The notes under the pieces: generated by a model
Seen by the model: the letters and a program-made list of their open reading frames with translations, nothing else
What the model was told of the DNA's origin: nothing
The model's database searches: none
In this document: piece after piece, positions 1-64,000 of the stretch
Layout: every line of letters starts with the position of its first letter
Numbering within the stretch: the first letter of the stretch is position 1
Source of the DNA: an uncultured cyanobacterium
GTDB lineage: Bacteria > Cyanobacteriota > Cyanobacteriia > Cyanobacteriales > Cyanobacteriaceae
NCBI GenBank assembly: GCA_963710605.1
Contig: CAVQBA010000006.1
Location: 864,001-928,000 of the forward strand
DNA length: 64,000 bases
Direction of reading: 5' to 3'
Program-made: the position numbers and the translations under genes

Positions 1-3000
1 ACGATCGATCCTAATCTTTTCCGTAACGATACCTATTTTATTCGAGTCTTAAGTTTTGACGTTAATGGTCAAGGTAGAGTAGAAGGTGTAATTCTCAGCA
101 TCGATTCACAAACTAAACCAGGTGAATTTAGTCTTGACTTTACCGATTTAACTGTACCAATTGCAGGAGTACCGATCGAAATTACTCGTAGTTACAGTAG
201 TATCGATGCTAATATTGAAGGTGATTTTGGTTACGGTTGGCAAATTGGTTTGGGTGATGCCAGTATTGTTGAATCTTCCCCCGATGGCAGAGATTTAAGT
301 GATGCTAATAATATTATCTTTAATACTGCTAATACCTTCTCTGTAGGTACAAGAGTCACATTAAACACCCCTGATGGACGTAGAGTTGGCTTTACCTTCG
401 ATCCTGTACTTTCTGGTACTCCATTTTTCTTCGGTACACTTTATACACCTAGTTTTACTGCCGATGCAGGTGTATTTGCTACTTTAGAAGCAGAAGATAG
501 TTTAGATAGTGTGATTATTAAAAGTGATGGTACGGTAGGAGCACCATTGTTTACTTTCTTGGGTTACAATCCCACAATTTACAGATTAACTACCAGAGAT
601 GGTACAGTTTATCGTTACGACCAAAATGAAGGTTTAATTGATATAACCGATCGTAATGGTAATCTGATTACTTACAACGATGATGGTATTGTTAGCTCAA
701 CAGGGGCAGAAATTCAATTTATTCGTGATGCCGAAGGGCAAATTACCGAAATTATCGATCCCGAAGATAAGTCTTTAGTTTATAAATATGATACTCAAGG
801 TAATTTAATTGGTTTTGTCGATCGTGAAGAAAACGAAACTACCTTTAAATACGAAAGCGATATACCCCATTATCTCACCGAAGTTGTCGATCCATTAGGT
901 AGAACAGGTGTTCGTACTGAATATGAAAATGGTCAAATTAGTAAAATCTTTGATGCTGATGGTAATGCCCTCGATATTAACTATGATTCTGCTTCTTCTA
1001 CTCAAACGATAAACGATCCTTTTGGTAATACTACCACTTTAGTCTTTGATGAAAAAGGTAATGTGATTACTCAAATTGATGCTGAGGGAGGTAGAACCGA
1101 AAGAACTTATGATGATGATAATAATGTATTAACCGAAACTGACCCTGAAGATAATACAACCACTTATACTTATGACGATCGAGGTAATATTCTCACAGTA
1201 AAAGATGCCGAAGATAACATCACCACGACTACTTACAATGACAATAATGATATTCTCACCGAAAAAGATGCCGAAGATAATATTACTATCAACAGATATG
1301 ATGAATTTGGTAATCGTCGTGAAAGAGAAGATGCTCAAGGTAATATAACTGAATATGATTATGACGATCGAGGTTTGTTGACTGTTATTACCGATGCTCA
1401 AGACAACGAAATTATTTTTACCTATGATGATTTTGGTTTTGTCAGAAAGTTAGAGTCTCCTGATGGTTCGGAATATACTTTCACCTACGACAATTTAGGT
1501 AACGTTACTTCTGTCACTAACGATTTAGAACAAACCTTTACTTTCACTTACGATGACGAAGGCAGACAAACTAGTGTTACTAATCCTAAAAACGATACAA
1601 GTTTCACTGAATACAACGCCGCAGGAGATGTAATAGTAGAAATTGATGAGTTAGAACGACGTACTGAATTTAATTATAACGATCGAGCTTTATTAATTGA
1701 AACGATTTTCCCTGACAATACTCCTGATGATTTAACTAATAATCCTCGTATCTTAAATAGTTATGACGCATTAGATCGATTAATTACCACTACCGATGAA
1801 TTAGGCAGAATAACCTACTATGAATATGATGCTCTTGGTCGTTTAGTTGAAACCATTTATCCTGATAATACGCCTGAAGATTTGACTGATAATCCCTCAA
1901 TGAAAATGGAGTATTATAGTGATGGCACAATCAAAGCAGAAATTGATGAGTTAGGTAATCGTACCGAATTTGAATACGATAAAGCTAATAATTTAATTTT
2001 GGAAAGAGATGCTTTAGGATTTGAAACCGAATTTGAATACGATAAAGTAGGTAATCAAAGAGCGATAATCGACGCTAATAATCATCGTACCGAATTTGAA
2101 TACGATCGTTTAGGACAATTAGTTAAAACTATCTTTGCTAATAATACCGAAGAAAGACGCTTTTATAACAGTTTAGGTTATCTGATTGAAATAATCGATC
2201 CCGAACAAATGAAAACGATCGATGATGAAAGACTTAGCACTGAATACGAATACGATGCCCTCGGCAGACTAACTAAAGTTATCAATGCCATTGGTGGTGA
2301 AACTGAATACATCCTCGATACGGCAGGTAATATTATCGAACAAATCGATGCTAATGGTAATACAGTTACTTTTGGCTATGACAATTTGAACCAAGTAATT
2401 TCGACTACCTTACCATTACAAAAACTAGAAAATGGACTATTAGTCGATAATACAGCCACCACCACTTATGATAAAGTCGGCAACATTAAAACCATTACTG
2501 ACTATAACGGCGTAGTCACTACCTTTAATTACGATGCCCGTGATATGTTAATCTCTCGTAGTTATTCCGATGACACTCCCACCGAAACCTTTACCTATAC
2601 TCTGACAGGGCAATTAAAAACCGTAACCGACAACCGAGGTACAACTACTTATAACTATGACGAACGAGATCGCTTACTATCCCGTACCGAACCCGATGGA
2701 CGTACCATCTCTTATACTTACGATTCCGCTGGTAATATTCTTACTTTAATTACTGCTTCTGGCACAACTGTTTATACTTATGATGCTCTCAATCGGATTG
2801 ATACGGTTGAATCTGCTGATGGTGGTATTACAGACTATGATTACGATCGAGTTGGTAATTTAATTGAAACTACCTTACCTAATGGTGTCGTCGAAAATCG
2901 TAATTATGATAATCTCGATCGTCTCATCTATCTAGAAAATGTCAATGGTAATAATGTTATTTCTAGTTATGACTATACTCTCGACAATGTTGGTAATCGT

Positions 3001-4110
3001 ACTCGGATTGAGGAAGAAGACGGCAGAATTATAGAATATGAATATGATGCTCTCTATCGTCTCACCAAAGAAACCGTTACCGATCCAGTCAATGGCAACT
3101 ATACGATCGAATATGGTTACGATGCGGTAGGTAATCGCCTCCAGAAGATTGATTCACTCAACGGTACGACTACCTATATCTATGATGATAACGATCGTCT
3201 TCTCAGCGAAACTACGGGGGATGTGGTAACTCAATATCAATATGATGATGCAGGTAATTTGACTAGCGTTATTGTGGATGGAGAAACGACTCAAACCCTA
3301 GAATGGAATGCCAAAGGCGAGTTAACGGCGGTGGAAGTCATTGAAAATGGCGAAACAGGTAGAACAGAGTTTGAATACGACCAGAATGGTGTCCGAGTAG
3401 CGGTTACTGTTGATGGCGAAGAGACTCGTTTCTTAATCGATAACAATCAACAACTGTTTGCTCAAGTAATTGAGGAATATTTAGTTAATGGTGAGGTTAA
3501 CAACTCTTATACTCATGGTTTAGATTTAATTTCTCAAGATGATGGTACAGACAGAGTTTACTATCAAGTAGATGGTTTGGGTAGCACTCGCAATATTACC
3601 GATACTAATGGTGATGTGCTGGTCGAATATACTTTTGATGCTTATGGTAATTTAATTAGTCAGGTTGGCGATAGCGAGAATAATTATTTATTTACTGGTG
3701 AGCAATTTGATAATGAAATAGGCTTACAATATAACCGTGCCAGATATTATGATGCTTCTACAGGAAGGTTTATTTCACGCGATCCTTTTGAAGGGTTTAA
3801 TGATTTACCTGTTAGTTTACATGATTATTTGTATGCTAATGTAAATCCCGTGAATGCGATCGATCCTAGTGGGGAGGTTACTACGTTAGAGTATGCTATT
3901 CTGGCAACTTTGATTGTTGGGAAACAATTTGCTGCTAGCCAATTGTGTCCCACTTTTACATTCGGTGCTGCAACTGCCATAATTGATTTGGCACTTGCAA
4001 TTATTTTCGTTCATTATAAAGTAGCAACAGTGTTAGCTCTTGCCATATCTGGTGTTACATCAAGTTATCTTTTGGGAGCTGGTGCTCTTTGTGCCGGGCT
4101 GAGAAAGTAA
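1..4110 (+). CDS. Giant Rhs/YD-repeat protein (5' part outside window) with Rhs core and 78-aa hydrophobic C-terminal tip
   Basis: Frame +1 is open from base 1 (TIDPNLFRND...FTDLTVPIAGVPIEITRSYSS...GDFGYGW, the motif typical just before Rhs YD repeats). Many YD repeats; core motifs YLFTGEQFD, YNRARYYD..TGRFISRDP and NPVNAIDPSG. Confidence 0.95.
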   Translation, partial: TIDPNLFRNDTYFIRVLSFDVNGQGRVEGVILSIDSQTKPGEFSLDFTDLTVPIAGVPIEITRSYSSIDANIEGDFGYGWQIGLGDASIVESSPDGRDLSDANNIIFNTANTFSVGTRVTLNTPDGRRVGFTFDPVLSGTPFFFGTLYTPSFTADAGVFATLEAEDSLDSVIIKSDGTVGAPLFTFLGYNPTIYRLTTRDGTVYRYDQNEGLIDITDRNGNLITYNDDGIVSSTGAEIQFIRDAEGQITEIIDPEDKSLVYKYDTQGNLIGFVDREENETTFKYESDIPHYLTEVVDPLGRTGVRTEYENGQISKIFDADGNALDINYDSASSTQTINDPFGNTTTLVFDEKGNVITQIDAEGGRTERTYDDDNNVLTETDPEDNTTTYTYDDRGNILTVKDAEDNITTTTYNDNNDILTEKDAEDNITINRYDEFGNRREREDAQGNITEYDYDDRGLLTVITDAQDNEIIFTYDDFGFVRKLESPDGSEYTFTYDNLGNVTSVTNDLEQTFTFTYDDEGRQTSVTNPKNDTSFTEYNAAGDVIVEIDELERRTEFNYNDRALLIETIFPDNTPDDLTNNPRILNSYDALDRLITTTDELGRITYYEYDALGRLVETIYPDNTPEDLTDNPSMKMEYYSDGTIKAEIDELGNRTEFEYDKANNLILERDALGFETEFEYDKVGNQRAIIDANNHRTEFEYDRLGQLVKTIFANNTEERRFYNSLGYLIEIIDPEQMKTIDDERLSTEYEYDALGRLTKVINAIGGETEYILDTAGNIIEQIDANGNTVTFGYDNLNQVISTTLPLQKLENGLLVDNTATTTYDKVGNIKTITDYNGVVTTFNYDARDMLISRSYSDDTPTETFTYTLTGQLKTVTDNRGTTTYNYDERDRLLSRTEPDGRTISYTYDSAGNILTLITASGTTVYTYDALNRIDTVESADGGITDYDYDRVGNLIETTLPNGVVENRNYDNLDRLIYLENVNGNNVISSYDYTLDNVGNRTRIEEEDGRIIEYEYDALYRLTKETVTDPVNGNYTIEYGYDAVGNRLQKIDSLNGTTTYIYDDNDRLLSETTGDVVTQYQYDDAGNLTSVIVDGETTQTLEWNAKGELTAVEVIENGETGRTEFEYDQNGVRVAVTVDGEETRFLIDNNQQLFAQVIEEYLVNGEVNNSYTHGLDLISQDDGTDRVYYQVDGLGSTRNITDTNGDVLVEYTFDAYGNLISQVGDSENNYLFTGEQFDNEIGLQYNRARYYDASTGRFISRDPFEGFNDLPVSLHDYLYANVNPVNAIDPSGEVTTLEYAILATLIVGKQFAASQLCPTFTFGAATAIIDLALAIIFVHYKVATVLALAISGVTSSYLLGAGALCAGLRK

Positions 4111-4284
4111 ACTCGATTGTTATTTACTACAACTTATACTCCAATTAAAAACAATTGTATTGAGTTAATTGAATAAAACTTATGAAGGTCAATAATTCTC
4201 ATAATAATAAACAGGATTAGCACGAGCGTCGATCTTCTAGGGAACGGTTGACAATGGAAGCCCAACACCAATCATAAAATCAAT

Positions 4285-4634
4285 GACGATCGTTCTTTGA
4301 GTTACGGTAGCCTGTCGGGTGTATCGATCGAGTGCGATGCTTTAAATCTCGCTTTCTTGTTCCCCCCTTGAGTAAGGGGGGCTAGGGGGGATCTAGTCTT
4401 ACTTAAAAGTAGGAGCGATCGTTTTATAGGATGTATTGACTGAGTGCGATCCCCCTAAATCCCCCTTCAAAAGGGGGACTTTCTTCTTTCTACTTTTCGG
4501 GTTGTTTATTTAAGTTTTTTCTTTCTCCTTGTTCTTCCCTTATTCAAAGCAGACTTTCCTCTATTCTCTTGTTCCCCCCTTACTTAAGGGGGGTTAGGGG
4601 GGATCTAGTCTTACTTAAAAGTACGATCGATCGT
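4285..4634. repeat. Repeat block R1: C-run/G-run hairpin (REP/boxC-like) cluster
   Basis: Contains TTCCCCCCTT-n-AAGGGGGG-CTAGGGGGGATC and the inverse GATCCCCCTAAATCCCCCTT-n-AAGGGGGAC; aligns by eye to 5196-5578 and 6600-7013. Confidence 0.9.
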
Positions 4635-4699
4635 TTTTATGAAGATGGAGGGCGATTTATTTTATAAGCTAAAATAAACTTAAAAAAGGAAAAGCTATA

Positions 4700-4918
4700 A
4701 TGTCAAACACCCTTCAATTTGGTCAAGTTTTAGAAATGATTGATAATCTTTCCACCGATGAACAGGATGATTTAATTAATATTATTCGACACAGACAAAT
4801 TGAGAAAAGACGAGAAGAAATTGCCCAGAATATTAATCAAGCCCGTCAAGACTATCAACAAGGAAAAGTATTAGGAGGAAACGTTGATGATATTATTGCT
4901 GAATTAAACAATGATTAA
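4700..4918 (+). CDS. Type II antitoxin (small acidic helical protein upstream of a RelE/YafQ toxin)
   Basis: 72 aa; overlaps the toxin ATG; same pattern as 6103-6321 (LS.EEQ..L, G.V.FGSVDD). Confidence 0.8.
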   Translation: MSNTLQFGQVLEMIDNLSTDEQDDLINIIRHRQIEKRREEIAQNINQARQDYQQGKVLGGNVDDIIAELNND

Positions 4919-5195
4919 ATTAATTCTCACCTCATCTTTTAAACGAACTTTCAAAGCGATTATCAAAAGAAAACCATACTTAAAGCCTAAAATCGAATCC
5001 AAACTTAAATTGTTAGCTGAAAATCCTTATAACCCCATATTACGTACTCATAAACTTAAAGGAAAGTTATCAGGGGCTTGAGCTTGTACCGTTGAATATG
5101 ATTGTCGTATTGTATTTTGTTTTGAGCAAAATAAAGACACCTTAGAGGAAGAAATCAATCTAATTGATATTGGAACTCATGATGAAGTCTATTAG
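4911..5195 (+). pseudogene. RelE/YafQ-family mRNA interferase toxin with in-frame TGA at codon 57
   Basis: Manual translation: MIKLILTSSFKRTFK...LRTHKLKGKLSGA*ACTVEYDCRIVF...LIDIGTHDEVY*. TGA at 5079-5081 aligns with W of the paralog (SETWSCS). Confidence 0.88.
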
Positions 5196-5578
5196 TACGA
5201 TCGTCTTTCTTGTTCCCCCTTTACTCAAGGGTGGCAATGGGAAAACCTAGTTTTACTTAAAAGTAGGAGCGATCGTTTTATGGGATGTATTGATTGAGTA
5301 CGATCGCCCTTCAAAAAGGAGACTTTCTTCTGTTTCTTGTTCTTCTCTTACTCAAGGTGGGCAATGGGGTGTATTGACTGAATACGATCCCCCGCTCATC
5401 CCCCTTAAAAAGGGGGACTTTCTACTTTTTATTGATTTGCGTTGTTTATTTAAGTTTCTTCTTTCTTCTTGCTCTCCCCTTATTCAAAGGAGACTTTCCT
5501 CTATTCTCTTGTTCCCCCCTTACTCAAGGGGGGCTAGGGGGATCTAATCTTACTCAAAGGGAGCTAGAGGAGATCTAA
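5196..5578. repeat. Repeat block R2 (hairpin cluster)
   Basis: Colinear with R3 (6600-7013) and R1; shared strings such as TTACTTAAAAGTAGGAGCGATCGTTTTAT and AGACTTTCCTCTATT. Confidence 0.9.
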
Positions 5579-5917
5579 CCCTTCAATAACATCAACAACA
5601 CCCTCTAAATTACGTAAAACATCCTCATTAGTAAACCGAATTACCCTTAATCCATAACCTTCTAAAATTTCCGTTCTTTTTCGATCGTATTCAATAGCCT
5701 CTTCAGTGTAATGCGTCTCTCCATCTACTTCAATTACTAACTTTAACTTAGGGCAATAAAAATCAACAATAAAATTATCGATTGGGCGTTGACGATGTAC
5801 TCTAAATTGAAAAGTTCTTAAATAATCAGACCAAAGTTTTTGCTCCGCTTTAGTCATCTTTTTTCTTAATTCTTTGGCTCTAGCAACAAGGTTTTTGTTA
5901 TATGGTAAATATTGCAC
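5564..5917 (-). CDS. DUF559 (Vsr-like) endonuclease domain protein
   Basis: ARAKELRKKMTKAEQKLW...HRQRPIDNFIVDFYCPKLKLVIEVDGETH...GLRVIRFTNEDV. Confidence 0.92.
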   Translation of the reverse strand: MQYLPYNKNLVARAKELRKKMTKAEQKLWSDYLRTFQFRVHRQRPIDNFIVDFYCPKLKLVIEVDGETHYTEEAIEYDRKRTEILEGYGLRVIRFTNEDVLRNLEGVVDVIEGLDLL

Positions 5918-6102
5918 CTTAGATAAGGGGGGCTTTTTAATTTATTTTATCTTTTGTAATCAGTGTACGATCGATCGTTTTTTCTAAGCATTGAAGAGCG
6001 CTCGTGGTTTGTGGATGAGAAGAGGGCTGAAATTATCGATATTGTCAAGAATTAAATCATGATAAAATACAAGAAATAAAATTTTTCAACAATTGACAAA
6101 AT

Positions 6103-6321
6103 ATGCTCAAAAGCTCATTATTTCAGCAAGCAATCGAAACTGTAGAAAAATTATCTTTAGAAGAACAACAAATACTAATTGAAACGCTTCAAAAAAGACT
6201 TTCTCAAGAACGTAGAACGCTCCTCAATGAAGAAATGAAAGAAGTTCATCAGGAAGTAAAAGAAGGACAAGTAAAATTTGGTTCGGTTGATGACTTTTTA
6301 GAAGAATTAGATCGGCAATGA
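6103..6321 (+). CDS. Type II antitoxin
   Basis: 72 aa, ATGA overlap with the toxin; homologous to 4700-4918. Confidence 0.8.
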   Translation: MLKSSLFQQAIETVEKLSLEEQQILIETLQKRLSQERRTLLNEEMKEVHQEVKEGQVKFGSVDDFLEELDRQ

Positions 6322-6599
6322 AAATAGCTTGGACACCCAAATCAATGAGAGCTTTTAAAAAAATAATTCGCAAGAATCCACAACTAAGAACACTAATTGA
6401 GATAACGTTACGACAATTAGTAAAAGATCCATTTCACCATAGTTTACGCACTCACAAACTTCAGGGTGATTTCTCTGAAACTTGGTCTTGCTCTATTAAT
6501 TACAGCTATAGAATAATTTTTGAATTTATAGAAAGCTCTAATGAAAAAGAAAAAGCAATACTATTAGTTAATTTAGGCTCTCATGATGAAGTTTATTAG
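6318..6599 (+). CDS. RelE/YafQ-family toxin (intact)
   Basis: LRTHKLQG...WSCSINYSYRIIF...LGSHDEVY. Confidence 0.9.
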   Translation: MKIAWTPKSMRAFKKIIRKNPQLRTLIEITLRQLVKDPFHHSLRTHKLQGDFSETWSCSINYSYRIIFEFIESSNEKEKAILLVNLGSHDEVY

Positions 6600-7013
6600 T
6601 ACGATCGTCTTTCATGTTCCCCCCTTACTCAAGGGGGGCTAGGGGGGATCTCGTTTTACTTAAAAGTAGGAGCGATCGTTTTATGAGGTGTATTGACTGA
6701 GTGCGATCGCCCTTCAAAAAGGAGACTTTCTTCTGTTTCTTGTTCCTCTCTTACTCAAGGTGGGCAATGGGGTATATCGATCGAGTGCGATCCCCCTAAA
6801 TCGCCCTTAAATAAGGGGGACTTTCTTGTTTTTACTTATTAGTCTTGTTTACTTAACTTTCTTCTTTCTTCTAATTCTCCTCTTACTCAAAGCAGACTTT
6901 CCTCTATTTTCTTGTTCCCCCCTTATTTAAGGGGGGCAATGGGGGGATCTAATCTTACTCAAGGGGGGCAATGGGGGGATCTAATCTTACTCAAGGGGGC
7001 TAGAGGGAATCTA
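6600..7013. repeat. Repeat block R3 (hairpin cluster)
   Basis: Near copy of R2, with extra tandem GGGGGGCAATGGGGGGATCTAATCTTACTCAA units. Confidence 0.9.
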
Positions 7014-7070
7014 ACCCTTCAATAACATCAACAACACCTTCTAAATTACGTAAAACATCATCATTAGTAA
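7010..7070 (-). pseudogene. 3' fragment of a second DUF559 gene
   Basis: TCTAACCCTTCAATAACATCAACAACACCTTCTAAATTACGTAAAACATCATCATTAGTAAA is nearly identical to 5574-5635. Confidence 0.85.
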
Positions 7071-7152
7071 AAATGCAGAGCATTTAATGGAATCTATTAA
7101 ACAAGTTAAATCAGCAAATAAATCAGTGAAAAAGTAAATTGATTCATCAAAA

Positions 7153-8478
7153 TTAATCAATAAAAACGATCGCATCTTCACCTAAAACGATCGTAATATC
7201 CGAACTTAAATCACCTGTAGAAGAATATTCTAATTCACCAAAACCCAAACTCTTCTGAACTTGTTTGGCTGAAGTGCTATCTCCTTTTTGAACAATAATT
7301 TGTGTAGTTTCAAATCTCGGTAAATTACGCCCACTTTGATAAACATTACGATAACCTTGCTCGGACAAAATCGAAATGAATTTTTGACTTAACTGAGGAT
7401 TATCAGTACTATTTTGTACCGCTATTCGAGAACCTAATGCTAATCTACTATTAGTCGATACTGAGCTACTATCGATAAATTCTTCGATCACATTCGCTTT
7501 TTTGTTTCGATCGATTATCCAATAACTAGCATTGTATTCCCCCGGACGACTTCCACGCCCTGGCAGAGTTAACATTCTTAGATTTTGCTTTTCTAAGCCT
7601 AAAGAAAAACTCGCCAAACCAACAACTTCTGAATTAGTTAAATTAGTATCAATCTCATCTTGTAACACAGACCATATCCTAGGTGTTCTCCAAGCATTTA
7701 AAGGAGACTGTAATTTTTTTTGTAAAGCTTTGAGTAATACTTGTTGTCTTTGTATTCTACCGATATCACCCAAGCCATCACTACGATAACGAACAAATTG
7801 CTCAGCTTTGTTACCATCAAGATTTTGTTTACCTTGTTTTAAATCTATATATAACCCCTGAGTTTTGTCAGTATATTTCATATCAAAAGGCACATATACT
7901 TCAACACCACCGACAGTATCAATTATTTTACTAAAAGCAGTACTCGTTACTCTAATGTATTTATCTACAGTAATTCCGGCAAAATTATTTTCAATCACCT
8001 CAATAGTGTAATCTACACCACCATTGGCATTAGCACTATTAATTTTTTTTAATGTACCCCTAGGGTATCTTACTAAGCTATCTCTAGGGATAGAAAGCAC
8101 TTTGATTGAGGAATCTTTAGGGTTAACTCTGACTAACAACATCGTATCGCTACGCCCAGAAAACTTAAGCTCAGGATTATCTTCAGAATTAGGCACTTGA
8201 TCAATCCCCATTAATAAAATATTAACAGGTCGATCGATATTTCTCATCAACAATCCACTCAAACCTGCTCGTCTGGTATCATTAATTTTTTCTGCCATAA
8301 TCCGTATATCGACGGGTAAAGGAGTTTTTAAAGCAACAGTTGTACCTAAAAATGCCGACACGGCTGCGGTAATGGTAAAACATCCTCCCCAAACAAAACC
8401 TTGAATTAAAGGAGAAGTATTTTTTTTCATCGATGAAAATTTACCTATTTGTTTAGAGTTAATAGACTCACGTGCCAA
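7153..8478 (-). CDS. LCP (LytR-CpsA-Psr) family protein with LytR C-terminal domain
   Basis: NILLMGID, GRSDTMLL, LSIPRDS, KINSANA, FVRYR, GDIGRIQRQQ. Confidence 0.93.
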   Translation of the reverse strand: MARESINSKQIGKFSSMKKNTSPLIQGFVWGGCFTITAAVSAFLGTTVALKTPLPVDIRIMAEKINDTRRAGLSGLLMRNIDRPVNILLMGIDQVPNSEDNPELKFSGRSDTMLLVRVNPKDSSIKVLSIPRDSLVRYPRGTLKKINSANANGGVDYTIEVIENNFAGITVDKYIRVTSTAFSKIIDTVGGVEVYVPFDMKYTDKTQGLYIDLKQGKQNLDGNKAEQFVRYRSDGLGDIGRIQRQQVLLKALQKKLQSPLNAWRTPRIWSVLQDEIDTNLTNSEVVGLASFSLGLEKQNLRMLTLPGRGSRPGEYNASYWIIDRNKKANVIEEFIDSSSVSTNSRLALGSRIAVQNSTDNPQLSQKFISILSEQGYRNVYQSGRNLPRFETTQIIVQKGDSTSAKQVQKSLGFGELEYSSTGDLSSDITIVLGEDAIVFID

Positions 8479-8586
8479 TTTAGTTTCTAAATATTACAAT
8501 TTTTTTTTCGTTTTAACCATTAATATTGATAGCATACTCTTTAGCGTTTTGTGTATAGATCAATCGATTTATTTTTTTATTTAATT

Positions 8587-9651
8587 ATGAGTAAAACATT
8601 TGTTCCTGTAATTTTAGCTGGTGGTAAAGGAGAAAGATTTTGGCCGTTAAGTCGTTTACAACGCCCGAAACAGTTTTTATGTCTTGATGGTAGTGGTGAT
8701 AGTTTATTACAAGCAACAGCCGAGCGATTATTAACTTTAGCTGGTGGCTGGGATAATTTATTGGTGATTACTTCACAAATTTTAGCTGATGGTATTCAAG
8801 CACAATTACCTTCATTACCTTCGTCTAATATTTTAGTTGAACCTATAGGTAAAGATACAGCACCTGCGGTGACATGGGCAAGTTTAGCGATTCAAGAGCG
8901 TTATGGTGATGATGCGATCGCCGGTTTTTTTCCTGCTGATCATTATATTGGTAATCAAGAACAATTTGAAACTATAATCAAAAATGCCACCGATTATGCA
9001 AACCAACAAAAAGCGATCGTCACCTTAGGCATCAAACCAGATTATCCTTCAACTGGTTTTGGTTATATCAAACAAGGCACAAAACAAAATGAGCAAGACG
9101 AATTAGGTATTTACAAAGTCGATCGTTTTACGGAAAAACCAGAGCAAAAAACCGCAATTGAATTTATCGCAGAGGGTAAATACAGTTGGAATAGTGGGAT
9201 GTTTATTTTTCCCGTCGGTACAGTTTTAAAAGAATTAGCCACTTATGCCCCCGAAATATTAACACCTTTACAAGAAAAAGGAAGTACTGCTTATCATGAC
9301 TTAGATAAAATTAGTATTGATTACGCATTGATGGAAAAAACCGATCTAGCTTACGTTATTCCTGCTGACTTTGGCTGGGATGACTTAGGTGACTGGAATG
9401 CCTTAGAAAGACTTTTAAATAGTGATAGCGATGATAATATCGTTATTGGTAATCATGTAGGGTTAGACACTCACAAATCGATTATTCATAATAGCGAAAA
9501 AGAAGAAATTATTATGACGATCGGGTTACAAAATGTAGTGGTGGTCAGGGATGGGAATGCTACTTTAATTGTTGATAAAAGTAACACTCAAGACATAAAA
9601 AAAGCCTTGAAGAGATTACAAGAGAAAAAAGATAGCCAAAAATATCTGTGA
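8587..9651 (+). CDS. manC: Mannose-1-phosphate guanylyltransferase
   Basis: VILAGGKGERFWPLSR..RPKQF, PADH, FTEKP, WNSGMF, SIDYALME, WDDLGDW. The ATG at 8587 is preferred over the GTG at 8551. Confidence 0.92.
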   Translation: MSKTFVPVILAGGKGERFWPLSRLQRPKQFLCLDGSGDSLLQATAERLLTLAGGWDNLLVITSQILADGIQAQLPSLPSSNILVEPIGKDTAPAVTWASLAIQERYGDDAIAGFFPADHYIGNQEQFETIIKNATDYANQQKAIVTLGIKPDYPSTGFGYIKQGTKQNEQDELGIYKVDRFTEKPEQKTAIEFIAEGKYSWNSGMFIFPVGTVLKELATYAPEILTPLQEKGSTAYHDLDKISIDYALMEKTDLAYVIPADFGWDDLGDWNALERLLNSDSDDNIVIGNHVGLDTHKSIIHNSEKEEIIMTIGLQNVVVVRDGNATLIVDKSNTQDIKKALKRLQEKKDSQKYL

Positions 9652-9681
9652 AAAAAGCTCTAAGCTATACTCTATTAATTA

Positions 9682-9712
9682 TATCAACTATCAACTATCA
9701 ACTATCAACTAT
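9682..9712. repeat. STRR-type heptamer repeat (TATCAAC)x4
   Basis: Read directly. Confidence 0.85.
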
Positions 9713-9715
9713 TAG

Positions 9716-11527
9716 ATGGATATATTTAGTCATTTCTCTCCTATCTTGCTAACTCTAGGAGTCTTAGTTTTAGCATTAGTTGCCTTCATTAACGAATGGT
9801 TACCTGTTGATATAACCTCTTTATCGATCGCTATTATACTGATGGTATTAGGGTTAGTCTCACCAGAAGAAGGAATAGCAGGTTTCGGTAATAGTGCCAC
9901 TATCACAGTGATGGCAATGTTTATACTAAGTGCCGGATTGACTAAAACAGGTATTTTGAACTTAGTGAGAGATTTTTTGATTCTACGGGGGGGCAAACAT
10001 CCTACTAGACAAATTTTTACTTTAGGGATGATAGTAGGTCCAATTAGTGCCTTAATCAATAATACCGCCGTTGTCGCTATTTTTTTACCGATCGTTGAAC
10101 AATGGAGTAAACAAACCAAAATATCAGTTTCCAAACTCCTAATACCTCTTTCTTTTTCAACAATATTAGGCGGGATGATTACTTTACTTGGTACATCTAC
10201 TAATATTTTAGCTAGTGGTATGGCTAAACAATTAGGTTATCCTGAATTTACCATTTTCCAATTCACTAAATTAGGTTTACCCATTTTTTTTATTGGTTTA
10301 ATTTATCTTGCTTTTGCCGCCCCCTATCTTTTACCTGCACGTAAACCCGCAGGAGGAGAATCACTAAGTGAAGATTACGAATTAAAAGAATATGTCAGTG
10401 AAATGATTATTGTGCCTAACTCAAGTTTAATTGGGCAAACTTTAAGAAGTAGTCAAATTCAACGTAAATTTGACCTTGATGTTTTAGAAATCATTAGAAA
10501 TGATGAACATTTCCCACCACCATTAGCTAATAAAGTTTTAAATGTAAAAGATATTTTACTCGTTAGAAGTAGCGGTACTAATTTATTAAATATTAGAGAC
10601 GAAAAAGGAGTAGAAATACTCGCTGATTTTAAATTTAATTCTCGTAAATTAGAAAATGATTATAACGAGCAAGAAGAAAAAGTAGCTGAAGTTTTGATTT
10701 TGTCTAATTCTCGTTTGATTGGTTCAACTTTAAAAGATTTACGTTTTCGACAACGTTATAACGCCACCGTGTTAGCGATAAGAAGAGGGCAAGAGTTAAT
10801 CCGAGAAAGATTTGGTAAAATACCGCTCAAGTTCGGTGATTTATTGTTAGTACAAGCACCTAAAGAAAGTTTTATTGGTTTACAAACTACCAGAGAATTA
10901 TTAGTTTTAGAGGAGAAAAATATTGAGAGTTTAAGAACAGATAAAGCTACTACTGCTTTAACTATTATTGTAGGAGTTATCTTAGTTTCTGCCTTGGGTA
11001 TTTTACCTATTTTAGTCACAAGTTTAATGGGCGTTGTTTTGATGGTAATTACAGGATGTCTTAAACCCGGCGAAATTTATGGTTCTGTTAGATGGGATAT
11101 AATTTTTTTATTAGCTGGATTAATCCCTTTAGGTACGGCGATGAATAATTCTGGTACTAATCAATGGTTAGCAGATAAATTATTATCAGTTGCGGGAAAT
11201 TTATCGGGATATTGGATTTTATTCTTATTTTATTTGGCTACCACAATTTTGACAGAAGTTTTATCTAATAATGCGTCAGTAGTTTTAATGATTCCGATCG
11301 CTGTTAAGGTAGCTGAAACGATCGGGCTTGAACCTTTATCATTCATGTATGTTGTTACTTTTGCCGCTTCTAATAGTTATCTCGCCCCAATTGGTTATCA
11401 AACTAATACGATGATTTATGCCCCCGGCGGTTATCGGTTTTTCGATTATACTCGTGTGGGTTTACCTCTTAGTCTGATGTTGATGATATTTACTCCTCTA
11501 CTAATAATCAAAATATATGGTTTGTAA
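9716..11527 (+). CDS. SLC13/DASS family permease with TrkA-C domains
   Basis: INNTAVV, GGMITLLGTSTN, two TrkA-C segments (S.LIG.TL), LSNNA, PIGYQTN. Confidence 0.92.
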   Translation: MDIFSHFSPILLTLGVLVLALVAFINEWLPVDITSLSIAIILMVLGLVSPEEGIAGFGNSATITVMAMFILSAGLTKTGILNLVRDFLILRGGKHPTRQIFTLGMIVGPISALINNTAVVAIFLPIVEQWSKQTKISVSKLLIPLSFSTILGGMITLLGTSTNILASGMAKQLGYPEFTIFQFTKLGLPIFFIGLIYLAFAAPYLLPARKPAGGESLSEDYELKEYVSEMIIVPNSSLIGQTLRSSQIQRKFDLDVLEIIRNDEHFPPPLANKVLNVKDILLVRSSGTNLLNIRDEKGVEILADFKFNSRKLENDYNEQEEKVAEVLILSNSRLIGSTLKDLRFRQRYNATVLAIRRGQELIRERFGKIPLKFGDLLLVQAPKESFIGLQTTRELLVLEEKNIESLRTDKATTALTIIVGVILVSALGILPILVTSLMGVVLMVITGCLKPGEIYGSVRWDIIFLLAGLIPLGTAMNNSGTNQWLADKLLSVAGNLSGYWILFLFYLATTILTEVLSNNASVVLMIPIAVKVAETIGLEPLSFMYVVTFAASNSYLAPIGYQTNTMIYAPGGYRFFDYTRVGLPLSLMLMIFTPLLIIKIYGL

Positions 11528-11565
11528 AAAGTTAAAAGTTAAAAGTTAAAAGTTAAAAGTTAAAA
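11527..11565. repeat. Heptamer repeat (AAAAGTT)x5
   Basis: Read directly. Confidence 0.85.
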
Positions 11566-11917
11566 TTTATTACTTCTTACTTATTAGTTGTTACTTCTCT
11601 ATTTTCTATTTCCTAACCTAAATACACCTAATTCATCAATAGACATCTGGGAGAAAAGATTTTTTATTTACTCTATCGTCAACGGGCTTGAACCCTGATT
11701 TTGACAATTATTGGAGATTTATAACCAATATTCACTCTTAAGGTAGTTTTACTTTAATAACATTTTGATTATCATATGAGCTAACTGTATATTAAACATT
11801 AAGTTTTAAATATCAATTAGGATTTTCTCTATGCTTGTTTTGCTTATTAATTAATTTTTATACTCAAAACTTAAGAGAAATAGACAATTAATTTTTTAGT
11901 AACAAAAATATTTAGCT

Positions 11918-12832
11918 ATGGAACTAATCATCATATTCGTTATTTTGGTAATTTGGAGTTTTATCGAACCTCGTATCATGCTTAATATCTTTCACGAAAG
12001 AGCGGAAATTTATAATTTACCTGAATCGTGGCGAGGAAGACGAGTTGCTTTTATTACCGATTTACAGATTGGGTTATGGTTTGACAATCGTAATATGGTA
12101 CGTCGGTGTGTTAAAAAAATCATCAAAGCTCGTCCTGATGTAGTTTTAATTGGAGGTGACTTTGTTTATCGTACAGATACTAAGGGCAAAGCAAAAATAC
12201 AAGCTGTAGTCAATATACTTAAACCTTTAATAAAAGAAAATATTCCTGTTTATGCGGTATTAGGCAATCATGATTATGATATGTGTTCAAAGTCAGCCAA
12301 ACCAAACATGGAATTAGTTAAGCTTTTGACTGATGGATTAGAGGATTTGGGGATTAAAATATTAAATAATGATTCTGTTGCTTTAACATTACCTAATAGT
12401 GAAGAAGTTTTGTATATCGTCGGTACAGATTCACGCTGGGCAGACAGAGATTCGGCTAAAGATGCGTTAAGTAATGTACCGATTGATAGCCCTCGTATCG
12501 TTCTAATTCACAATCCCGATACTTTTGAACTATTTCCTGCTTATACAGCTCCAGTTGCGATCGCAGGGCATACCCACGGCGGACAAATTAGTGTACCAGG
12601 AAGACCAAAATATTCATGGTTAAGTCTATCTCAAAAAGATAAAATTTTTGCCGATGGTTGGACTGATGAATATGGTGAGGAAGGTAATCGACTTTATATA
12701 AGTCGGGGAATAGGCATGAGTATTGCACCCATACGTTTGTTTTGCCCTCCTGAAATTACTTTGTTTACATTAGATACTCCTACTCCTGAAGATTCTCCTG
12801 TTGAAGCTCTAATGGATCAGAAAAATCACTAA
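11918..12832 (+). CDS. Calcineurin-like metallophosphoesterase (YkuE-like)
   Basis: TDLQ, GGDF, LGNHD, HNPD, AGHTHGGQ, SRGIG...PPEI. Confidence 0.9.
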   Translation: MELIIIFVILVIWSFIEPRIMLNIFHERAEIYNLPESWRGRRVAFITDLQIGLWFDNRNMVRRCVKKIIKARPDVVLIGGDFVYRTDTKGKAKIQAVVNILKPLIKENIPVYAVLGNHDYDMCSKSAKPNMELVKLLTDGLEDLGIKILNNDSVALTLPNSEEVLYIVGTDSRWADRDSAKDALSNVPIDSPRIVLIHNPDTFELFPAYTAPVAIAGHTHGGQISVPGRPKYSWLSLSQKDKIFADGWTDEYGEEGNRLYISRGIGMSIAPIRLFCPPEITLFTLDTPTPEDSPVEALMDQKNH

Positions 12833-13056
12833 TTATATAGTAAAGGACACTCGGACAAAGGATAAAGGTGAAACTCTTATAGAGTATAAGTTTTGTCTGT
12901 AAGTTATGTCTTTACTAGCTCGTTGTGTGCGATCGTCAAATATTCTGAGGAGCGATATTTTGATCTGTTAAGTTTATAAATCGATCGTTAAATTCAATTA
13001 AAATTAAGATTAAAATAAAACAGAAGTAATTATCTCATCAATTAAAATAAAAAATC

Positions 13057-14304
13057 GTGACTGTCACACCAATTAAAACTAATCAGAGCAACTATAGCCA
13101 AGTACCTGACTCTTTCGGACGTTTTGGACAATACGGCGGTAAATACGTTCCAGAAACATTAATGCCCGCCCTCACCGAACTAGAAAATGCTTATAACCAA
13201 TATAAAGAAGATGCTGATTTTAAACAAGAATTAAATTCATTACTCAAAGATTACGTAGGCAGAGAAAATCCGCTTTATTTTGCCGAAAGACTAACCGAAC
13301 ATTATGCCAAACCAGACGGTAGTGGTGCACAAATATATCTTAAAAGAGAAGACTTAAACCATACAGGGGCTCACAAAATTAATAACGCCCTTGGACAAGT
13401 TTTACTCGCCAAACGGATGGGCAAAAAAAGAGTAATTGCCGAGACAGGTGCGGGGCAACATGGAGTAGCTACAGCGACTGTTTGTGCTCGTTTTGGTTTA
13501 GATTGCGTCATTTATATGGGTGTAGAAGATATGGAGAGACAAAAACTTAATGTCTTCCGTATGCGTTTATTAGGGGCAAAAGTTGAGCCTGTTAGTGCGG
13601 GTACGGGTACACTTAAAGATGCAACTTCTGAAGCGATTCGTGATTGGGTAACAAATGTCGAACATACTCATTATATCTTAGGTTCGGTCGCTGGTCCTCA
13701 TCCTTATCCGATGATGGTGAGAGATTTTCATGGTGTGATTGGTGTCGAAACTCGTCGTCAATGTCAAGAAAAATGGGGAGGCTTACCCGATATTTTAATG
13801 GCTTGTGTTGGTGGTGGCTCAAATGCGATCGGTTTATTTTATGAGTTTGTGGATGATGCTTCTGTACGTTTAATTGGTGTAGAAGCCGAAGGAAGTGGTA
13901 TTGCTAGTGGTAAACACGCCGCTACTTTAACTCAAGGTAGTCCGGGTGTATTACATGGAGCGATGAGTTATTTATTACAAGACAATCAAGGACAAGTTAC
14001 TGAAGCTCATTCTATCAGTGCAGGTTTAGATTACCCTGGTGTTGGCCCTGAACATAGTTATCTTAAAGATGCCGATCGGGCTGAATACTATAGTGTGACT
14101 GATGCTGAGGCTTTGGAGGCTTTTCAATTATTATGTAAGTTAGAAGGAATTATTCCTGCTTTAGAAACTGCCCATGCTTTTGCTTACTTAGAAAAACTTT
14201 GCCCAACTTTAGAAGGTAGCCCTCGTATTGTGATTAATTCTTCTGGTAGAGGTGACAAAGATGTCCAAACTGTGGCTAAAAATCTAGAAGGAATTGATTT
14301 GTAA
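13057..14304 (+). CDS. trpB: Tryptophan synthase beta subunit
   Basis: [50 protein letters not shown]. Confidence 0.98.
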
Positions 14305-14309
14305 TAGCT

Positions 14310-14466
14310 ATACCTTGAACTGAAGTTCAAGGCTCAATAAAATCGTTTAATGAATTAAACTTTATTTTGAGTTCATTGGGTGCAAACCGTCTTGGTGGAA
14401 GTTCATTCGGCTATAGTTCATTTTAATGAACGCAATCTCTTAGCCTTGTCAATTTATTGCAAGGCT
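14310..14466. repeat. REP-doublet-like palindrome cluster
   Basis: Hairpins CCTTGAACTGAAGTTCAAGG and GCCTTGTCAATTTATTGCAAGGC; the latter recurs at 18349-18374. Confidence 0.65.
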
Positions 14467-14594
14467 TGTTGCTTTGAGTTGGTTCGTTATCCTTTAATTG
14501 AAATTCAAGGCTAGTTGTTTTTGATTCGATCGTTATCTTTGAATAGTTGAATTACGCTATTATTTAGTTGATTGATAGTTTGGAGGTTTGAATT

Positions 14595-15137
14595 ATGGTT
14601 TGGCAAATCACTACGAAAGAACTTTTGGCTCGGTATTCTGCTGGAGAAAGAAATTTTGCAGGGGTTGATCTTAATCCTAGTTGTAGCATGGGTCGTGTGG
14701 TCAAATTGAGTCAATGGGATTGGACTAGTAAGAATATCTTGAATTTGCAAGAAATTAATCTGCGAGGAGCCAATTTGTTTTGTGTTGAACTTAGTCGGTG
14801 TAACTTGAATAGTGCCGATCTCTTTGGTGCTTGTCTTATGTATGCAGGATTGGCTTTTTCCGATCTGAGTAATGTTAATTTGCAAGGGGCTAATTTGTGT
14901 GGTTCTGTTATGACTGGTGCGGATTTGACTGGAGCTGATTTGAGGTATGTTGATCTCAGTGGAGCGGTTCTGATCGATACCGATCTCACTAATACTGTGA
15001 TGGATGGAGCTATGTTTATCGACACTAACCTTACTGGTTCTAAAGGAGGAGCCCCCTATGATGATGGTTGTCTCATATGGCGAACTATTCTTAGTGGTGG
15101 AGACATCGATGAAGGACCTTACTTCAACAACAGGTAA
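14595..15137 (+). CDS. Pentapeptide repeat protein
   Basis: ELLARYSAGERNFAGVDL head, A(D/N)LxG repeats, GGAGG RBS upstream. Confidence 0.88.
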   Translation: MVWQITTKELLARYSAGERNFAGVDLNPSCSMGRVVKLSQWDWTSKNILNLQEINLRGANLFCVELSRCNLNSADLFGACLMYAGLAFSDLSNVNLQGANLCGSVMTGADLTGADLRYVDLSGAVLIDTDLTNTVMDGAMFIDTNLTGSKGGAPYDDGCLIWRTILSGGDIDEGPYFNNR

Positions 15138-15201
15138 GCTAGAAAACTTTGAGTCATTTAGCAAAAAAGATATTACAAAGCCAGTTACAGTAAATACTAG
15201 T

Positions 15202-16935
15202 CTATTTACTAATCATTTTTTTTCTAGCTTCGGCAGTTTCGAGTAAAGAATCGGCAAAAGCGATCGCATCATCAGCACTATGTCCACCCGTCAATTCAGC
15301 TAATTCATCTCGACGACGATCGATATTTTCTAATGAGCGTACATCCACAATCGTCCGTAAATTTTGACCATCAGTTGATTTAACTAATCGTTTTTCGACA
15401 CGGAAATGATTATCCGCCATTGCCGCCACTAAAGGTTGGTGAGTGACACATAAAACTTGATAATTTTTACTTAACTGATGTAACTTATCAGCGATCGCTT
15501 GAGCGACTTTACCCGATACACCTGCATCAATTTCATCAAAGATTAAAGTCTTACAATTATCTTGCAGAGGTGAAAAACAAGACTTGAGTGCTAACAGAAA
15601 ACGACTCATCTCCCCACCACTGGCTGTCATCGCTAAAGGTTGTAAATCTTCCCCCGGATTAGAGCTAAAATAATATTCAACTCGATCGGCACCGACTAAA
15701 TGAGGTTTGACTGGTATTACACGACATTGAAATTGTACCTTCGCCATCCCTAATGGTTTGAGTTGCTCTGTTAATTGAGATTGTAGTTTTTCGGCGGCTT
15801 TTTGTCGTTGTTGAGTTAGTTTGTCGCAAAGAACTAGCAACTTGTTATGATAAGTTAAAAAGCGTTTTTCTAATTCATCGATCGATTGCCCTTCATCAGT
15901 TAGCTCCACTAATTCCTCTTGCAAGTCATGATGATATTTGATTACATCCGCCAAATTATCGCCATATTTACGGCAAATACGCTTTAAGAGTCTGATTCGC
16001 TCTTCTATCTCTTCTAGACGGTCAGGATCGGCTTCTAACCCCGAACCATAACTATAAATTTGTTGCCCTGCTTCCACAATTTGATTTAAAGAATCTTTAA
16101 TCATATCAAGAATAGGAGCTAATTCTTTATCGTAACTAACCATATCAGTTAGTAAACCCTCACTTTGCCCAATAATATCGGCGGCGGCAGTATTATCTTC
16201 TTCGTTTTGATATAGTAGCTGATAAACTTGATAACTAAGTTGTTGCAAATCGACGACATGAGTAAGACGATCGCTTTCTATTTCTAATTTAGGTAACTCA
16301 TCCGCATCTTGTAAATGGACTGTATTTAATTCCTGAATTTGATGTTTAATCAAATCTAACCTTTGTAATCTTTGTTGCTCGGATTGCCGACGAGATTCGA
16401 GAATTTGCTCGGCTTTTTGGGTTTGTGTAAAAGAATTGGCGACTAATTCTCTTTGACTAATTAACTTATCACCACCATAGGTATCTAATAATTCTCTTTG
16501 GATATTACCTGAAAGTAATTGCCCCGTTTCTCCTTGAGCGGTAATTTCCAGTAATTTTTCTCGTAACATAGTGATAATCGGTTTATTAACTAAAACACCA
16601 TTAACTCGACAACGAGAACGAAAATTATTATCTTTACCAACAGTTAGTACTCGACTACAAATGAGTGTACCATCTTGTAGAGATTCGATTTCTTGATTTT
16701 CTAACCATGTTTCTAAATCTTGATTAATTTGAAAACTAGCTTCAACGATCGCTTTTTTTTCGCCACTACGAAGCATTCTTTGGTTTGCCTTTCCGCCTAA
16801 GACGACATCGATCGCATCTAGGATAATTGATTTACCAGCACCTGTCTCTCCTGTCATGACATTCAAGCCGTTACCAATATCTAATTCTAAATGTTCTACC
16901 AAAGCAAAATTATCGATTCTAATAGAAATTAACAT
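15202..16935 (-). CDS. recN: DNA repair protein RecN
   Basis: TGETGAGKS, ASGGEMSR, IFDEIDAG, VTHQP. Confidence 0.97.
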   Translation of the reverse strand: MLISIRIDNFALVEHLELDIGNGLNVMTGETGAGKSIILDAIDVVLGGKANQRMLRSGEKKAIVEASFQINQDLETWLENQEIESLQDGTLICSRVLTVGKDNNFRSRCRVNGVLVNKPIITMLREKLLEITAQGETGQLLSGNIQRELLDTYGGDKLISQRELVANSFTQTQKAEQILESRRQSEQQRLQRLDLIKHQIQELNTVHLQDADELPKLEIESDRLTHVVDLQQLSYQVYQLLYQNEEDNTAAADIIGQSEGLLTDMVSYDKELAPILDMIKDSLNQIVEAGQQIYSYGSGLEADPDRLEEIEERIRLLKRICRKYGDNLADVIKYHHDLQEELVELTDEGQSIDELEKRFLTYHNKLLVLCDKLTQQRQKAAEKLQSQLTEQLKPLGMAKVQFQCRVIPVKPHLVGADRVEYYFSSNPGEDLQPLAMTASGGEMSRFLLALKSCFSPLQDNCKTLIFDEIDAGVSGKVAQAIADKLHQLSKNYQVLCVTHQPLVAAMADNHFRVEKRLVKSTDGQNLRTIVDVRSLENIDRRRDELAELTGGHSADDAIAFADSLLETAEARKKMISK

Positions 16936-17204
16936 GAACTAATGAACTATCCAAGGGTTACGTCTAGTCTAACTTAAAAATAATGATGAAGGATGAAAGA
17001 AAAAGAATTCGGAAAAAAAGAAGATAAAAGAAAGGATAAAAGAGCAAAAATGGGGCATGAAAATAAAAATTAAAAAGTATCCATTGTCAATTCTTAATTC
17101 TCAAGTAAGTCTCTTTTTTCCTACTTTTGAGATTGACTATAGATAAAAAGTCGGTATAATAAGCATTGTAGGTAGCTTTTCTTTTCAAACCTACGATGTG
17201 CTAA

Positions 17205-17840
17205 ATGCAAATTATCCTTAGTGCAGTTCAAACTTCTTTGGCTAAAGCATGGATTACTTTCTGTGGCGATTTAGATTGCGTCAACGTTTATCAAGGCTCT
17301 ATTCTTGATGTCGAATGTGATGCGATCGTTAGTCCAGCAAACAGTTTTGGCTTTATGGATGGAGGTATCGATGGAGTATATATGGATTACTTTGGCAATG
17401 AAATCCAACTTAAAGTTCGACGACAAATATTCGACCACCATCATGGAGAACTTTTAGTCGGAGACGCTACTATTGTAGAAACCGATGATGATAAAATTCC
17501 TTTCTTGATTGCCTCACCTACAATGAGAGTACCGATGATTTTAAATGAATCTGTAAATCCTTATTTAGCCGCAAGAGCAGTTTTTTTGCTGGTTAAGCAT
17601 GGTAAATTCAAGACTGGTAAATATAAAGGAGAATGTATTGCCGATCGTGTCAAAGTAGTTGCTTTTCCAGGTTTAGGTACAGGAGTAGGTAGAGTAGGTT
17701 TCAATACCTGTGCGCGTCAAGTACGTGAAGCAATTAACGATGTTGTTTTGGAACAATATACAATGCCAAAGTCATGGGCAGAAGCTAGTGAGCGACATCA
17801 ACTGTTGTACACCGATCGTCCTCGACGCTTGCAATATTAA
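17205..17840 (+). CDS. Macro-domain (ADP-ribose processing) protein
   Basis: DAIVSPANSFGFMDGGID, PTMRVP, FPGLGTGVG. Confidence 0.9.
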   Translation: MQIILSAVQTSLAKAWITFCGDLDCVNVYQGSILDVECDAIVSPANSFGFMDGGIDGVYMDYFGNEIQLKVRRQIFDHHHGELLVGDATIVETDDDKIPFLIASPTMRVPMILNESVNPYLAARAVFLLVKHGKFKTGKYKGECIADRVKVVAFPGLGTGVGRVGFNTCARQVREAINDVVLEQYTMPKSWAEASERHQLLYTDRPRRLQY

Positions 17841-17914
17841 GTTCTAGCAATTATTTATAAGTAATACCAGTGTTTATGCACGAATCACCTCAACACAATT
17901 AAATAAATACAAGT

Positions 17915-18207
17915 TATAGCAATTATCTCCATAATGAAGTATAAAGATAGCCCCCTCTATCCCCGCCCCCTCTATCCCCGACCCCTCTGCCTATCGGCAT
18001 CTCCCCTTTCAAGGGGAGACTGGGGGAGGTTTAAGGATGCTTCGCTTTTTGTCTTGGTGAGCGTTCCCGTCTTGGTGAGCGTTCCCTTGCGACTTGCCGT
18101 CGTCGCGGGGTCTCACCGCTTGCGTCTTGCGCCGACGCGGGTTCTCACCGCTTGTGTGGGGGACTTGAAAATAATGAATGTACCTTATAACGATGGTAAA
18201 CACTATA
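17915..18207 (+). mobile_element. MITE-like element with internal C/G-run hairpin and nested short repeats
   Basis: Ends TATAGCAATTATC... and ...TGTACCTTATAACGATGGTAAACACTATA; both ends and the internal TTAAGGATGCTTCGCTTTT match the reverse complement of 25155-25355. Confidence 0.75.
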
Positions 18208-18465
18208 TAAATATTCAAAGGAACTTAATGTAACTAACTCAGAAGAAAAGCAGAAACTAATTACGATCGATAAATATAGTTAATTAAAATAAGAATGAGA
18301 CAATTTGAAATTTCTTTCTTTGAGTTTAATTTATTAAACGGTATTTGTTAGCCTTGTCAATTTATTGCAAGGCGAATTTGAGATTAATTTATACTATTAT
18401 TTATACTGTATAAAATTTAATTTAAACAAATATAAAAGAATAATTATTTCGATTAAAAAAAGAAG

Positions 18466-19548
18466 ATGATAAATATTGCCAAACATAATAAATTACTTAA
18501 AGGATATAAATTTATTGACTTATTTGCTGGTATTGGTGGTTTTCATTATGCTTTAAAATCATTCGGGGCAGAATGTGTTTTTGCTTCGGAAATTGACCAG
18601 AAAACAGCCGAAATTTATTATCTAAATCATAAATTAAAACCAGAAGGAGATATTACTAAAATCAACGAGCAAAGCATCCCCAAGCACGACATTTTGTGTG
18701 GTGGATTTCCTTGTCAGGCTTTTTCTATCTCTGGCAAACAAAAGGGATTTGAGGATACTAGAGGGACTTTATTTTTTGATATTGCTCGTATTGTCGATTA
18801 TCATAAGCCAAAAATTGTTTTTCTAGAAAATGTTAAAAACTTTGTTAAACACGATCGAGGTAAAACTTTAAATACCGTTCTTAAAACTCTTGAAAATCTT
18901 AATTATAAAGTATTCTATAAGGTTTTAAATACGAGTAATTTTGGTTTACCACAAAATAGAGAAAGAGTTTATTTAGTTGGATTTAATAACGATCGTTTTC
19001 ATCAAATCAATTTTTCTTTTCCTGCTCTAAACCTCGTTTCATCCTTAGAAAATTATTTAGAAGTTAATCCTCAAAATGGTAAAGTTATCGATCGTGATGA
19101 CATTCATATTTATAAAGAATTCACGCCAACTACAAACATATTTGGTGAAATAGATTTACCCAACAAACCCATCCAAATTGGAAAAGTAAACAAAGGAGGG
19201 CAAGGAGAAAGAATCTATCACCCCAAAGGACACGCTATTACTTTATCAGCTTATGGTGGTGGTGTTGGTTCAAAAACTGGATTGTATAAAATTGATAATA
19301 AAATCAGAAAATTATCTCCTAGAGAGTGTGCGAGGATTCAAGGATTTCCTGAAGATTTCATTTTTCCTAAAAGTGTCACTCAAGCGCATAGACAATTTGG
19401 TAACAGTGTTTCGATTGATACCTTACAATTTATTATTGACGAAATATTAAAGACAATTCAAGACAATGACAAACGATCGACAAAAAGGCTCTCAAACAGC
19501 ATTGAATGGATTCAAAAACGAGAAAGATATAGTTCAAAAATTCAATAA
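18466..19548 (+). CDS. C5-cytosine DNA methyltransferase, M.HhaI-like (predicted GCGC)
   Basis: FIDLFAGIGG, GFPCQAFS, ENV, QNRER. The target-recognition region KGGQGERIY..KGHAITLSAYGGG resembles M.HhaI as I recall it. Confidence 0.93.
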   Translation: MINIAKHNKLLKGYKFIDLFAGIGGFHYALKSFGAECVFASEIDQKTAEIYYLNHKLKPEGDITKINEQSIPKHDILCGGFPCQAFSISGKQKGFEDTRGTLFFDIARIVDYHKPKIVFLENVKNFVKHDRGKTLNTVLKTLENLNYKVFYKVLNTSNFGLPQNRERVYLVGFNNDRFHQINFSFPALNLVSSLENYLEVNPQNGKVIDRDDIHIYKEFTPTTNIFGEIDLPNKPIQIGKVNKGGQGERIYHPKGHAITLSAYGGGVGSKTGLYKIDNKIRKLSPRECARIQGFPEDFIFPKSVTQAHRQFGNSVSIDTLQFIIDEILKTIQDNDKRSTKRLSNSIEWIQKRERYSSKIQ

Positions 19549-20213
19549 GAGTGCAAAATGATATTGAAGCTCAATATTGGTTGAGTCTAATGGAGTACGA
19601 TATCAAAGAAATAGAATATGTGAAGGCAATTATCTTATCAGGGTATAAAACAGATGTTCAAGTACAAATTTCAGTAAAATTAAAAGAAGCTATTGATGTT
19701 GAGAATATACAAGTCAAACTGGTAAGTAATTTAAAAGGATTTAATCAGATAGATAAGAGGTGGATTGATAAATACATTGAGATGTGGGCAATACCATTGA
19801 ATGTTTCTACTTTATTAAAACAATATACAGGAGAAATTTTGCCTATAATTCAAAATCCAAAAGATGAAAGAAGAACTTTTGCGAATGAATTTAGTCAACA
19901 AGACCAAAAAATATTACTTGATTGGTTGAATAACAATAAATCGCTGATTGTTAGTGATATTTTAAAAGGAAGAGGTAAATTTGCGGCTGAGTGGATGTTA
20001 GTGGCACAAAAAGTCGAAGACTCTGCAAGATGGATTTTGAAACCGATGAATTATTGCTTAAACTTTTTTGGAAATGGAAAAATAGAAATAACAAATAGAG
20101 GCAGTTTTAAAATAGGAAGAATTACGATGCAAAGAAAAGGAGGAGATGGAGGTCGGAAAACGGCTCAAATGCTACAATTCAAAATTAATCCAGCAGAATT
20201 ATTCGATGAATAA
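19466..20213 (+). pseudogene. HinP1I-like type II restriction endonuclease, +1 frameshift near codon 28
   Basis: ATG 19466 gives MTNDRQKGSQTALNGFKNEKDIVQKFNK, then TGA at 19559. The next frame gives QNDIEAQYWL...GYKTDVQV...NIQVKLVSNLKGFNQIDK...QRKGGDGGRKTAQMLQFKINP, matching R.HinP1I as I recall it. Confidence 0.85.
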
Positions 20214-20312
20214 AACCTACTGTATAACGAAGTTACCAATCATTAATAGATAGTAATAAATCACGATCGATTTTACTATTATTACTATTTAAGATCGTTA
20301 TCCTCCCAAATA

Positions 20313-20945
20313 TCATTGTGATAAAGTCGATCGATATATGTCTTTTTGAAGAGAATGTATCTGTTTGTTATTTATTCGATCGATAATATATTGTTTTGCC
20401 ATATATTTAGCCTCTAAAAACCATTGTTTTTCAGTTTCTTGTACCTCCCAAACTTCGGAGTATTCTTCTGCTAATTCATACGAATGAGCTACATGACACA
20501 TCAAATCGGTTAAACTATCGTAACGAATTGACCAATCTTCGCATTCATGATCTAACATTCTCATAGGATGATAATTGCTATCTTCGCAAACAACAGTTAA
20601 AAAAACGCCATTCTCCGCCCAGTTTTCAAAAATGGGAAAGCTATTCTCAAACCAGTATATTTCTTCCATTTCATTGTAATGTATGTCTCTCAACTATTCG
20701 TCGTAGGCGGCAAGAGCAAATTCAAATGACAAAAAATCATAATTATTAAAAATAAATTTATTTACATATCCGTTGTGCCATTCATAAAGTTCGTACACTT
20801 CATTTGGTATCTCAAAAGGTAATTGTTTGATTTGTTCTTTAATTAAATCTCGGTTAATTCCTGGTGCTAAATTATTAGCCTGTATTGAAATATTTAAGGA
20901 TAAGAATGTGTCTATTTTTTCTAAGGCTTCAGTTAGTTTTGACAT
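20313..20945 (-). pseudogene. SMI1/KNR4 (SUKH) family immunity protein split by in-frame TAG
   Basis: MSKLTEALEKI..LAPG..LPFEIPNEVYELYEWHNG; TAG at 20694-20696; the same frame continues for 126 codons (FPIF...RYDSLTDLM..VAHSYE). Confidence 0.85.
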
Positions 20946-21462
20946 TTTAATTTATTTTTAATTTGTATTATGTTAAGTCGCCCCAATTAATTAAAAGTCA
21001 GAAAGATTAAGCTTGTAGTGAGGGCTTAAGCCCTTATCCTAACAGCTTTTTATACCCCTAAAGGGGTAACGACAAACTTTTTTTTAGGTAAAGCTACTTA
21101 GTCGCTAATCGATCGTAATTAATAAGTAAGGGCTTATGAGAGTTGTTACAATTAATTGATAAGGAGAATTCAACCCGTCACCCCCGAGCAATTGATCGAG
21201 GAAATACTTTCGTGACATATGTCTTATTACGTTCAAGTGCGTTTGTTCGAGAAGCTAAGAAAATTGCGATCGTACTTGTAAAAACTAAACAACCAACTGG
21301 ATCAGGATTACTAATTTTTAATGTTCGAGGGCTTTGAAACTGATAGTTTATAAATCTCAGCTTATGATATATAGCTTTTTGATAACTAAAACTTATGCAA
21401 TATTAAATAAACTTATATTTAATCACCCTTGTCATAAGTAAAAAATATCACTATACTAGTAA

Positions 21463-21786
21463 GTGTTAAGCAAAACTAATCAATTAATCAGTAAGATGAT
21501 GTTAAATTACAATCTATCAAATTTAGTAAAATCGCCTTTAAATACTATCAAAACAAGACTAATAAATTTAGAAATTAGTACGAAAGAAACCGCAGAAAAA
21601 ATAGTTAATTTAATTCCTAATACTTGTCCATTTGCTAAAGATATCACAATTTTTGGTCTTCTAATCTTCACTATTCCCCCACTATGTAAACTCAATCCTT
21701 TCTACGACGATTTAATGATGTTACGTTTTCGTGCTTTATCTTTTCTTTGTGAAATAGGAGAAGATATTAGCCATTATTGTCAATAA
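21463..21786 (+). CDS. Mo-dependent nitrogenase C-terminal domain family protein
   Basis: IPNTCPFAKDI...IPPLCKLNPFYDDLMMLRFRALSFL. The true start may be the ATG at 21496. Confidence 0.88.
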   Translation: MLSKTNQLISKMMLNYNLSNLVKSPLNTIKTRLINLEISTKETAEKIVNLIPNTCPFAKDITIFGLLIFTIPPLCKLNPFYDDLMMLRFRALSFLCEIGEDISHYCQ

Positions 21787-22005
21787 AATTGCTTTTTTAC
21801 TTTTAAAATATGTCTGACTAATACCAATTGAGTTATAAGTATATGTTATTAATTATTCGAGATGATTTGAATACGATCGCTAAATGAATTTATGGTTACA
21901 TAGTACTGTGTCAGAAACGTTTGAACTCCTCAAGGTTGGATTTCTCTACGATACATTATAAGAGAGAAACCTAATAACCAACCCCGATCGAGTATCAACT
22001 AATTA

Positions 22006-22854
22006 TCAGCCTAATTCAAAAGTAGTAACACCAAAAATTTGGTTAACAGGCAAATCAGGAATTTCTTGGTTATACATTCTAGCGGTTTCAAATACCATCT
22101 TTAAACCATATTTAGCTACCAAAGTTTTTGCATCAGGATTAACTTCAGGTATATCTAAATAAATCGGTTGTTTTGGTTTGACTGCGGAAATTAAACCAAT
22201 AAAAATGTCTTCTGCTACAGTTAAATTATCCGCAAATAAGGGTCCTATTTTATACCCTGTCTGACAAACTCGAATCATACCGTAACCAAGAAGCCGATCG
22301 TTTTTAACTATACCTAATACTTTGTTTTCAGGTTGAATTAGCCAAGATTTCAAAAAAGCACTTCTATCGTCAGGGAAAAAAAGATAATCGTATTGATTAA
22401 TCGTTTCTGGGGAAAAAGAAGCTAAATCAATCACATTAGGATTAACAGGTAGTTGTTGAGAGATACCTTCATAACGAATATTACTATAAGCTAATTTAAA
22501 ACCCGATTTCTGATAATTATTTTGTTGGGCAACTACACCATCAAGCCCAACATTTCTTCCCGACAGATGTTTTAAGGCTTCATTCCAAATTTGGATACCG
22601 TAACCTTGCCCCCGATAACCTTCTTTGACAATATAAAAACCAATAAAACCGAAACTATCACCATATCTTACCGCAGAAATAGTAGCGATCGGTTTATTAT
22701 TAAGTAAGCCTATCAAAAACCCTTCTTTGTCTGCTTGATAAAAACATTGAGCATCATATAAACCTGGATTCCAACCTTCACGACTTGCCCAGTCAACCGC
22801 AATATCTATTTCAGCACGAGACATTACCCTAATTTGATAATTATTAGTATTCAT
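22006..22854 (-). CDS. GNAT family N-acetyltransferase (YitH-like, two domains)
   Basis: WASREGWNPG, GFYIV..YRGQGYG, YQKSGF, KIGPLFAD, FETARMY. Confidence 0.9.
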   Translation of the reverse strand: MNTNNYQIRVMSRAEIDIAVDWASREGWNPGLYDAQCFYQADKEGFLIGLLNNKPIATISAVRYGDSFGFIGFYIVKEGYRGQGYGIQIWNEALKHLSGRNVGLDGVVAQQNNYQKSGFKLAYSNIRYEGISQQLPVNPNVIDLASFSPETINQYDYLFFPDDRSAFLKSWLIQPENKVLGIVKNDRLLGYGMIRVCQTGYKIGPLFADNLTVAEDIFIGLISAVKPKQPIYLDIPEVNPDAKTLVAKYGLKMVFETARMYNQEIPDLPVNQIFGVTTFELG

Positions 22855-23089
22855 TGGCGTTAGTGATGAAGGTTATCTTGTTATCTTAATTCTACGATCG
22901 AATTTTAATTGACTATATTTATAAATTTAAAAGAATACTCGTTTCTTTAATTTGACATATTTATAGCTTCTGCTACTTTCGAGATACGATGAAATCCCGC
23001 CGAACTATACTGATAGCTACAACCCTTTGAACTTGTTAGTTCTTTTACACCTATTTTTTAGCTAATTGTTTTTGATCATCCCGATCGCA

Positions 23090-23348
23090 ACTTTAGCCTA
23101 AATTACAAGAATTTTATTGATTGTTCCAAATTGAGGATTTCCTGATTCGCAAAGAGTTGTTTTAAACTTTCTCTTTCTAAATCAGTATTTTTAGCAACTT
23201 GATTAAATCCACCATTCGCTTTGACTACTTCTTTGAAAGCAACGTTTTAGACGTAGGTAATCCATCTTTAAAGCTCCTCAAATACCGTTCTAAATCTTGG
23301 TCTTGTAAATTGGTTTTAAGAAGTTTTGATATGTCGTTTTGATTTCAT
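23090..23348 (-). pseudogene. Decayed addiction-module antidote (HTH) gene
   Basis: Frameshifted fragments AFKEVVKANGGFNQVAKNTDLERESL and SGNPQFGTINKIL. Confidence 0.7.
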
Positions 23349-23349
23349 T

Positions 23350-23600
23350 TTATTTTCCTCCCAAAGATTAATTATTTTTTGAGGTTTAAAGCTTGATTCC
23401 CTGGGATACTTTTCTATCTCTTCGTAAAAAACCTTAACAATTACAGTTCTAATTGACAAAATAGATTCTTATCCACTACTTTAATAAATTGCTTAATTCT
23501 GATACACCTTTACCGACTGGTTTGCAATCTCCAAAAGTCACCAGTCTATTTTTAACGATCGATTCGTAGCGGCGATAAAGTCTTGGATAATTTTTATTGT
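23350..23600 (-). pseudogene. Decayed addiction-module killer (RelE/HigB-like) gene
   Basis: Fragments TFGDCKPVGKGVSEL and IRIYFV; boundaries approximate. Confidence 0.7.
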
Positions 23601-23921
23601 CTTTGATACCGAAACTACCATCATCAAAAGTTGACAATAACCTTGACCAAAGTTTGAAGAGCGGTTTGTGGACCTATTAATTTCGTTTGGTTTCATTATT
23701 TAATTGAATCCCAAAGATACAGTCAACCAAATATTAATACAATAATTTTAAATTGAAGCAGAAGATAAACTACTTTTGTTTAATAACATTTAATTAATTA
23801 GATTTATCAACGAATTTTTATGTTATCATCGTCGTGATGACTACTGTAAAATAACTATTATTGTTACTAAATCAAGTAGATAAATAACCTTTATCGTTGT
23901 CTTTTACACCTAGCTCGCTCG

Positions 23922-24929
23922 TTAAAGTTTAATATTATTTAATTGAGAGCGAGGATTTTCTTTACTTATTTGCTGTATTTTTTCGTAATATTCCTTCTCT
24001 AGCTTAGTGACATTTTTAGGAGTTGCGATCGTGATTCTAGCAAAAAGATCGCCATTTTGTCCTTTTGGGCTACTCCAGCCTTTGCCTTTAAGTCGTAAAG
24101 ATTGTCCGTGACGAATACCTGCGGGTATCTTCATCGAGACATTACCTTCAGGAGTTGGAATATCTACTTCTCCACCTAAAACTGCTTCTGTTGGAGTTAT
24201 TGGCACTTCACAAACTAATTTATCATCTTCCCATTGAAAAAACTGGTGTGGAGTTAATTGTACTTTTAAATATAAATCGCCTTTTTGTTGATTTAAAGGA
24301 TTTACATTACCTTTACCCTTGAGTCTTATTTTCGTCCCGTTTCTTGCTCCTGCGGGTATTCTGGTATCGATCGTTTCTGTACCCAATTTCAGCTTAGTTT
24401 CTACACCATGATAAGCTTGAGAATAAGTTAGATTAATACTTTTTTCTAGATCGTAGTCTTTGTTATTAATTGTTTGACGGTTATTAAAATTGTTATAACC
24501 AGTACTATTATTGGTTGTTGTACGTGTATTTGTTCTAGCACCACCGCCAAATGGACGACCGAGCAAATCACCAATAAATTCGTCAAAACTACCATATTCA
24601 CCGAAATTGAAATCGTTGACATTGACATTGGTATTAAAACCTGTCCGTTGTTGCCCCGCACCTGCACCTGCCCAAGGGTTGTTACCAGCTTTATCAGCTT
24701 GTTGCCAATACTTGCCAAATTGATCGTATTTTTGGCGTTTGTCTTTATCTCCCAAGACTTCATAAGCCTCGCTAATTTCTTTAAATTTTTCTTCTGCTAC
24801 TTTGTTATCTGGATTACGATCGGGATGATATTTTACTGCTAACTTACGAAAAGCTTTTTTGATTTCGTCTGGAGAAGCACTTTTTTGAACGCCTAATACT
24901 GAATAATAATCTTTAAAATCTGTTGCCAT
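23922..24929 (-). CDS. DnaJ-class (CbpA-like) chaperone
   Basis: J domain with HPD, G/F-rich linker, DnaJ C-terminal domain, no zinc finger. Confidence 0.93.
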
Positions 24930-25154
24930 CTCCTTTGATTTCCTCCTTTGTATCTATATTTGTTGTTTGTTTAAAAGTGCAATCAATGTCATTGACTTAA
25001 TCTAACTGACAATCTTTGTCTTGTAACTAAGTACCGTTAGCAAAAGTGATTATTCCTCATTTTATTGTAACCTGATGTTATCGGGTTGTTGATTCAATTA
25101 GACTAACCAAAAAAATTTTCTTGTTTGTAACTCAATTATCAATATTTTATAATA

Positions 25155-25355
25155 TATAGCGTTTCCCAGACTTGTGAGGTACAGTTAATGATCAATAAGT
25201 CCCCTTAAATAAAAGCGAAGCATCCTTAAATTTCCCCCTTACGAAGGGGAGGGGCTGTCACCTGAATTAATTTCAGGTGCTTGTAAGCCCCGTGGCAAGG
25301 GGGATGGGGATTTAGGGGGATTTCTTTGTATTTCAGAATGGTGATAATTGCTATA
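25155..25355 (-). mobile_element. Second copy of the 17915-type MITE
   Basis: TATAGCGTTTCCCAGACTTGTGAGGTACA ... TGTATTTCAGAATGGTGATAATTGCTATA; internal C/G-run hairpin. Confidence 0.75.
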
Positions 25356-25498
25356 TATTGACAAAAATGAGAGAAAATGCACGACAACAATCAAATAGTA
25401 TTTAGAGTGAATAACAGATTATAAGTTTGTCAGACTATCAAATAGAAAAACATAACGATCGCAAAAATTAATAAAAACCTAAAAAAACTAAAAGATAT

Positions 25499-26269
25499 AT
25501 GATTTACTGGCGAGAAACTTTAGCCGTTACTCAAAGAATTTTACGAGAGTTATTTACTAGAAAAAGAAGCTTAATATTTTGGTCAATTTTTCCGATTTCA
25601 ATTCTTTTGATTAATAGTTATATTATCGCTGAAAGAGCAAAGATAACAGTAACTTTAGCGATGAAAATATCTGCTCCTTCTAGTTTGATGGGGGCGGCTT
25701 TATTTTTTAGTTGTTTAGGTGGTACTGTAGCGACTATCGTCAGAGAAAGAGAGCAGAAAACTTTAAAACGTTTATTTATCTCGCCGATGAGAGGAATTTC
25801 TTATTTTTTAGGTATTTTTTTAGCTCATAGTTTAATTGGTTTAGGACAAACTGTTTTAATTTATGGACTTTTATTTGCTGTTGGTAAATCTATCTCAGGA
25901 TCAATCGTTTTAGGTATTATTATTATTATTTTAAGTATTATTAGTTATGTCGGAGTTGGTTTTATTTTAGGTACTCAATTAGCCAAAAGAACAGAAGATG
26001 TAAATACAGTTGTTGCCACGATCGGTGTTCCTTTATTAATTGTTGGTGGTACTTTTTTTCCTAGTTCTTTATTTCCTGATAAATTATTAGAAATTGCTCA
26101 ATTTAATCCTATTTTTCACATGAATGAAGCCTTAATTGATTTATGGGGTAAGGGCAAAGATTGGCAAGATATTCAAGGTCATTTTTGGTTTTTATTGGTA
26201 TTTTCGATCGTCATGATACTATCAGGTTGGTGGTGTTATGAACACATGGTCAAATCTGAGAATAATTAA
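25499..26269 (+). CDS. ABC-2 type transporter permease
   Basis: About 6 TM segments; VREREQKTLKRL..SP, GGTFFP, NPIFH. Confidence 0.88.
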   Translation: MIYWRETLAVTQRILRELFTRKRSLIFWSIFPISILLINSYIIAERAKITVTLAMKISAPSSLMGAALFFSCLGGTVATIVREREQKTLKRLFISPMRGISYFLGIFLAHSLIGLGQTVLIYGLLFAVGKSISGSIVLGIIIIILSIISYVGVGFILGTQLAKRTEDVNTVVATIGVPLLIVGGTFFPSSLFPDKLLEIAQFNPIFHMNEALIDLWGKGKDWQDIQGHFWFLLVFSIVMILSGWWCYEHMVKSENN

Positions 26270-26351
26270 CAACGTGAATTTCTCTTTCTACTTTTATCTA
26301 CTTTAATTATCAATTGTCAATTGTCAATTATCAATTATCAATTATTTATTA

Positions 26352-26921
26352 TTACTTATTCTTCGCTGTCCAGACTCCACCAATAAAACCAAATAAGTGA
26401 GCTAACCAAGAAACATGAGGAGTAGAAGGCAAGACACCCCAAATCATACCGCCATAGAGGAAGAATACGAGTAAAGAAAGAGCGATCGAAGCAGTATTAC
26501 GTTGGAAATAGCCTCTGAGCATCAAAAAGCCTAAATAGCCGAAGACAACACCACTCGCACCCACAGTAATTGAATTAGCTTGACCAAATAACCAGACACC
26601 TACTCCACTAAACAAAATCGAGTATAAAGAAACGACGAAAAAATCACGGGTATTTTGTAACATCACAAACCAACCCAAGATAATGAAAGGAAAAGTATTG
26701 GCTAACAAATGAGCAAAATCAGCGTGAAGAAAGGGAGAAAGAATAATTCCTCTCATGCCAATTATATTTCTAGGTACAATACCAAAGTAGTCTAAACTAT
26801 CGCCAAAATACGATTGACTGACGATTTCGATCGCCCATAACGCTACCACACAAACACCAATAATACTAAACTGTTCTTTTAATTCTTTACTTAAAGCCTT
26901 GACTTTATCTTCAGTAGTCAT
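26352..26921 (-). CDS. Rhomboid family intramembrane serine protease
   Basis: HADFAHLLAN, GASG, SWLAHLFG. Confidence 0.93.
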   Translation of the reverse strand: MTTEDKVKALSKELKEQFSIIGVCVVALWAIEIVSQSYFGDSLDYFGIVPRNIIGMRGIILSPFLHADFAHLLANTFPFIILGWFVMLQNTRDFFVVSLYSILFSGVGVWLFGQANSITVGASGVVFGYLGFLMLRGYFQRNTASIALSLLVFFLYGGMIWGVLPSTPHVSWLAHLFGFIGGVWTAKNK

Positions 26922-27397
26922 AATTTTGTTGATGATTTAACTATCTTCTCCATTTTATACCTTCGGAAAAGAACATCACCATAATAAACCGTTTCCATTG
27001 TCACAACTTCAAAACCACAACGGCTAAAAACAGGCTCAGAAAAAAAACTTGCTTCTGTATAAAATTTTGTAATACCAGCTTCAATACCGATGTTTAAGAC
27101 ATGATTTAAAAGTTTTGTACCATATCCTTGACGAGTATAATCTGGATGTAAATAAAGAGAGACTATATGCCCATCTTCAGTTGCTAAACCACAAAAACCA
27201 ATAATTGTTTCGTTTTGAATTAATAAATAAGTATCACAGCCAAAAATAAATTGCCAATATTTGTCTGGATTATCAGGCGTTAATGACCATGCTTTTACTT
27301 GTTCGGGAGTATATAAACTTGGTGCTAGTCTTTTTACACTATCACGATATATCTGTCTTAAACGGGGAAAATCTTTTTCTTCGGCAATACAAAACAC
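26918..27397 (-). CDS. GNAT family acetyltransferase (YafP-like)
   Basis: YTPEQVKAW, LYLHPDYTRQGYG, EAS..PVF..CGF. Confidence 0.88.
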   Translation of the reverse strand: MFCIAEEKDFPRLRQIYRDSVKRLAPSLYTPEQVKAWSLTPDNPDKYWQFIFGCDTYLLIQNETIIGFCGLATEDGHIVSLYLHPDYTRQGYGTKLLNHVLNIGIEAGITKFYTEASFFSEPVFSRCGFEVVTMETVYYGDVLFRRYKMEKIVKSSTKL

Positions 27398-27522
27398 AAC
27401 TTATTTATTATCGTTAATTATTTACTTTTCATTGTTAATGGTTAATAGTTAATTGTCAATTATGTTGAACAGTCTAAATTATTCAGAAAAAGAAGCTGAG
27501 CTAGTATGAGGAAAAATATATA

Positions 27523-27978
27523 ATGAGCGTCAATAAAGTAACTAAAATTATATTTATTATACTTAGTATTTATAGTGTTATTGCTATTATATTATATGGT
27601 TTATTTGTTTATATTGATTACAAAGTTTTAACGCCAGAATCAGTAAGTTTCCCAAATATCAATCAAGTTACGCACATAGAAGTTCAGGTATATCAAGAAT
27701 CTGAAATACCATCTAAACTTTATTTTTATTCGATTGAAGACAGGAAAAAAATAAAAGCAATATTATTATTTTTGAATAAACACGATAATAAATGGTCTTA
27801 TTACATTGCAACATCACCTATTTATCCTTATACTGCATCTTTTAAAAATGATGAAGAATATCTAATTTCTATTTTCCTTGGTCTCGAAAAATCTCTTGGA
27901 GTTTCTGGAGATATTGTAACAAGTATTTCATCACAACAAGAGCAAGAATTATTTCAATTATTAAATATTCCAGAATAG
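27523..27978 (+). CDS. Hypothetical protein with N-terminal TM helix
   Basis: 151-aa ORF, GAGG RBS, very AT-rich. Confidence 0.6.
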   Translation: MSVNKVTKIIFIILSIYSVIAIILYGLFVYIDYKVLTPESVSFPNINQVTHIEVQVYQESEIPSKLYFYSIEDRKKIKAILLFLNKHDNKWSYYIATSPIYPYTASFKNDEEYLISIFLGLEKSLGVSGDIVTSISSQQEQELFQLLNIPE

Positions 27979-28105
27979 CTTTGTATTCAGAAATACTATT
28001 ATAATTTTGTTCCTAATTAGTTAAATATTCCTTTTTTAAATCACTTTACTATACTTTAATTCTTCAGACAAAATTACAAATAATATAAAATTTTTTTGTT
28101 AATTA

Positions 28106-29809
28106 TCAATTACTTTCCGTTATTCCGTGACTTTTACCTAATACCCAATGACGACGGAAATAACGATATAAAGAAGATTCTTCTAAAGATAAATAAATTG
28201 GTCTGCCATGAGGGCAAGTATGAGGATTTTTAGTTATTTTCCATTGATTAATAATATCTTCCATTTGCGATCGAGTCAAAGTAGTTCCATTCCTGACAGC
28301 CGTACGACAAGCGAGCGAAGTTTGAGCGGCATCCAAATCACATCCCCAACTTAATTCTAGTATTGCATCGATCGTGTCTTCTCTCGTTAATAATATTTGC
28401 GGAATACTTCTAATTGCCCATAAGTCTTCACCGAAACTATCTATTTCTAAACCGATATTGACTAATTGTTCGATTTGTTTTGGTTTTAATTTTGGTAAAA
28501 TAATTGGTTGTTCTAATGGTACTATTTCCCATTGTTGTTTTAGTTGTTCATATAATACTCTTTCATGAGCAATATGTTGTTCGACTAACCAAATTCCTTG
28601 ACTATGTTCGGTGATGATGTAAGTATTTCTTGATTGACCAATTATCTTCAAATCGATAAAGCCAACTGTTTCTTCCTCAGAGTTATTATCAGTTTTTTGT
28701 GTATTGTAATTATTAGATGAAATGCCAGTATTATAACTAGCTTTTGGTTCAGCCACTTTAAAATACTTCTCTACTTTTTGATTAATAAACCCTGTATTTA
28801 TATTGTTATTAGTTAATCTAAAAATATCACTGATACCTTGTTTTATTGCATCTTGCCAAAAATCAGTTTTATCGATGTAAATTTCTGTTTTCGCAGGGTG
28901 ACGATTCCAATCAATATATTGAGGCGAAATTTGTAAATTGATGGTAGCGACGGGAAAACGATTGCGGTTAAGGCTACGGTGAAAACTACTATAAATAGCC
29001 GATTCTAACTCAGGGCATTTAACGATTCTGCCATTCACGCCTATTTTAACCCAGTCTGGTCGAGGACGAGAAAGACGATCGGGTAAACCGACGACTAATT
29101 TAAGTAAAGATGATTCGTCTTGTTGATCTAAATCAATTTTTTTGTCTAATGATTTAAGATCATTGTATTCGATCGTTTTCACTAATTGAGGTAAAATCTT
29201 TTGTGTTGAAGTGCTACCACTAATTTGTAAAATCGATCGTTGATTTACCCACAACTGCCAAGTAACGTGAGGATGACATAAAGCAAATTCACCGATGATG
29301 GTTTGTATTTGTTTTAACTGTTGCTTAAAAGGCGGATTAATTTGTCTTCTTAAAGGTAGATTCGCAAATAAATTAGATACAGAAATAATTGTGCCAGGAG
29401 CGATCGCTTTCGGGTAAAATTTAACTATCTCACAATCTTCGCAAATAATTTCCCAACCATCATTCTCTACTTCCCGACTACAAATACTAACGGTTGCTAA
29501 CTGAGCGATACTATTTAAAGCTTCTCCCCGAAAACCAAGAGTTTTAATTTTCATTAAATCAGCTTGACAATCTATCTTACTTGTACTGTGTGGTTCGATC
29601 GTTGCCGACAAATCATCGGGAGAAATACCTTTACCATTATCAGCGACTTGTAAACTCCACGATTCAGGATAGATGGAAATAACAATTCTCGTTGCATTAG
29701 CATCCAAACTATTTTCAATTAATTCTCTCACCACAGAAGTAATGGAATCGATGACTTCCCCAGCGGCAATTAGTTTAATTACATTTCGAGGTAATTTTTG
29801 AATAACCAT
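28106..29809 (-). CDS. mutL: DNA mismatch repair endonuclease MutL
   Basis: IAAGEVI, ELIENSLDA, TLGFRGEAL, EQHIAHER, ACR, TCPHGRP. Confidence 0.97.
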   Translation of the reverse strand: MVIQKLPRNVIKLIAAGEVIDSITSVVRELIENSLDANATRIVISIYPESWSLQVADNGKGISPDDLSATIEPHSTSKIDCQADLMKIKTLGFRGEALNSIAQLATVSICSREVENDGWEIICEDCEIVKFYPKAIAPGTIISVSNLFANLPLRRQINPPFKQQLKQIQTIIGEFALCHPHVTWQLWVNQRSILQISGSTSTQKILPQLVKTIEYNDLKSLDKKIDLDQQDESSLLKLVVGLPDRLSRPRPDWVKIGVNGRIVKCPELESAIYSSFHRSLNRNRFPVATINLQISPQYIDWNRHPAKTEIYIDKTDFWQDAIKQGISDIFRLTNNNINTGFINQKVEKYFKVAEPKASYNTGISSNNYNTQKTDNNSEEETVGFIDLKIIGQSRNTYIITEHSQGIWLVEQHIAHERVLYEQLKQQWEIVPLEQPIILPKLKPKQIEQLVNIGLEIDSFGEDLWAIRSIPQILLTREDTIDAILELSWGCDLDAAQTSLACRTAVRNGTTLTRSQMEDIINQWKITKNPHTCPHGRPIYLSLEESSLYRYFRRHWVLGKSHGITESN

Positions 29810-29849
29810 AGATGATAATTAATAATGAAAATAATTAATAATTAATAAT

Positions 29850-29892
29850 ACTTCGGCTTTCGCAGAAGTTGAGCGTTGTCGAAACTCAGTAT
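29850..29892. repeat. Nested short dispersed repeat (CTTCGGC...CTCAGTAT with inserted GTTGAGCGTTGTCGAAA)
   Basis: GC-richer insert within an AT-rich heptamer tract; resembles cyanobacterial short dispersed repeats. Confidence 0.45.
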
Positions 29893-29969
29893 AAATGAAT
29901 AGTTGATAATGAATAATGAAGATTTATTAGTACGTTGATATTGTAGCAAAAGAATCGATCGAGGCGAAT

Positions 29970-29997
29970 TATTGGTAATGAATTTTAATACAGTAGC
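29970..29997. repeat. 28-bp perfect direct repeat (second copy 31674-31701)
   Basis: TATTGGTAATGAATTTTAATACAGTAGC at both sites. Confidence 0.9.
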
Positions 29998-30195
29998 GAT
30001 TGAAAAAAGCCTTTTCTATTATCGAATAATTAAGGTACAAAACCCCGCCTTAACAATGAGTAATAAATATTAATTGCGGCGTTGTTCACTCTTACCACTC
30101 TTCATTGTTCATTGTTGAAAGGGTGCATAAACAGTAGAATAGTTGTCGGATTACAACAATTATGTATTATTTTAAACCTCGATCGTAACAAGATA

Positions 30196-30351
30196 TTAGC
30201 CGATATTACTAGCAATATCATAAGCTATTACTATGAGTGAAAAGGTTTGTCCTACTTCTGCTTTTACTTCATCACTAACGGTAATGGTGATAGTATGATT
30301 ACCAATATTGTTAATAGTAAGTGTCCAACGTAAACGACCATTAAACTCATA
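30196..30351 (-). pseudogene. Fragment of a putative Ig/cadherin-like domain from a giant surface/Rhs protein
   Basis: YEFNGRLRWTLTINNIGNHTITITVSDEVKAEVGQTFSLIVIA; no start codon. Confidence 0.65.
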
Positions 30352-30416
30352 ATATATTTAGTTATGTTTTGCTATAATTACTAAGATCAATAATCATAAA
30401 AATAGCTTGATTTTCA

Positions 30417-31346
30417 ATGAGTCAATTTCCTCATGATGACTTTGTTAAAGAATATTTACCTGAATTAATATCTGATTACGGAGTAGTTACTTCAGGAAAG
30501 AAAATAGCTTCTCAAACCAAAGAAATAGATGTGTTTTTTCAACCCCATAAACAAGTGTTAACTGAATCTAATAACTTAGGCTTACTGGGAAAATTGTTAG
30601 ATACAACCTGCTTGTTAGAAGTTTATCGAAATTCAGTTTATACTCATCAAATAATCGAATGTGTAGGGAAGTTAGCAGATGTACAAACTTCTATCTCCAG
30701 AGAAAATAAAAAGAGCAAAGATAAAAAGAAGAATGAAGAGCAGGTAAATTTATGGATTTTAACTCCGACTTTATCAAATAAAATATTGAACTCTTTTTCA
30801 GCAAAAAGAAAAGAGGATTGGGAGGAGGGAATTTATTTTTTACCATCTGCTTTATCGACAGGAATAATAGTTGTACATCAGTTACCAGTCAACTCTAAAA
30901 CTCTCTGGTTGAGAATGTTAGGAAAGGGTAAAGTACAGGAAAAAGCCATAGAGGAATTAAATGCACTACCAAAGGATAATCAATACAGAGACAGTGTTTT
31001 AGAGTTGGTCAGTAATTTATTTACAATGCTACAATTGAATCAAGAAAAAAGGGAAGAATTGACCAAAGAGGATCAAGAATTAATTATGAAACTGTCACCA
31101 ATTTATACTGCTAGATTAAATGAGGTAAAACAAGAAGGTATTCGACAAGGAGTCGAGCAAGGTATTCAACAAAATGTTATTCGCCTTTTAAAAAGAAAGC
31201 TAGGTGAGTTATCTCCTAATCTAGAAACAAGAGTAATGAGTTTACAAATCAATGTTTTAGAAGATTTAAGTCTTGCTTTATTAGATTTTAACTCGATCGA
31301 TGACCTCATTAATTGGTTAAATGAAAACAACAAAGAATTAAAATAA
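30417..31346 (+). CDS. Rpn-like / DUF4351 domain protein (PD-(D/E)XK-like)
   Basis: HDDFVKEYL, EIDVFF, TLWLRMLGKG, EG.RQG.EQG, RLLKRKLGEL...LEDLSLALLDFNSIDDLINWL. Confidence 0.85.
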   Translation: MSQFPHDDFVKEYLPELISDYGVVTSGKKIASQTKEIDVFFQPHKQVLTESNNLGLLGKLLDTTCLLEVYRNSVYTHQIIECVGKLADVQTSISRENKKSKDKKKNEEQVNLWILTPTLSNKILNSFSAKRKEDWEEGIYFLPSALSTGIIVVHQLPVNSKTLWLRMLGKGKVQEKAIEELNALPKDNQYRDSVLELVSNLFTMLQLNQEKREELTKEDQELIMKLSPIYTARLNEVKQEGIRQGVEQGIQQNVIRLLKRKLGELSPNLETRVMSLQINVLEDLSLALLDFNSIDDLINWLNENNKELK

Positions 31347-31403
31347 AAGAGCGATCAGCAATCATTAAAATTATAGCTATAAATAGTATTATCAGTAATC
31401 GAA

Positions 31404-31664
31404 TTATGCACTGAGAATTAATTGATTATCTTTTACTTCTATAGATTTTAGTTTTTTTATAATTTCGACTGTTTTAAAATCACTAATATAATTAGCTACC
31501 TTGTCATATTTTTCTAATGTAAGCTCTTCAAGTTGAATTGGTAATCCAGAATCACTATTTTTTCCTACATTAAATGAAGAACATAATGAGGAATCGACAA
31601 TCCAAATAAACGTGTATAAAAGACTTTTCATAAACAAAAAGTAGTTCTTTGTTGCTGTAATCAT
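31404..31664 (-). CDS. Small hypothetical ORF, possibly a gene remnant
   Basis: 86 aa with a protein-like C-terminus (KKLKSIEVKDNQLILSA); no recognised family. Confidence 0.3.
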   Translation of the reverse strand: MITATKNYFLFMKSLLYTFIWIVDSSLCSSFNVGKNSDSGLPIQLEELTLEKYDKVANYISDFKTVEIIKKLKSIEVKDNQLILSA

Positions 31665-31979
31665 TTTAATTAATATTGGTAATGAATTTTAATACAGTAG
31701 CTTTTCTCGAATTTATTAGTACAATTACGTTATTCTTATGTAATTTCAAATTCTTGAACATAGGCTTTATTTATAGCTACGACTATACTTGCAGAAAAAA
31801 GAGCTTTCTATATCACTAAAAACCTAAGTTGGAAACCAAAGTCTCCTCATTACTCATTACTCATAAAAGAGTGTATTAGTAGTAGAACATTTGTCTGTTT
31901 TGCTATAATAATTATGTATTGCTTATGGTATTTTAATCAATAGCCTTAATAGCTAACAGCTTAAAACTTAGAAATATAC

Positions 31980-33083
31980 ATGAAAATTGCTGTTATTGCA
32001 CACTCGCATTTTCCTATCACTCAACCTTTCGTTGGCGGTTTAGAAGCACATACTTGGTCAATGACAAAATCACTACAAGAGCAAGGGCATGATGTTACTT
32101 TATTTGCGGCACAGGGGAGCGATTCAACACTACCTTTAGAAGAGTTTTGTCAACCAACTAGTACAGAAATTTACCAGCCGATCGAAGAAATTGTCCAATA
32201 TCGTGAGCAAACTTATCACAATTTGATGATTCGGTTACAAAACAGTAATTTTGATATTGTTCATAACAATAGTTTGCACTATATTCCCTTATCTAAAGTG
32301 GCATCTTTACCAATACCGATGGTGACAGTATTGCATACTCCTCCCTTTATCACGATGATTGATGGTTTAAAAAAAGCCGTAGATAGTCACAATCACCATC
32401 TTATTTCTATCTCAAACTGTATCACCAAAGACTGGCAACAGCAGATTAATCAGATCAACCCAGCTCTAATTTACAATGGGATTAACACAAATGTCTGGCT
32501 ACCCAACAGTGCCTATCAAAAAGATGGCTATGCTGTTTTATCAGGGCGTATTTGTCCTGATAAAGGTACTCATTTAGCGATCGAAGCCGCCCGTATTGCG
32601 AATATCCCGTTAAAAATTTGTGGTAGTATTTTCGATCGAAACTATTTTGAAAATTATATTAAGCCGAATTTATCAAACGAAATTGAATATCTGGGTAATC
32701 TAGAAACAGCATCTTTAAGAAAAATTCTCGCAGGTGCGGATGTCGCATTGTGTACTCCTTGTTGGAACGAGCCTTTTGGATTAGTCGTTGCTGAGGCATT
32801 AGCTTGTGGTACACCAATCGCCGGTTTTCGTTGCGGTGCATTACCAGAAATTATCACGCCTGAAACTGGTGTTTTAGTAGAAAAAGATCCAATTCTCTTA
32901 GCAGATGCAATTTCAATTGCCGTACGACTTAATGCAGTGAAATGTCGTCAACACGCTGTTAAAAATTTTAGTTTGGATGTAATGATTAATAACTATATTC
33001 AATTCTATACCAGCGTCATTGACGATTATCAGACAAAGAAGGAAAATTCACCGAGTTTATTAGATAAAACTTTAGAGAAATGA
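31980..33083 (+). CDS. GT4 family glycosyltransferase
   Basis: GGLE, GRICPDKG, EPFGLVVAEALACGTP. Confidence 0.92.
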   Translation: MKIAVIAHSHFPITQPFVGGLEAHTWSMTKSLQEQGHDVTLFAAQGSDSTLPLEEFCQPTSTEIYQPIEEIVQYREQTYHNLMIRLQNSNFDIVHNNSLHYIPLSKVASLPIPMVTVLHTPPFITMIDGLKKAVDSHNHHLISISNCITKDWQQQINQINPALIYNGINTNVWLPNSAYQKDGYAVLSGRICPDKGTHLAIEAARIANIPLKICGSIFDRNYFENYIKPNLSNEIEYLGNLETASLRKILAGADVALCTPCWNEPFGLVVAEALACGTPIAGFRCGALPEIITPETGVLVEKDPILLADAISIAVRLNAVKCRQHAVKNFSLDVMINNYIQFYTSVIDDYQTKKENSPSLLDKTLEK

Positions 33084-34147
33084 GTATCTTATACTTTATC
33101 AATACAGATGGTGCGGGGCATAGCAAACGTGCGGTTACAATTGCACGTCACTTAAAAATTCCCTGCCATTTCGTAACCGAAAAACCTCAGCAACTACGAA
33201 GTATTTTTACAGATGCGGTATTAAAAGGTTTACCTCATACAATTCATTTTATTCCAACATTACGTACAGAAGATCATGGTTTGAAATTAGCAACAGATGT
33301 TTTACATATTCCTTTTGCTAAAGATGGATTGTATTTAGCTCGTAATAAAGCCATAATTGATATTTGTGCTAGATATAAAGTGAAATTTGCCGTTATTGAT
33401 GTCTGTGTTGAAATCGCTATGCTAATGCGTCTTTGTGGGATTCCTTATATATACATGGCAATGCACGGTGAACGATCGGATTTAGCTCATACTCAAGCCT
33501 TTAAAGCCGCCGATCGACTTTTAGGAAGCTATCCAGAGCAATTAGAAAACCGAGAAACACCAGATTGGGTGAAAGCAAAAACTATTTATGTTGATGGTAT
33601 TGCTAATGTAGAAGATTTTGATGAAACTAGTACAAAAAAACCTCAATATTTTCCCGAAAATAAATTTATTATCCTACTGATTAAACCAAAAGGAAAGAGT
33701 AGTCTGTCTGTTGATTATATTAAAAAGTTTTCTGAGGAGATTGATGATTATTATTGGTATGGTATTGGTTTTGAGCGAGAAGATTCTGGTAAGAATTATA
33801 CAGTTGAAACCTTTGTTGATGATTCATTACCTTATATTCGATCGGCTGATATTATTGTGGCTAATACGGGCAACAATTCAGTATTAGAAGCAGGATATTT
33901 TGATAAACCGTTAATCACAAAACCTGAAAGACGTTTTTTTAACGAACATGAAATGAAGGCTAAAGCTTTATCTGAAAAAAATCTGGCGATTACAATTCAA
34001 GAATTACCAACACATACTAGTCAATGGCGATCGCTTTTGCAACAAGTAAAATCCTTAAATTCTTGGAATGGTATGGTCAAAAAATACTCTACCTTCTCTG
34101 CGGCACAAGCGATCGAGCAACGGTATCAAGTAATAGGTAATAGGTAA
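33080..34147 (+). CDS. GT-B fold glycosyltransferase (GT28 C-terminal-like)
   Basis: GAGHSKRA, ADIIVANTGNNSVLE, PERRFFNEH; overlaps the GT4 stop. Confidence 0.8.
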   Translation: MSILYFINTDGAGHSKRAVTIARHLKIPCHFVTEKPQQLRSIFTDAVLKGLPHTIHFIPTLRTEDHGLKLATDVLHIPFAKDGLYLARNKAIIDICARYKVKFAVIDVCVEIAMLMRLCGIPYIYMAMHGERSDLAHTQAFKAADRLLGSYPEQLENRETPDWVKAKTIYVDGIANVEDFDETSTKKPQYFPENKFIILLIKPKGKSSLSVDYIKKFSEEIDDYYWYGIGFEREDSGKNYTVETFVDDSLPYIRSADIIVANTGNNSVLEAGYFDKPLITKPERRFFNEHEMKAKALSEKNLAITIQELPTHTSQWRSLLQQVKSLNSWNGMVKKYSTFSAAQAIEQRYQVIGNR

Positions 34148-34175
34148 TAGGTAATAGGTAATAGGTAATAGGTAA
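34130..34175. repeat. Heptamer repeat (GTAATAG)x6
   Basis: Read directly; contains the stop codon of 33080-34147. Confidence 0.9.
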
Positions 34176-34299
34176 AATTCAAATTGGGCTAGTTATATTA
34201 AGGCAAGGATGAACACTTATAAATAGGTTTGTAGTGATGAGTTTAGTCATCATAAATTGTCAATATTTTATTATAAGTAATAAAACAAACCTGATATTA

Positions 34300-35172
34300 T
34301 TAGTAACGGCGTAACGTTTTTGCTTGAGCTATTTCGGTTTTAGTCGGTATTTTTAAAATTTCTATAGTTTGAGAATCTGATATCCATTTAATGTAACTTG
34401 CTTCCACAAAAAGTTGTAACCATTTTTCCATCGGCCATTTTCCCCAATATTGTAAAAAAGTAGTGGCGTTGCTGATAATGTCTTGAAAATGTTGTAATGG
34501 TGGATTGTAGTTAGGATGATATTGATGAAAAACTGTTGCCCCTTTCACCCATAATAACGGTACTTTTTGACGTTGTGCTTTAAAGGCAAAATCAGTATCC
34601 TCAGCACCATAGCCTTGGTAACTTTCGGTAAAACCACCGATCGTTTTCCAAAATACTTTTTTAGCAACCGCAAAATTCAAAGACCAAAATAAAGCATAAC
34701 ATTGCTCTGGCTGAAATAATTTTTCGGTTAAATACTTACGCAACGGGTGTGACTCACCATCTGTAATTAAATCATTCTCCTGCCAGCTTTTTTGCCCAAA
34801 CGCTTGTTTAAATTCAGCCGAAAGATAATAAACTTCACCCATTAATAGTGCATCGGGGTATTTTTTGTGTGCTGTAATATAATCGCTCACTAATCTATTA
34901 CAAGGAATGCAATCAACATCTAAAAAGATTAATAATTCTCCCTTAGCTAAACTTGCACCCTCATTTCGTGCTTGGGCTAAGGGTAATGGGCTTGTCGTCT
35001 GAATCACTGTATTGTTATAAGTATATTTAAACCATGCGGGCTTTGGTAAGACAGTTTCGTTCATATGTACAACAACAACTTCATCGATGTCTGTATTGTT
35101 ATTAAGCCCTTTAAGTACATTTTCTAAATGATCATATCTGTTTTTGGTGATAATAATTACAGAGATTTTCAT
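34300..35172 (-). CDS. GT2 family glycosyltransferase
   Basis: ISVIII, LAQARNEG, FLDVDC, GGFTESYQGYGAEDTDF, HQYH. Confidence 0.92.
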   Translation of the reverse strand: MKISVIIITKNRYDHLENVLKGLNNNTDIDEVVVVHMNETVLPKPAWFKYTYNNTVIQTTSPLPLAQARNEGASLAKGELLIFLDVDCIPCNRLVSDYITAHKKYPDALLMGEVYYLSAEFKQAFGQKSWQENDLITDGESHPLRKYLTEKLFQPEQCYALFWSLNFAVAKKVFWKTIGGFTESYQGYGAEDTDFAFKAQRQKVPLLWVKGATVFHQYHPNYNPPLQHFQDIISNATTFLQYWGKWPMEKWLQLFVEASYIKWISDSQTIEILKIPTKTEIAQAKTLRRY

Positions 35173-35290
35173 GTGAGGTAAATACGATGAGTGTTAATCA
35201 TGATCGTTTAGAGATATCTAATATAGCACTTGAATAACGATCGTGATTAATTAATTTTCATCAATCAAAATTTGGACTATTAATTTTTGA

Positions 35291-37747
35291 TTATTCATCA
35301 TATTTATCTATCTTTAAATCATTAACAGAAGTAACTAAATATTCAGCAACATTCATCAAACCATCAGAGGTTTTATTCAGCTGATTACAAATATCGGCCA
35401 TCGCTGAATCTGCTTGAGCAAAATTTTTGTTATAACTTTCATTAGCAGTAGTGAGATGATTACTAATTTGGTTATTAGTTTGGATTGATAATTGATTAAA
35501 TTCACTGATAATTTGTTTGAGCATAGATTCAAAATAATCATTCATTTGCCTTGTTTGTCGATCGAATCTATCACTCATCATATCTAAACTATGATCATAA
35601 CTATTACTCATTTTTTCATAAGCCTGAGTCACTTTTTCTGCTTGATTAGCAGTAGAATTAGATAACTGTTGTAACTGTTCAAAACGATCGTTTGAATTCA
35701 TTCCCGTCTTTTCAACTAACTCACTTATTATAGTCGTTGTTTTTTTGATTTTAGCTAAATTTTGATTTACCTCATCAGTTAATTTAGCCCTAGCGGTTAC
35801 TTCTTGTTTAAAAGTAGTTTGTAATTGATCAATCACTAAACTCAAACCTTCTTTTTGTTTACCTAAAGTTTCGTCTAAAAGATTATTTTGTTCACTAAAA
35901 AACTGCGTCAATGAGCTTTGGTATTCTAATCTAAAAGTTTCTAATTCATCTTGTAAATCAATTCGGGTTTTATCTAAAATATCATCAACATTAAGTAAAG
36001 TTTCGAGTAGATTCTCTTTACTTTGATTCATCAATTTTGAAGCTTGTTTACCGACTTCTTGAATTGTATCTGTTTGTTGCCTGAATGCTTGATTTGCTTT
36101 TTCTAAAATACTCTCAGTCGAAGTTTTTACTCCTTCTAACATTTGTTTTTGTTGAGTTGCTTGAGTATCTAAAGCTAATTGTAATTGTGTGGTGATGTTA
36201 TTAAAAGTAGTTTCTGCTTGATTAGCACTTTTTTCAAAAGCTTCTGACTGGATTGCCATTGCTTTGATGCTTTCGTTTGTTGCTTTGTTAATGCTTTCTC
36301 CTTGTTGCTGAAAAGTTTTTTGGGCAGTAGTGAGTGTTTTACTGGTTGCATTCTCTACACTTACTAACATTTGCTTTTGTTGAGTCGCTTGAGAAGTTAA
36401 TGCTAGTTGTAAGTCTTCTCTTATTTGACGGAAAGTTGTTGCGGTTTCATTGACACTATCTTTAAATGCTTCTCGTTGAGTTTGTATTGCTACAACACTA
36501 TCACTGACTGCTTGTTTCATTTCTACTGATACTGTCGTCAATACTTGTTTAGTATCTTGATTAAATTGATTGAGATTGCTGGTAATTGTTGTACTAAAAT
36601 TTTGTAATTTATCAAGAGTATCATTTTGAAATTGGTTAATGGTTGTCACTGCATCAGCTAGATTATGACTAATACTTCCTAACTCTTGTTTTAATTCGGT
36701 GACGGCGGTTGATGCTTGATTTGTTACTTGAGTCGTCTCGTCTAGTCTGGCAATTACAGGAGTAAGTAATTCGGTGGTTAGTTGCTTGATTTGTAATTCT
36801 AAATTTGATTGTTGAAGCGATTGAATTTTTTTGAGGTTAGTTAATTCTGTATGGATGGGAGTTAGTAAAGGATTAAAGTAAGAGACAATCGAGGATGGAG
36901 TAAGATTAGCTAAATGGTTAGTTTGAGACTTCAACTGTTGGATAACAAGACTGTCATCAGAATCGATCGTTTTTTGGATACTATGAGCAATATTATCAGG
37001 AGTTAGTTGACTAATTGCCGTAAGCGAATTAGTCACAGAAGATAAATGTTGTGCTACATTTTCCATTGCTATTCCTGCATTAGCTATTGCTGAAGTATCA
37101 AAACGAGATAGTAATGTTTGCGGTGATTCCACAAAAGCTATTTGACTCAGACTCTTCCTTATCCCATTCCTTTTATCTTGTCTGAGTTTTCTACCTACAG
37201 CTAAAACAATCATCATCAAACTAGCACAACCTAAACCCGCAAGGGAAGTAGAAAAAGCTGTCTTCATTCCTGAAAGCAAAGTCGTGGAAGCTTCTAACAA
37301 GTCTTGAGTTTCTTGAATATTACCGATACCTACTTTTTGTAAACCAAAAAAGATACCAAAAAAAGTACCCAAAATTCCTAAGGCGGTTAATAATGTAGGT
37401 GCGAAATAAACTGGACTTCTAGCAACTGCTTTAGTTAAAATACTAGGATAAGAAAACAAGACAAAATAATTATTTTCTTTTCGGGGTTGAAATTCGTTAC
37501 CAATAATTTCTCCATCTAAATGCCTAATTAAATAACTAAATAAACCTTGCTGTTTTTGCTCACATACACTTGCTTGAATAACTTTACTTTGCTGATTTTG
37601 CTCAAGAAAATTAGTTAATTCTAATCCTAATTTACAATCTTTTTGTCGATAATTAACGATCGCTATAATTTCAATAATTAATAAAATAATAGCCACTAAT
37701 AAAATTATCCAAGGATTACCAATTAAAAAAGTTATCAAGTCAAGCAT
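35291..37747 (-). CDS. ZorA-like protein (MotA/TolQ/ExbB-type TM region plus ~600-aa coiled-coil tail)
   Basis: N-terminal TM helix, APTLLTALGILGTFFGIFFGL, LLSGMKTAFSTSLAGL, then a long Q/T/S-rich helical tail. Confidence 0.8.
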   Translation of the reverse strand: MLDLITFLIGNPWIILLVAIILLIIEIIAIVNYRQKDCKLGLELTNFLEQNQQSKVIQASVCEQKQQGLFSYLIRHLDGEIIGNEFQPRKENNYFVLFSYPSILTKAVARSPVYFAPTLLTALGILGTFFGIFFGLQKVGIGNIQETQDLLEASTTLLSGMKTAFSTSLAGLGCASLMMIVLAVGRKLRQDKRNGIRKSLSQIAFVESPQTLLSRFDTSAIANAGIAMENVAQHLSSVTNSLTAISQLTPDNIAHSIQKTIDSDDSLVIQQLKSQTNHLANLTPSSIVSYFNPLLTPIHTELTNLKKIQSLQQSNLELQIKQLTTELLTPVIARLDETTQVTNQASTAVTELKQELGSISHNLADAVTTINQFQNDTLDKLQNFSTTITSNLNQFNQDTKQVLTTVSVEMKQAVSDSVVAIQTQREAFKDSVNETATTFRQIREDLQLALTSQATQQKQMLVSVENATSKTLTTAQKTFQQQGESINKATNESIKAMAIQSEAFEKSANQAETTFNNITTQLQLALDTQATQQKQMLEGVKTSTESILEKANQAFRQQTDTIQEVGKQASKLMNQSKENLLETLLNVDDILDKTRIDLQDELETFRLEYQSSLTQFFSEQNNLLDETLGKQKEGLSLVIDQLQTTFKQEVTARAKLTDEVNQNLAKIKKTTTIISELVEKTGMNSNDRFEQLQQLSNSTANQAEKVTQAYEKMSNSYDHSLDMMSDRFDRQTRQMNDYFESMLKQIISEFNQLSIQTNNQISNHLTTANESYNKNFAQADSAMADICNQLNKTSDGLMNVAEYLVTSVNDLKIDKYDE

Positions 37748-37904
37748 AAGGCAATAATAGTTAACAGTTAATAGTTAACAGTTAATAGTTAATAAATTTA
37801 TTCACCAATTAATTACAAGGCTAACCCTTATCAATCAAACATTTTAATTTTAGGGGTGTAAGGCTTACACCCTTTGTATTTCCTGTTGATTATCAATACT
37901 ATAG

Positions 37905-38501
37905 TTAAGAATAAAGCTTGGCAATTTCGTCCAAATTTCTGACTTTAATACCATCACCTTGGGCGGATACTTCCCAATCATCACCAGCACGATAAATTTC
38001 TGCCATAATCATCCCTGTTTGACTTTGATAACTACCACTAGAAAGTGTATAACGAGCAATTTCTTTATTTGTGGTTACGTTAACTAACCTAACAAAAGCA
38101 TTCGTTACTTGAGAAAAATCTTGCTTCCTCCCAACCGCATCATAAATATTAACCACAAAAACAAGTTTGTGAATATTACTCGGAATCATCGGTAAACTAA
38201 CCATAATTTGTTCATCATCACCTTGCCCTTTTCCTGTCAAATTATCACCCATATGGCTAATAGCAGAAGAAGGATGACGTAGATTACCAAAATAAACTAA
38301 ATCTTGTGCTGAGGTAATTTTGTCTCGGCTATTTAAACACAAAACCGAAGCATCCAAATCAAAATCACTAGTGAATAAACCACCTAAAAAACCACCTTTT
38401 TTTTGAGCCGTATCCCAACCTAAACCACACATTAATTGCTCTAATTTAGGGGCTTCTTTTTTTAAAGAAATTTTTTGTCCTTTTTGTAAGTTAATTGTCA
38501 T
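37905..38501 (-). CDS. terD: TerD family protein
   Basis: INLQKGQKISL, GLGWD, FDLDAS, GDNLTG.G.GDDEQI, NAFVRL. Confidence 0.9.
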   Translation of the reverse strand: MTINLQKGQKISLKKEAPKLEQLMCGLGWDTAQKKGGFLGGLFTSDFDLDASVLCLNSRDKITSAQDLVYFGNLRHPSSAISHMGDNLTGKGQGDDEQIMVSLPMIPSNIHKLVFVVNIYDAVGRKQDFSQVTNAFVRLVNVTTNKEIARYTLSSGSYQSQTGMIMAEIYRAGDDWEVSAQGDGIKVRNLDEIAKLYS

Positions 38502-38676
38502 AATAATTTTAATTACTTTGTTAAGTGAACAATAGTTGTAATTGGCAATCGATAAATAAACTAAAAAAACAACTTTTTTTATTTGTATTTATAGTTTAAA
38601 AGTTAAGAAAATAGAGAAAAGTAAATAATGAATAAAGTGCCGAATATAATTGTTGATATTCTTAATTCTCAATTCT

Positions 38677-38727
38677 CGTCTTGGTGGACATTCCCTTGCG
38701 TCTGTCGCCGACGCGGGCTTCCACCGC
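38677..38727. repeat. ~50-bp GC-rich dispersed repeat inserted in an AATTCTC heptamer tract
   Basis: CGTCTTGGTGGACATTCCCTTGCG...GCGGGCTTCCACCGC resembles 18069-18151. Confidence 0.7.
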
Positions 38728-38739
38728 AATTCTCAATTC

Positions 38740-39315
38740 TTATTGGTAGCGATTTAATAATGATTGTAAACCACCTTCATAACCTGCACCAACAGCATTC
38801 ATACGCCATTCACCACTTTTACGGTAAAGTTCGGTCATAATTAAAGCAGTTTCAATCGAAAAATCTTCTTCTAAGTCATAACGTAATACTTCTTCTTTAG
38901 TTTCTACATCGACTAATCTGACAAAAGCATTTCTAACTTGACCAAAATTTTGTTTTCTTTTATCAGCATCGTGTATAGTAACGGTAATGACGATACGATC
39001 GATATCTGCGGGGACTTTACGCAAATCAACTATAATCACCTCATCATCTCCTTCACCTGCCCCTGTGAGATTATCACCCATATGTTTAACGGATTTGTCA
39101 GCATCTGGACTGGTAAGATTGTTGTAAAAGATGAAATGCTCATCAGAAATTAATTTTTCATTTGTATTAAGTAAAAAGACAGAAGCATCTAAATCAAAGT
39201 CATTCCCTGTATCGGTAACATTTACATCCCAACCTAAACCGATAAAACCAGCATTTAACCCTGGTGCGACTTTGTCTAGAGAAACTCTTTGCCCTTTTTT
39301 TAATGAAACTGCCAT
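38740..39315 (-). CDS. terD: TerD family protein
   Basis: GLGWD, FDLDAS, GDNLTGAGEGDDE, QNFGQV.NAFVR, EWRMNAVGAG. Confidence 0.93.
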   Translation of the reverse strand: MAVSLKKGQRVSLDKVAPGLNAGFIGLGWDVNVTDTGNDFDLDASVFLLNTNEKLISDEHFIFYNNLTSPDADKSVKHMGDNLTGAGEGDDEVIIVDLRKVPADIDRIVITVTIHDADKRKQNFGQVRNAFVRLVDVETKEEVLRYDLEEDFSIETALIMTELYRKSGEWRMNAVGAGYEGGLQSLLNRYQ

Positions 39316-39583
39316 GATAGTTAAATATTTATTTTTACTATTGTTGTTGTCGTTCTTTCTCTATTATCAATAGTAATCTGCTTATTCATCACTATATCGA
39401 AAAGATTTTTTACTTTTATAGTCATTTAAGTTAAGGTTGAGATAGTCAAAAGGGCACTCGTGCAAAGGGCAAAGGTAAGTAATGAGTAAGGAGTAAGAAG
39501 TAAGAAGTAATGAGAAAAAATAGCACCGTTACTACCATTGAAATTCCTCTCGCCTATCAATGGAGTATCCCCCCATCCTTACG

Positions 39584-39775
39584 CAGGGCTGATTCATTGT
39601 CAAATTTTGTAACTTATACAACGCCAGAAATAGCAGTAAATAAATCGCAGTTTTTTTCTAATAATAAAAACACAATGTAACCAACGAGCGAGCGATTGTA
39701 TTGTAGTAGTAATAGCAGATAGCTATTTATTTTGAGCTTCTAGCTATTTTCTTCTTCCTTTGAATGAAACAGCCC
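39584..39775. mobile_element. MITE with ISAs1-like terminal inverted repeats, inserted into a hairpin element (39508-39839)
   Basis: Left end CAGGGCTGATTCATT, right end AATGAAACAGCCC; partial copy at 55659-55710; uninterrupted host element at 43296-43390. Confidence 0.7.
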
Positions 39776-39982
39776 CTCCCCTTACCAAAGGGCGGAGATT
39801 CGGGGCGTAATTACCCTTGATTTTGTGGTAACGATCGTAAAGCCGCCGTTGTTTAGGCTATTATTTAAATTCTGACTAAACTCGCAAAGCGATCGTTTTC
39901 GACAGTAATATGATTTAATGGAAATAATTAGTCTAATAGTACAGTCAACAAAAACCAATATTAAATAAGGAGAAAACTACCA

Positions 39983-40309
39983 GTGTTTTTAACTATTTTG
40001 CGTCGTTTTATTAGTGTCTGTTTAATTTCCATAACTTTATTTTTTGCCACTGCTTTCGATCTCAATCTCACTCATAGTGCGATCGCTAAATCGATTACCA
40101 AAGATGTTAACAATCTCAACCCGGTTGAGGAAGTTACAGATTCTGAATACGAAACCGCCAAGATAAATCGTCAAAGAGAACAAGCAATGCGTTCAAAACA
40201 GGCAAAAGCAGAAGCAGAAACAGAAAAAGCATCTGAAAGTATTGGCGAAATACTAAATCTAGATGAAATAACTGAAACTCTAACAGACGATAGCCCTGCT
40301 ACTAAGTAA
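39983..40309 (+). CDS. Small secreted hypothetical protein
   Basis: AAGGAG RBS, signal-peptide-like N-terminus ending in AIA, charged helical body. Confidence 0.7.
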   Translation: MFLTILRRFISVCLISITLFFATAFDLNLTHSAIAKSITKDVNNLNPVEEVTDSEYETAKINRQREQAMRSKQAKAEAETEKASESIGEILNLDEITETLTDDSPATK

Positions 40310-40544
40310 TATATATAGTCATATATGCTTGCTTATCTTGTCATATATGACATCTAATTTCTAAATTTGTTAATCGACATAACGAATGCAACTGCACCTT
40401 CTTTGTACGTCGAACGTCAGTTTTAGTCAATACAGTTCAAGACTAGGTACTTTAGCGCAGCCCTTTCAATGCGCGAGTTGATTATTAAGAGAAACATCCC
40501 CTATCAAAAAATCGAAGACTTTTTAATTCACCAAAAAATCAAGG

Positions 40545-40641
40545 GTAATGAGTAAGAAGTAAGGAGTAAGGAGTAAGGAGTAAGGATTAAGGAGTAAGGA
40601 GTAAGGAGTAAGGAGTAAGGAGTAAGGAGTAAGGAGTAAGA
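40545..40641. repeat. Heptamer repeat (AGTAAGG) x ~13
   Basis: Read directly. Confidence 0.9.
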
Positions 40642-40848
40642 AGAGTGAGTGAATTCAACTCTTGCATGGAGTGCCTTTTTTAACTTTTAACTTTTAACAC
40701 CTAACTTACCCTTTGCACGAGTGCCCTTTGTTTACAGACACAATGCAAATACCAAGAATCAAACGTTGAAGACGATCGGGGCTTACACAGAATCACCGAA
40801 CAAATACAATACTAAAATACTAGAATAGTAGAAACAGTTTGAAAAATT

Positions 40849-42099
40849 ATGAATATTTATATTCTTAACCTTTTGGTTATTGGCTTACTATTGCTGGTTG
40901 TTACTTTGGGTTCGGGGTGGATAAAACGCCTACCTCTATCCTACGCTATTATCTATCTTATTGTTGGTATTGTATTGGGTAATTATGGCTTTGGACTAAT
41001 CGAAACTAGACCAGATACCCAGTTTTTAGAAAGATTAACGGAATTTGTGGTTATTGTGTCCGTATTTGGTTGCGGACTAAAGATCAATCGCCCTTTAAAA
41101 CTTTGGGCATGGCAATCGACTATTAGGCTAATCGGATTATTGATGCCTATCTCTATCTTGGCATTAAGTGCGATCGCCCACTACGTTTTAGGCATGGGTT
41201 GGGGAGTTGCGGTGTTGATGAGTGCAATTCTAGCCCCAACCGACCCCGTACTGGCTTCAGAGGTACAGTTAGCTCATGTTGAAGATAAAGATGAACTACG
41301 CTTTGCCTTGACTTCTGAAGGAGGTCTGAATGATTCTCTGGCGTTTCCTTTCGTTTATTTCGGAATCTATGCCTTCAAAGATTCTAATTGGGATAACTGG
41401 TTTACCAAGTGGGTAGGAATCGACTTACTTTGGGCGATCGCATTAGGGATTATAATGGGCATTATTGTGGCTAAAGCCGTCATTTGGATCGATCGCATCT
41501 TGCAAAAGCGTCGCTCAGCCGATGATTTGATGGAAAATTTTGTGGCACTGAGCATTATCTTATTAACTTATTCTCTCACTGAATTGGTTAATGGTTATGG
41601 CTTCTTGGCAGTATTTGTAGCGGGTTTGGTGGTGCAACGGAGTTATTTTACCCAACAGGATAAACGCCTTACACAGCTAGAATTTACCGAACAAATCGAG
41701 AAGTTATTAGAAGTTACGGCGATCGTTATTTTAGGCTCTATGCTATTAATCGAGCCGATGGTTAAGTATGCGGGAGAATCATTGCTTGTCGCAGGGTTAT
41801 TATTTTTGGTGATTCGTCCTGTAGGAGTATGGTTATCTACTTTGGGAAGTGACACGCCAAAAGTAACTCGTTATCTTATGGGTTGGTTTGGCATCAAGGG
41901 TTTGGGTTCGATTTATTATCTCACCTACTCTTTAGGCAAAGGAATTTCGGGGACTGTGGCAGAACAATTAGCTTGGATTACTTATACGGTGATAGTACTA
42001 TCGATACTAGTTCATGGAATCACCGCATACCCTTTAATGGCTTGGTATGAAGACGCTAAAAAAAAATCAAAAGTTTCCCCTACCAAAGCAGTTTCTTAA
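40849..42099 (+). CDS. Cation:proton antiporter (CPA1/NhaP-like)
   Basis: APTDPVLA, SEGGLND, GWFGIKG.GS; about 12 TM segments. Confidence 0.92.
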   Translation: MNIYILNLLVIGLLLLVVTLGSGWIKRLPLSYAIIYLIVGIVLGNYGFGLIETRPDTQFLERLTEFVVIVSVFGCGLKINRPLKLWAWQSTIRLIGLLMPISILALSAIAHYVLGMGWGVAVLMSAILAPTDPVLASEVQLAHVEDKDELRFALTSEGGLNDSLAFPFVYFGIYAFKDSNWDNWFTKWVGIDLLWAIALGIIMGIIVAKAVIWIDRILQKRRSADDLMENFVALSIILLTYSLTELVNGYGFLAVFVAGLVVQRSYFTQQDKRLTQLEFTEQIEKLLEVTAIVILGSMLLIEPMVKYAGESLLVAGLLFLVIRPVGVWLSTLGSDTPKVTRYLMGWFGIKGLGSIYYLTYSLGKGISGTVAEQLAWITYTVIVLSILVHGITAYPLMAWYEDAKKKSKVSPTKAVS

Positions 42100-42174
42100 A
42101 ATATTACCTGACAATATTTGTGTAAAAATAATCATCAAGTTTGTCAGCCACGCAAGTGAGCAATTATTAAATAA

Positions 42175-43203
42175 ATGGTTAATCAAAAAACAGCAATATA
42201 TCGTATCTTAGACGCTAACCTCGATCGTGCCAGAGAAGGTTTAAGAACGATCGAAGAATGGTATCGTTTAGGATTAAATAACCCTTCAAAGGCAAATTTA
42301 TGCAAACAGATGCGTCAGCAATTAGCATCTTATCATCGAACAGAATTTAAGTTAGCCAGAGACACAACCAATGATGTCGGTACTAGTTTAAGCCATCCTC
42401 AAGAAGAAAAAAGAGCCGATATTGAGACATTAATTCAAGCTAATTTAGGGCGTGTACAAGAAGCATTAAGAGTATTAGAAGAATATGCCAAATTATTTGA
42501 TAGCCAGTTTGCCCAAGCGATGAAACAGATGCGTTATCAAGTTTATATTTTAGAAAGCGAATTTTTGGCTACATCTCACTCAAAACCAAAATTGTCTGAA
42601 TGCCCCTTGTATTTAGTCACCTCTGATGTCGATAACTTATTATCCGTTGTTGAGTCGGCATTAAAAGGAGGTTTAAAATTAGTGCAATATCGTAGCAAAA
42701 ACGAAACTGACGATATTCGTTTCCAACAAGCATGGGAATTAAAACAATTATGCGATCGTTATAATGCTATATTTTTAGTTAACGATCGAGTTGATATTGC
42801 CTTAGCTGTAGATGCTGATGGTGTACATTTAGGGCAAACAGATTTACCTGTAGAAGTTGCCAGAAAGTTATTAGGTAAAGACAAAATAATCGGTCAATCT
42901 ACTACTTGCCCCGAAGAAATGGCACTTGCCTTATCTACTGATGTTGATTATATCGGAGTAGGTCCAGTTCATGCAACACCAACTAAACCAGGTAAAAAAG
43001 CCTCAGGATTAGAATATATTCGTTATGCGGTGGCTAATTCTAATGTACCATTTTATGCGATCGGTGGTATTGATGGTGATAATATTGGCAATGTCGTCAA
43101 TGCAGGGGCGAAAGGGGTTGCGGTAGTAAGGGCGATTATGGAAGCAGATAACCCTGAAACGCAAACTGCAAGTTTATTAGCTCAATTAAAAATTGTGGAT
43201 TGA
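42175..43203 (+). CDS. thiE: Thiamine-phosphate synthase (cyanobacterial long form)
   Basis: RILDANLDRAREGLR, VQYR.K, VNDRVDIA, GVHLGQ.D, TPTK, AIGGI. Confidence 0.96.
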   Translation: MVNQKTAIYRILDANLDRAREGLRTIEEWYRLGLNNPSKANLCKQMRQQLASYHRTEFKLARDTTNDVGTSLSHPQEEKRADIETLIQANLGRVQEALRVLEEYAKLFDSQFAQAMKQMRYQVYILESEFLATSHSKPKLSECPLYLVTSDVDNLLSVVESALKGGLKLVQYRSKNETDDIRFQQAWELKQLCDRYNAIFLVNDRVDIALAVDADGVHLGQTDLPVEVARKLLGKDKIIGQSTTCPEEMALALSTDVDYIGVGPVHATPTKPGKKASGLEYIRYAVANSNVPFYAIGGIDGDNIGNVVNAGAKGVAVVRAIMEADNPETQTASLLAQLKIVD

Positions 43204-43295
43204 GCAATTGTTTCTATCTAAAAACTTAAATATTTTTAAGATTTGTTGATTATTTTTTTTAGTTTTATTCGAGTTTCCAAATAAGTTTGTTAAAT

Positions 43296-43390
43296 CAATT
43301 CTCCCCCCTTTAGAAGGGGGGATGGGGGGATCGTCCATTGAATGGCGTATTGGATTTTAATGATAGTAACGGTGCTATTTTTTCTCATTA
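43296..43390 (-). repeat. C/G-run hairpin element, uninterrupted homolog of 39508-39839
   Basis: Reverse complement TAATGAGAAAAAATAGCACCGTTACTA...GATCCCCCCATCCCCCCTTCTAAAGGGGGGAG. Confidence 0.75.
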
Positions 43391-43653
43391 CCTTTGTCCC
43401 TTGTCCGCAAGTCCATTGTCCTTCAATTGACGATCGTTTATCATTTGGTAGAAACACTTTTTAATAAAGCTATTATTTACTATTTTAAAATTACCTAAAA
43501 TATTTAATTTATTTGTAACTTAATTTAGCTAACAATTATAGGGAAAATTTAATAATATTTATTTTAAGATAAAATATAGCTAAAAAATAAAAAAAATTAG
43601 ATTTAACTTCAAAACACTTTAAAGTTTGATCATAAAAATTATTTACTTACTTA

Positions 43654-45447
43654 ATGAATAAATATCCTCTACTAAAAGAATATGCGTTACGTTTTCGTAA
43701 TCTCGTATTTCTTTCGATCGGTTCAGGTTTCGTCAGTGCTATTTTTAATAGTATCGGAGTGACATTAGCAATTCCGATTATTTTAAGTATTCTTGATCCT
43801 AGTTTGCTTCCTCTTGATAAATTACCAGATATTTTAAGCCAGCCTTTAATGTTATTTGATTATTTTTCTGCCGATTTGAAAAATATTTTGATGGCGATTA
43901 CAATTTTTGTTTTAATTGTTTTAAGAAATGCGACTCAAGTAGCTAATTCAATCTTTAATAGCTTACTAATTAAAAAACTAAGTAATTCTTTAAAAATTGA
44001 TATTTTTGAAATACTATTTGATGTTGATTTAGATTTTTTTAATAAAAATAAAATTGGTAATCTAATTAGTACTTTAAACACAGAATCAATGAGAACGGCA
44101 TTATCTATTAGAAGTTTTCTTGATTTATTAAGAACTTCAATTAATATTTTTATATTGCTAATTATCTTAATTTCTCTTTCTTGGCAGATAACTTTAATTA
44201 CTGTATTATTTTTACTTTTGCTGAGTTTAGGTAATCAAATTTTTATCAAAAAAGCGAAAATAATTGGTAAGAAACAAAGACGAGTAAGTAGAGAATATGC
44301 TCAAAGAATAGTAGAAGTTTTTAGTGGAATTCGTTTGGTCAAATCAGTAGCTCAAGAACAACAAGAATATCATAAAATATCTTATCTAGTAGAAGAAGCC
44401 GAAAAGTTAGAGTTAGAAGCACAATATACCAGAATATTTATTCAGCCGCTTAACGAAATATTTGGTGTGTTAATTATTTTAGTCATTGTCATTATTGGCA
44501 AATATTTTTTTACCGAAGAATCACTAGCATTAGCGGCAACTTTACTTACTTACTTATTAGTATTATTTAGACTTTTACCTCTTGTTTCTAATATTAATCA
44601 ATATCGAACTATGTTAGCTAATCAATCAAGTTCGGTTGAAATAGTAAATAGTTTTTTGAATACTAAAGATAAACCATTTTTACATAAAGGTAATATAGCT
44701 TATCAATCTCTTGAAAAAGGAATATATTTTAACAATGTTTGGTTTAGTTATCCTGAAGTAGATGAAGTAGTTTTAAAGAATATTAATCTATTTATTCCTA
44801 AAAATAAAGTAACAGCTTTAGTTGGCTCTTCTGGTTCAGGAAAATCAACTTTAGGAGATTTATTTACTCGTTTTTATGACCCTACTCAAGGGCAAATTTT
44901 ATTTGATCAAACTGAGTATCAAGAATTAGAATTAAAAACTGTTCGTCAAAAAATGGCGATCGTTTCTCAAGATACTTTTTTGTTTAATGATACAGTCAGA
45001 AACAACATTTGTTACGGATTAGGTGAAGTTTCTGAAGCAGAATTAATTAATGCTTCTAAACACGCTAATATTTATGACTTTGTGATGGCGTTACCCAAAC
45101 AATTTGATAGTGAAATAGGCGATCGTGGTATTATGTTATCTGGAGGACAAAAACAATTAATTGCGATCGCACGAGCTTTACTGAGAAACCCAGAACTACT
45201 ATTATTAGATGAAGCAACTAGTGCATTAGATACAGTTTCCGAAAAAATAGTTCAAAAAGCCTTAGATGAATTATGTCTTAATCGCACAACTTTGGTAATT
45301 GCTCATAGACTATCAACTATTCAAAACGCAGATCAAATAGTAGTCTTAGATAAAGGTGAAATAAAAGAAATTGGTACACATGAAGAATTATTAGCTCATA
45401 ATGGTTATTATAATAATTTCTATCAAATGCAATTTAAAAATAATTAA
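43654..45447 (+). CDS. ABC exporter, fused permease/ATPase (HepA/MsbA-like)
   Basis: TM domain, GSSGSGKS, LSGGQ, LLLDEATSALD, IAHRLST. Confidence 0.93.
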   Translation: MNKYPLLKEYALRFRNLVFLSIGSGFVSAIFNSIGVTLAIPIILSILDPSLLPLDKLPDILSQPLMLFDYFSADLKNILMAITIFVLIVLRNATQVANSIFNSLLIKKLSNSLKIDIFEILFDVDLDFFNKNKIGNLISTLNTESMRTALSIRSFLDLLRTSINIFILLIILISLSWQITLITVLFLLLLSLGNQIFIKKAKIIGKKQRRVSREYAQRIVEVFSGIRLVKSVAQEQQEYHKISYLVEEAEKLELEAQYTRIFIQPLNEIFGVLIILVIVIIGKYFFTEESLALAATLLTYLLVLFRLLPLVSNINQYRTMLANQSSSVEIVNSFLNTKDKPFLHKGNIAYQSLEKGIYFNNVWFSYPEVDEVVLKNINLFIPKNKVTALVGSSGSGKSTLGDLFTRFYDPTQGQILFDQTEYQELELKTVRQKMAIVSQDTFLFNDTVRNNICYGLGEVSEAELINASKHANIYDFVMALPKQFDSEIGDRGIMLSGGQKQLIAIARALLRNPELLLLDEATSALDTVSEKIVQKALDELCLNRTTLVIAHRLSTIQNADQIVVLDKGEIKEIGTHEELLAHNGYYNNFYQMQFKNN

Positions 45448-45599
45448 CAGACTACAGTGTTTAGAGTGAAAAGTGAACAGATAACTTATAGAATTAAGAA
45501 TTAAGAGAATACGAAAATTGAGAGAGTACGAAAATTGAATTTACTTAAAAACTATTAATTACTATTAACTATTAACTATTAACTATTAACTAATCGGTT

Positions 45600-47843
45600 A
45601 TGGGGAAAAAATCGACTAATTCATCTATTTTGAGTCAAATGGTTACGGGTGTGTTTCAAACAATTCAAATCAAATTAGATACACCTGCACTTAAAGCTAA
45701 CGCCAAAGTACCGACTTTACGGATTAAATACACTCAAAATGGTAAAAAATATACAGAAAATTATCCTTTATTAGGCGATAAATATATCATTGGGCGTAGT
45801 CGTAGTCAATGTGATATTCCCATTCGTAGTGATATAGTCAGTACTCGTCACTGTACGATCGAAAAAGATATAAGCAATCCCAAGCAGTTTATTATTAAAG
45901 ACTTAAAATCAACTAATGGGGTTTATTTTGGCAAAAAACGTTACCAATCAATCACATTAAATCATAACGATGTGATTACCCTCGCTCCCCCAGAATTAGC
46001 CGATGCAGTAGAAGTTAGATTAGACAATTCTCCTGTCAAACTTGTCTTGTTATTACGATACATTTTGATTACGTTGATGATTACTTTATTGACGACGATC
46101 GGTTTAATTGGCATACAATGGAGTAGATACCAAGTTAGTCCAATACCTGTTCATGTAGGTGGTGCTACTGTAGTTTATGGTAGTGATGGGAAAACAATCC
46201 TCGCACCGAAAATTGATGCACCTCACCGAGAAATAAAAAATTTAGATGAATTTTCTCCTTATCTTCCCCAAGCATTACTTGCGTCTGAAGATAGTCGTTA
46301 TTTATGGCATTTTGGTGTTGACCCGATCGGTATTTTAAGGGCATTATTAATTAGACGTGATGGTGTAACTCAAGGTGCGAGTACGATTACTCAACAATTA
46401 GCCCGTAGTATTTATCCTGATGTAGGAAGAGAAAATACGATCGCCCGAAAATTACGAGAAGTTATTGTTGCAACCAAGCTAGAAGCAGTTTACAGTAAAA
46501 ATTATATTATCAGAACATATCTTAATCGAGTTTATTTAGGTATCAACTTGTATGGTTTTGAAGATGCCGCTCAATTTTATTTTGAAAAATCAGCACGAGA
46601 TTTAGATTTAGTTGAGTCAGCAACTTTAGTTGGTATGTTACCCGCACCGAATGCTTTTAATCCTGTTCAAGATTATGATACCGCCATCGGTTTACGTAAT
46701 CGTATCATCGAACGGATGTTGAAAGCAAATACGATTACAGAAGAAGAAGCCTCACGGGCAAGACGCTCAACTATTAAAATTAGCCCAAAAGCAAAACAAA
46801 CATTATCTAATATCATTGCACCTTATTTCTACAGTTACGTTTTTCAAGAAATGAGCGATGTTTTAGGAAGTAATCTCACTCAAGAAGGAGACTTTATTGT
46901 TGAAACTAGTTTAGATTTGCGGATGCAAGAAATAGCCGAACAAAATATTAAAGCCCATATTGATACCAACGGTAAACAAGCTAATTTTGCTCAAGGTGCG
47001 ATCGTTACCCTTAAAAGTAAAAATGGTGAAATTGTCGCCTTAGTCGGCGGTAAAGACTTCCGTGAAAGCCAATTTAACCGAGCCACCCAAGCCCAAAGAC
47101 AACCCGGTTCAACTTTTAAAGTCTTTGCTTATACAGCCGCCTTAAATAAAGGTATTAGTACCGAGAAAATATACTCTTGTGCACCATTATTTTGGCAAGG
47201 ATTTCAATATCGTGGTTGCGAAAGAACATCAGGAGGGGCGACAATGGCAAGAGGTTTAGCAATGTCAGAAAATGCTATTGCTTTGAGAGTAGCCAAAGAA
47301 GTCGGTTTAAAAAATGTGGTTGATACTGCCCAACAACTAGGTATCTCCTCACCCTTAAATCCTGTACCCGGATTGATTTTAGGACAAAGTGAAGTAAATG
47401 TCTTAGAAATTACGGGTGCATATACTGCCTTCGCTAATCAAGGAATTTGGTCTCGCCCTCATGCTATTAATATTATTAGAGACGGTAGAGACTGTGAAGA
47501 CGACGATAATTATCGAACTTGTCGAGAAATGTATCGTTTTAATCAAAGTGGTGATAATCAAAAACAAGCTTTAAATGTCGGTGTTGCTCAAAGCATGAAT
47601 CGGATGTTACAGCAAGTAGTTACTAATGGTACAGCAAGAAATGCCTATCTAGGTAAAAAAGAAGCAGGGAAAACAGGTACGACAAATAAAGGCGTGGATT
47701 TATGGTTTATTGGTTATGTACCTCAAGATAATTTACTAACAGGTGTTTGGCTGGGTAATGATGATAATAAGCCAACTAATAGTAGTAGTTTTCAAGCTGT
47801 TTTATTATGGCAAAAATATATGAAAGCAATCGATGATAATTAA
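45600..47843 (+). CDS. Class A penicillin-binding protein with N-terminal FHA domain
   Basis: FHA (IGRS..CDI, VSTRH, STNG), one TM helix, EDSRY..HFGVD, GASTITQQL, RQPGSTFK, AGKTGT. Confidence 0.93.
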   Translation: MGKKSTNSSILSQMVTGVFQTIQIKLDTPALKANAKVPTLRIKYTQNGKKYTENYPLLGDKYIIGRSRSQCDIPIRSDIVSTRHCTIEKDISNPKQFIIKDLKSTNGVYFGKKRYQSITLNHNDVITLAPPELADAVEVRLDNSPVKLVLLLRYILITLMITLLTTIGLIGIQWSRYQVSPIPVHVGGATVVYGSDGKTILAPKIDAPHREIKNLDEFSPYLPQALLASEDSRYLWHFGVDPIGILRALLIRRDGVTQGASTITQQLARSIYPDVGRENTIARKLREVIVATKLEAVYSKNYIIRTYLNRVYLGINLYGFEDAAQFYFEKSARDLDLVESATLVGMLPAPNAFNPVQDYDTAIGLRNRIIERMLKANTITEEEASRARRSTIKISPKAKQTLSNIIAPYFYSYVFQEMSDVLGSNLTQEGDFIVETSLDLRMQEIAEQNIKAHIDTNGKQANFAQGAIVTLKSKNGEIVALVGGKDFRESQFNRATQAQRQPGSTFKVFAYTAALNKGISTEKIYSCAPLFWQGFQYRGCERTSGGATMARGLAMSENAIALRVAKEVGLKNVVDTAQQLGISSPLNPVPGLILGQSEVNVLEITGAYTAFANQGIWSRPHAINIIRDGRDCEDDDNYRTCREMYRFNQSGDNQKQALNVGVAQSMNRMLQQVVTNGTARNAYLGKKEAGKTGTTNKGVDLWFIGYVPQDNLLTGVWLGNDDNKPTNSSSFQAVLLWQKYMKAIDDN

Positions 47844-48044
47844 TAATGAATAATTAATAATTAAATACACTAATTAAAAGTTGGTTGTTAAGATGTTTAA
47901 TTTACTTTATAAACTTTTGGGTACAACATCTATCACTATTAACTATTAGCTATTAACTATTAACTGTTATTACTTTTTTCAGCTAAAAAGTTTCAACATG
48001 ACAAGAATAAATTAAAATAGAAAAGAAGCTCCCAAGAAAATTAG

Positions 48045-48662
48045 ATGCAAATATTTGGTGAATTTATTCAACATTTCCCTCCAGAAAAAGACTCTCTTGA
48101 ATTAACTTTCACGCCAACTTCTGTACCTTTAAAAAAACGTTGGCGAAATAATCGTTTGTCAGCTCATTTTATTGCTGATTATTTTACTACATTTTTGCCT
48201 TTGGATGATGCTCAATGTAAGCAAAAAAAGCAAATAGAAGAAAGTAAATGTGCTGTTTCTTATGTTGCTAATGAGTTATTAGAAAATGCGATGAAATATA
48301 ATTCGGAAAAAGTACGAACTCAGATTAAATTTGGGATTCATTTTGTGGAAAAAGAAAGCTTAATTGCGGTTATTTTCGCTACTAATATTATTAGTTTAAA
48401 AAATCAAGAAAAGTTACAGGTATTTATTAAAAAGTTATCTGATAAAGATCCTGAATTATTATATATAGAACAGTTAGAAAAAAATGCTTTTAATGAGCAA
48501 GAAAATAAAGTAGAAGATGAATGTTCAGGTTTAGGTATTCTAACTATGATTAATGATTATAATGCTCTCATCGGTTGGCAGTTTGATACTTTAGAAGATT
48601 TTGATGATGAGAGTTTTTCGATCGTCACCACCATGGTACAGTTAGAAGTTTGTCAAAATTAA
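48045..48662 (+). CDS. Slr1658-like regulator (HATPase/anti-sigma-like)
   Basis: KKRWRNNRLSAHFIADY, VANELLENAMKY, SGLGILTMINDY. Confidence 0.8.
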   Translation: MQIFGEFIQHFPPEKDSLELTFTPTSVPLKKRWRNNRLSAHFIADYFTTFLPLDDAQCKQKKQIEESKCAVSYVANELLENAMKYNSEKVRTQIKFGIHFVEKESLIAVIFATNIISLKNQEKLQVFIKKLSDKDPELLYIEQLEKNAFNEQENKVEDECSGLGILTMINDYNALIGWQFDTLEDFDDESFSIVTTMVQLEVCQN

Positions 48663-48797
48663 ATAACTGCAAAAGCTAACAATAAAAGCTTCAAATTACT
48701 TATTATCGATCGATAATCTGAAAATTAATAATGAGTTTTAACGAGTATTTTGTTATATGATTGGAAATAAGCAAGTAGATAAATTGTGTGATAAAAA

Positions 48798-49151
48798 ATG
48801 GAAAATCAAGTAATTGAAGGTCAAGATTATTCAGTTAGATTAAATAAAGCAGAAAATACAGTTATCTTTGCAGGAGAATTGAGTTTAGGAGAGCCAACAG
48901 AATATCATCCTATTAAAGATATACTTGAATCAGTAGCCCAAGAAGATCCTGAAAATATGACGATCAATCTGCAAAAATTATTGTTTTTAAACAGTTCAGG
49001 TATCAGTATGTTATCTAAATTTGTAATTAGTTTAAGAAAGAAAAAAAGACTACAATTAATTGTTTTAGGTTCAGAAGAAGTACCTTGGCAAAAAAAATCG
49101 TTGAAAAATTTACAAAAATTTTTACCGGGTTTAAAGTTAGAAATAAACTAA
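48798..49151 (+). CDS. Slr1659-like STAS/anti-anti-sigma protein
   Basis: L.FLNSSGISMLSKFVI, PWQKKSLKNL. Confidence 0.8.
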   Translation: MENQVIEGQDYSVRLNKAENTVIFAGELSLGEPTEYHPIKDILESVAQEDPENMTINLQKLLFLNSSGISMLSKFVISLRKKKRLQLIVLGSEEVPWQKKSLKNLQKFLPGLKLEIN

Positions 49152-49610
49152 TTATTTAGCAAATAAAGGCAACATAAAAGTAGAACTAAGAATACCAACT
49201 ATCAAACCAACAATAACTTGTATCGGAGTATGCCCTAACAATTCCTTTAATTTTTCTTCACTAAAGTCTTCGTGTTTAATAATTTGCTCCATAATTTGGT
49301 TTAATATTCTTGCCTGTTTTCCCGCCGCTTGTCTAACTCCTGCCGCATCATACATGACAATAAAAGCAAAAATAGTAGCGATCGCAAATTCAGGAGATGA
49401 CCAACCCTCTATTTGCCCTACACCTGTAGCTAAAGAACCGACAAGAGCCGAATGAGAGCTAGGCATACCACCCGTACTAACAAAAAAGCGAAAGCTAAAT
49501 TTACGATTAATAATAATATCCGCAATAACTTTGACTAGTTGAGCAACTAAACAAGTTAACAAAGGTACTACTAGTAATGGATTGTTCCAGACTGCCACCA
49601 AAATTTCCAT
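49152..49610 (-). CDS. Divergent PAP2 family (DUF212) protein
   Basis: GGMPSSHSA, MYDAAGVRQAAG, ELLGHTP. Confidence 0.92.
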   Translation of the reverse strand: MEILVAVWNNPLLVVPLLTCLVAQLVKVIADIIINRKFSFRFFVSTGGMPSSHSALVGSLATGVGQIEGWSSPEFAIATIFAFIVMYDAAGVRQAAGKQARILNQIMEQIIKHEDFSEEKLKELLGHTPIQVIVGLIVGILSSTFMLPLFAK

Positions 49611-49624
49611 TTTTTTCAGTTAAT

Positions 49625-50551
49625 TTAGTTTTTACGATTAATAATATAATGAGCAATTGCTTGTAAAGGAATAGCTTTATCGCCATAAATATCCAACTGT
49701 GCTACCGCTTCATCAATCAATTCTTGAGCTTTAAGACGAGAAGTTTCTAAACCCCAAATTTTAGGATAAGTTGCTTTTTGAGCAGAAATATCTTTACCTG
49801 CGGTTTTACCTAACTCTTCACTTGTAGCCGTGACATCAAGAATATCATCCGCAATCTGAAAAGCCAAACCAATATTTTGAGCATAAGTAGATAAACGTTT
49901 CAAATCATCATCTGTCGCTTCTGCTAACACAGCACCTGAAGACACACAAGCTTCTAGTAAAGCACCTGTTTTGTGTCGATGAATAAAACTAAGAGTTTCG
50001 GCACTGACATTACTTTTGCCTTCACAATCCAAATCCATTACCTGCCCACCAACTAAACCATTCGCCCCAACTGCCTTACCTAAAATAGCCAATACCTTGA
50101 CCACTTGTTGTGGATTAAGCGAGCAAGTTTTTTCCGCCACATATTCAAAAGAGTAAGCTAGTAAACCATCACCTGCTAGAATCGCAATATCTTCGCCATA
50201 GACTTTATGATTAGTTAAATGTCCACGACGATAATCATCATTATCCATTGCAGGTAAATCATCGTGAATAAGAGACATGGTATGAATCATCTCTAAGGCA
50301 CAAGCGGTGGGAATAGCTACCTCTGAGTTTTTGCCTAACAATTCGAGGGTAGCCAAACAAAGAATTGGACGTAATCTTTTACCACCTGCTAAAAGAGAAT
50401 AACGCATTGCTTCGTAGATTTTTTCAGGTTGCCCGATGGGGAGAGAATCATCTAAAGCCTTTTCGACTAATTCTTTTTTTGCTTCTAGATAACTTTTCAA
50501 TTTGAAATTAGCTAGGTTTGGTGATGTCGGTTGAATATCGGTTTGTACCAT
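49625..50551 (-). CDS. crtE: Geranylgeranyl diphosphate synthase
   Basis: [33 protein letters not shown]. Confidence 0.95.
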
Positions 50552-50773
50552 CGTCTTTATCTTATGTGTGCAGTCTTTTAGCTTAGAGAAGATATGGTAT
50601 CAATTATCATCAATCGAGGGTTTTTAATCAAGTTAATAGTTGATAGTTAATAGTTAATAGTGGACAATTACCACAAGTAAAAGAAAATAATAGTCAAGTA
50701 AAATCAATCAATCGTATAATCGAATATCTACTTCTCACCGTTATCTGTTAATTGTTTTTGTAGCTACTAATGA

Positions 50774-51586
50774 CTAATTAACTTCTAATAATTGCTGATT
50801 TAATTTACCACTACGATAACCTTCTAAATCCAAGGTGACATAAGTAAAGCCCAGACTTTGAAAATGAGCGACAATATCAGTCATATTCTGCTTGACAACA
50901 AAATTGGTAATTTGCTCTGGAGGTAATTCGATTCTAGCTGTATCGTCATCCGATCGAACTCTCAGGTTATTGTAACCCATTTTGCGGAGGTAAATTTCGG
51001 CACGACCAACTCGATGTAATTTGTCAAAAGTGATTTCTTCTCCATAAGGAAAACGGGAAGATAAACAAGGCTGAGAAGGTTTATCCCACCATGGCAAACC
51101 GAGGAGTTTAGTTAATTCTCTCACTTCCATTTTGGTGACACCAACTTCAGCTAAAGGCGATCGCACTCCTCTTTCTTTTGCCGCTTGTATTCCGGGGCGA
51201 TAATCTTGCAAATCATCGGCATTAACCCCATCAATAATGTAGGGATAACCTCTGTCTTTTGTAATGATGGTTAATTTATCATGAAGCTCACTTTTACAAA
51301 AATAACAACGATTGACAGGGTTAGAAGTATAGTTAGGGTTATTCATCTCCTCGGTTTCAATCAATTCGTGTTTGATACCGATAATTTGGGCTTGGGTTTG
51401 AGCGTCGTCTAATTCTTCAGGTAATAATGAAGGAGAAACTGCGGTGATAGCAATCGAATTTTTTCCTAAAACGTCGTTGGCAATTTTCGCAACCAAAGTA
51501 CTATCTATCCCCCCAGAATAAGCAATTAAAGCTTGACCCATTTGGGCAAAAATATCTTGTAAAGCAGTTAGTTTATCCTGAATCAT
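50774..51586 (-). CDS. larE: ATP-dependent sacrificial sulfur transferase LarE
   Basis: AYSGGIDS, NRCYFCK, DYRPG, PCLSSRFPYG, YRSG. Confidence 0.93.
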   Translation of the reverse strand: MIQDKLTALQDIFAQMGQALIAYSGGIDSTLVAKIANDVLGKNSIAITAVSPSLLPEELDDAQTQAQIIGIKHELIETEEMNNPNYTSNPVNRCYFCKSELHDKLTIITKDRGYPYIIDGVNADDLQDYRPGIQAAKERGVRSPLAEVGVTKMEVRELTKLLGLPWWDKPSQPCLSSRFPYGEEITFDKLHRVGRAEIYLRKMGYNNLRVRSDDDTARIELPPEQITNFVVKQNMTDIVAHFQSLGFTYVTLDLEGYRSGKLNQQLLEVN

Positions 51587-51685
51587 AGGTGATTATTTAA
51601 AATACGATCGATTCTCAAGTAAGTGTAACGTTTCTTCAATCTAAATTATAACAACTATCAACAGAGTACAATGAACAGTGAACAA

Positions 51686-51764
51686 TTACTCATTACTCAT
51701 TACTCATTACTCATTACTCTTTTCTTCACTCCTTACTCCTTACTCCTTACTCATTACTCATTAC
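51686..51764. repeat. Heptamer repeat (TTACTCA/TTACTCC)n
   Basis: Read directly; same family as 40545-40641 on the opposite strand. Confidence 0.85.
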
Positions 51765-51769
51765 TACCC

Positions 51770-52630
51770 TCATCTTCGGGGGCTAAACCACTCACTCAAA
51801 CCTTCTCCGAGTAAAGACAAACCCGTCACCATTGTTGTCATAGCTAAACCGGGAAATAAAGCAGTCCACCAAATACCTGTAGGTAAAGCATCTAAAGCCA
51901 GTTTCAAATCATGCCCCCATTCAGGCACATCTTCAGGTAAGCCTAAACCTAAAAAACCTAAACCACCTAAAATTAAAATCGCATCGGCGGCATTGAGAGT
52001 AAACAAAACAGGTACACTTTGAATCACATTAAAAAATAAATACTTAGACAAAATACGAGCAGGCGATGCACCCATTGCTTGAGCGGCTTCGATGAATAAC
52101 TCTGTTTTAACACTAGTAGTATGATTGCGTACCACTCGATAATATTGAGGAATATAAGAAATAGATAAAGCCAAAGCCGCATTAATTACCCCTCTACCCA
52201 CCACAAAAGCTAAAGTTACTGATAATAATAACCCCGGTAAAGTATAAACAGTATCCATCACAAAAAGCAAAATCTTATCGACTTTACCACCAAAATAACC
52301 GCTAATTAAACCCAAAGGTACCCCCAGGACTAAACTAAAAAAAGTCGCCAATAACACTACTTTTAATGCCGCTTGAGTACCAAATAAAGTACGAGAAAAA
52401 ACATCATAACCTTGACTACTTGTCCCAAATAAATATTCGGAATTAGGGGGTACATGAATCGGATTAGCCAAAGATTCTAAGGGATCTTGAATTAGATTAA
52501 GATTTTGTAACAAAGGAGCAGAAAAAGCAATGATGATAAAAGCGATCGTGATTATTAAACCTAAAATAGTCAGAATAGCTGATAATGATTTAATCTTTAA
52601 TTTTGAGCGATTTATTTTGTTGGCAATCAT
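51770..52630 (-). CDS. Peptide/nickel ABC transporter permease (DppC-like)
   Basis: FGT..G.DVFSR, FIEAAQAMGA, LGFLGLG, PEWG. Confidence 0.9.
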   Translation of the reverse strand: MIANKINRSKLKIKSLSAILTILGLIITIAFIIIAFSAPLLQNLNLIQDPLESLANPIHVPPNSEYLFGTSSQGYDVFSRTLFGTQAALKVVLLATFFSLVLGVPLGLISGYFGGKVDKILLFVMDTVYTLPGLLLSVTLAFVVGRGVINAALALSISYIPQYYRVVRNHTTSVKTELFIEAAQAMGASPARILSKYLFFNVIQSVPVLFTLNAADAILILGGLGFLGLGLPEDVPEWGHDLKLALDALPTGIWWTALFPGLAMTTMVTGLSLLGEGLSEWFSPRR

Positions 52631-53068
52631 ATTTTACTAAGTAGTGTTGACACTGAAGATAGAAATAAAGAAAAAATTAGTTGATCATTAATTTAGCACT
52701 TAACACCAAAATAATCAGCATAATTTCTTTGTCTTCTGTTAATCAATTGTGCTTGATGCTGTTGCCAATAAATTTGGCAGTTTAGACTCTATTTACAGCA
52801 GTTTTTCTCAAATATCTTACCTAATGTATAAATAACAACTTTCTTCCCCGATAAGAGAATAGTAAACGATCGCAAAACTATAAAATATCAAAACAAATAA
52901 TTTTATTGATAATTGTAAATCAACCAAACATTACAGATAAACTTTATCTGTTTGATGAATCTAGCACAGATATAAAATATTATTATCCTGATGTAAACAT
53001 TTGTTTATTTTGCTGATTTTTTACCAGTCATTAGTAATATAAAAGAAAAGTCATGACTAAAATAAATC

Positions 53069-53575
53069 ATGTATCGAATAACTTTAGAATGGTCTGATAC
53101 TAATAAGGTTAGAACAAAAACAATTACGGCTGAGAATCAGACACACGCCCCCCAAAAAATTATTATAGGACGAGGTAGTAAAGATGTTTGTGACGTAGTT
53201 TTAAAACACCAAAATCCGCAAACACTAAAGACTGTTTCTCATGTTCATTTAGAACTATTTTATGACCAAAATCAAAACTGTTTGTTGGCAAGAAACTTAA
53301 CTCAAAATCGTCAACCTCCTAAACGTCCTAATCCTATTATTATAGATGGTCAAAAAATAATTAAAGAAGTTGTCAAAATTAATGAAGGAAGTCAAATTAA
53401 ATTAGGAAAAATAGTATTAACAGTAAAAGTTTTAGAGCTTGAAAAACCTAATCAGCAATTTATGGTTCAATGTTCTAATCCAGAACATACACATACTCTA
53501 GAAGCCGAATATGAGGGCTTAAACTGTCCTATCTGTGGATATATTGTTTTTACAGGTACAACCCTTAAACTTTAA
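53069..53575 (+). CDS. FHA domain protein with C-terminal Cys/His zinc-ribbon-like motif
   Basis: IIIGRG..CDVVL, VSHVH, I.LG; C-terminal QCSNPEH...CPICG. Confidence 0.8.
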   Translation: MYRITLEWSDTNKVRTKTITAENQTHAPQKIIIGRGSKDVCDVVLKHQNPQTLKTVSHVHLELFYDQNQNCLLARNLTQNRQPPKRPNPIIIDGQKIIKEVVKINEGSQIKLGKIVLTVKVLELEKPNQQFMVQCSNPEHTHTLEAEYEGLNCPICGYIVFTGTTLKL

Positions 53576-53605
53576 TAAATTTAAGTTTTTAATTAGTAAT
53601 CAGAT

Positions 53606-55644
53606 ATGGAAATTCAATTAATTACTCAAAATTCGATAACTGAAGAACAAGAATCAAGAAATATTTACTTTACCTCTTGTTTTCGGTAGAGAAACCAATC
53701 AGCTACCATCGCAATGGGAAAATCAAAATGCTACCCCCATTATTCTATTTGATTCTAGTAGTCAAATATCTCGTTTTCATGCTGTTATCAGCGAATCTAA
53801 CGATCGAGTTATTCTAGAAGATAAAAGTAGTAATGGTACAATCGTTAACGAGCAAAAAATTGTTAAAAATTCTCAACAAATTAACAATGGAGATATAATC
53901 AAAATCGGTAATTATGCTATTACGATCGTTTTTGTCAATCCAGAAACTCAAATTAGTTCGTTTAGTGATTCGACTATTTTTAACTCTGACTCTAGCATTT
54001 TACCCGCCTCAACTTTAGAAGAAACTACTCGTGCTTCCACTATTTTTTTTAATTCTGAAACCGACGAAATTGAACATCAAGAAAATGTAGTTACACCTCA
54101 ACAAATCAATAGACAAAGAAATTCTTTTCCCCCTCCAGAAATTTTTAGCCAAGAAAAAGTTTCCCTCTCAGCAATTCGCTCGACAAATTTACCTGTACAA
54201 GAAGTAACCTATGCTTCTTTAGGTGGTGGTTTAGGTAGTTTTGTTTATGTCGATCATTTACGGATTGCAGGTGTCGAGGCAGAAAATATTGCTGTAGTTG
54301 GTTTAAATCCTATACCTTACGCTAGATACGAGCGATTATTACGTAATTGCCAAATTCCTAGATACAAAAGAATTAGATCTGGTTCAGATTCTTGCCCTGA
54401 TAATATTTGGGGCTGGCCAGGTTACGCTATTAGAGAGGCATGGCGTGATATCTTAAAAGGTAACATTAATGGTACTTTTACTTATTTGTGGCAGATATTT
54501 GCCGAACCCGTGATGGCGGATACTTATACGCCTAAAGGTGATGATGTCTTCAAATCGATCGATCTAGAACGAAAGAGAATTGGTTGGGATAAAATTTATT
54601 ATCAAGGAAGTATTCGCAGTATTCGTAAAACCGATGATGGACGTTATTGTATTGCTTATTCATTTAGCAAACCCGGACATTCCGATCGTCGTTTTTTAAT
54701 TGCTAAATATATTCATCTTGCCACTGGCTATCCTGCGTTGAAGTTACTTCCCGATTTACAACAATACCGAGAAACAACCCAAGATTTAAAATCTGTAGTA
54801 CAAGGTTACGAACCTCACGATCATGTGTACGAATATATAGAAAGAAAAGGGGGTACAGTAATTATTAGAGGTTCAGGTATTGTAGCATCTCAAGTAATGG
54901 ATCGTTTAACCATTGCTCATCAAAATAATCCGAATATCCAAATTATCCATATGAATCGAGAGCCGAGAAAAGGGTTCAAATTTGGTCCGGCTCAAAGAGA
55001 AGTGGAGAATGATTGGGAATTTCAGGCTTATAACTGGCCTAAAGCGACATGGGGTGGCGATATGCGTCAAATGCTTGAAGACGCTAATCCTTTGGAAAGA
55101 CGAGAATTGTTACAAAGTTGGGGTGGCACTACCACAGCTAGTCGTAAAATATGGCGAAAAACGATCGAAGAAGCTTTAAAAGATGGTTGGTATGAAATTC
55201 AATATGGTTTGGTGAAAGAAGTTAAATCTAATCCTCAAGGTAATGGTGTAATTGCCACTTTGATCACCAATAAAGGGGAAAATATAGTACAAGCAAACTT
55301 TATTATTGACTGTACTGGTTTGATTTCTAATCCAAAGGAAAATCCTTTACTTAATGATGTGATTACTCATTATAATCTTGATTTAAATCCTCAAAAAAGA
55401 CTTCATGTGGAAAATGATTTTGAAATTAAAAAGATGCGTAATAATGATGCAAAAATGTATGCAACTGGTGTTATCACTTTAGGTGGCCGCTTATGCGGCT
55501 GTTGATACTTTTTTAGGATTACAATATTCGGCTCATCGTATAGTAGAAAGTTTGGCTACTTTAAAAACACCACAAGTAAAACGGATTGCGGGGCTTTATT
55601 CTTTCCAACAATGGCTTAAATGGGTCAATAATGATAAACCTTAA
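53606..55644 (+). pseudogene. FHA domain + FAD/NAD(P)-dependent oxidoreductase fusion with two +1 frameshifts (~53660 and ~55489)
   Basis: Manual reading: MEIQLITQN../IFTLPLVFGRE..ISRFHA..SSNGT (FHA), then LGGGLGS, HLATGYP, IRGSGIVA, IDCTG, GG/YAAVDTFLGLQY...WLKWVNNDKP*. The track ORF 54486-55505 is only the middle part. Confidence 0.85.
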
Positions 55645-55658
55645 TCCGAAGGGCAAAG

Positions 55659-55710
55659 CAGGGCTGTTTCATTCTCAAAAAGAAGAAAATAGCTATCTGC
55701 TATTACTACT
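55659..55710 (-). mobile_element. Partial end of the ISAs1-like MITE
   Basis: CAGGGCTGTTTCATTC...AAAATAGCTATCTGCTATTACTACTA matches the reverse complement of 39704-39775 with an internal deletion. Confidence 0.7.
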
Positions 55711-55753
55711 AGCTAAAACCTAAAACCTACTCATTACTCATTACTCATTTAAA

Positions 55754-56206
55754 ATGACACCTACTTTATTGGGACGTTGGCAAACTAGATTATTTCTTTT
55801 CGCAACCATTGGCGTATTGTTTTCTTTTCCTTTTTATTTCGGTTTTTTCGGCGGACATCAAGGAGATTTAAGCTATTTTTTGGTTGTTTTCTATGTGGCT
55901 ATATTTGGTTTAATTTGGGATATTTTATACGATCATCTCCAGAAACGTTTATGGGATCATGATTGGCCAGGTATTTTACAATTAGGAGCGGGAATTGCTG
56001 AAGGTGTTTTACTGGCTCTGATTCTCAGTGTGATTGGTTTACCCGGTATCGATCGATATTACTTCGATTTACCAGTCTTTATCCTACATTACAGTTTAGT
56101 TTGGTTGGCTGTTTATATTTCATCATGGACGATTATGCGTCTTCTCTTTCCTCACTGGCGTTTTCGGGGCGGTGAATGGATTGGACAATGGCCATATCGT
56201 AAATAG
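55754..56206 (+). CDS. Conserved 4-TM membrane protein of unknown function
   Basis: MTPTLLGRWQTRL..., WDHDWP, FPHWRFRGGEW. Confidence 0.8.
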   Translation: MTPTLLGRWQTRLFLFATIGVLFSFPFYFGFFGGHQGDLSYFLVVFYVAIFGLIWDILYDHLQKRLWDHDWPGILQLGAGIAEGVLLALILSVIGLPGIDRYYFDLPVFILHYSLVWLAVYISSWTIMRLLFPHWRFRGGEWIGQWPYRK

Positions 56207-56233
56207 TATCTATCTTGAGGTTTAACCGTTTAA

Positions 56234-56266
56234 CCACCCCTAACCCCTCCTTCAAAGGAGGGGGAA
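56234..56266. repeat. Single boxC-like hairpin
   Basis: CCACCCCTAACCCCTCCTTCAAAGGAGGGGGAA. Confidence 0.65.
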
Positions 56267-56509
56267 AAGAGCAAAAATCTCAAATATCATCCGAGGACTA
56301 CACTATAAATGATTTGAATGTAGAAATTCAACAAGCAATTCAAAAAAATTGAGAAACCAGAGCAAATTTAATACTTTGCCCAGATAAAAACGATCGTTAA
56401 GTTTGTGATAAATCTAATTCATTAAATTACAATTTTGACAATCAATTGAGTAAAGTAAGTATAATTATGCTATGAAAACTAGCCTGAATTAATTAATCGA
56501 CGAGACAAA

Positions 56510-58834
56510 ATGTATAATTCACCCCCAGAGTTACCCCTTGTGGGAACTACTTTACACGATCGATACAAAATCATTAAAGAATTGGGAAAAGGTGGTTTTG
56601 GGCAGACTTTTCTGGCTGAAGATATTCAGATGCCAAGAAAAGAATTTTGTGTCGTTAAGCAACTCAATCCCCCTAGCTTTGAACCTCAAATGGTTCAAAA
56701 ATGTGAAGATTTATTTAAAAAAGAAGCCTTGGCTTTAAGTCAGTTAGGAAAACATCCTTTTATTCCTGATTTGAGAGCATATTTTACTTATCAACAGCGT
56801 TTTTACTTAGTCCAAGAATACATTGAAGGTAAGTGTTTAAAGGATGCTATGCTTAATGCTACCGAAAATGATGTAATTCAAATCATTGAAGATGTAGGCA
56901 ATGCTTTAGTGGAAGTACACAACAATAATAGAATTCATCGGGATATTAAACCAGATAATTTAATTTTACGATATTCAGATAACAAAATTGTCTTAATTGA
57001 TTTTGGTGCGGTTAAAGAAATTACAACCCAAATGGTCAACGAAGAAGGTGACATAGTCAAAACTGTTGTCATAGGTACAAATGGGTATATGGCTCCCGAA
57101 CAAGCCCAAGGGCAACCTTCGTGTGCTAGCGATATTTATTCTTTAGGCATAGTTGCGATCGAAAAATTAGTGAGAAAAAAACCTTGGACTTTTAGTTTTG
57201 ACGAGCAAAGAAATATCAATTGGATAGTTAATCTACCAGTTGGAGGGGTATCAGTTAGCGATGGATTAGCAAATATTCTCAATAAAATGACTCGTTTTTC
57301 TCTTGGTGAAAGATATAATAATATTCAACAGGTTTTAGACGATCTACAAGCTATCAAAGACGACGATCGTACTAACATAGTATCTAATTTCTCGGAAAAT
57401 CAATCGTTAAAAACAGTAATAGCAAACTCTTCCACAAATACGGTAGAGCAAAATCAGACACGTGATTTGGGCTATAATAACCAATCTCAGCAGACAATAA
57501 TCAATGATTCATCTTCATCCATCAAAAACAAAATAACAACTACCCTAATTACTTTAACTACCTTACCGATAGTTTTTTTAGGATTATTCGTACTAGCAGT
57601 CGCAATAGTAGTAGTCAATGATTTATCAAATCCTAGTACTCCCCCAGATAATTTAACAGATGTTAAAGTAAGCCAATGGAAGACATATGAAGATACGAAT
57701 GATAATTTGGCATTTTCTTATCCTCAAGATTGGCAATTCAATAAAGATTCTGTTACTGGCGATGTAAATGTTTTATACGATCGAAACGATCGAATCTACG
57801 ATCTAGTAGTATCTGTCGATTCAGTTCAAGAAAATGTGTCATTAGAGCGATATAGAGAAATTCTTGCCGATGAAATTAGTAATCAACCATTTGTTTCTAG
57901 CCCCACTAGTTTATCAGAGCAAGAACTAGCTAACACAGAAGGAAAAAAAATAGTTTATTCGACACAAGATGGAGATAGAGAAAAACAAGTAGAAATTAAC
58001 TTTACAATATCTAATCAGAAAGTTTATATTATTAAAATTACTACAGCTAACTTCGATAGTTTACTAAAAAAAGAAATTACCGACGAAATTCTTAATTCAT
58101 TTACTTTTACTAATGCTAATGCTAATGCTAATGCTAATGCTAATGCTAATGCTAATGCTAATGCTAATGCTGATGCTGTTGCTTACTACAATCTTGGTAA
58201 TACCCACTATGATTTAAACGAATATCAATTAGCCATCGATGATTATACCCAAGCGATTACTCTTGATCCTAATTACACTAATGCTTATTATAATCGTGGT
58301 CTTACTTACTATCATTTAAAAGACTACAACAGAGCGATCGATGATTATACTAAAGCTATTAGTCTTGAGCCTAATTACACTAACGCTTATTACAATCGTG
58401 GTCTTACCTACTATCAGTTAAAAGACTACAACAGAGCGATCGATGATTATACCCGAGCTATTGGTCTTAAACCCGATTATACAGATGCTTATAACAATCG
58501 TGGTCTTACCTACCAGAATTTAAAAGAATATCAATTAGCCATCGATGATTATACCCGAACGATTGCTCTTAAACCCGATTATGCATCTGCTTATTACAAT
58601 CGTGGTAATACCTACTATGATTTAAAAGAATATCAATTAGCCATCGATGATTATACCCGAACGATCGCTCTTGAATCCGATTTTGTTGATGCTTACAATA
58701 ATCGTGGTCTTAGCTACTATCAGTTACAAGAATATCAATTAGCCATCGATGATTATGATCGAGCGATCGCTCTTGATCCTGATTATACTAGAGCTTACAA
58801 CAATCGCCGTCTTGCCTACGAGAATTTAGAATAA
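56510..58834 (+). CDS. Ser/Thr protein kinase with TM helix, PsbP-like domain and TPR repeats
   Basis: LGKGGFG, VVKQL, IHRDIKPDN, IDFG, GYMAPE; WKTY..FSYP.DW; (NA)10 linker; about 6 TPRs (AY.NRG). Confidence 0.93.
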   Translation: MYNSPPELPLVGTTLHDRYKIIKELGKGGFGQTFLAEDIQMPRKEFCVVKQLNPPSFEPQMVQKCEDLFKKEALALSQLGKHPFIPDLRAYFTYQQRFYLVQEYIEGKCLKDAMLNATENDVIQIIEDVGNALVEVHNNNRIHRDIKPDNLILRYSDNKIVLIDFGAVKEITTQMVNEEGDIVKTVVIGTNGYMAPEQAQGQPSCASDIYSLGIVAIEKLVRKKPWTFSFDEQRNINWIVNLPVGGVSVSDGLANILNKMTRFSLGERYNNIQQVLDDLQAIKDDDRTNIVSNFSENQSLKTVIANSSTNTVEQNQTRDLGYNNQSQQTIINDSSSSIKNKITTTLITLTTLPIVFLGLFVLAVAIVVVNDLSNPSTPPDNLTDVKVSQWKTYEDTNDNLAFSYPQDWQFNKDSVTGDVNVLYDRNDRIYDLVVSVDSVQENVSLERYREILADEISNQPFVSSPTSLSEQELANTEGKKIVYSTQDGDREKQVEINFTISNQKVYIIKITTANFDSLLKKEITDEILNSFTFTNANANANANANANANANANADAVAYYNLGNTHYDLNEYQLAIDDYTQAITLDPNYTNAYYNRGLTYYHLKDYNRAIDDYTKAISLEPNYTNAYYNRGLTYYQLKDYNRAIDDYTRAIGLKPDYTDAYNNRGLTYQNLKEYQLAIDDYTRTIALKPDYASAYYNRGNTYYDLKEYQLAIDDYTRTIALESDFVDAYNNRGLSYYQLQEYQLAIDDYDRAIALDPDYTRAYNNRRLAYENLE
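58111..58170 (+). repeat. (TAATGC)x10 coding microsatellite
   Basis: Perfect hexamer repeat encoding (NA)10. Confidence 0.95.
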
Positions 58835-59066
58835 TATCGATTAAACCAGTCATACGATTACAACCGAATCATTGCTATTAATACCGAGATCAATAATCAA
58901 AAATTTTTTTGATATTAAAGGTGTACCAACAACTTTCCTCGCTAAAAGTGAGAGTCTTCTTTAGAAAGAAGGATAAAATAAGTATTTGCTAATTCAGTAT
59001 CTTTATACTAAGAATTCGAGGTATAATTTAATAAGTAATGAAGATAAAGATAACAATAAAAGAACG

Positions 59067-60602
59067 ATGCAGATAATTTGGTTTCGTCGTGATTTACGGA
59101 TTAATGACAATGAAATTATTAGTAAAGCAACTGAGAATAACCAAGAAGTTTTACCTTGTTTTATTATCGACTCTTGGTTTTATCAACAGCCAGAAGTATC
59201 AACCCTGAGAGTAAAATTCTTGTTTGAATCTTTACAAAATTTAGATGCTAATCTCAAATCTCTTGGTAGTAGGCTTTATTTGTTTGAAGGTGAATCGGTA
59301 GCTGTTATTGAAAAATTAACCCAGTCTTTAATCGAGTTAGGAAAAAAACCCAAACTTCATTTTAATCAAGATGTACAGGTAAACTATGGTATCGATCGAG
59401 ATTCTCAAATCAGAGAATTTTATCAACAACAAGGTTTAGAAATTTATCTGGGCTTAAATCATTTTTTACAAGAAAAAGAAGACTACGATTCTTTATGGCA
59501 AGATTATCATAACTATCAAAAACGATCGCTACATCCTATTCCAACACAGATTAATACTCCAGAACTAAACTTTAATTTAAGCCAATTAACATTCGAGCAG
59601 TTATGGCAAAAATATTGCCCGAATCACCAAAATATAGATAGTTACTTTGAAGGTGGTGAAGATGAAGCCAAAAATACTTTAGATAGTTTTTTAGACGGCA
59701 GATACCAAGGTTATCACTGGAAAATGTCTCATCCTTGGATGTCACAACAGGGGGCAACTTCTCATCTTTCACCGCATCTAGATTTTGGGACAATCTCTGC
59801 ACGTAATATCTATCAATCGGCTGTCAAAATCGCTGATTCATTACCACCTAAATCAAAAAATAGTTACTCACTGAAGACATTTTTCGATCGTTTACGTTGG
59901 CACGACAAGTTTTCGCAAAGACATTATTTTCATCCTGAATTAGCGTTTAAAAATAGATACCCCGAATTTGATGATTGGTATTGCGACGAAGAATTAGAAG
60001 GGCAAAAGTTAGAGTTTTTTACTGCTTGGTGCGAAGGTAAAACTGGTTTTCCTATGGTGGATGCCTCCATGCGTGAGTTAAATACGATGGGTTGGATGAA
60101 TTTTCGGATGAGAGCGATGTGTGTTACTTTCTTATGTATCAACTGTGGTGTTTCTTGGCAGTACGGGGCGAGGTATTTTATGAGTAAATTAGTTGATGGT
60201 AATATCGCTATCAATCATTGGCAATGGCAAGCCCAAGCTGGTGTGACTAATCCGATGTCCAAGACTTTTAGAATTTATAACCCAACCAAAAATTTACAGG
60301 AAAAAGATTCATATTTGAAGTTTGTTCGTTATTGGATTCCTGAGTTAAAAAACTATAACATGGAGCAAATACTAGCAGAAGAATATCTCTCTAAAGGCGA
60401 TTATCTTCCTCCGATTTTGGATTGGAAACAAACACGTAAAATTAATGGTAAGATAGTATCAGATCTTAGAACAAAAGTACGCAATCGTTTAGAACAAGAA
60501 GAAGGAGAAGAGTATCATATAGCGATGGGTGCAAAAAAGACGATCGAAAAATACGTTGCGACAAAAGATAAGCAATATAAAAACATGAAATCTTCTAGTT
60601 GA
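59067..60602 (+). CDS. Cryptochrome/DNA photolyase family protein
   Basis: WFRRDLRI.DN, GGE, TSHLSPHL.FGTIS, G.TGFPMVDASMREL..GWMNFRMR, RIYNP; start taken as ATG 59067. Confidence 0.93.
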   Translation: MQIIWFRRDLRINDNEIISKATENNQEVLPCFIIDSWFYQQPEVSTLRVKFLFESLQNLDANLKSLGSRLYLFEGESVAVIEKLTQSLIELGKKPKLHFNQDVQVNYGIDRDSQIREFYQQQGLEIYLGLNHFLQEKEDYDSLWQDYHNYQKRSLHPIPTQINTPELNFNLSQLTFEQLWQKYCPNHQNIDSYFEGGEDEAKNTLDSFLDGRYQGYHWKMSHPWMSQQGATSHLSPHLDFGTISARNIYQSAVKIADSLPPKSKNSYSLKTFFDRLRWHDKFSQRHYFHPELAFKNRYPEFDDWYCDEELEGQKLEFFTAWCEGKTGFPMVDASMRELNTMGWMNFRMRAMCVTFLCINCGVSWQYGARYFMSKLVDGNIAINHWQWQAQAGVTNPMSKTFRIYNPTKNLQEKDSYLKFVRYWIPELKNYNMEQILAEEYLSKGDYLPPILDWKQTRKINGKIVSDLRTKVRNRLEQEEGEEYHIAMGAKKTIEKYVATKDKQYKNMKSSS

Positions 60603-60626
60603 TTAAATAATAGGAATCTTAACCTT

Positions 60627-60887
60627 TCATTTTCGATAAGCGTCTCGACGATGACGACAACTTAATAAAATAACCACTTTTTCTGAATCATTAATTTCGT
60701 AACGTATCCGATAATTACTAATTCTAATACGATACTCATTGTTAAAACCTTTGAGTTTTTTGACACCTGTAGGGCGAGGATTTTTTTGTAAGTCAAATAT
60801 TTTGGGGAGAATTTTAGAATAAATTTCTGAAGGTAATTGTTTTAATTGTTTTTGTACTGGTTTAGGAATAACAATTTGATAACTCAT
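60627..60887 (-). CDS. RelE/ParE family toxin
   Basis: NPRPTGVKKLKG..YRIRISNYRIRYEI..HRRDAY. Confidence 0.92.
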   Translation of the reverse strand: MSYQIVIPKPVQKQLKQLPSEIYSKILPKIFDLQKNPRPTGVKKLKGFNNEYRIRISNYRIRYEINDSEKVVILLSCRHRRDAYRK

Positions 60888-60899
60888 CAGTTTTCAATC

Positions 60900-61127
60900 T
60901 TACGAATTATGCATAAATTCCTCTAAAGTTTGATAATCTCCTCGTCGATAAGCTTCTTTAGAGGCTAAAACTTCAGCTATTATTTCTTCACTGTTTTCCC
61001 ATTCATCTTCTACTATTTCAATTTGATTTTCTAGTATTTCTAATAATTCTTGTTGTCGAGATATTTCTAATGATTTAACTGCTTCAACCAAAGTTTCAAA
61101 AGGAATAGGAATATTTACAGTTGTCAT
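60900..61127 (-). CDS. Cognate antitoxin
   Basis: 75-aa acidic protein directly upstream of the toxin (FETLVEAVKSL...GDYQTLEEF). Confidence 0.8.
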   Translation of the reverse strand: MTTVNIPIPFETLVEAVKSLEISRQQELLEILENQIEIVEDEWENSEEIIAEVLASKEAYRRGDYQTLEEFMHNS

Positions 61128-61356
61128 AACTATATTTAAAGATTAATTATATTATCAGTTTAACAATATTTTAGTTTGAAGCGATCGAGTTTTTAGTTAC
61201 TACTGTGCGATCGTCTAATTAACATCACCGACTCAATTTTTAATAGTAATAAAAAGGATATTGTTATTCAACAGTCTCAAATATTAATTTTACCAACTTC
61301 AAATATTTTATAGTACAATAAAACTAGTTAATTTGTTCTGTTTTTTGTTTTGATTT

Positions 61357-62547
61357 ATGAATCGATTTAGCCGAGAAGTTACAGAAGTATTGAAGTTAAG
61401 AGAATGTCAATCTTATTTTGATAAAAATACAGGAGAAAAATTATCATTATCTTTTGAACCATATTCATTATCTATCAAGAATATATCTATTCGATTAGAT
61501 GGTGTGCCTTTGTTGAAGAATAAAAGTAATGGAAATATTTGCTTTCCAGATAAAACCAAAAAAATTATTTTTGATACTATTGAAGAGATGAAAAAAATAA
61601 ATAAGGAGCAAGTTACAATTAAGCCAAGACAATTAGAAGATAAAAGATATGATTATGCTAAAAAAATTAGTTTTTTATACTCATCTATTGATTACGAATA
61701 TATACCTGGTTTAATCAGATTGAATGATGGTTTTCTTGTCCCTGTTTACTTTAACATTTCTGTATTGAATAAATATTCTCAACATCCTGATTATAAATTA
61801 AATTTATCTTCAGAGACATATGGAAATATTTCCTATAAACAAGATTGGGAAATTTCATTTGGTATTAATAATAATAAAAAAGTAATTATTTGGTTAGGCG
61901 ATATAGATACTTTGCCAGAAAGCGAACAGTATTATTTACGTTCTGAAAATATCGACTCAGATCATGATATTCATTCTGAATTTTATGATGCTCAAATAGA
62001 ACTTCAATTTTCTCAACCATCTAAACAAACCACTGCATTTCATTTACGAGACGAACTTAACAAGAAAATATTATCTTCTCTCAACTTTGATTTGTATATG
62101 TTAGAGGGAGAAGTAAGTGAAATATTTAAAAATCTCAATCGTCCTATTTTTTGGGAGGAAAAACACGTAAAACCAGTTATTGAGTCATTAAATAGAATTT
62201 TTGTAGAAAGCTTTAATATAAAAGCTGTAAAAGAAGATCTCAAATCAATTGATGAGAATATTAAAATTAAAAGTTTGGGTTCTAATAAAATTTTTCAATT
62301 ATGGTTACAACATAGATTAAAGATTGAAAATTCTAGTGATTTGATATGTCCCTTTTTCGTTTTATATGATTTTAGAGTAGCAACGAATCATTTACAGTCG
62401 TCAGCTAAAAAAGAAGAAATGATGACAGGTATAAATAAGCGTTTAAACCTTGATGAAAATAATGAAAATTATGAAGTGATTTATGATGCTTTAATTGAAA
62501 TGTTGGTATCATCTTATTCTGAAATTATTAGCCACGTGAAAATGTAA
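61357..62547 (+). CDS. Hypothetical protein, candidate HEPN (Rx4H) defence protein
   Basis: 396 aa; PVYF..VLNKY...WLGDI..LP.SEQ..LRSENI block; C-terminal helical LYDFRVATNH. Confidence 0.6.
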   Translation: MNRFSREVTEVLKLRECQSYFDKNTGEKLSLSFEPYSLSIKNISIRLDGVPLLKNKSNGNICFPDKTKKIIFDTIEEMKKINKEQVTIKPRQLEDKRYDYAKKISFLYSSIDYEYIPGLIRLNDGFLVPVYFNISVLNKYSQHPDYKLNLSSETYGNISYKQDWEISFGINNNKKVIIWLGDIDTLPESEQYYLRSENIDSDHDIHSEFYDAQIELQFSQPSKQTTAFHLRDELNKKILSSLNFDLYMLEGEVSEIFKNLNRPIFWEEKHVKPVIESLNRIFVESFNIKAVKEDLKSIDENIKIKSLGSNKIFQLWLQHRLKIENSSDLICPFFVLYDFRVATNHLQSSAKKEEMMTGINKRLNLDENNENYEVIYDALIEMLVSSYSEIISHVKM

Positions 62548-62652
62548 ATAAACTCGATTGTGTGATACTTACTTATTTATCACTGTTCGGTATCACCGAT
62601 TATTGCTAGTAATACTTGGGTTTATGTTATCAACGATCGAAAACTATTCTTT

Positions 62653-64000
62653 TTAATCAACGTTTTTAAAACTAAACTCGTCAAACTTCACTACCTCAGA
62701 ATCTGGTTGTTGAGTATCAAAACGATAACTACTTACCGTACTAGTTTGTGTCTCCAAAATACTAAAAACAGTTATGTCATTACTAGCTATGTAAGGCAAA
62801 TCCTTACCTCGATCGTCTTGTAAAGGGGCAATATTAGGTACAATAGGTTCTAAGCCATTAGGATCGCCTATCAGTTTATAATTAGGATTATCCGCTGGTG
62901 CTTTGCGTAAATTAGCATCGAGATGAGCGCCGTAACTATTACCGACATTAGAAGATTCGAGAAAATGTAACCCGCTGGGGCTAACAAAACGATTCCACAA
63001 ATGAGAATGCCCGTAATAAACTAATTGTACTTCTGCTTCTTCTAGTAAGGGAATTAAATCTCGAATAATATAATCTCGATCGATCGAATAGTCATAATTA
63101 ACCGAAGTAATTTTACCATTTTCGCCCTTGTTGATCATCATTTGAGGGTTAGTATATGGCGGTACGATATTACTTCCTAAAGTATGCGGTGGGTGATGAA
63201 ACATGACAATTTTATATTTAGCTTCTTGAAATTGTTCGCTGTCTAATTCATCTTTTAACCAGTTATATTGCTCGCTATCTTTACTTATCGGTTCAAATAT
63301 ATGTTGCCCGTAACCCCATTTTTCGGGCGAATCTAAATCTTCAATGCTTTCTTGATACCTACCTTTTACTGTTGGTTTTGTTGATGGCGATCGCCATATA
63401 TTAGTAACATAAAGTACAACTAAACGAATATTACCAAAGCTGACAGCATAATATTTTTCTCTTCCTGTTTTATTTTGAGGAAGACTAAATATCTCTTCAT
63501 AGGTATCGGTATTAAAAGAATTGTTTTTAATCTCTTCTTGATCTTTTTCTGTGAATAGTTTTTGGGTAACATCACGAGGTATGGCATCTGTAAACTGAAA
63601 TTTGAGCGGTTGAGTGGTAGAAAATCTACCCATAACTTCATGATTGCCTATAGTAGGAAATAAGGGTGTATGTTGAATTATTTCGCCACCATGATAAACG
63701 TTTTCACCTAATTGATAATTTCCTTTACCTTGTAATGCAGGAAAGAAAGCACCACCTCGATTATCATCAAACCATTCGGAGGCTCGATCGGGTATATTAA
63801 TTAAATCACCAGCTAAAAAAACCGCATCAGGGATACCGACTGTTTCGACTACTTTTTGTAAGTTAGCTGTCGTCATCGGCATTAATTGATGATCTGATGT
63901 TAATAATATCTTTAATGGTCGATCGATTGTCGGATTTGTGGTTAAGGAAAAAGTTTTACTAGTAATTGGTTGTTGTTGATTAATACTAGTAACTTGATAA
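62653..64000 (-). CDS. Purple-acid-phosphatase-like metallophosphoesterase (5' part outside window)
   Basis: Frame open to the window edge (…LKILLTSDHQLMP); AGDL, IGNHE, FHHP, GHSH. Confidence 0.9.
   Translation of the reverse strand, partial: YQVTSINQQQPITSKTFSLTTNPTIDRPLKILLTSDHQLMPMTTANLQKVVETVGIPDAVFLAGDLINIPDRASEWFDDNRGGAFFPALQGKGNYQLGENVYHGGEIIQHTPLFPTIGNHEVMGRFSTTQPLKFQFTDAIPRDVTQKLFTEKDQEEIKNNSFNTDTYEEIFSLPQNKTGREKYYAVSFGNIRLVVLYVTNIWRSPSTKPTVKGRYQESIEDLDSPEKWGYGQHIFEPISKDSEQYNWLKDELDSEQFQEAKYKIVMFHHPPHTLGSNIVPPYTNPQMMINKGENGKITSVNYDYSIDRDYIIRDLIPLLEEAEVQLVYYGHSHLWNRFVSPSGLHFLESSNVGNSYGAHLDANLRKAPADNPNYKLIGDPNGLEPIVPNIAPLQDDRGKDLPYIASNDITVFSILETQTSTVSSYRFDTQQPDSEVVKFDEFSFKNVD

Follow-up and report, generated by a model that had tools for sequence, protein, structure and literature searches.

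Three-block hairpin repeats and a small DUF559 nuclease gene at a toxin-antitoxin locus of an uncultured cyanobacterium

Short three-block GC hairpin repeats of the BoxC/PIT/triplex-motif (TM) class are, by sequence comparison among cyanobacterial genomes, constant companions of a small DUF559 gene and not of toxin-antitoxin (TA) genes. The locus described here, where two TA modules lie between similar repeat blocks, is probably the product of local duplication and deletion in a decaying, repeat-rich TA island that was seeded by a DUF559-plus-repeat module, with no dedicated cassette machinery. The sequence analysed, termed the window, is a 64,000-nt stretch of contig CAVQBA010000006.1 (positions 864,001-928,000, assembly GCA_963710605.1), and all coordinates count within it.

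Structure of the Locus

The features follow one another in the order Rhs, R1, TA1, R2, DUF559 (minus strand), TA2, R3, DUF559 3′ fragment, and LCP. The first-pass annotation had proposed the series from R1 to the DUF559 fragment, with the intact DUF559 gene inverted, and both its order and its coordinates are borne out. The Rhs-family gene (1-4110, plus strand) is an open reading frame with matches to PF05593 and TIGR03696 (59.7 bits), and its 5′ end lies beyond the window. Its RHS repeat-associated core ends near 3880, and a short hydrophobic tip beyond it makes up the C terminus. An orphan array of Rhs toxin and immunity genes was rejected as an identity for the locus, as 3000-9000 contains no rhs core fragments downstream of the gene; the Rhs 3′ region has only weak matches of 24-30 nt (70-71%) in that interval. 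On the other side, an LCP (LytR-CpsA-Psr) gene (7153-8478, minus strand), recognized by profile match and comparison with relatives, forms the conserved right border of the island.

The three R blocks, delimited by self-comparison and a unit scan, are mosaics of three-block GC hairpin (TM-type) units with the sequence C6-TTACTCAA-G6-CTA-G6-ATC. R1 (about 4294-4650) holds intact units at 4357-4393 (type A), 4448-4483 (type B), and 4569-4605 (type A), and on its left side it runs on into further decayed units with no crisp end. R2 (5196-5563) holds units at 5210-5246, 5337-5373, 5387-5422, and 5509-5545. R3 (6600-6999) holds units at 6614-6650, 6740-6776, 6789-6824, and 6912-6948, and a 32-nt half-unit stands in tandem across 6933-7001, a tandem slip.

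R1 carries no DUF559 segment and ends in the 18-mer GTACGATCGATCGTTTTT (4621-4638). A repeat scan places the other copy of this 18-mer at 5965-5982 (plus strand), which puts one copy upstream of each TA module, and there is no further copy in the assembly. In the alignment of R1 with R2, a 404-nt segment containing the DUF559 gene (5561-5964, minus strand) follows R2 and is absent from the same point after R1. R2 therefore looks like a filled site and R1 like an empty one.

The intact DUF559 gene (5564-5917, minus strand) encodes a predicted Vsr-like PD-(D/E)xK nuclease of 117 aa. Its match to PF04480, which scores 108 bits (cut-off 20.6) and spans profile positions 2-104 of 109, places it in that family, and its structural match is PDB 3hrl (E 4e-15). 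The motif D..IE.DG..H is invariant across 32 orthologues, 32 of 38 copies are intact, and the median dN/dS is 0.15 over 73 pairs; the gene is under purifying selection. The last DUF559 codons fall within a decayed TM unit, and a decayed hairpin at 5917-5943 overlaps the start codon.

A second copy of DUF559, comprising the 3′-terminal 72 nt (7000-7071, minus strand), is cut at 7071/7072. At this right junction, the codon 24 from the end of DUF559 is fused to the 3′ remnant of a phd/yefM-type antitoxin gene (7072-7137, plus strand), which has matches of 75-78% in genomes G014 and G012. The remnant corresponds to the end of a 99-aa YefM-like open reading frame followed by the start codon of a toxin gene, and this correspondence marks it as what is left of a third TA module. 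Duplication of the DUF559 3′ end was rejected as a general signature of the gene: a 3′ copy is present in 2 of 38 cyanobacterial loci (this window and, weakly, L144) and in E. coli, where a 23-nt piece adjoins ycjD. Locus L131 has a different copy, of the DUF559 5′ end.

The Repeat Blocks

R2 and R3 are about 86-88% identical (86.5% over 407 columns by self-blastn, E 6e-127). R1 matches R2 and R3 in two pieces at 84.7-91%, and the local copies of the R end joined to the DUF559 end are 92.4% identical over 119 positions (both by self-blastn). The two DUF559 ends agree at 68 of 72 bases (94.4%). The earlier wording "near-identical" is too strong for R2 and R3. The DNA of TA1 and TA2 is only 58-63% identical, against 43 ± 7% in a shuffled control. 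Because the flanks are far more alike than the TA genes, the locus is not accounted for by a single, simple tandem duplication of the entire unit in recent times, as the first-pass annotation had argued. The R copies differ by 9-16%, so their copying was not recent; at this divergence, repeated gene conversion and one-off copying look the same.

The R blocks had been called BIME-like, and as mosaics of short palindromic repeats they deserve the term. The locus has 7 intact hairpins in 2.7 kb (2.6 per kb) versus 0.044 per kb genome-wide (173 in 3.93 Mb; 0 with a reversed-pattern control), an enrichment far above chance. These counts rest on a search pattern built from the units of this locus, which may miss variants. 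The hairpins are multi-copy and mostly intergenic, as is typical of the class, with 13 of the 173 inside open frames of at least 300 aa. A third block (C-run, loop, G-run, about 3 nt, G-run) is present in 145 of the 173, counted where a third G-run, or a C-run on the other strand, lies within 7 nt. In a calculation of hairpin folding, the units are predicted to fold at -8 to -9 kcal/mol (z -1.6 to -2.3). An Rfam scan of 4000-7300 gave nothing over threshold; its only two matches, both to RAGATH-25, scored 17-21 bits where the gathering score is 49, and were rejected.

A genome-wide search for R blocks, suggested in the first-pass annotation as a check, found none at a second place. In the 3.93-Mb assembly, neither the whole R blocks nor TA1, TA2, or the spacer match anything but themselves and their local copies, and only R pieces of about 35 nt are dispersed. 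The assembly is 85% complete, and uniqueness to this locus refers to the assembled sequence.

The Toxin-Antitoxin Modules

TA1 consists of a 72-aa antitoxin gene (4700-4918, plus strand) that overlaps by 8 nt a RelE/YafQ-like toxin gene (4911-5195, plus strand) broken by an in-frame TGA (PF15738, 38 bits with the TGA read as W). TA2 pairs a 72-aa antitoxin gene (6103-6321, plus strand) across a 4-nt overlap with an intact, 93-aa RelE/YafQ-like toxin gene (6318-6599, plus strand), which scores 30.2 bits with PF15738 (cut-off 30) and 38.6 with TIGR02385 (cut-off 27.9). Both modules show the toxin model match and the small overlapping upstream antitoxin gene that mark the RelE/YafQ/ParE superfamily; the two antitoxins matched no Pfam or NCBIfam family. 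The TGA of TA1 (5079-5081) falls on a conserved Trp codon, where four orthologues have TGG and one (G006) has TAG. Recoding of TGA was rejected on these codons, and the mixture of TGG, TAG, and TGA at one position points to independent nonsense mutations. Internal stops occur in 13 of 43 family-level toxin matches. Type II TA modules are multi-copy, patchy, and often decayed here, and the TA genes themselves are ordinary.

The two modules are only distantly related, as had been noted: beyond the DNA values above, the antitoxins share 22 of 72 residues (31%) and the toxins 37 of 93 (40%). In family genomes, 24 other toxin genes (41-69%) are closer to the TA2 toxin than is that of TA1, which ranks 26 of 43. 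Orthologues of TA1 are present at 86-87% DNA identity in four species from other genera, and G013 has an orthologue of TA2 at 76%; in the genomes with these orthologues, the LCP protein is only 55-64% identical. TA1 and TA2 are thus, by these comparisons, separate lineages of a multi-copy RelE/YafQ-like family and not sister genes.

This bears on a history in which an R-TA unit was duplicated in tandem long ago, the two sets of TA genes then drifted apart, and gene conversion (concerted evolution) preserved the likeness of the R blocks. The modules have the same gene lengths, in register with a 1403-nt repeat period, and share both flanks; repeats of this class are also described as recombination-prone in the article text of PMC4666352. 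The register, however, arises because equal TA lengths are typical of the family. Each module is far closer to relatives in other genera than to the other, so a duplication would have to predate the family, and the array is absent from the relatives searched: downstream of LCP, 0 of 5 loci have Rhs, TA, or DUF559 homologues. Such a history is improbable. The closest LCP match among the genomes searched is 64%, and the best of 36 metagenome loci with an LCP relative is 55%, with no close strain found in either set. The ManC-LCP neighbourhood is kept in G001 and G009.

Association of the Hairpins with DUF559

DUF559 had been placed with the repeats in the first-pass annotation, and the genomes of relatives agree. 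Among orthologues of at least 55% identity, a hairpin lies within about 220 nt at all 14 loci of the family and at 22 of 24 loci across the order; the other 2 of 24 have no nearby hairpin by the pattern used. Controls were low: 2 of 16 distant DUF559 paralogues, 0 hairpins at 19 LCP loci (76.5 kb), and, at homologous TA loci of the same family, 1 of 29 with a hairpin within 220 nt and 2 hairpins in 90 kb. The expectation that R-type repeats elsewhere would accompany DUF559 and small cargo genes is therefore upheld for the former and fails for the latter.

The hairpins have a biased polarity. On the 5′ side of DUF559, the C-G-G form outnumbers C-C-G by 22 to 3, and on the 3′ side C-C-G outnumbers C-G-G by 20 to 3, hence an inverted bracketing. 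The downstream unit reaches into the DUF559 frame at 12 of 38 loci, sharing its last 9-21 nt. The 38 loci represent 26 flank contexts, and in G010 the DUF559 units are found between TA cassettes. In genomes poor in hairpins, those that do occur sit at DUF559 (3 of 3 in G013, 2 of 3 in G097, and 3 of 9 in G053). The median hairpin count is 55 in the 26 genomes with a DUF559 orthologue versus 3.5 in the 54 without (Mann-Whitney p 1.8e-6, genomes counted regardless of kinship), yet at least 10 of those 54 genomes have more than 50 hairpins without a close orthologue.

Comparison with Known Systems

To our knowledge, BoxC/PIT/triplex-motif repeats have been known since the 1990s without a known origin or mobilising enzyme. 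TM motifs consist of a pyrimidine stem, a loop, a complementary purine stem, a loop of about 3 nt, and a second purine stem (Holder et al. 2015, NAR, PMC4666352). In the text of that article, TM-type motifs are linked to local genome instability, its authors report no mobility genes near TMECO, and Hoyne et al. 2000 is cited as also treating the class. The word "endonuclease" has 0 occurrences in that text, which reports no DUF559 link. Full-text literature searches returned no paper linking DUF559 (ycjD) with these repeats; the supplementary tables of PMC4666352 may list TM sites near ycjD.

The repeats of this locus resemble the BoxC/PIT/TM class, as that article describes it, in their three-block layout, their multi-copy and mostly intergenic distribution, their abundance in cyanobacteria, their rearranged, variable loci, and the lack of a known transposase. 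They differ from TMECO in having runs of 5-7 nt and an 8-bp Watson-Crick hairpin, counting TT/AA, and have neither the 8-15-nt stems of the ITxF definition nor the 9-nt TMECO stems with the consensus CCCTCNCCC. Their sequence departs from the TMECO consensus in that source, many copies here ending in GATC, and they form a 300-400-nt mosaic with three copies at one locus plus a bracketed DUF559 gene. Given their runs and sequence, they belong to the same class by layout and are not TMECO itself.

REP and BIME clusters reportedly go with a RAYT (IS200-like Y1) transposase, as Bertels and Rainey are said to have described in 2011. The likeness to that system lies in short palindromic repeats that are solo or in mosaic clusters, in one small gene between inverted copies of its co-occurring repeat, and in a repeat abundance that follows the presence of the gene, as far as the text of Di Nocera et al. 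2013 (PMC3733652) describes them. Here, however, the bracketed gene is a PD-(D/E)xK/Vsr-like DUF559 and not a Y1 transposase, and the repeats lack the GTAG/CGTC tag that defines a REP. RAYT was rejected as the partner of these hairpins, as the 12 Y1 matches of this genome lie 1.5-149 kb from the nearest one; its RAYT-like genes have their own GTAG-tagged REPs, at least 1.5 kb from these hairpins.

Integron cassette arrays and CALINs are sets of small genes separated by structured repeats. The first-pass annotation proposed such a scaffold with exchangeable TA cargo, and a dedicated system of this kind would use the R blocks as recombination sites and a recombinase encoded elsewhere. The locus shares with these arrays structured repeats between small genes and no integrase beside them. 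The arms on both sides of two differing TA modules are conserved, TA1 homology to other genomes stops within about 20 nt of the gene ends as in a discrete module, and relatives do have TA cassette arrays, bounded by a repeated 125-nt methyltransferase gene end. That boundary repeat is absent from this genome, though, and no attC-like single sites (60-140 nt) were identified here, the R blocks being 300-400-nt mosaics. Whole R blocks occur at no other place in the assembly, the repeats carry no other cargo elsewhere, the hairpins are unlinked to this TA family (1 of 29 loci), and the TA1 orthologues of four other species (86% DNA identity) have no R flanks. No IntI-type tyrosine recombinase adjoins the array, and this contig encodes no tyrosine recombinase at all, the 8 PF00589 matches of the genome being on other contigs. 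There are just two and a half cassettes, of ordinary TA operons with one toxin broken, and DUF559 lies on the opposite strand. The proposal is thus not upheld, and a dedicated cassette system is highly improbable. The two TA modules have like flanks on both sides (the 18-mer upstream, R downstream), as cassette replacement between conserved arms would be expected to produce; the exchangeable-cargo idea is therefore best described as weakened.

Origin of the Locus

The reading we favour, local duplication and deletion, places three separately acquired type II TA modules in the Rhs-LCP interval, which would be a small accessory island in decay: TA1 with its nonsense-mutated toxin, TA2 intact, and a yefM-type module that is now a stub. 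Three-block GC hairpin repeats of the BoxC/PIT/TM class would have invaded and rearranged the island, travelling with the small DUF559 (Vsr-like) nuclease gene and piling up into the locus-specific mosaic R. About 490 bp of R mosaic and adjoining DUF559 3′ end would then have been copied locally. One junction of the copy would lie in CTCATGATGAAGTNTATTAG, the conserved 20 nt with which every toxin gene of this RelE/YafQ-like family ends; TA2 tracks its G013 orthologue until these last 20 nt and tracks TA1/R2 past the stop codon. The other junction would be illegitimate, linking the interior of DUF559 to the yefM stub, and R1 would be a third copy without the DUF559 segment. The outcome would be the appearance of a constant scaffold carrying differing cargo. 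Recombination, break repair, or slippage at the repeats may have done the copying, and the DUF559 nuclease may act on the repeats.

Alternatively, R and DUF559 together could be a mobile element of about 790 nt (5196-5982), three copies of which inserted independently beside TA genes already adjacent to each other. R1 and R2 have both ends in common and are set apart by the clean 404-nt DUF559 segment at a single point, the 18-mer right end occurs at these two places only, the three R copies are about equally diverged (85-91%), and DUF559 units occupy many contexts, the TA cassettes of G010 among them. Against this, the assembly has no further R copy, the ends of the 404-nt segment show no visible target-site duplication or terminal inverted repeat, and R1 lacks a crisp left end. 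R2 and R3 begin exactly after a toxin stop codon, for which a crossover in the conserved 20 nt is simpler. Insertion of such an element, by which R2::DUF559 would be full, R1 internally deleted and MITE-like with both ends kept, and R3::DUF559′ cut by a later deletion into yefM, is on balance unlikely.

Implications

The locus fails as a cassette system and reads as a one-off rearrangement in a TA island. Its point of interest is the DUF559 gene, bracketed across one cyanobacterial order in a fixed inverted orientation and in many contexts. We suggest, tentatively, that DUF559 could be the missing enzyme partner of BoxC/PIT/triplex-motif repeats. The repeat-DUF559-inverted repeat unit might then seed a genome from which solo repeats spread, and breaks at the repeats might be repaired by copying neighbouring DNA, assembling and reshuffling arrays of small genes such as TA modules. 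If this were true, the locus in the window would present the process with R1 as its empty, R2 as its filled, and R3 as its truncated state.

Organization of the locus

The window covers 864001-928000 of contig C6 in the source assembly (G000), which spans 3.93 Mb in 7 contigs at 33% G+C, is 85% complete, and is rich in the hexamer CGATCG (8449 copies). A listing of ORFs, a search for repeats, and scans against Pfam and NCBIfam show that the locus opens with an Rhs gene (plus strand, to 4110) and the first block of GC-hairpin repeats, R1 (about 4294-4650). These are followed by toxin–antitoxin module TA1 (antitoxin 4700-4918, toxin 4911-5195, plus strand), block R2 (5196-5563), and a small DUF559 gene of the Vsr-like PD-(D/E)xK nuclease family (5564-5917, minus strand). 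Beyond a spacer (5918-6102) lie TA2 (antitoxin 6103-6321, toxin 6318-6599, plus strand), block R3 (6600-6999), a 3′ fragment of DUF559 (7000-7071, minus strand), and an LCP (LytR-CpsA-Psr) gene (7153-8478, minus strand). Past its RHS core, which ends near 3880, the Rhs protein has a hydrophobic C-terminal tip of ~78 aa. No convincing immunity ORF was found between Rhs and R1; a minus-strand ORF of 45 aa (4134-4271) is the sole candidate there.

This order of features bears out the first-pass annotation, which had also set near-identical R blocks and DUF559 ends against distantly related TA genes. R2 aligns with R3 at 86.5% identity (407 columns), and R1 matches them at 84.7-91% in two pieces. 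The R end together with the DUF559 end reaches 92.4% over 119 columns, with the DUF559 ends alone agreeing at 68/72 bases. TA1 and TA2 share 58-63% DNA identity, compared with 43 ± 7% for shuffles, and match at 22/72 antitoxin and 37/93 toxin residues. The contrast between conserved flanks and diverged TA genes is therefore real, although “near-identical” is too strong a term for R2 and R3.

Structure and distribution of the hairpin repeats

When each piece was compared with the whole assembly by blastn, R1, R2, and R3 were found solely at this locus; elsewhere, subunits of ~35 nt alone match them. Two types of unit, some copies intact and others decayed, make up the blocks, all in a single orientation: type A, C6-TTACTCAA-G6-CTA-G6-ATC, and type B, GATC-C5-TAAAT-C5-loop-G5. 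R3 additionally carries a 32-nt tandem slip. Such a mosaic of short hairpin units supports the earlier description of R as BIME-like. A hairpin pattern built on this locus (C4-7, an A/T-rich loop, and G4-7) has 173 copies genome-wide in G000, and its densest cluster is the locus itself (2.6 per kb vs 0.044 per kb). A third block is present in 145/173 hairpins, as a further G-run no more than 7 nt away or, for units on the opposite strand, as a C-run; 13/173 lie inside open frames of at least 300 aa. In-frame units within long ORFs of G000 occur at C4:1056618, C6:686907, C6:687951, C6:820826, and nine further sites. The relative G010 carries hairpin units within the gene for a 1054-aa methyltransferase (locus L042, 8679-11843), and they code there for runs such as PPLTKGG.

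The three-block layout of the R units is common to the BoxC/PIT/G-C-rich intrastrand triplex motifs. According to Holder et al. (2015; PMC4666352), these motifs are abundant in cyanobacteria and, in E. coli, accompany loci that have been rearranged, without mobility genes close by. As described there, the E. coli version, TMECO, has longer stems and a different sequence, so that the R units belong to the same class but are not TMECO itself. At this locus, Rfam gave no match above threshold. G000 also holds weakly scoring Y1 (RAYT-like) genes of ~186-190 aa with GTAG-tagged palindromic flanks (C4:589734-590102, C2:30920-31282, and C1:347913-348083). These palindromes are the genes' own; the genes lie at least 1.5 kb from hairpins of the R type, and together with their palindromes they constitute a separate REP/RAYT system.

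Association of the repeats with DUF559

The hairpin repeats go with DUF559, not with the TA genes. At the family level, every small DUF559 orthologue (at least 57% identity) has a hairpin within 160 nt (14/14; on both sides in 8), compared with 2/16 distant paralogues and no hairpin in 19 LCP control loci (76.5 kb). At the order level, where 81 genomes were sampled, 22/24 orthologues of at least 55% identity have a hairpin within 220 nt. Of the homologous TA loci in the family, just 1/29 has a hairpin nearby (2 hairpins in 90 kb). The tie of R repeats to DUF559 drawn in the first-pass annotation is upheld by these counts.

Hairpin orientation around the gene is biased. Upstream hairpins are oriented C-G-G in 22 cases vs C-C-G in 3, downstream hairpins C-C-G in 20 vs C-G-G in 3, and the downstream unit overlaps the final 9-21 nt of the ORF in 12/38 loci. 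Sorted by their flanking ORFs, these 38 loci form 26 groups and so do not represent one inherited arrangement. DUF559 is intact in 32/38 copies, with an invariant D..IE.DG..H motif and a median dN/dS of 0.15; the closest solved relative of the protein is PDB 3hrl. A second small orthologue in G000 (C7:411831-412158) is 70% identical and interrupted by one TGA and by a break in frame; it too has hairpins on its flanks, 128-155 and 29 nt away.

Median hairpin counts are 55 in the 26 genomes with an orthologue vs 3.5 in the 54 without (p 1.8e-6, a value that ignores kinship among genomes that are related and not independent), yet at least 10 genomes lacking a close orthologue hold more than 50 hairpins. 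Among hairpin-poor genomes, the hairpins lying at DUF559 number 3/3 in G013 (C117:5240-5714), 2/3 in G097 (C109:11844-12340), and 3/9 in G053 (C101:741-1210). At the one locus of the E. coli K-12 DUF559 gene, ycjD (L154, NC_000913 1351100-1351830), a TMECO-type motif lies ~170 nt downstream, a hairpin spans the stop codon, and a perfect 23-nt copy of the gene's own 3′ end follows. Searches of freely available articles found no paper joining DUF559 to such repeats.

Repeat-bounded cassettes in related genomes

True repeat-bounded cassette arrays are present in relatives: L042 (G010:C1:3480000-3496000) at 5260-8136, G013:C1, G004:C1:2105840-2106532, G015:C97, and G012:C67. Their boundary repeat duplicates a ~125-nt 3′-terminal stretch of a DNA methyltransferase gene and is 88-96% identical across genera; a copy precedes each of several small cassettes. 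The cargo comprises HicA/HicB (twice), a PIN toxin with its antitoxin, a RelB-like pair, a 75-aa ORF, and a DUF559-plus-repeat unit. A 23-nt core of this repeat has 20 sites in 8/20 genomes of the family and no site in G000. A 47-nt piece of the methyltransferase end also precedes one HicAB cassette located away from any methyltransferase.

Toxin–antitoxin genes

Both toxins match YafQ/RelE/ParE models in the Pfam/NCBIfam scans, and no model in those scans matched either antitoxin. In the TA1 toxin, a conserved Trp codon is replaced by an in-frame TGA (5079-5081). Recoding was rejected: among five aligned orthologues the codon is TGG in four and TAG in one (G006), which indicates independent nonsense mutations at the Trp codon. 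The toxin family is multi-copy, with 43 matches in 12/20 genomes of the family (6 in G000), and internal stops in 13/43 matches indicate that toxin inactivation recurs.

The two modules are not sisters: the TA1 toxin ranks 26/43 among the TA2-toxin matches, at 40% identity. An old duplication of an R-TA unit, in which gene conversion kept the R blocks alike, is considered quite unlikely. Four species of other genera hold relatives of TA1 with 86-87% DNA identity, whose homology stops within ~20 nt of the gene ends; the TA2 relative in G013 is 76% identical. In genomes holding these relatives the neighbouring LCP protein is just 55-64% identical, so the modules spread by horizontal transfer or came from separate acquisitions. 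In G014 and G012, a phd/yefM-type antitoxin gene matches positions 7072-7137 (75-78%) along its 3′ end, up to the toxin-gene start; these positions therefore represent a third TA module reduced to a stub. DUF559 fragment and stub are fused, and after the stub come a few bases of toxin-gene start right before the LCP stop codon.

Junctions and origin of the array

The final 20 nt of the toxin genes form the left edge of the R2/R3 repeat; this stretch is conserved in both TA lineages and their orthologues. TA2 tracks its G013 orthologue up to these 20 nt and, past the stop codon, tracks TA1/R2. On the right, the repeat ends where DUF559 has been joined illegitimately to the yefM stub. The DUF559 fragment is nearest to the resident gene (94% vs about 80% for other genomes). 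The R1 end aligns with the R2 and R3 ends up to ...TCTTACTYAAR and then runs straight into the 18-mer GTACGATCGATCGTTTTT, which has two copies in the whole assembly, both at this locus. In R2, a 404-nt DUF559-bearing segment lies between the same point and the second 18-mer copy. As this segment is missing in R1 and cut in R3, the three blocks are empty, filled, and truncated forms of one scaffold. A mobile element made of R and DUF559, present in three local copies, is an improbable source of these forms. We lean towards a local origin in which segments of this repeat-rich island were copied and deleted: crossover or break repair, primed by short homologous stretches, would account for the copying, and slippage at the repeats would add to the rearrangement.

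The array had been proposed to be integron-like, with exchangeable TA cargo and without an integrase. This interpretation is not supported, given that R occurs only here and that TA loci rarely have a hairpin; a dedicated cassette system is very improbable, as there is no tyrosine recombinase on the contig. At this locus, triplex-motif repeat clusters partnered by DUF559 occupy a TA island that is itself ordinary and in decay.
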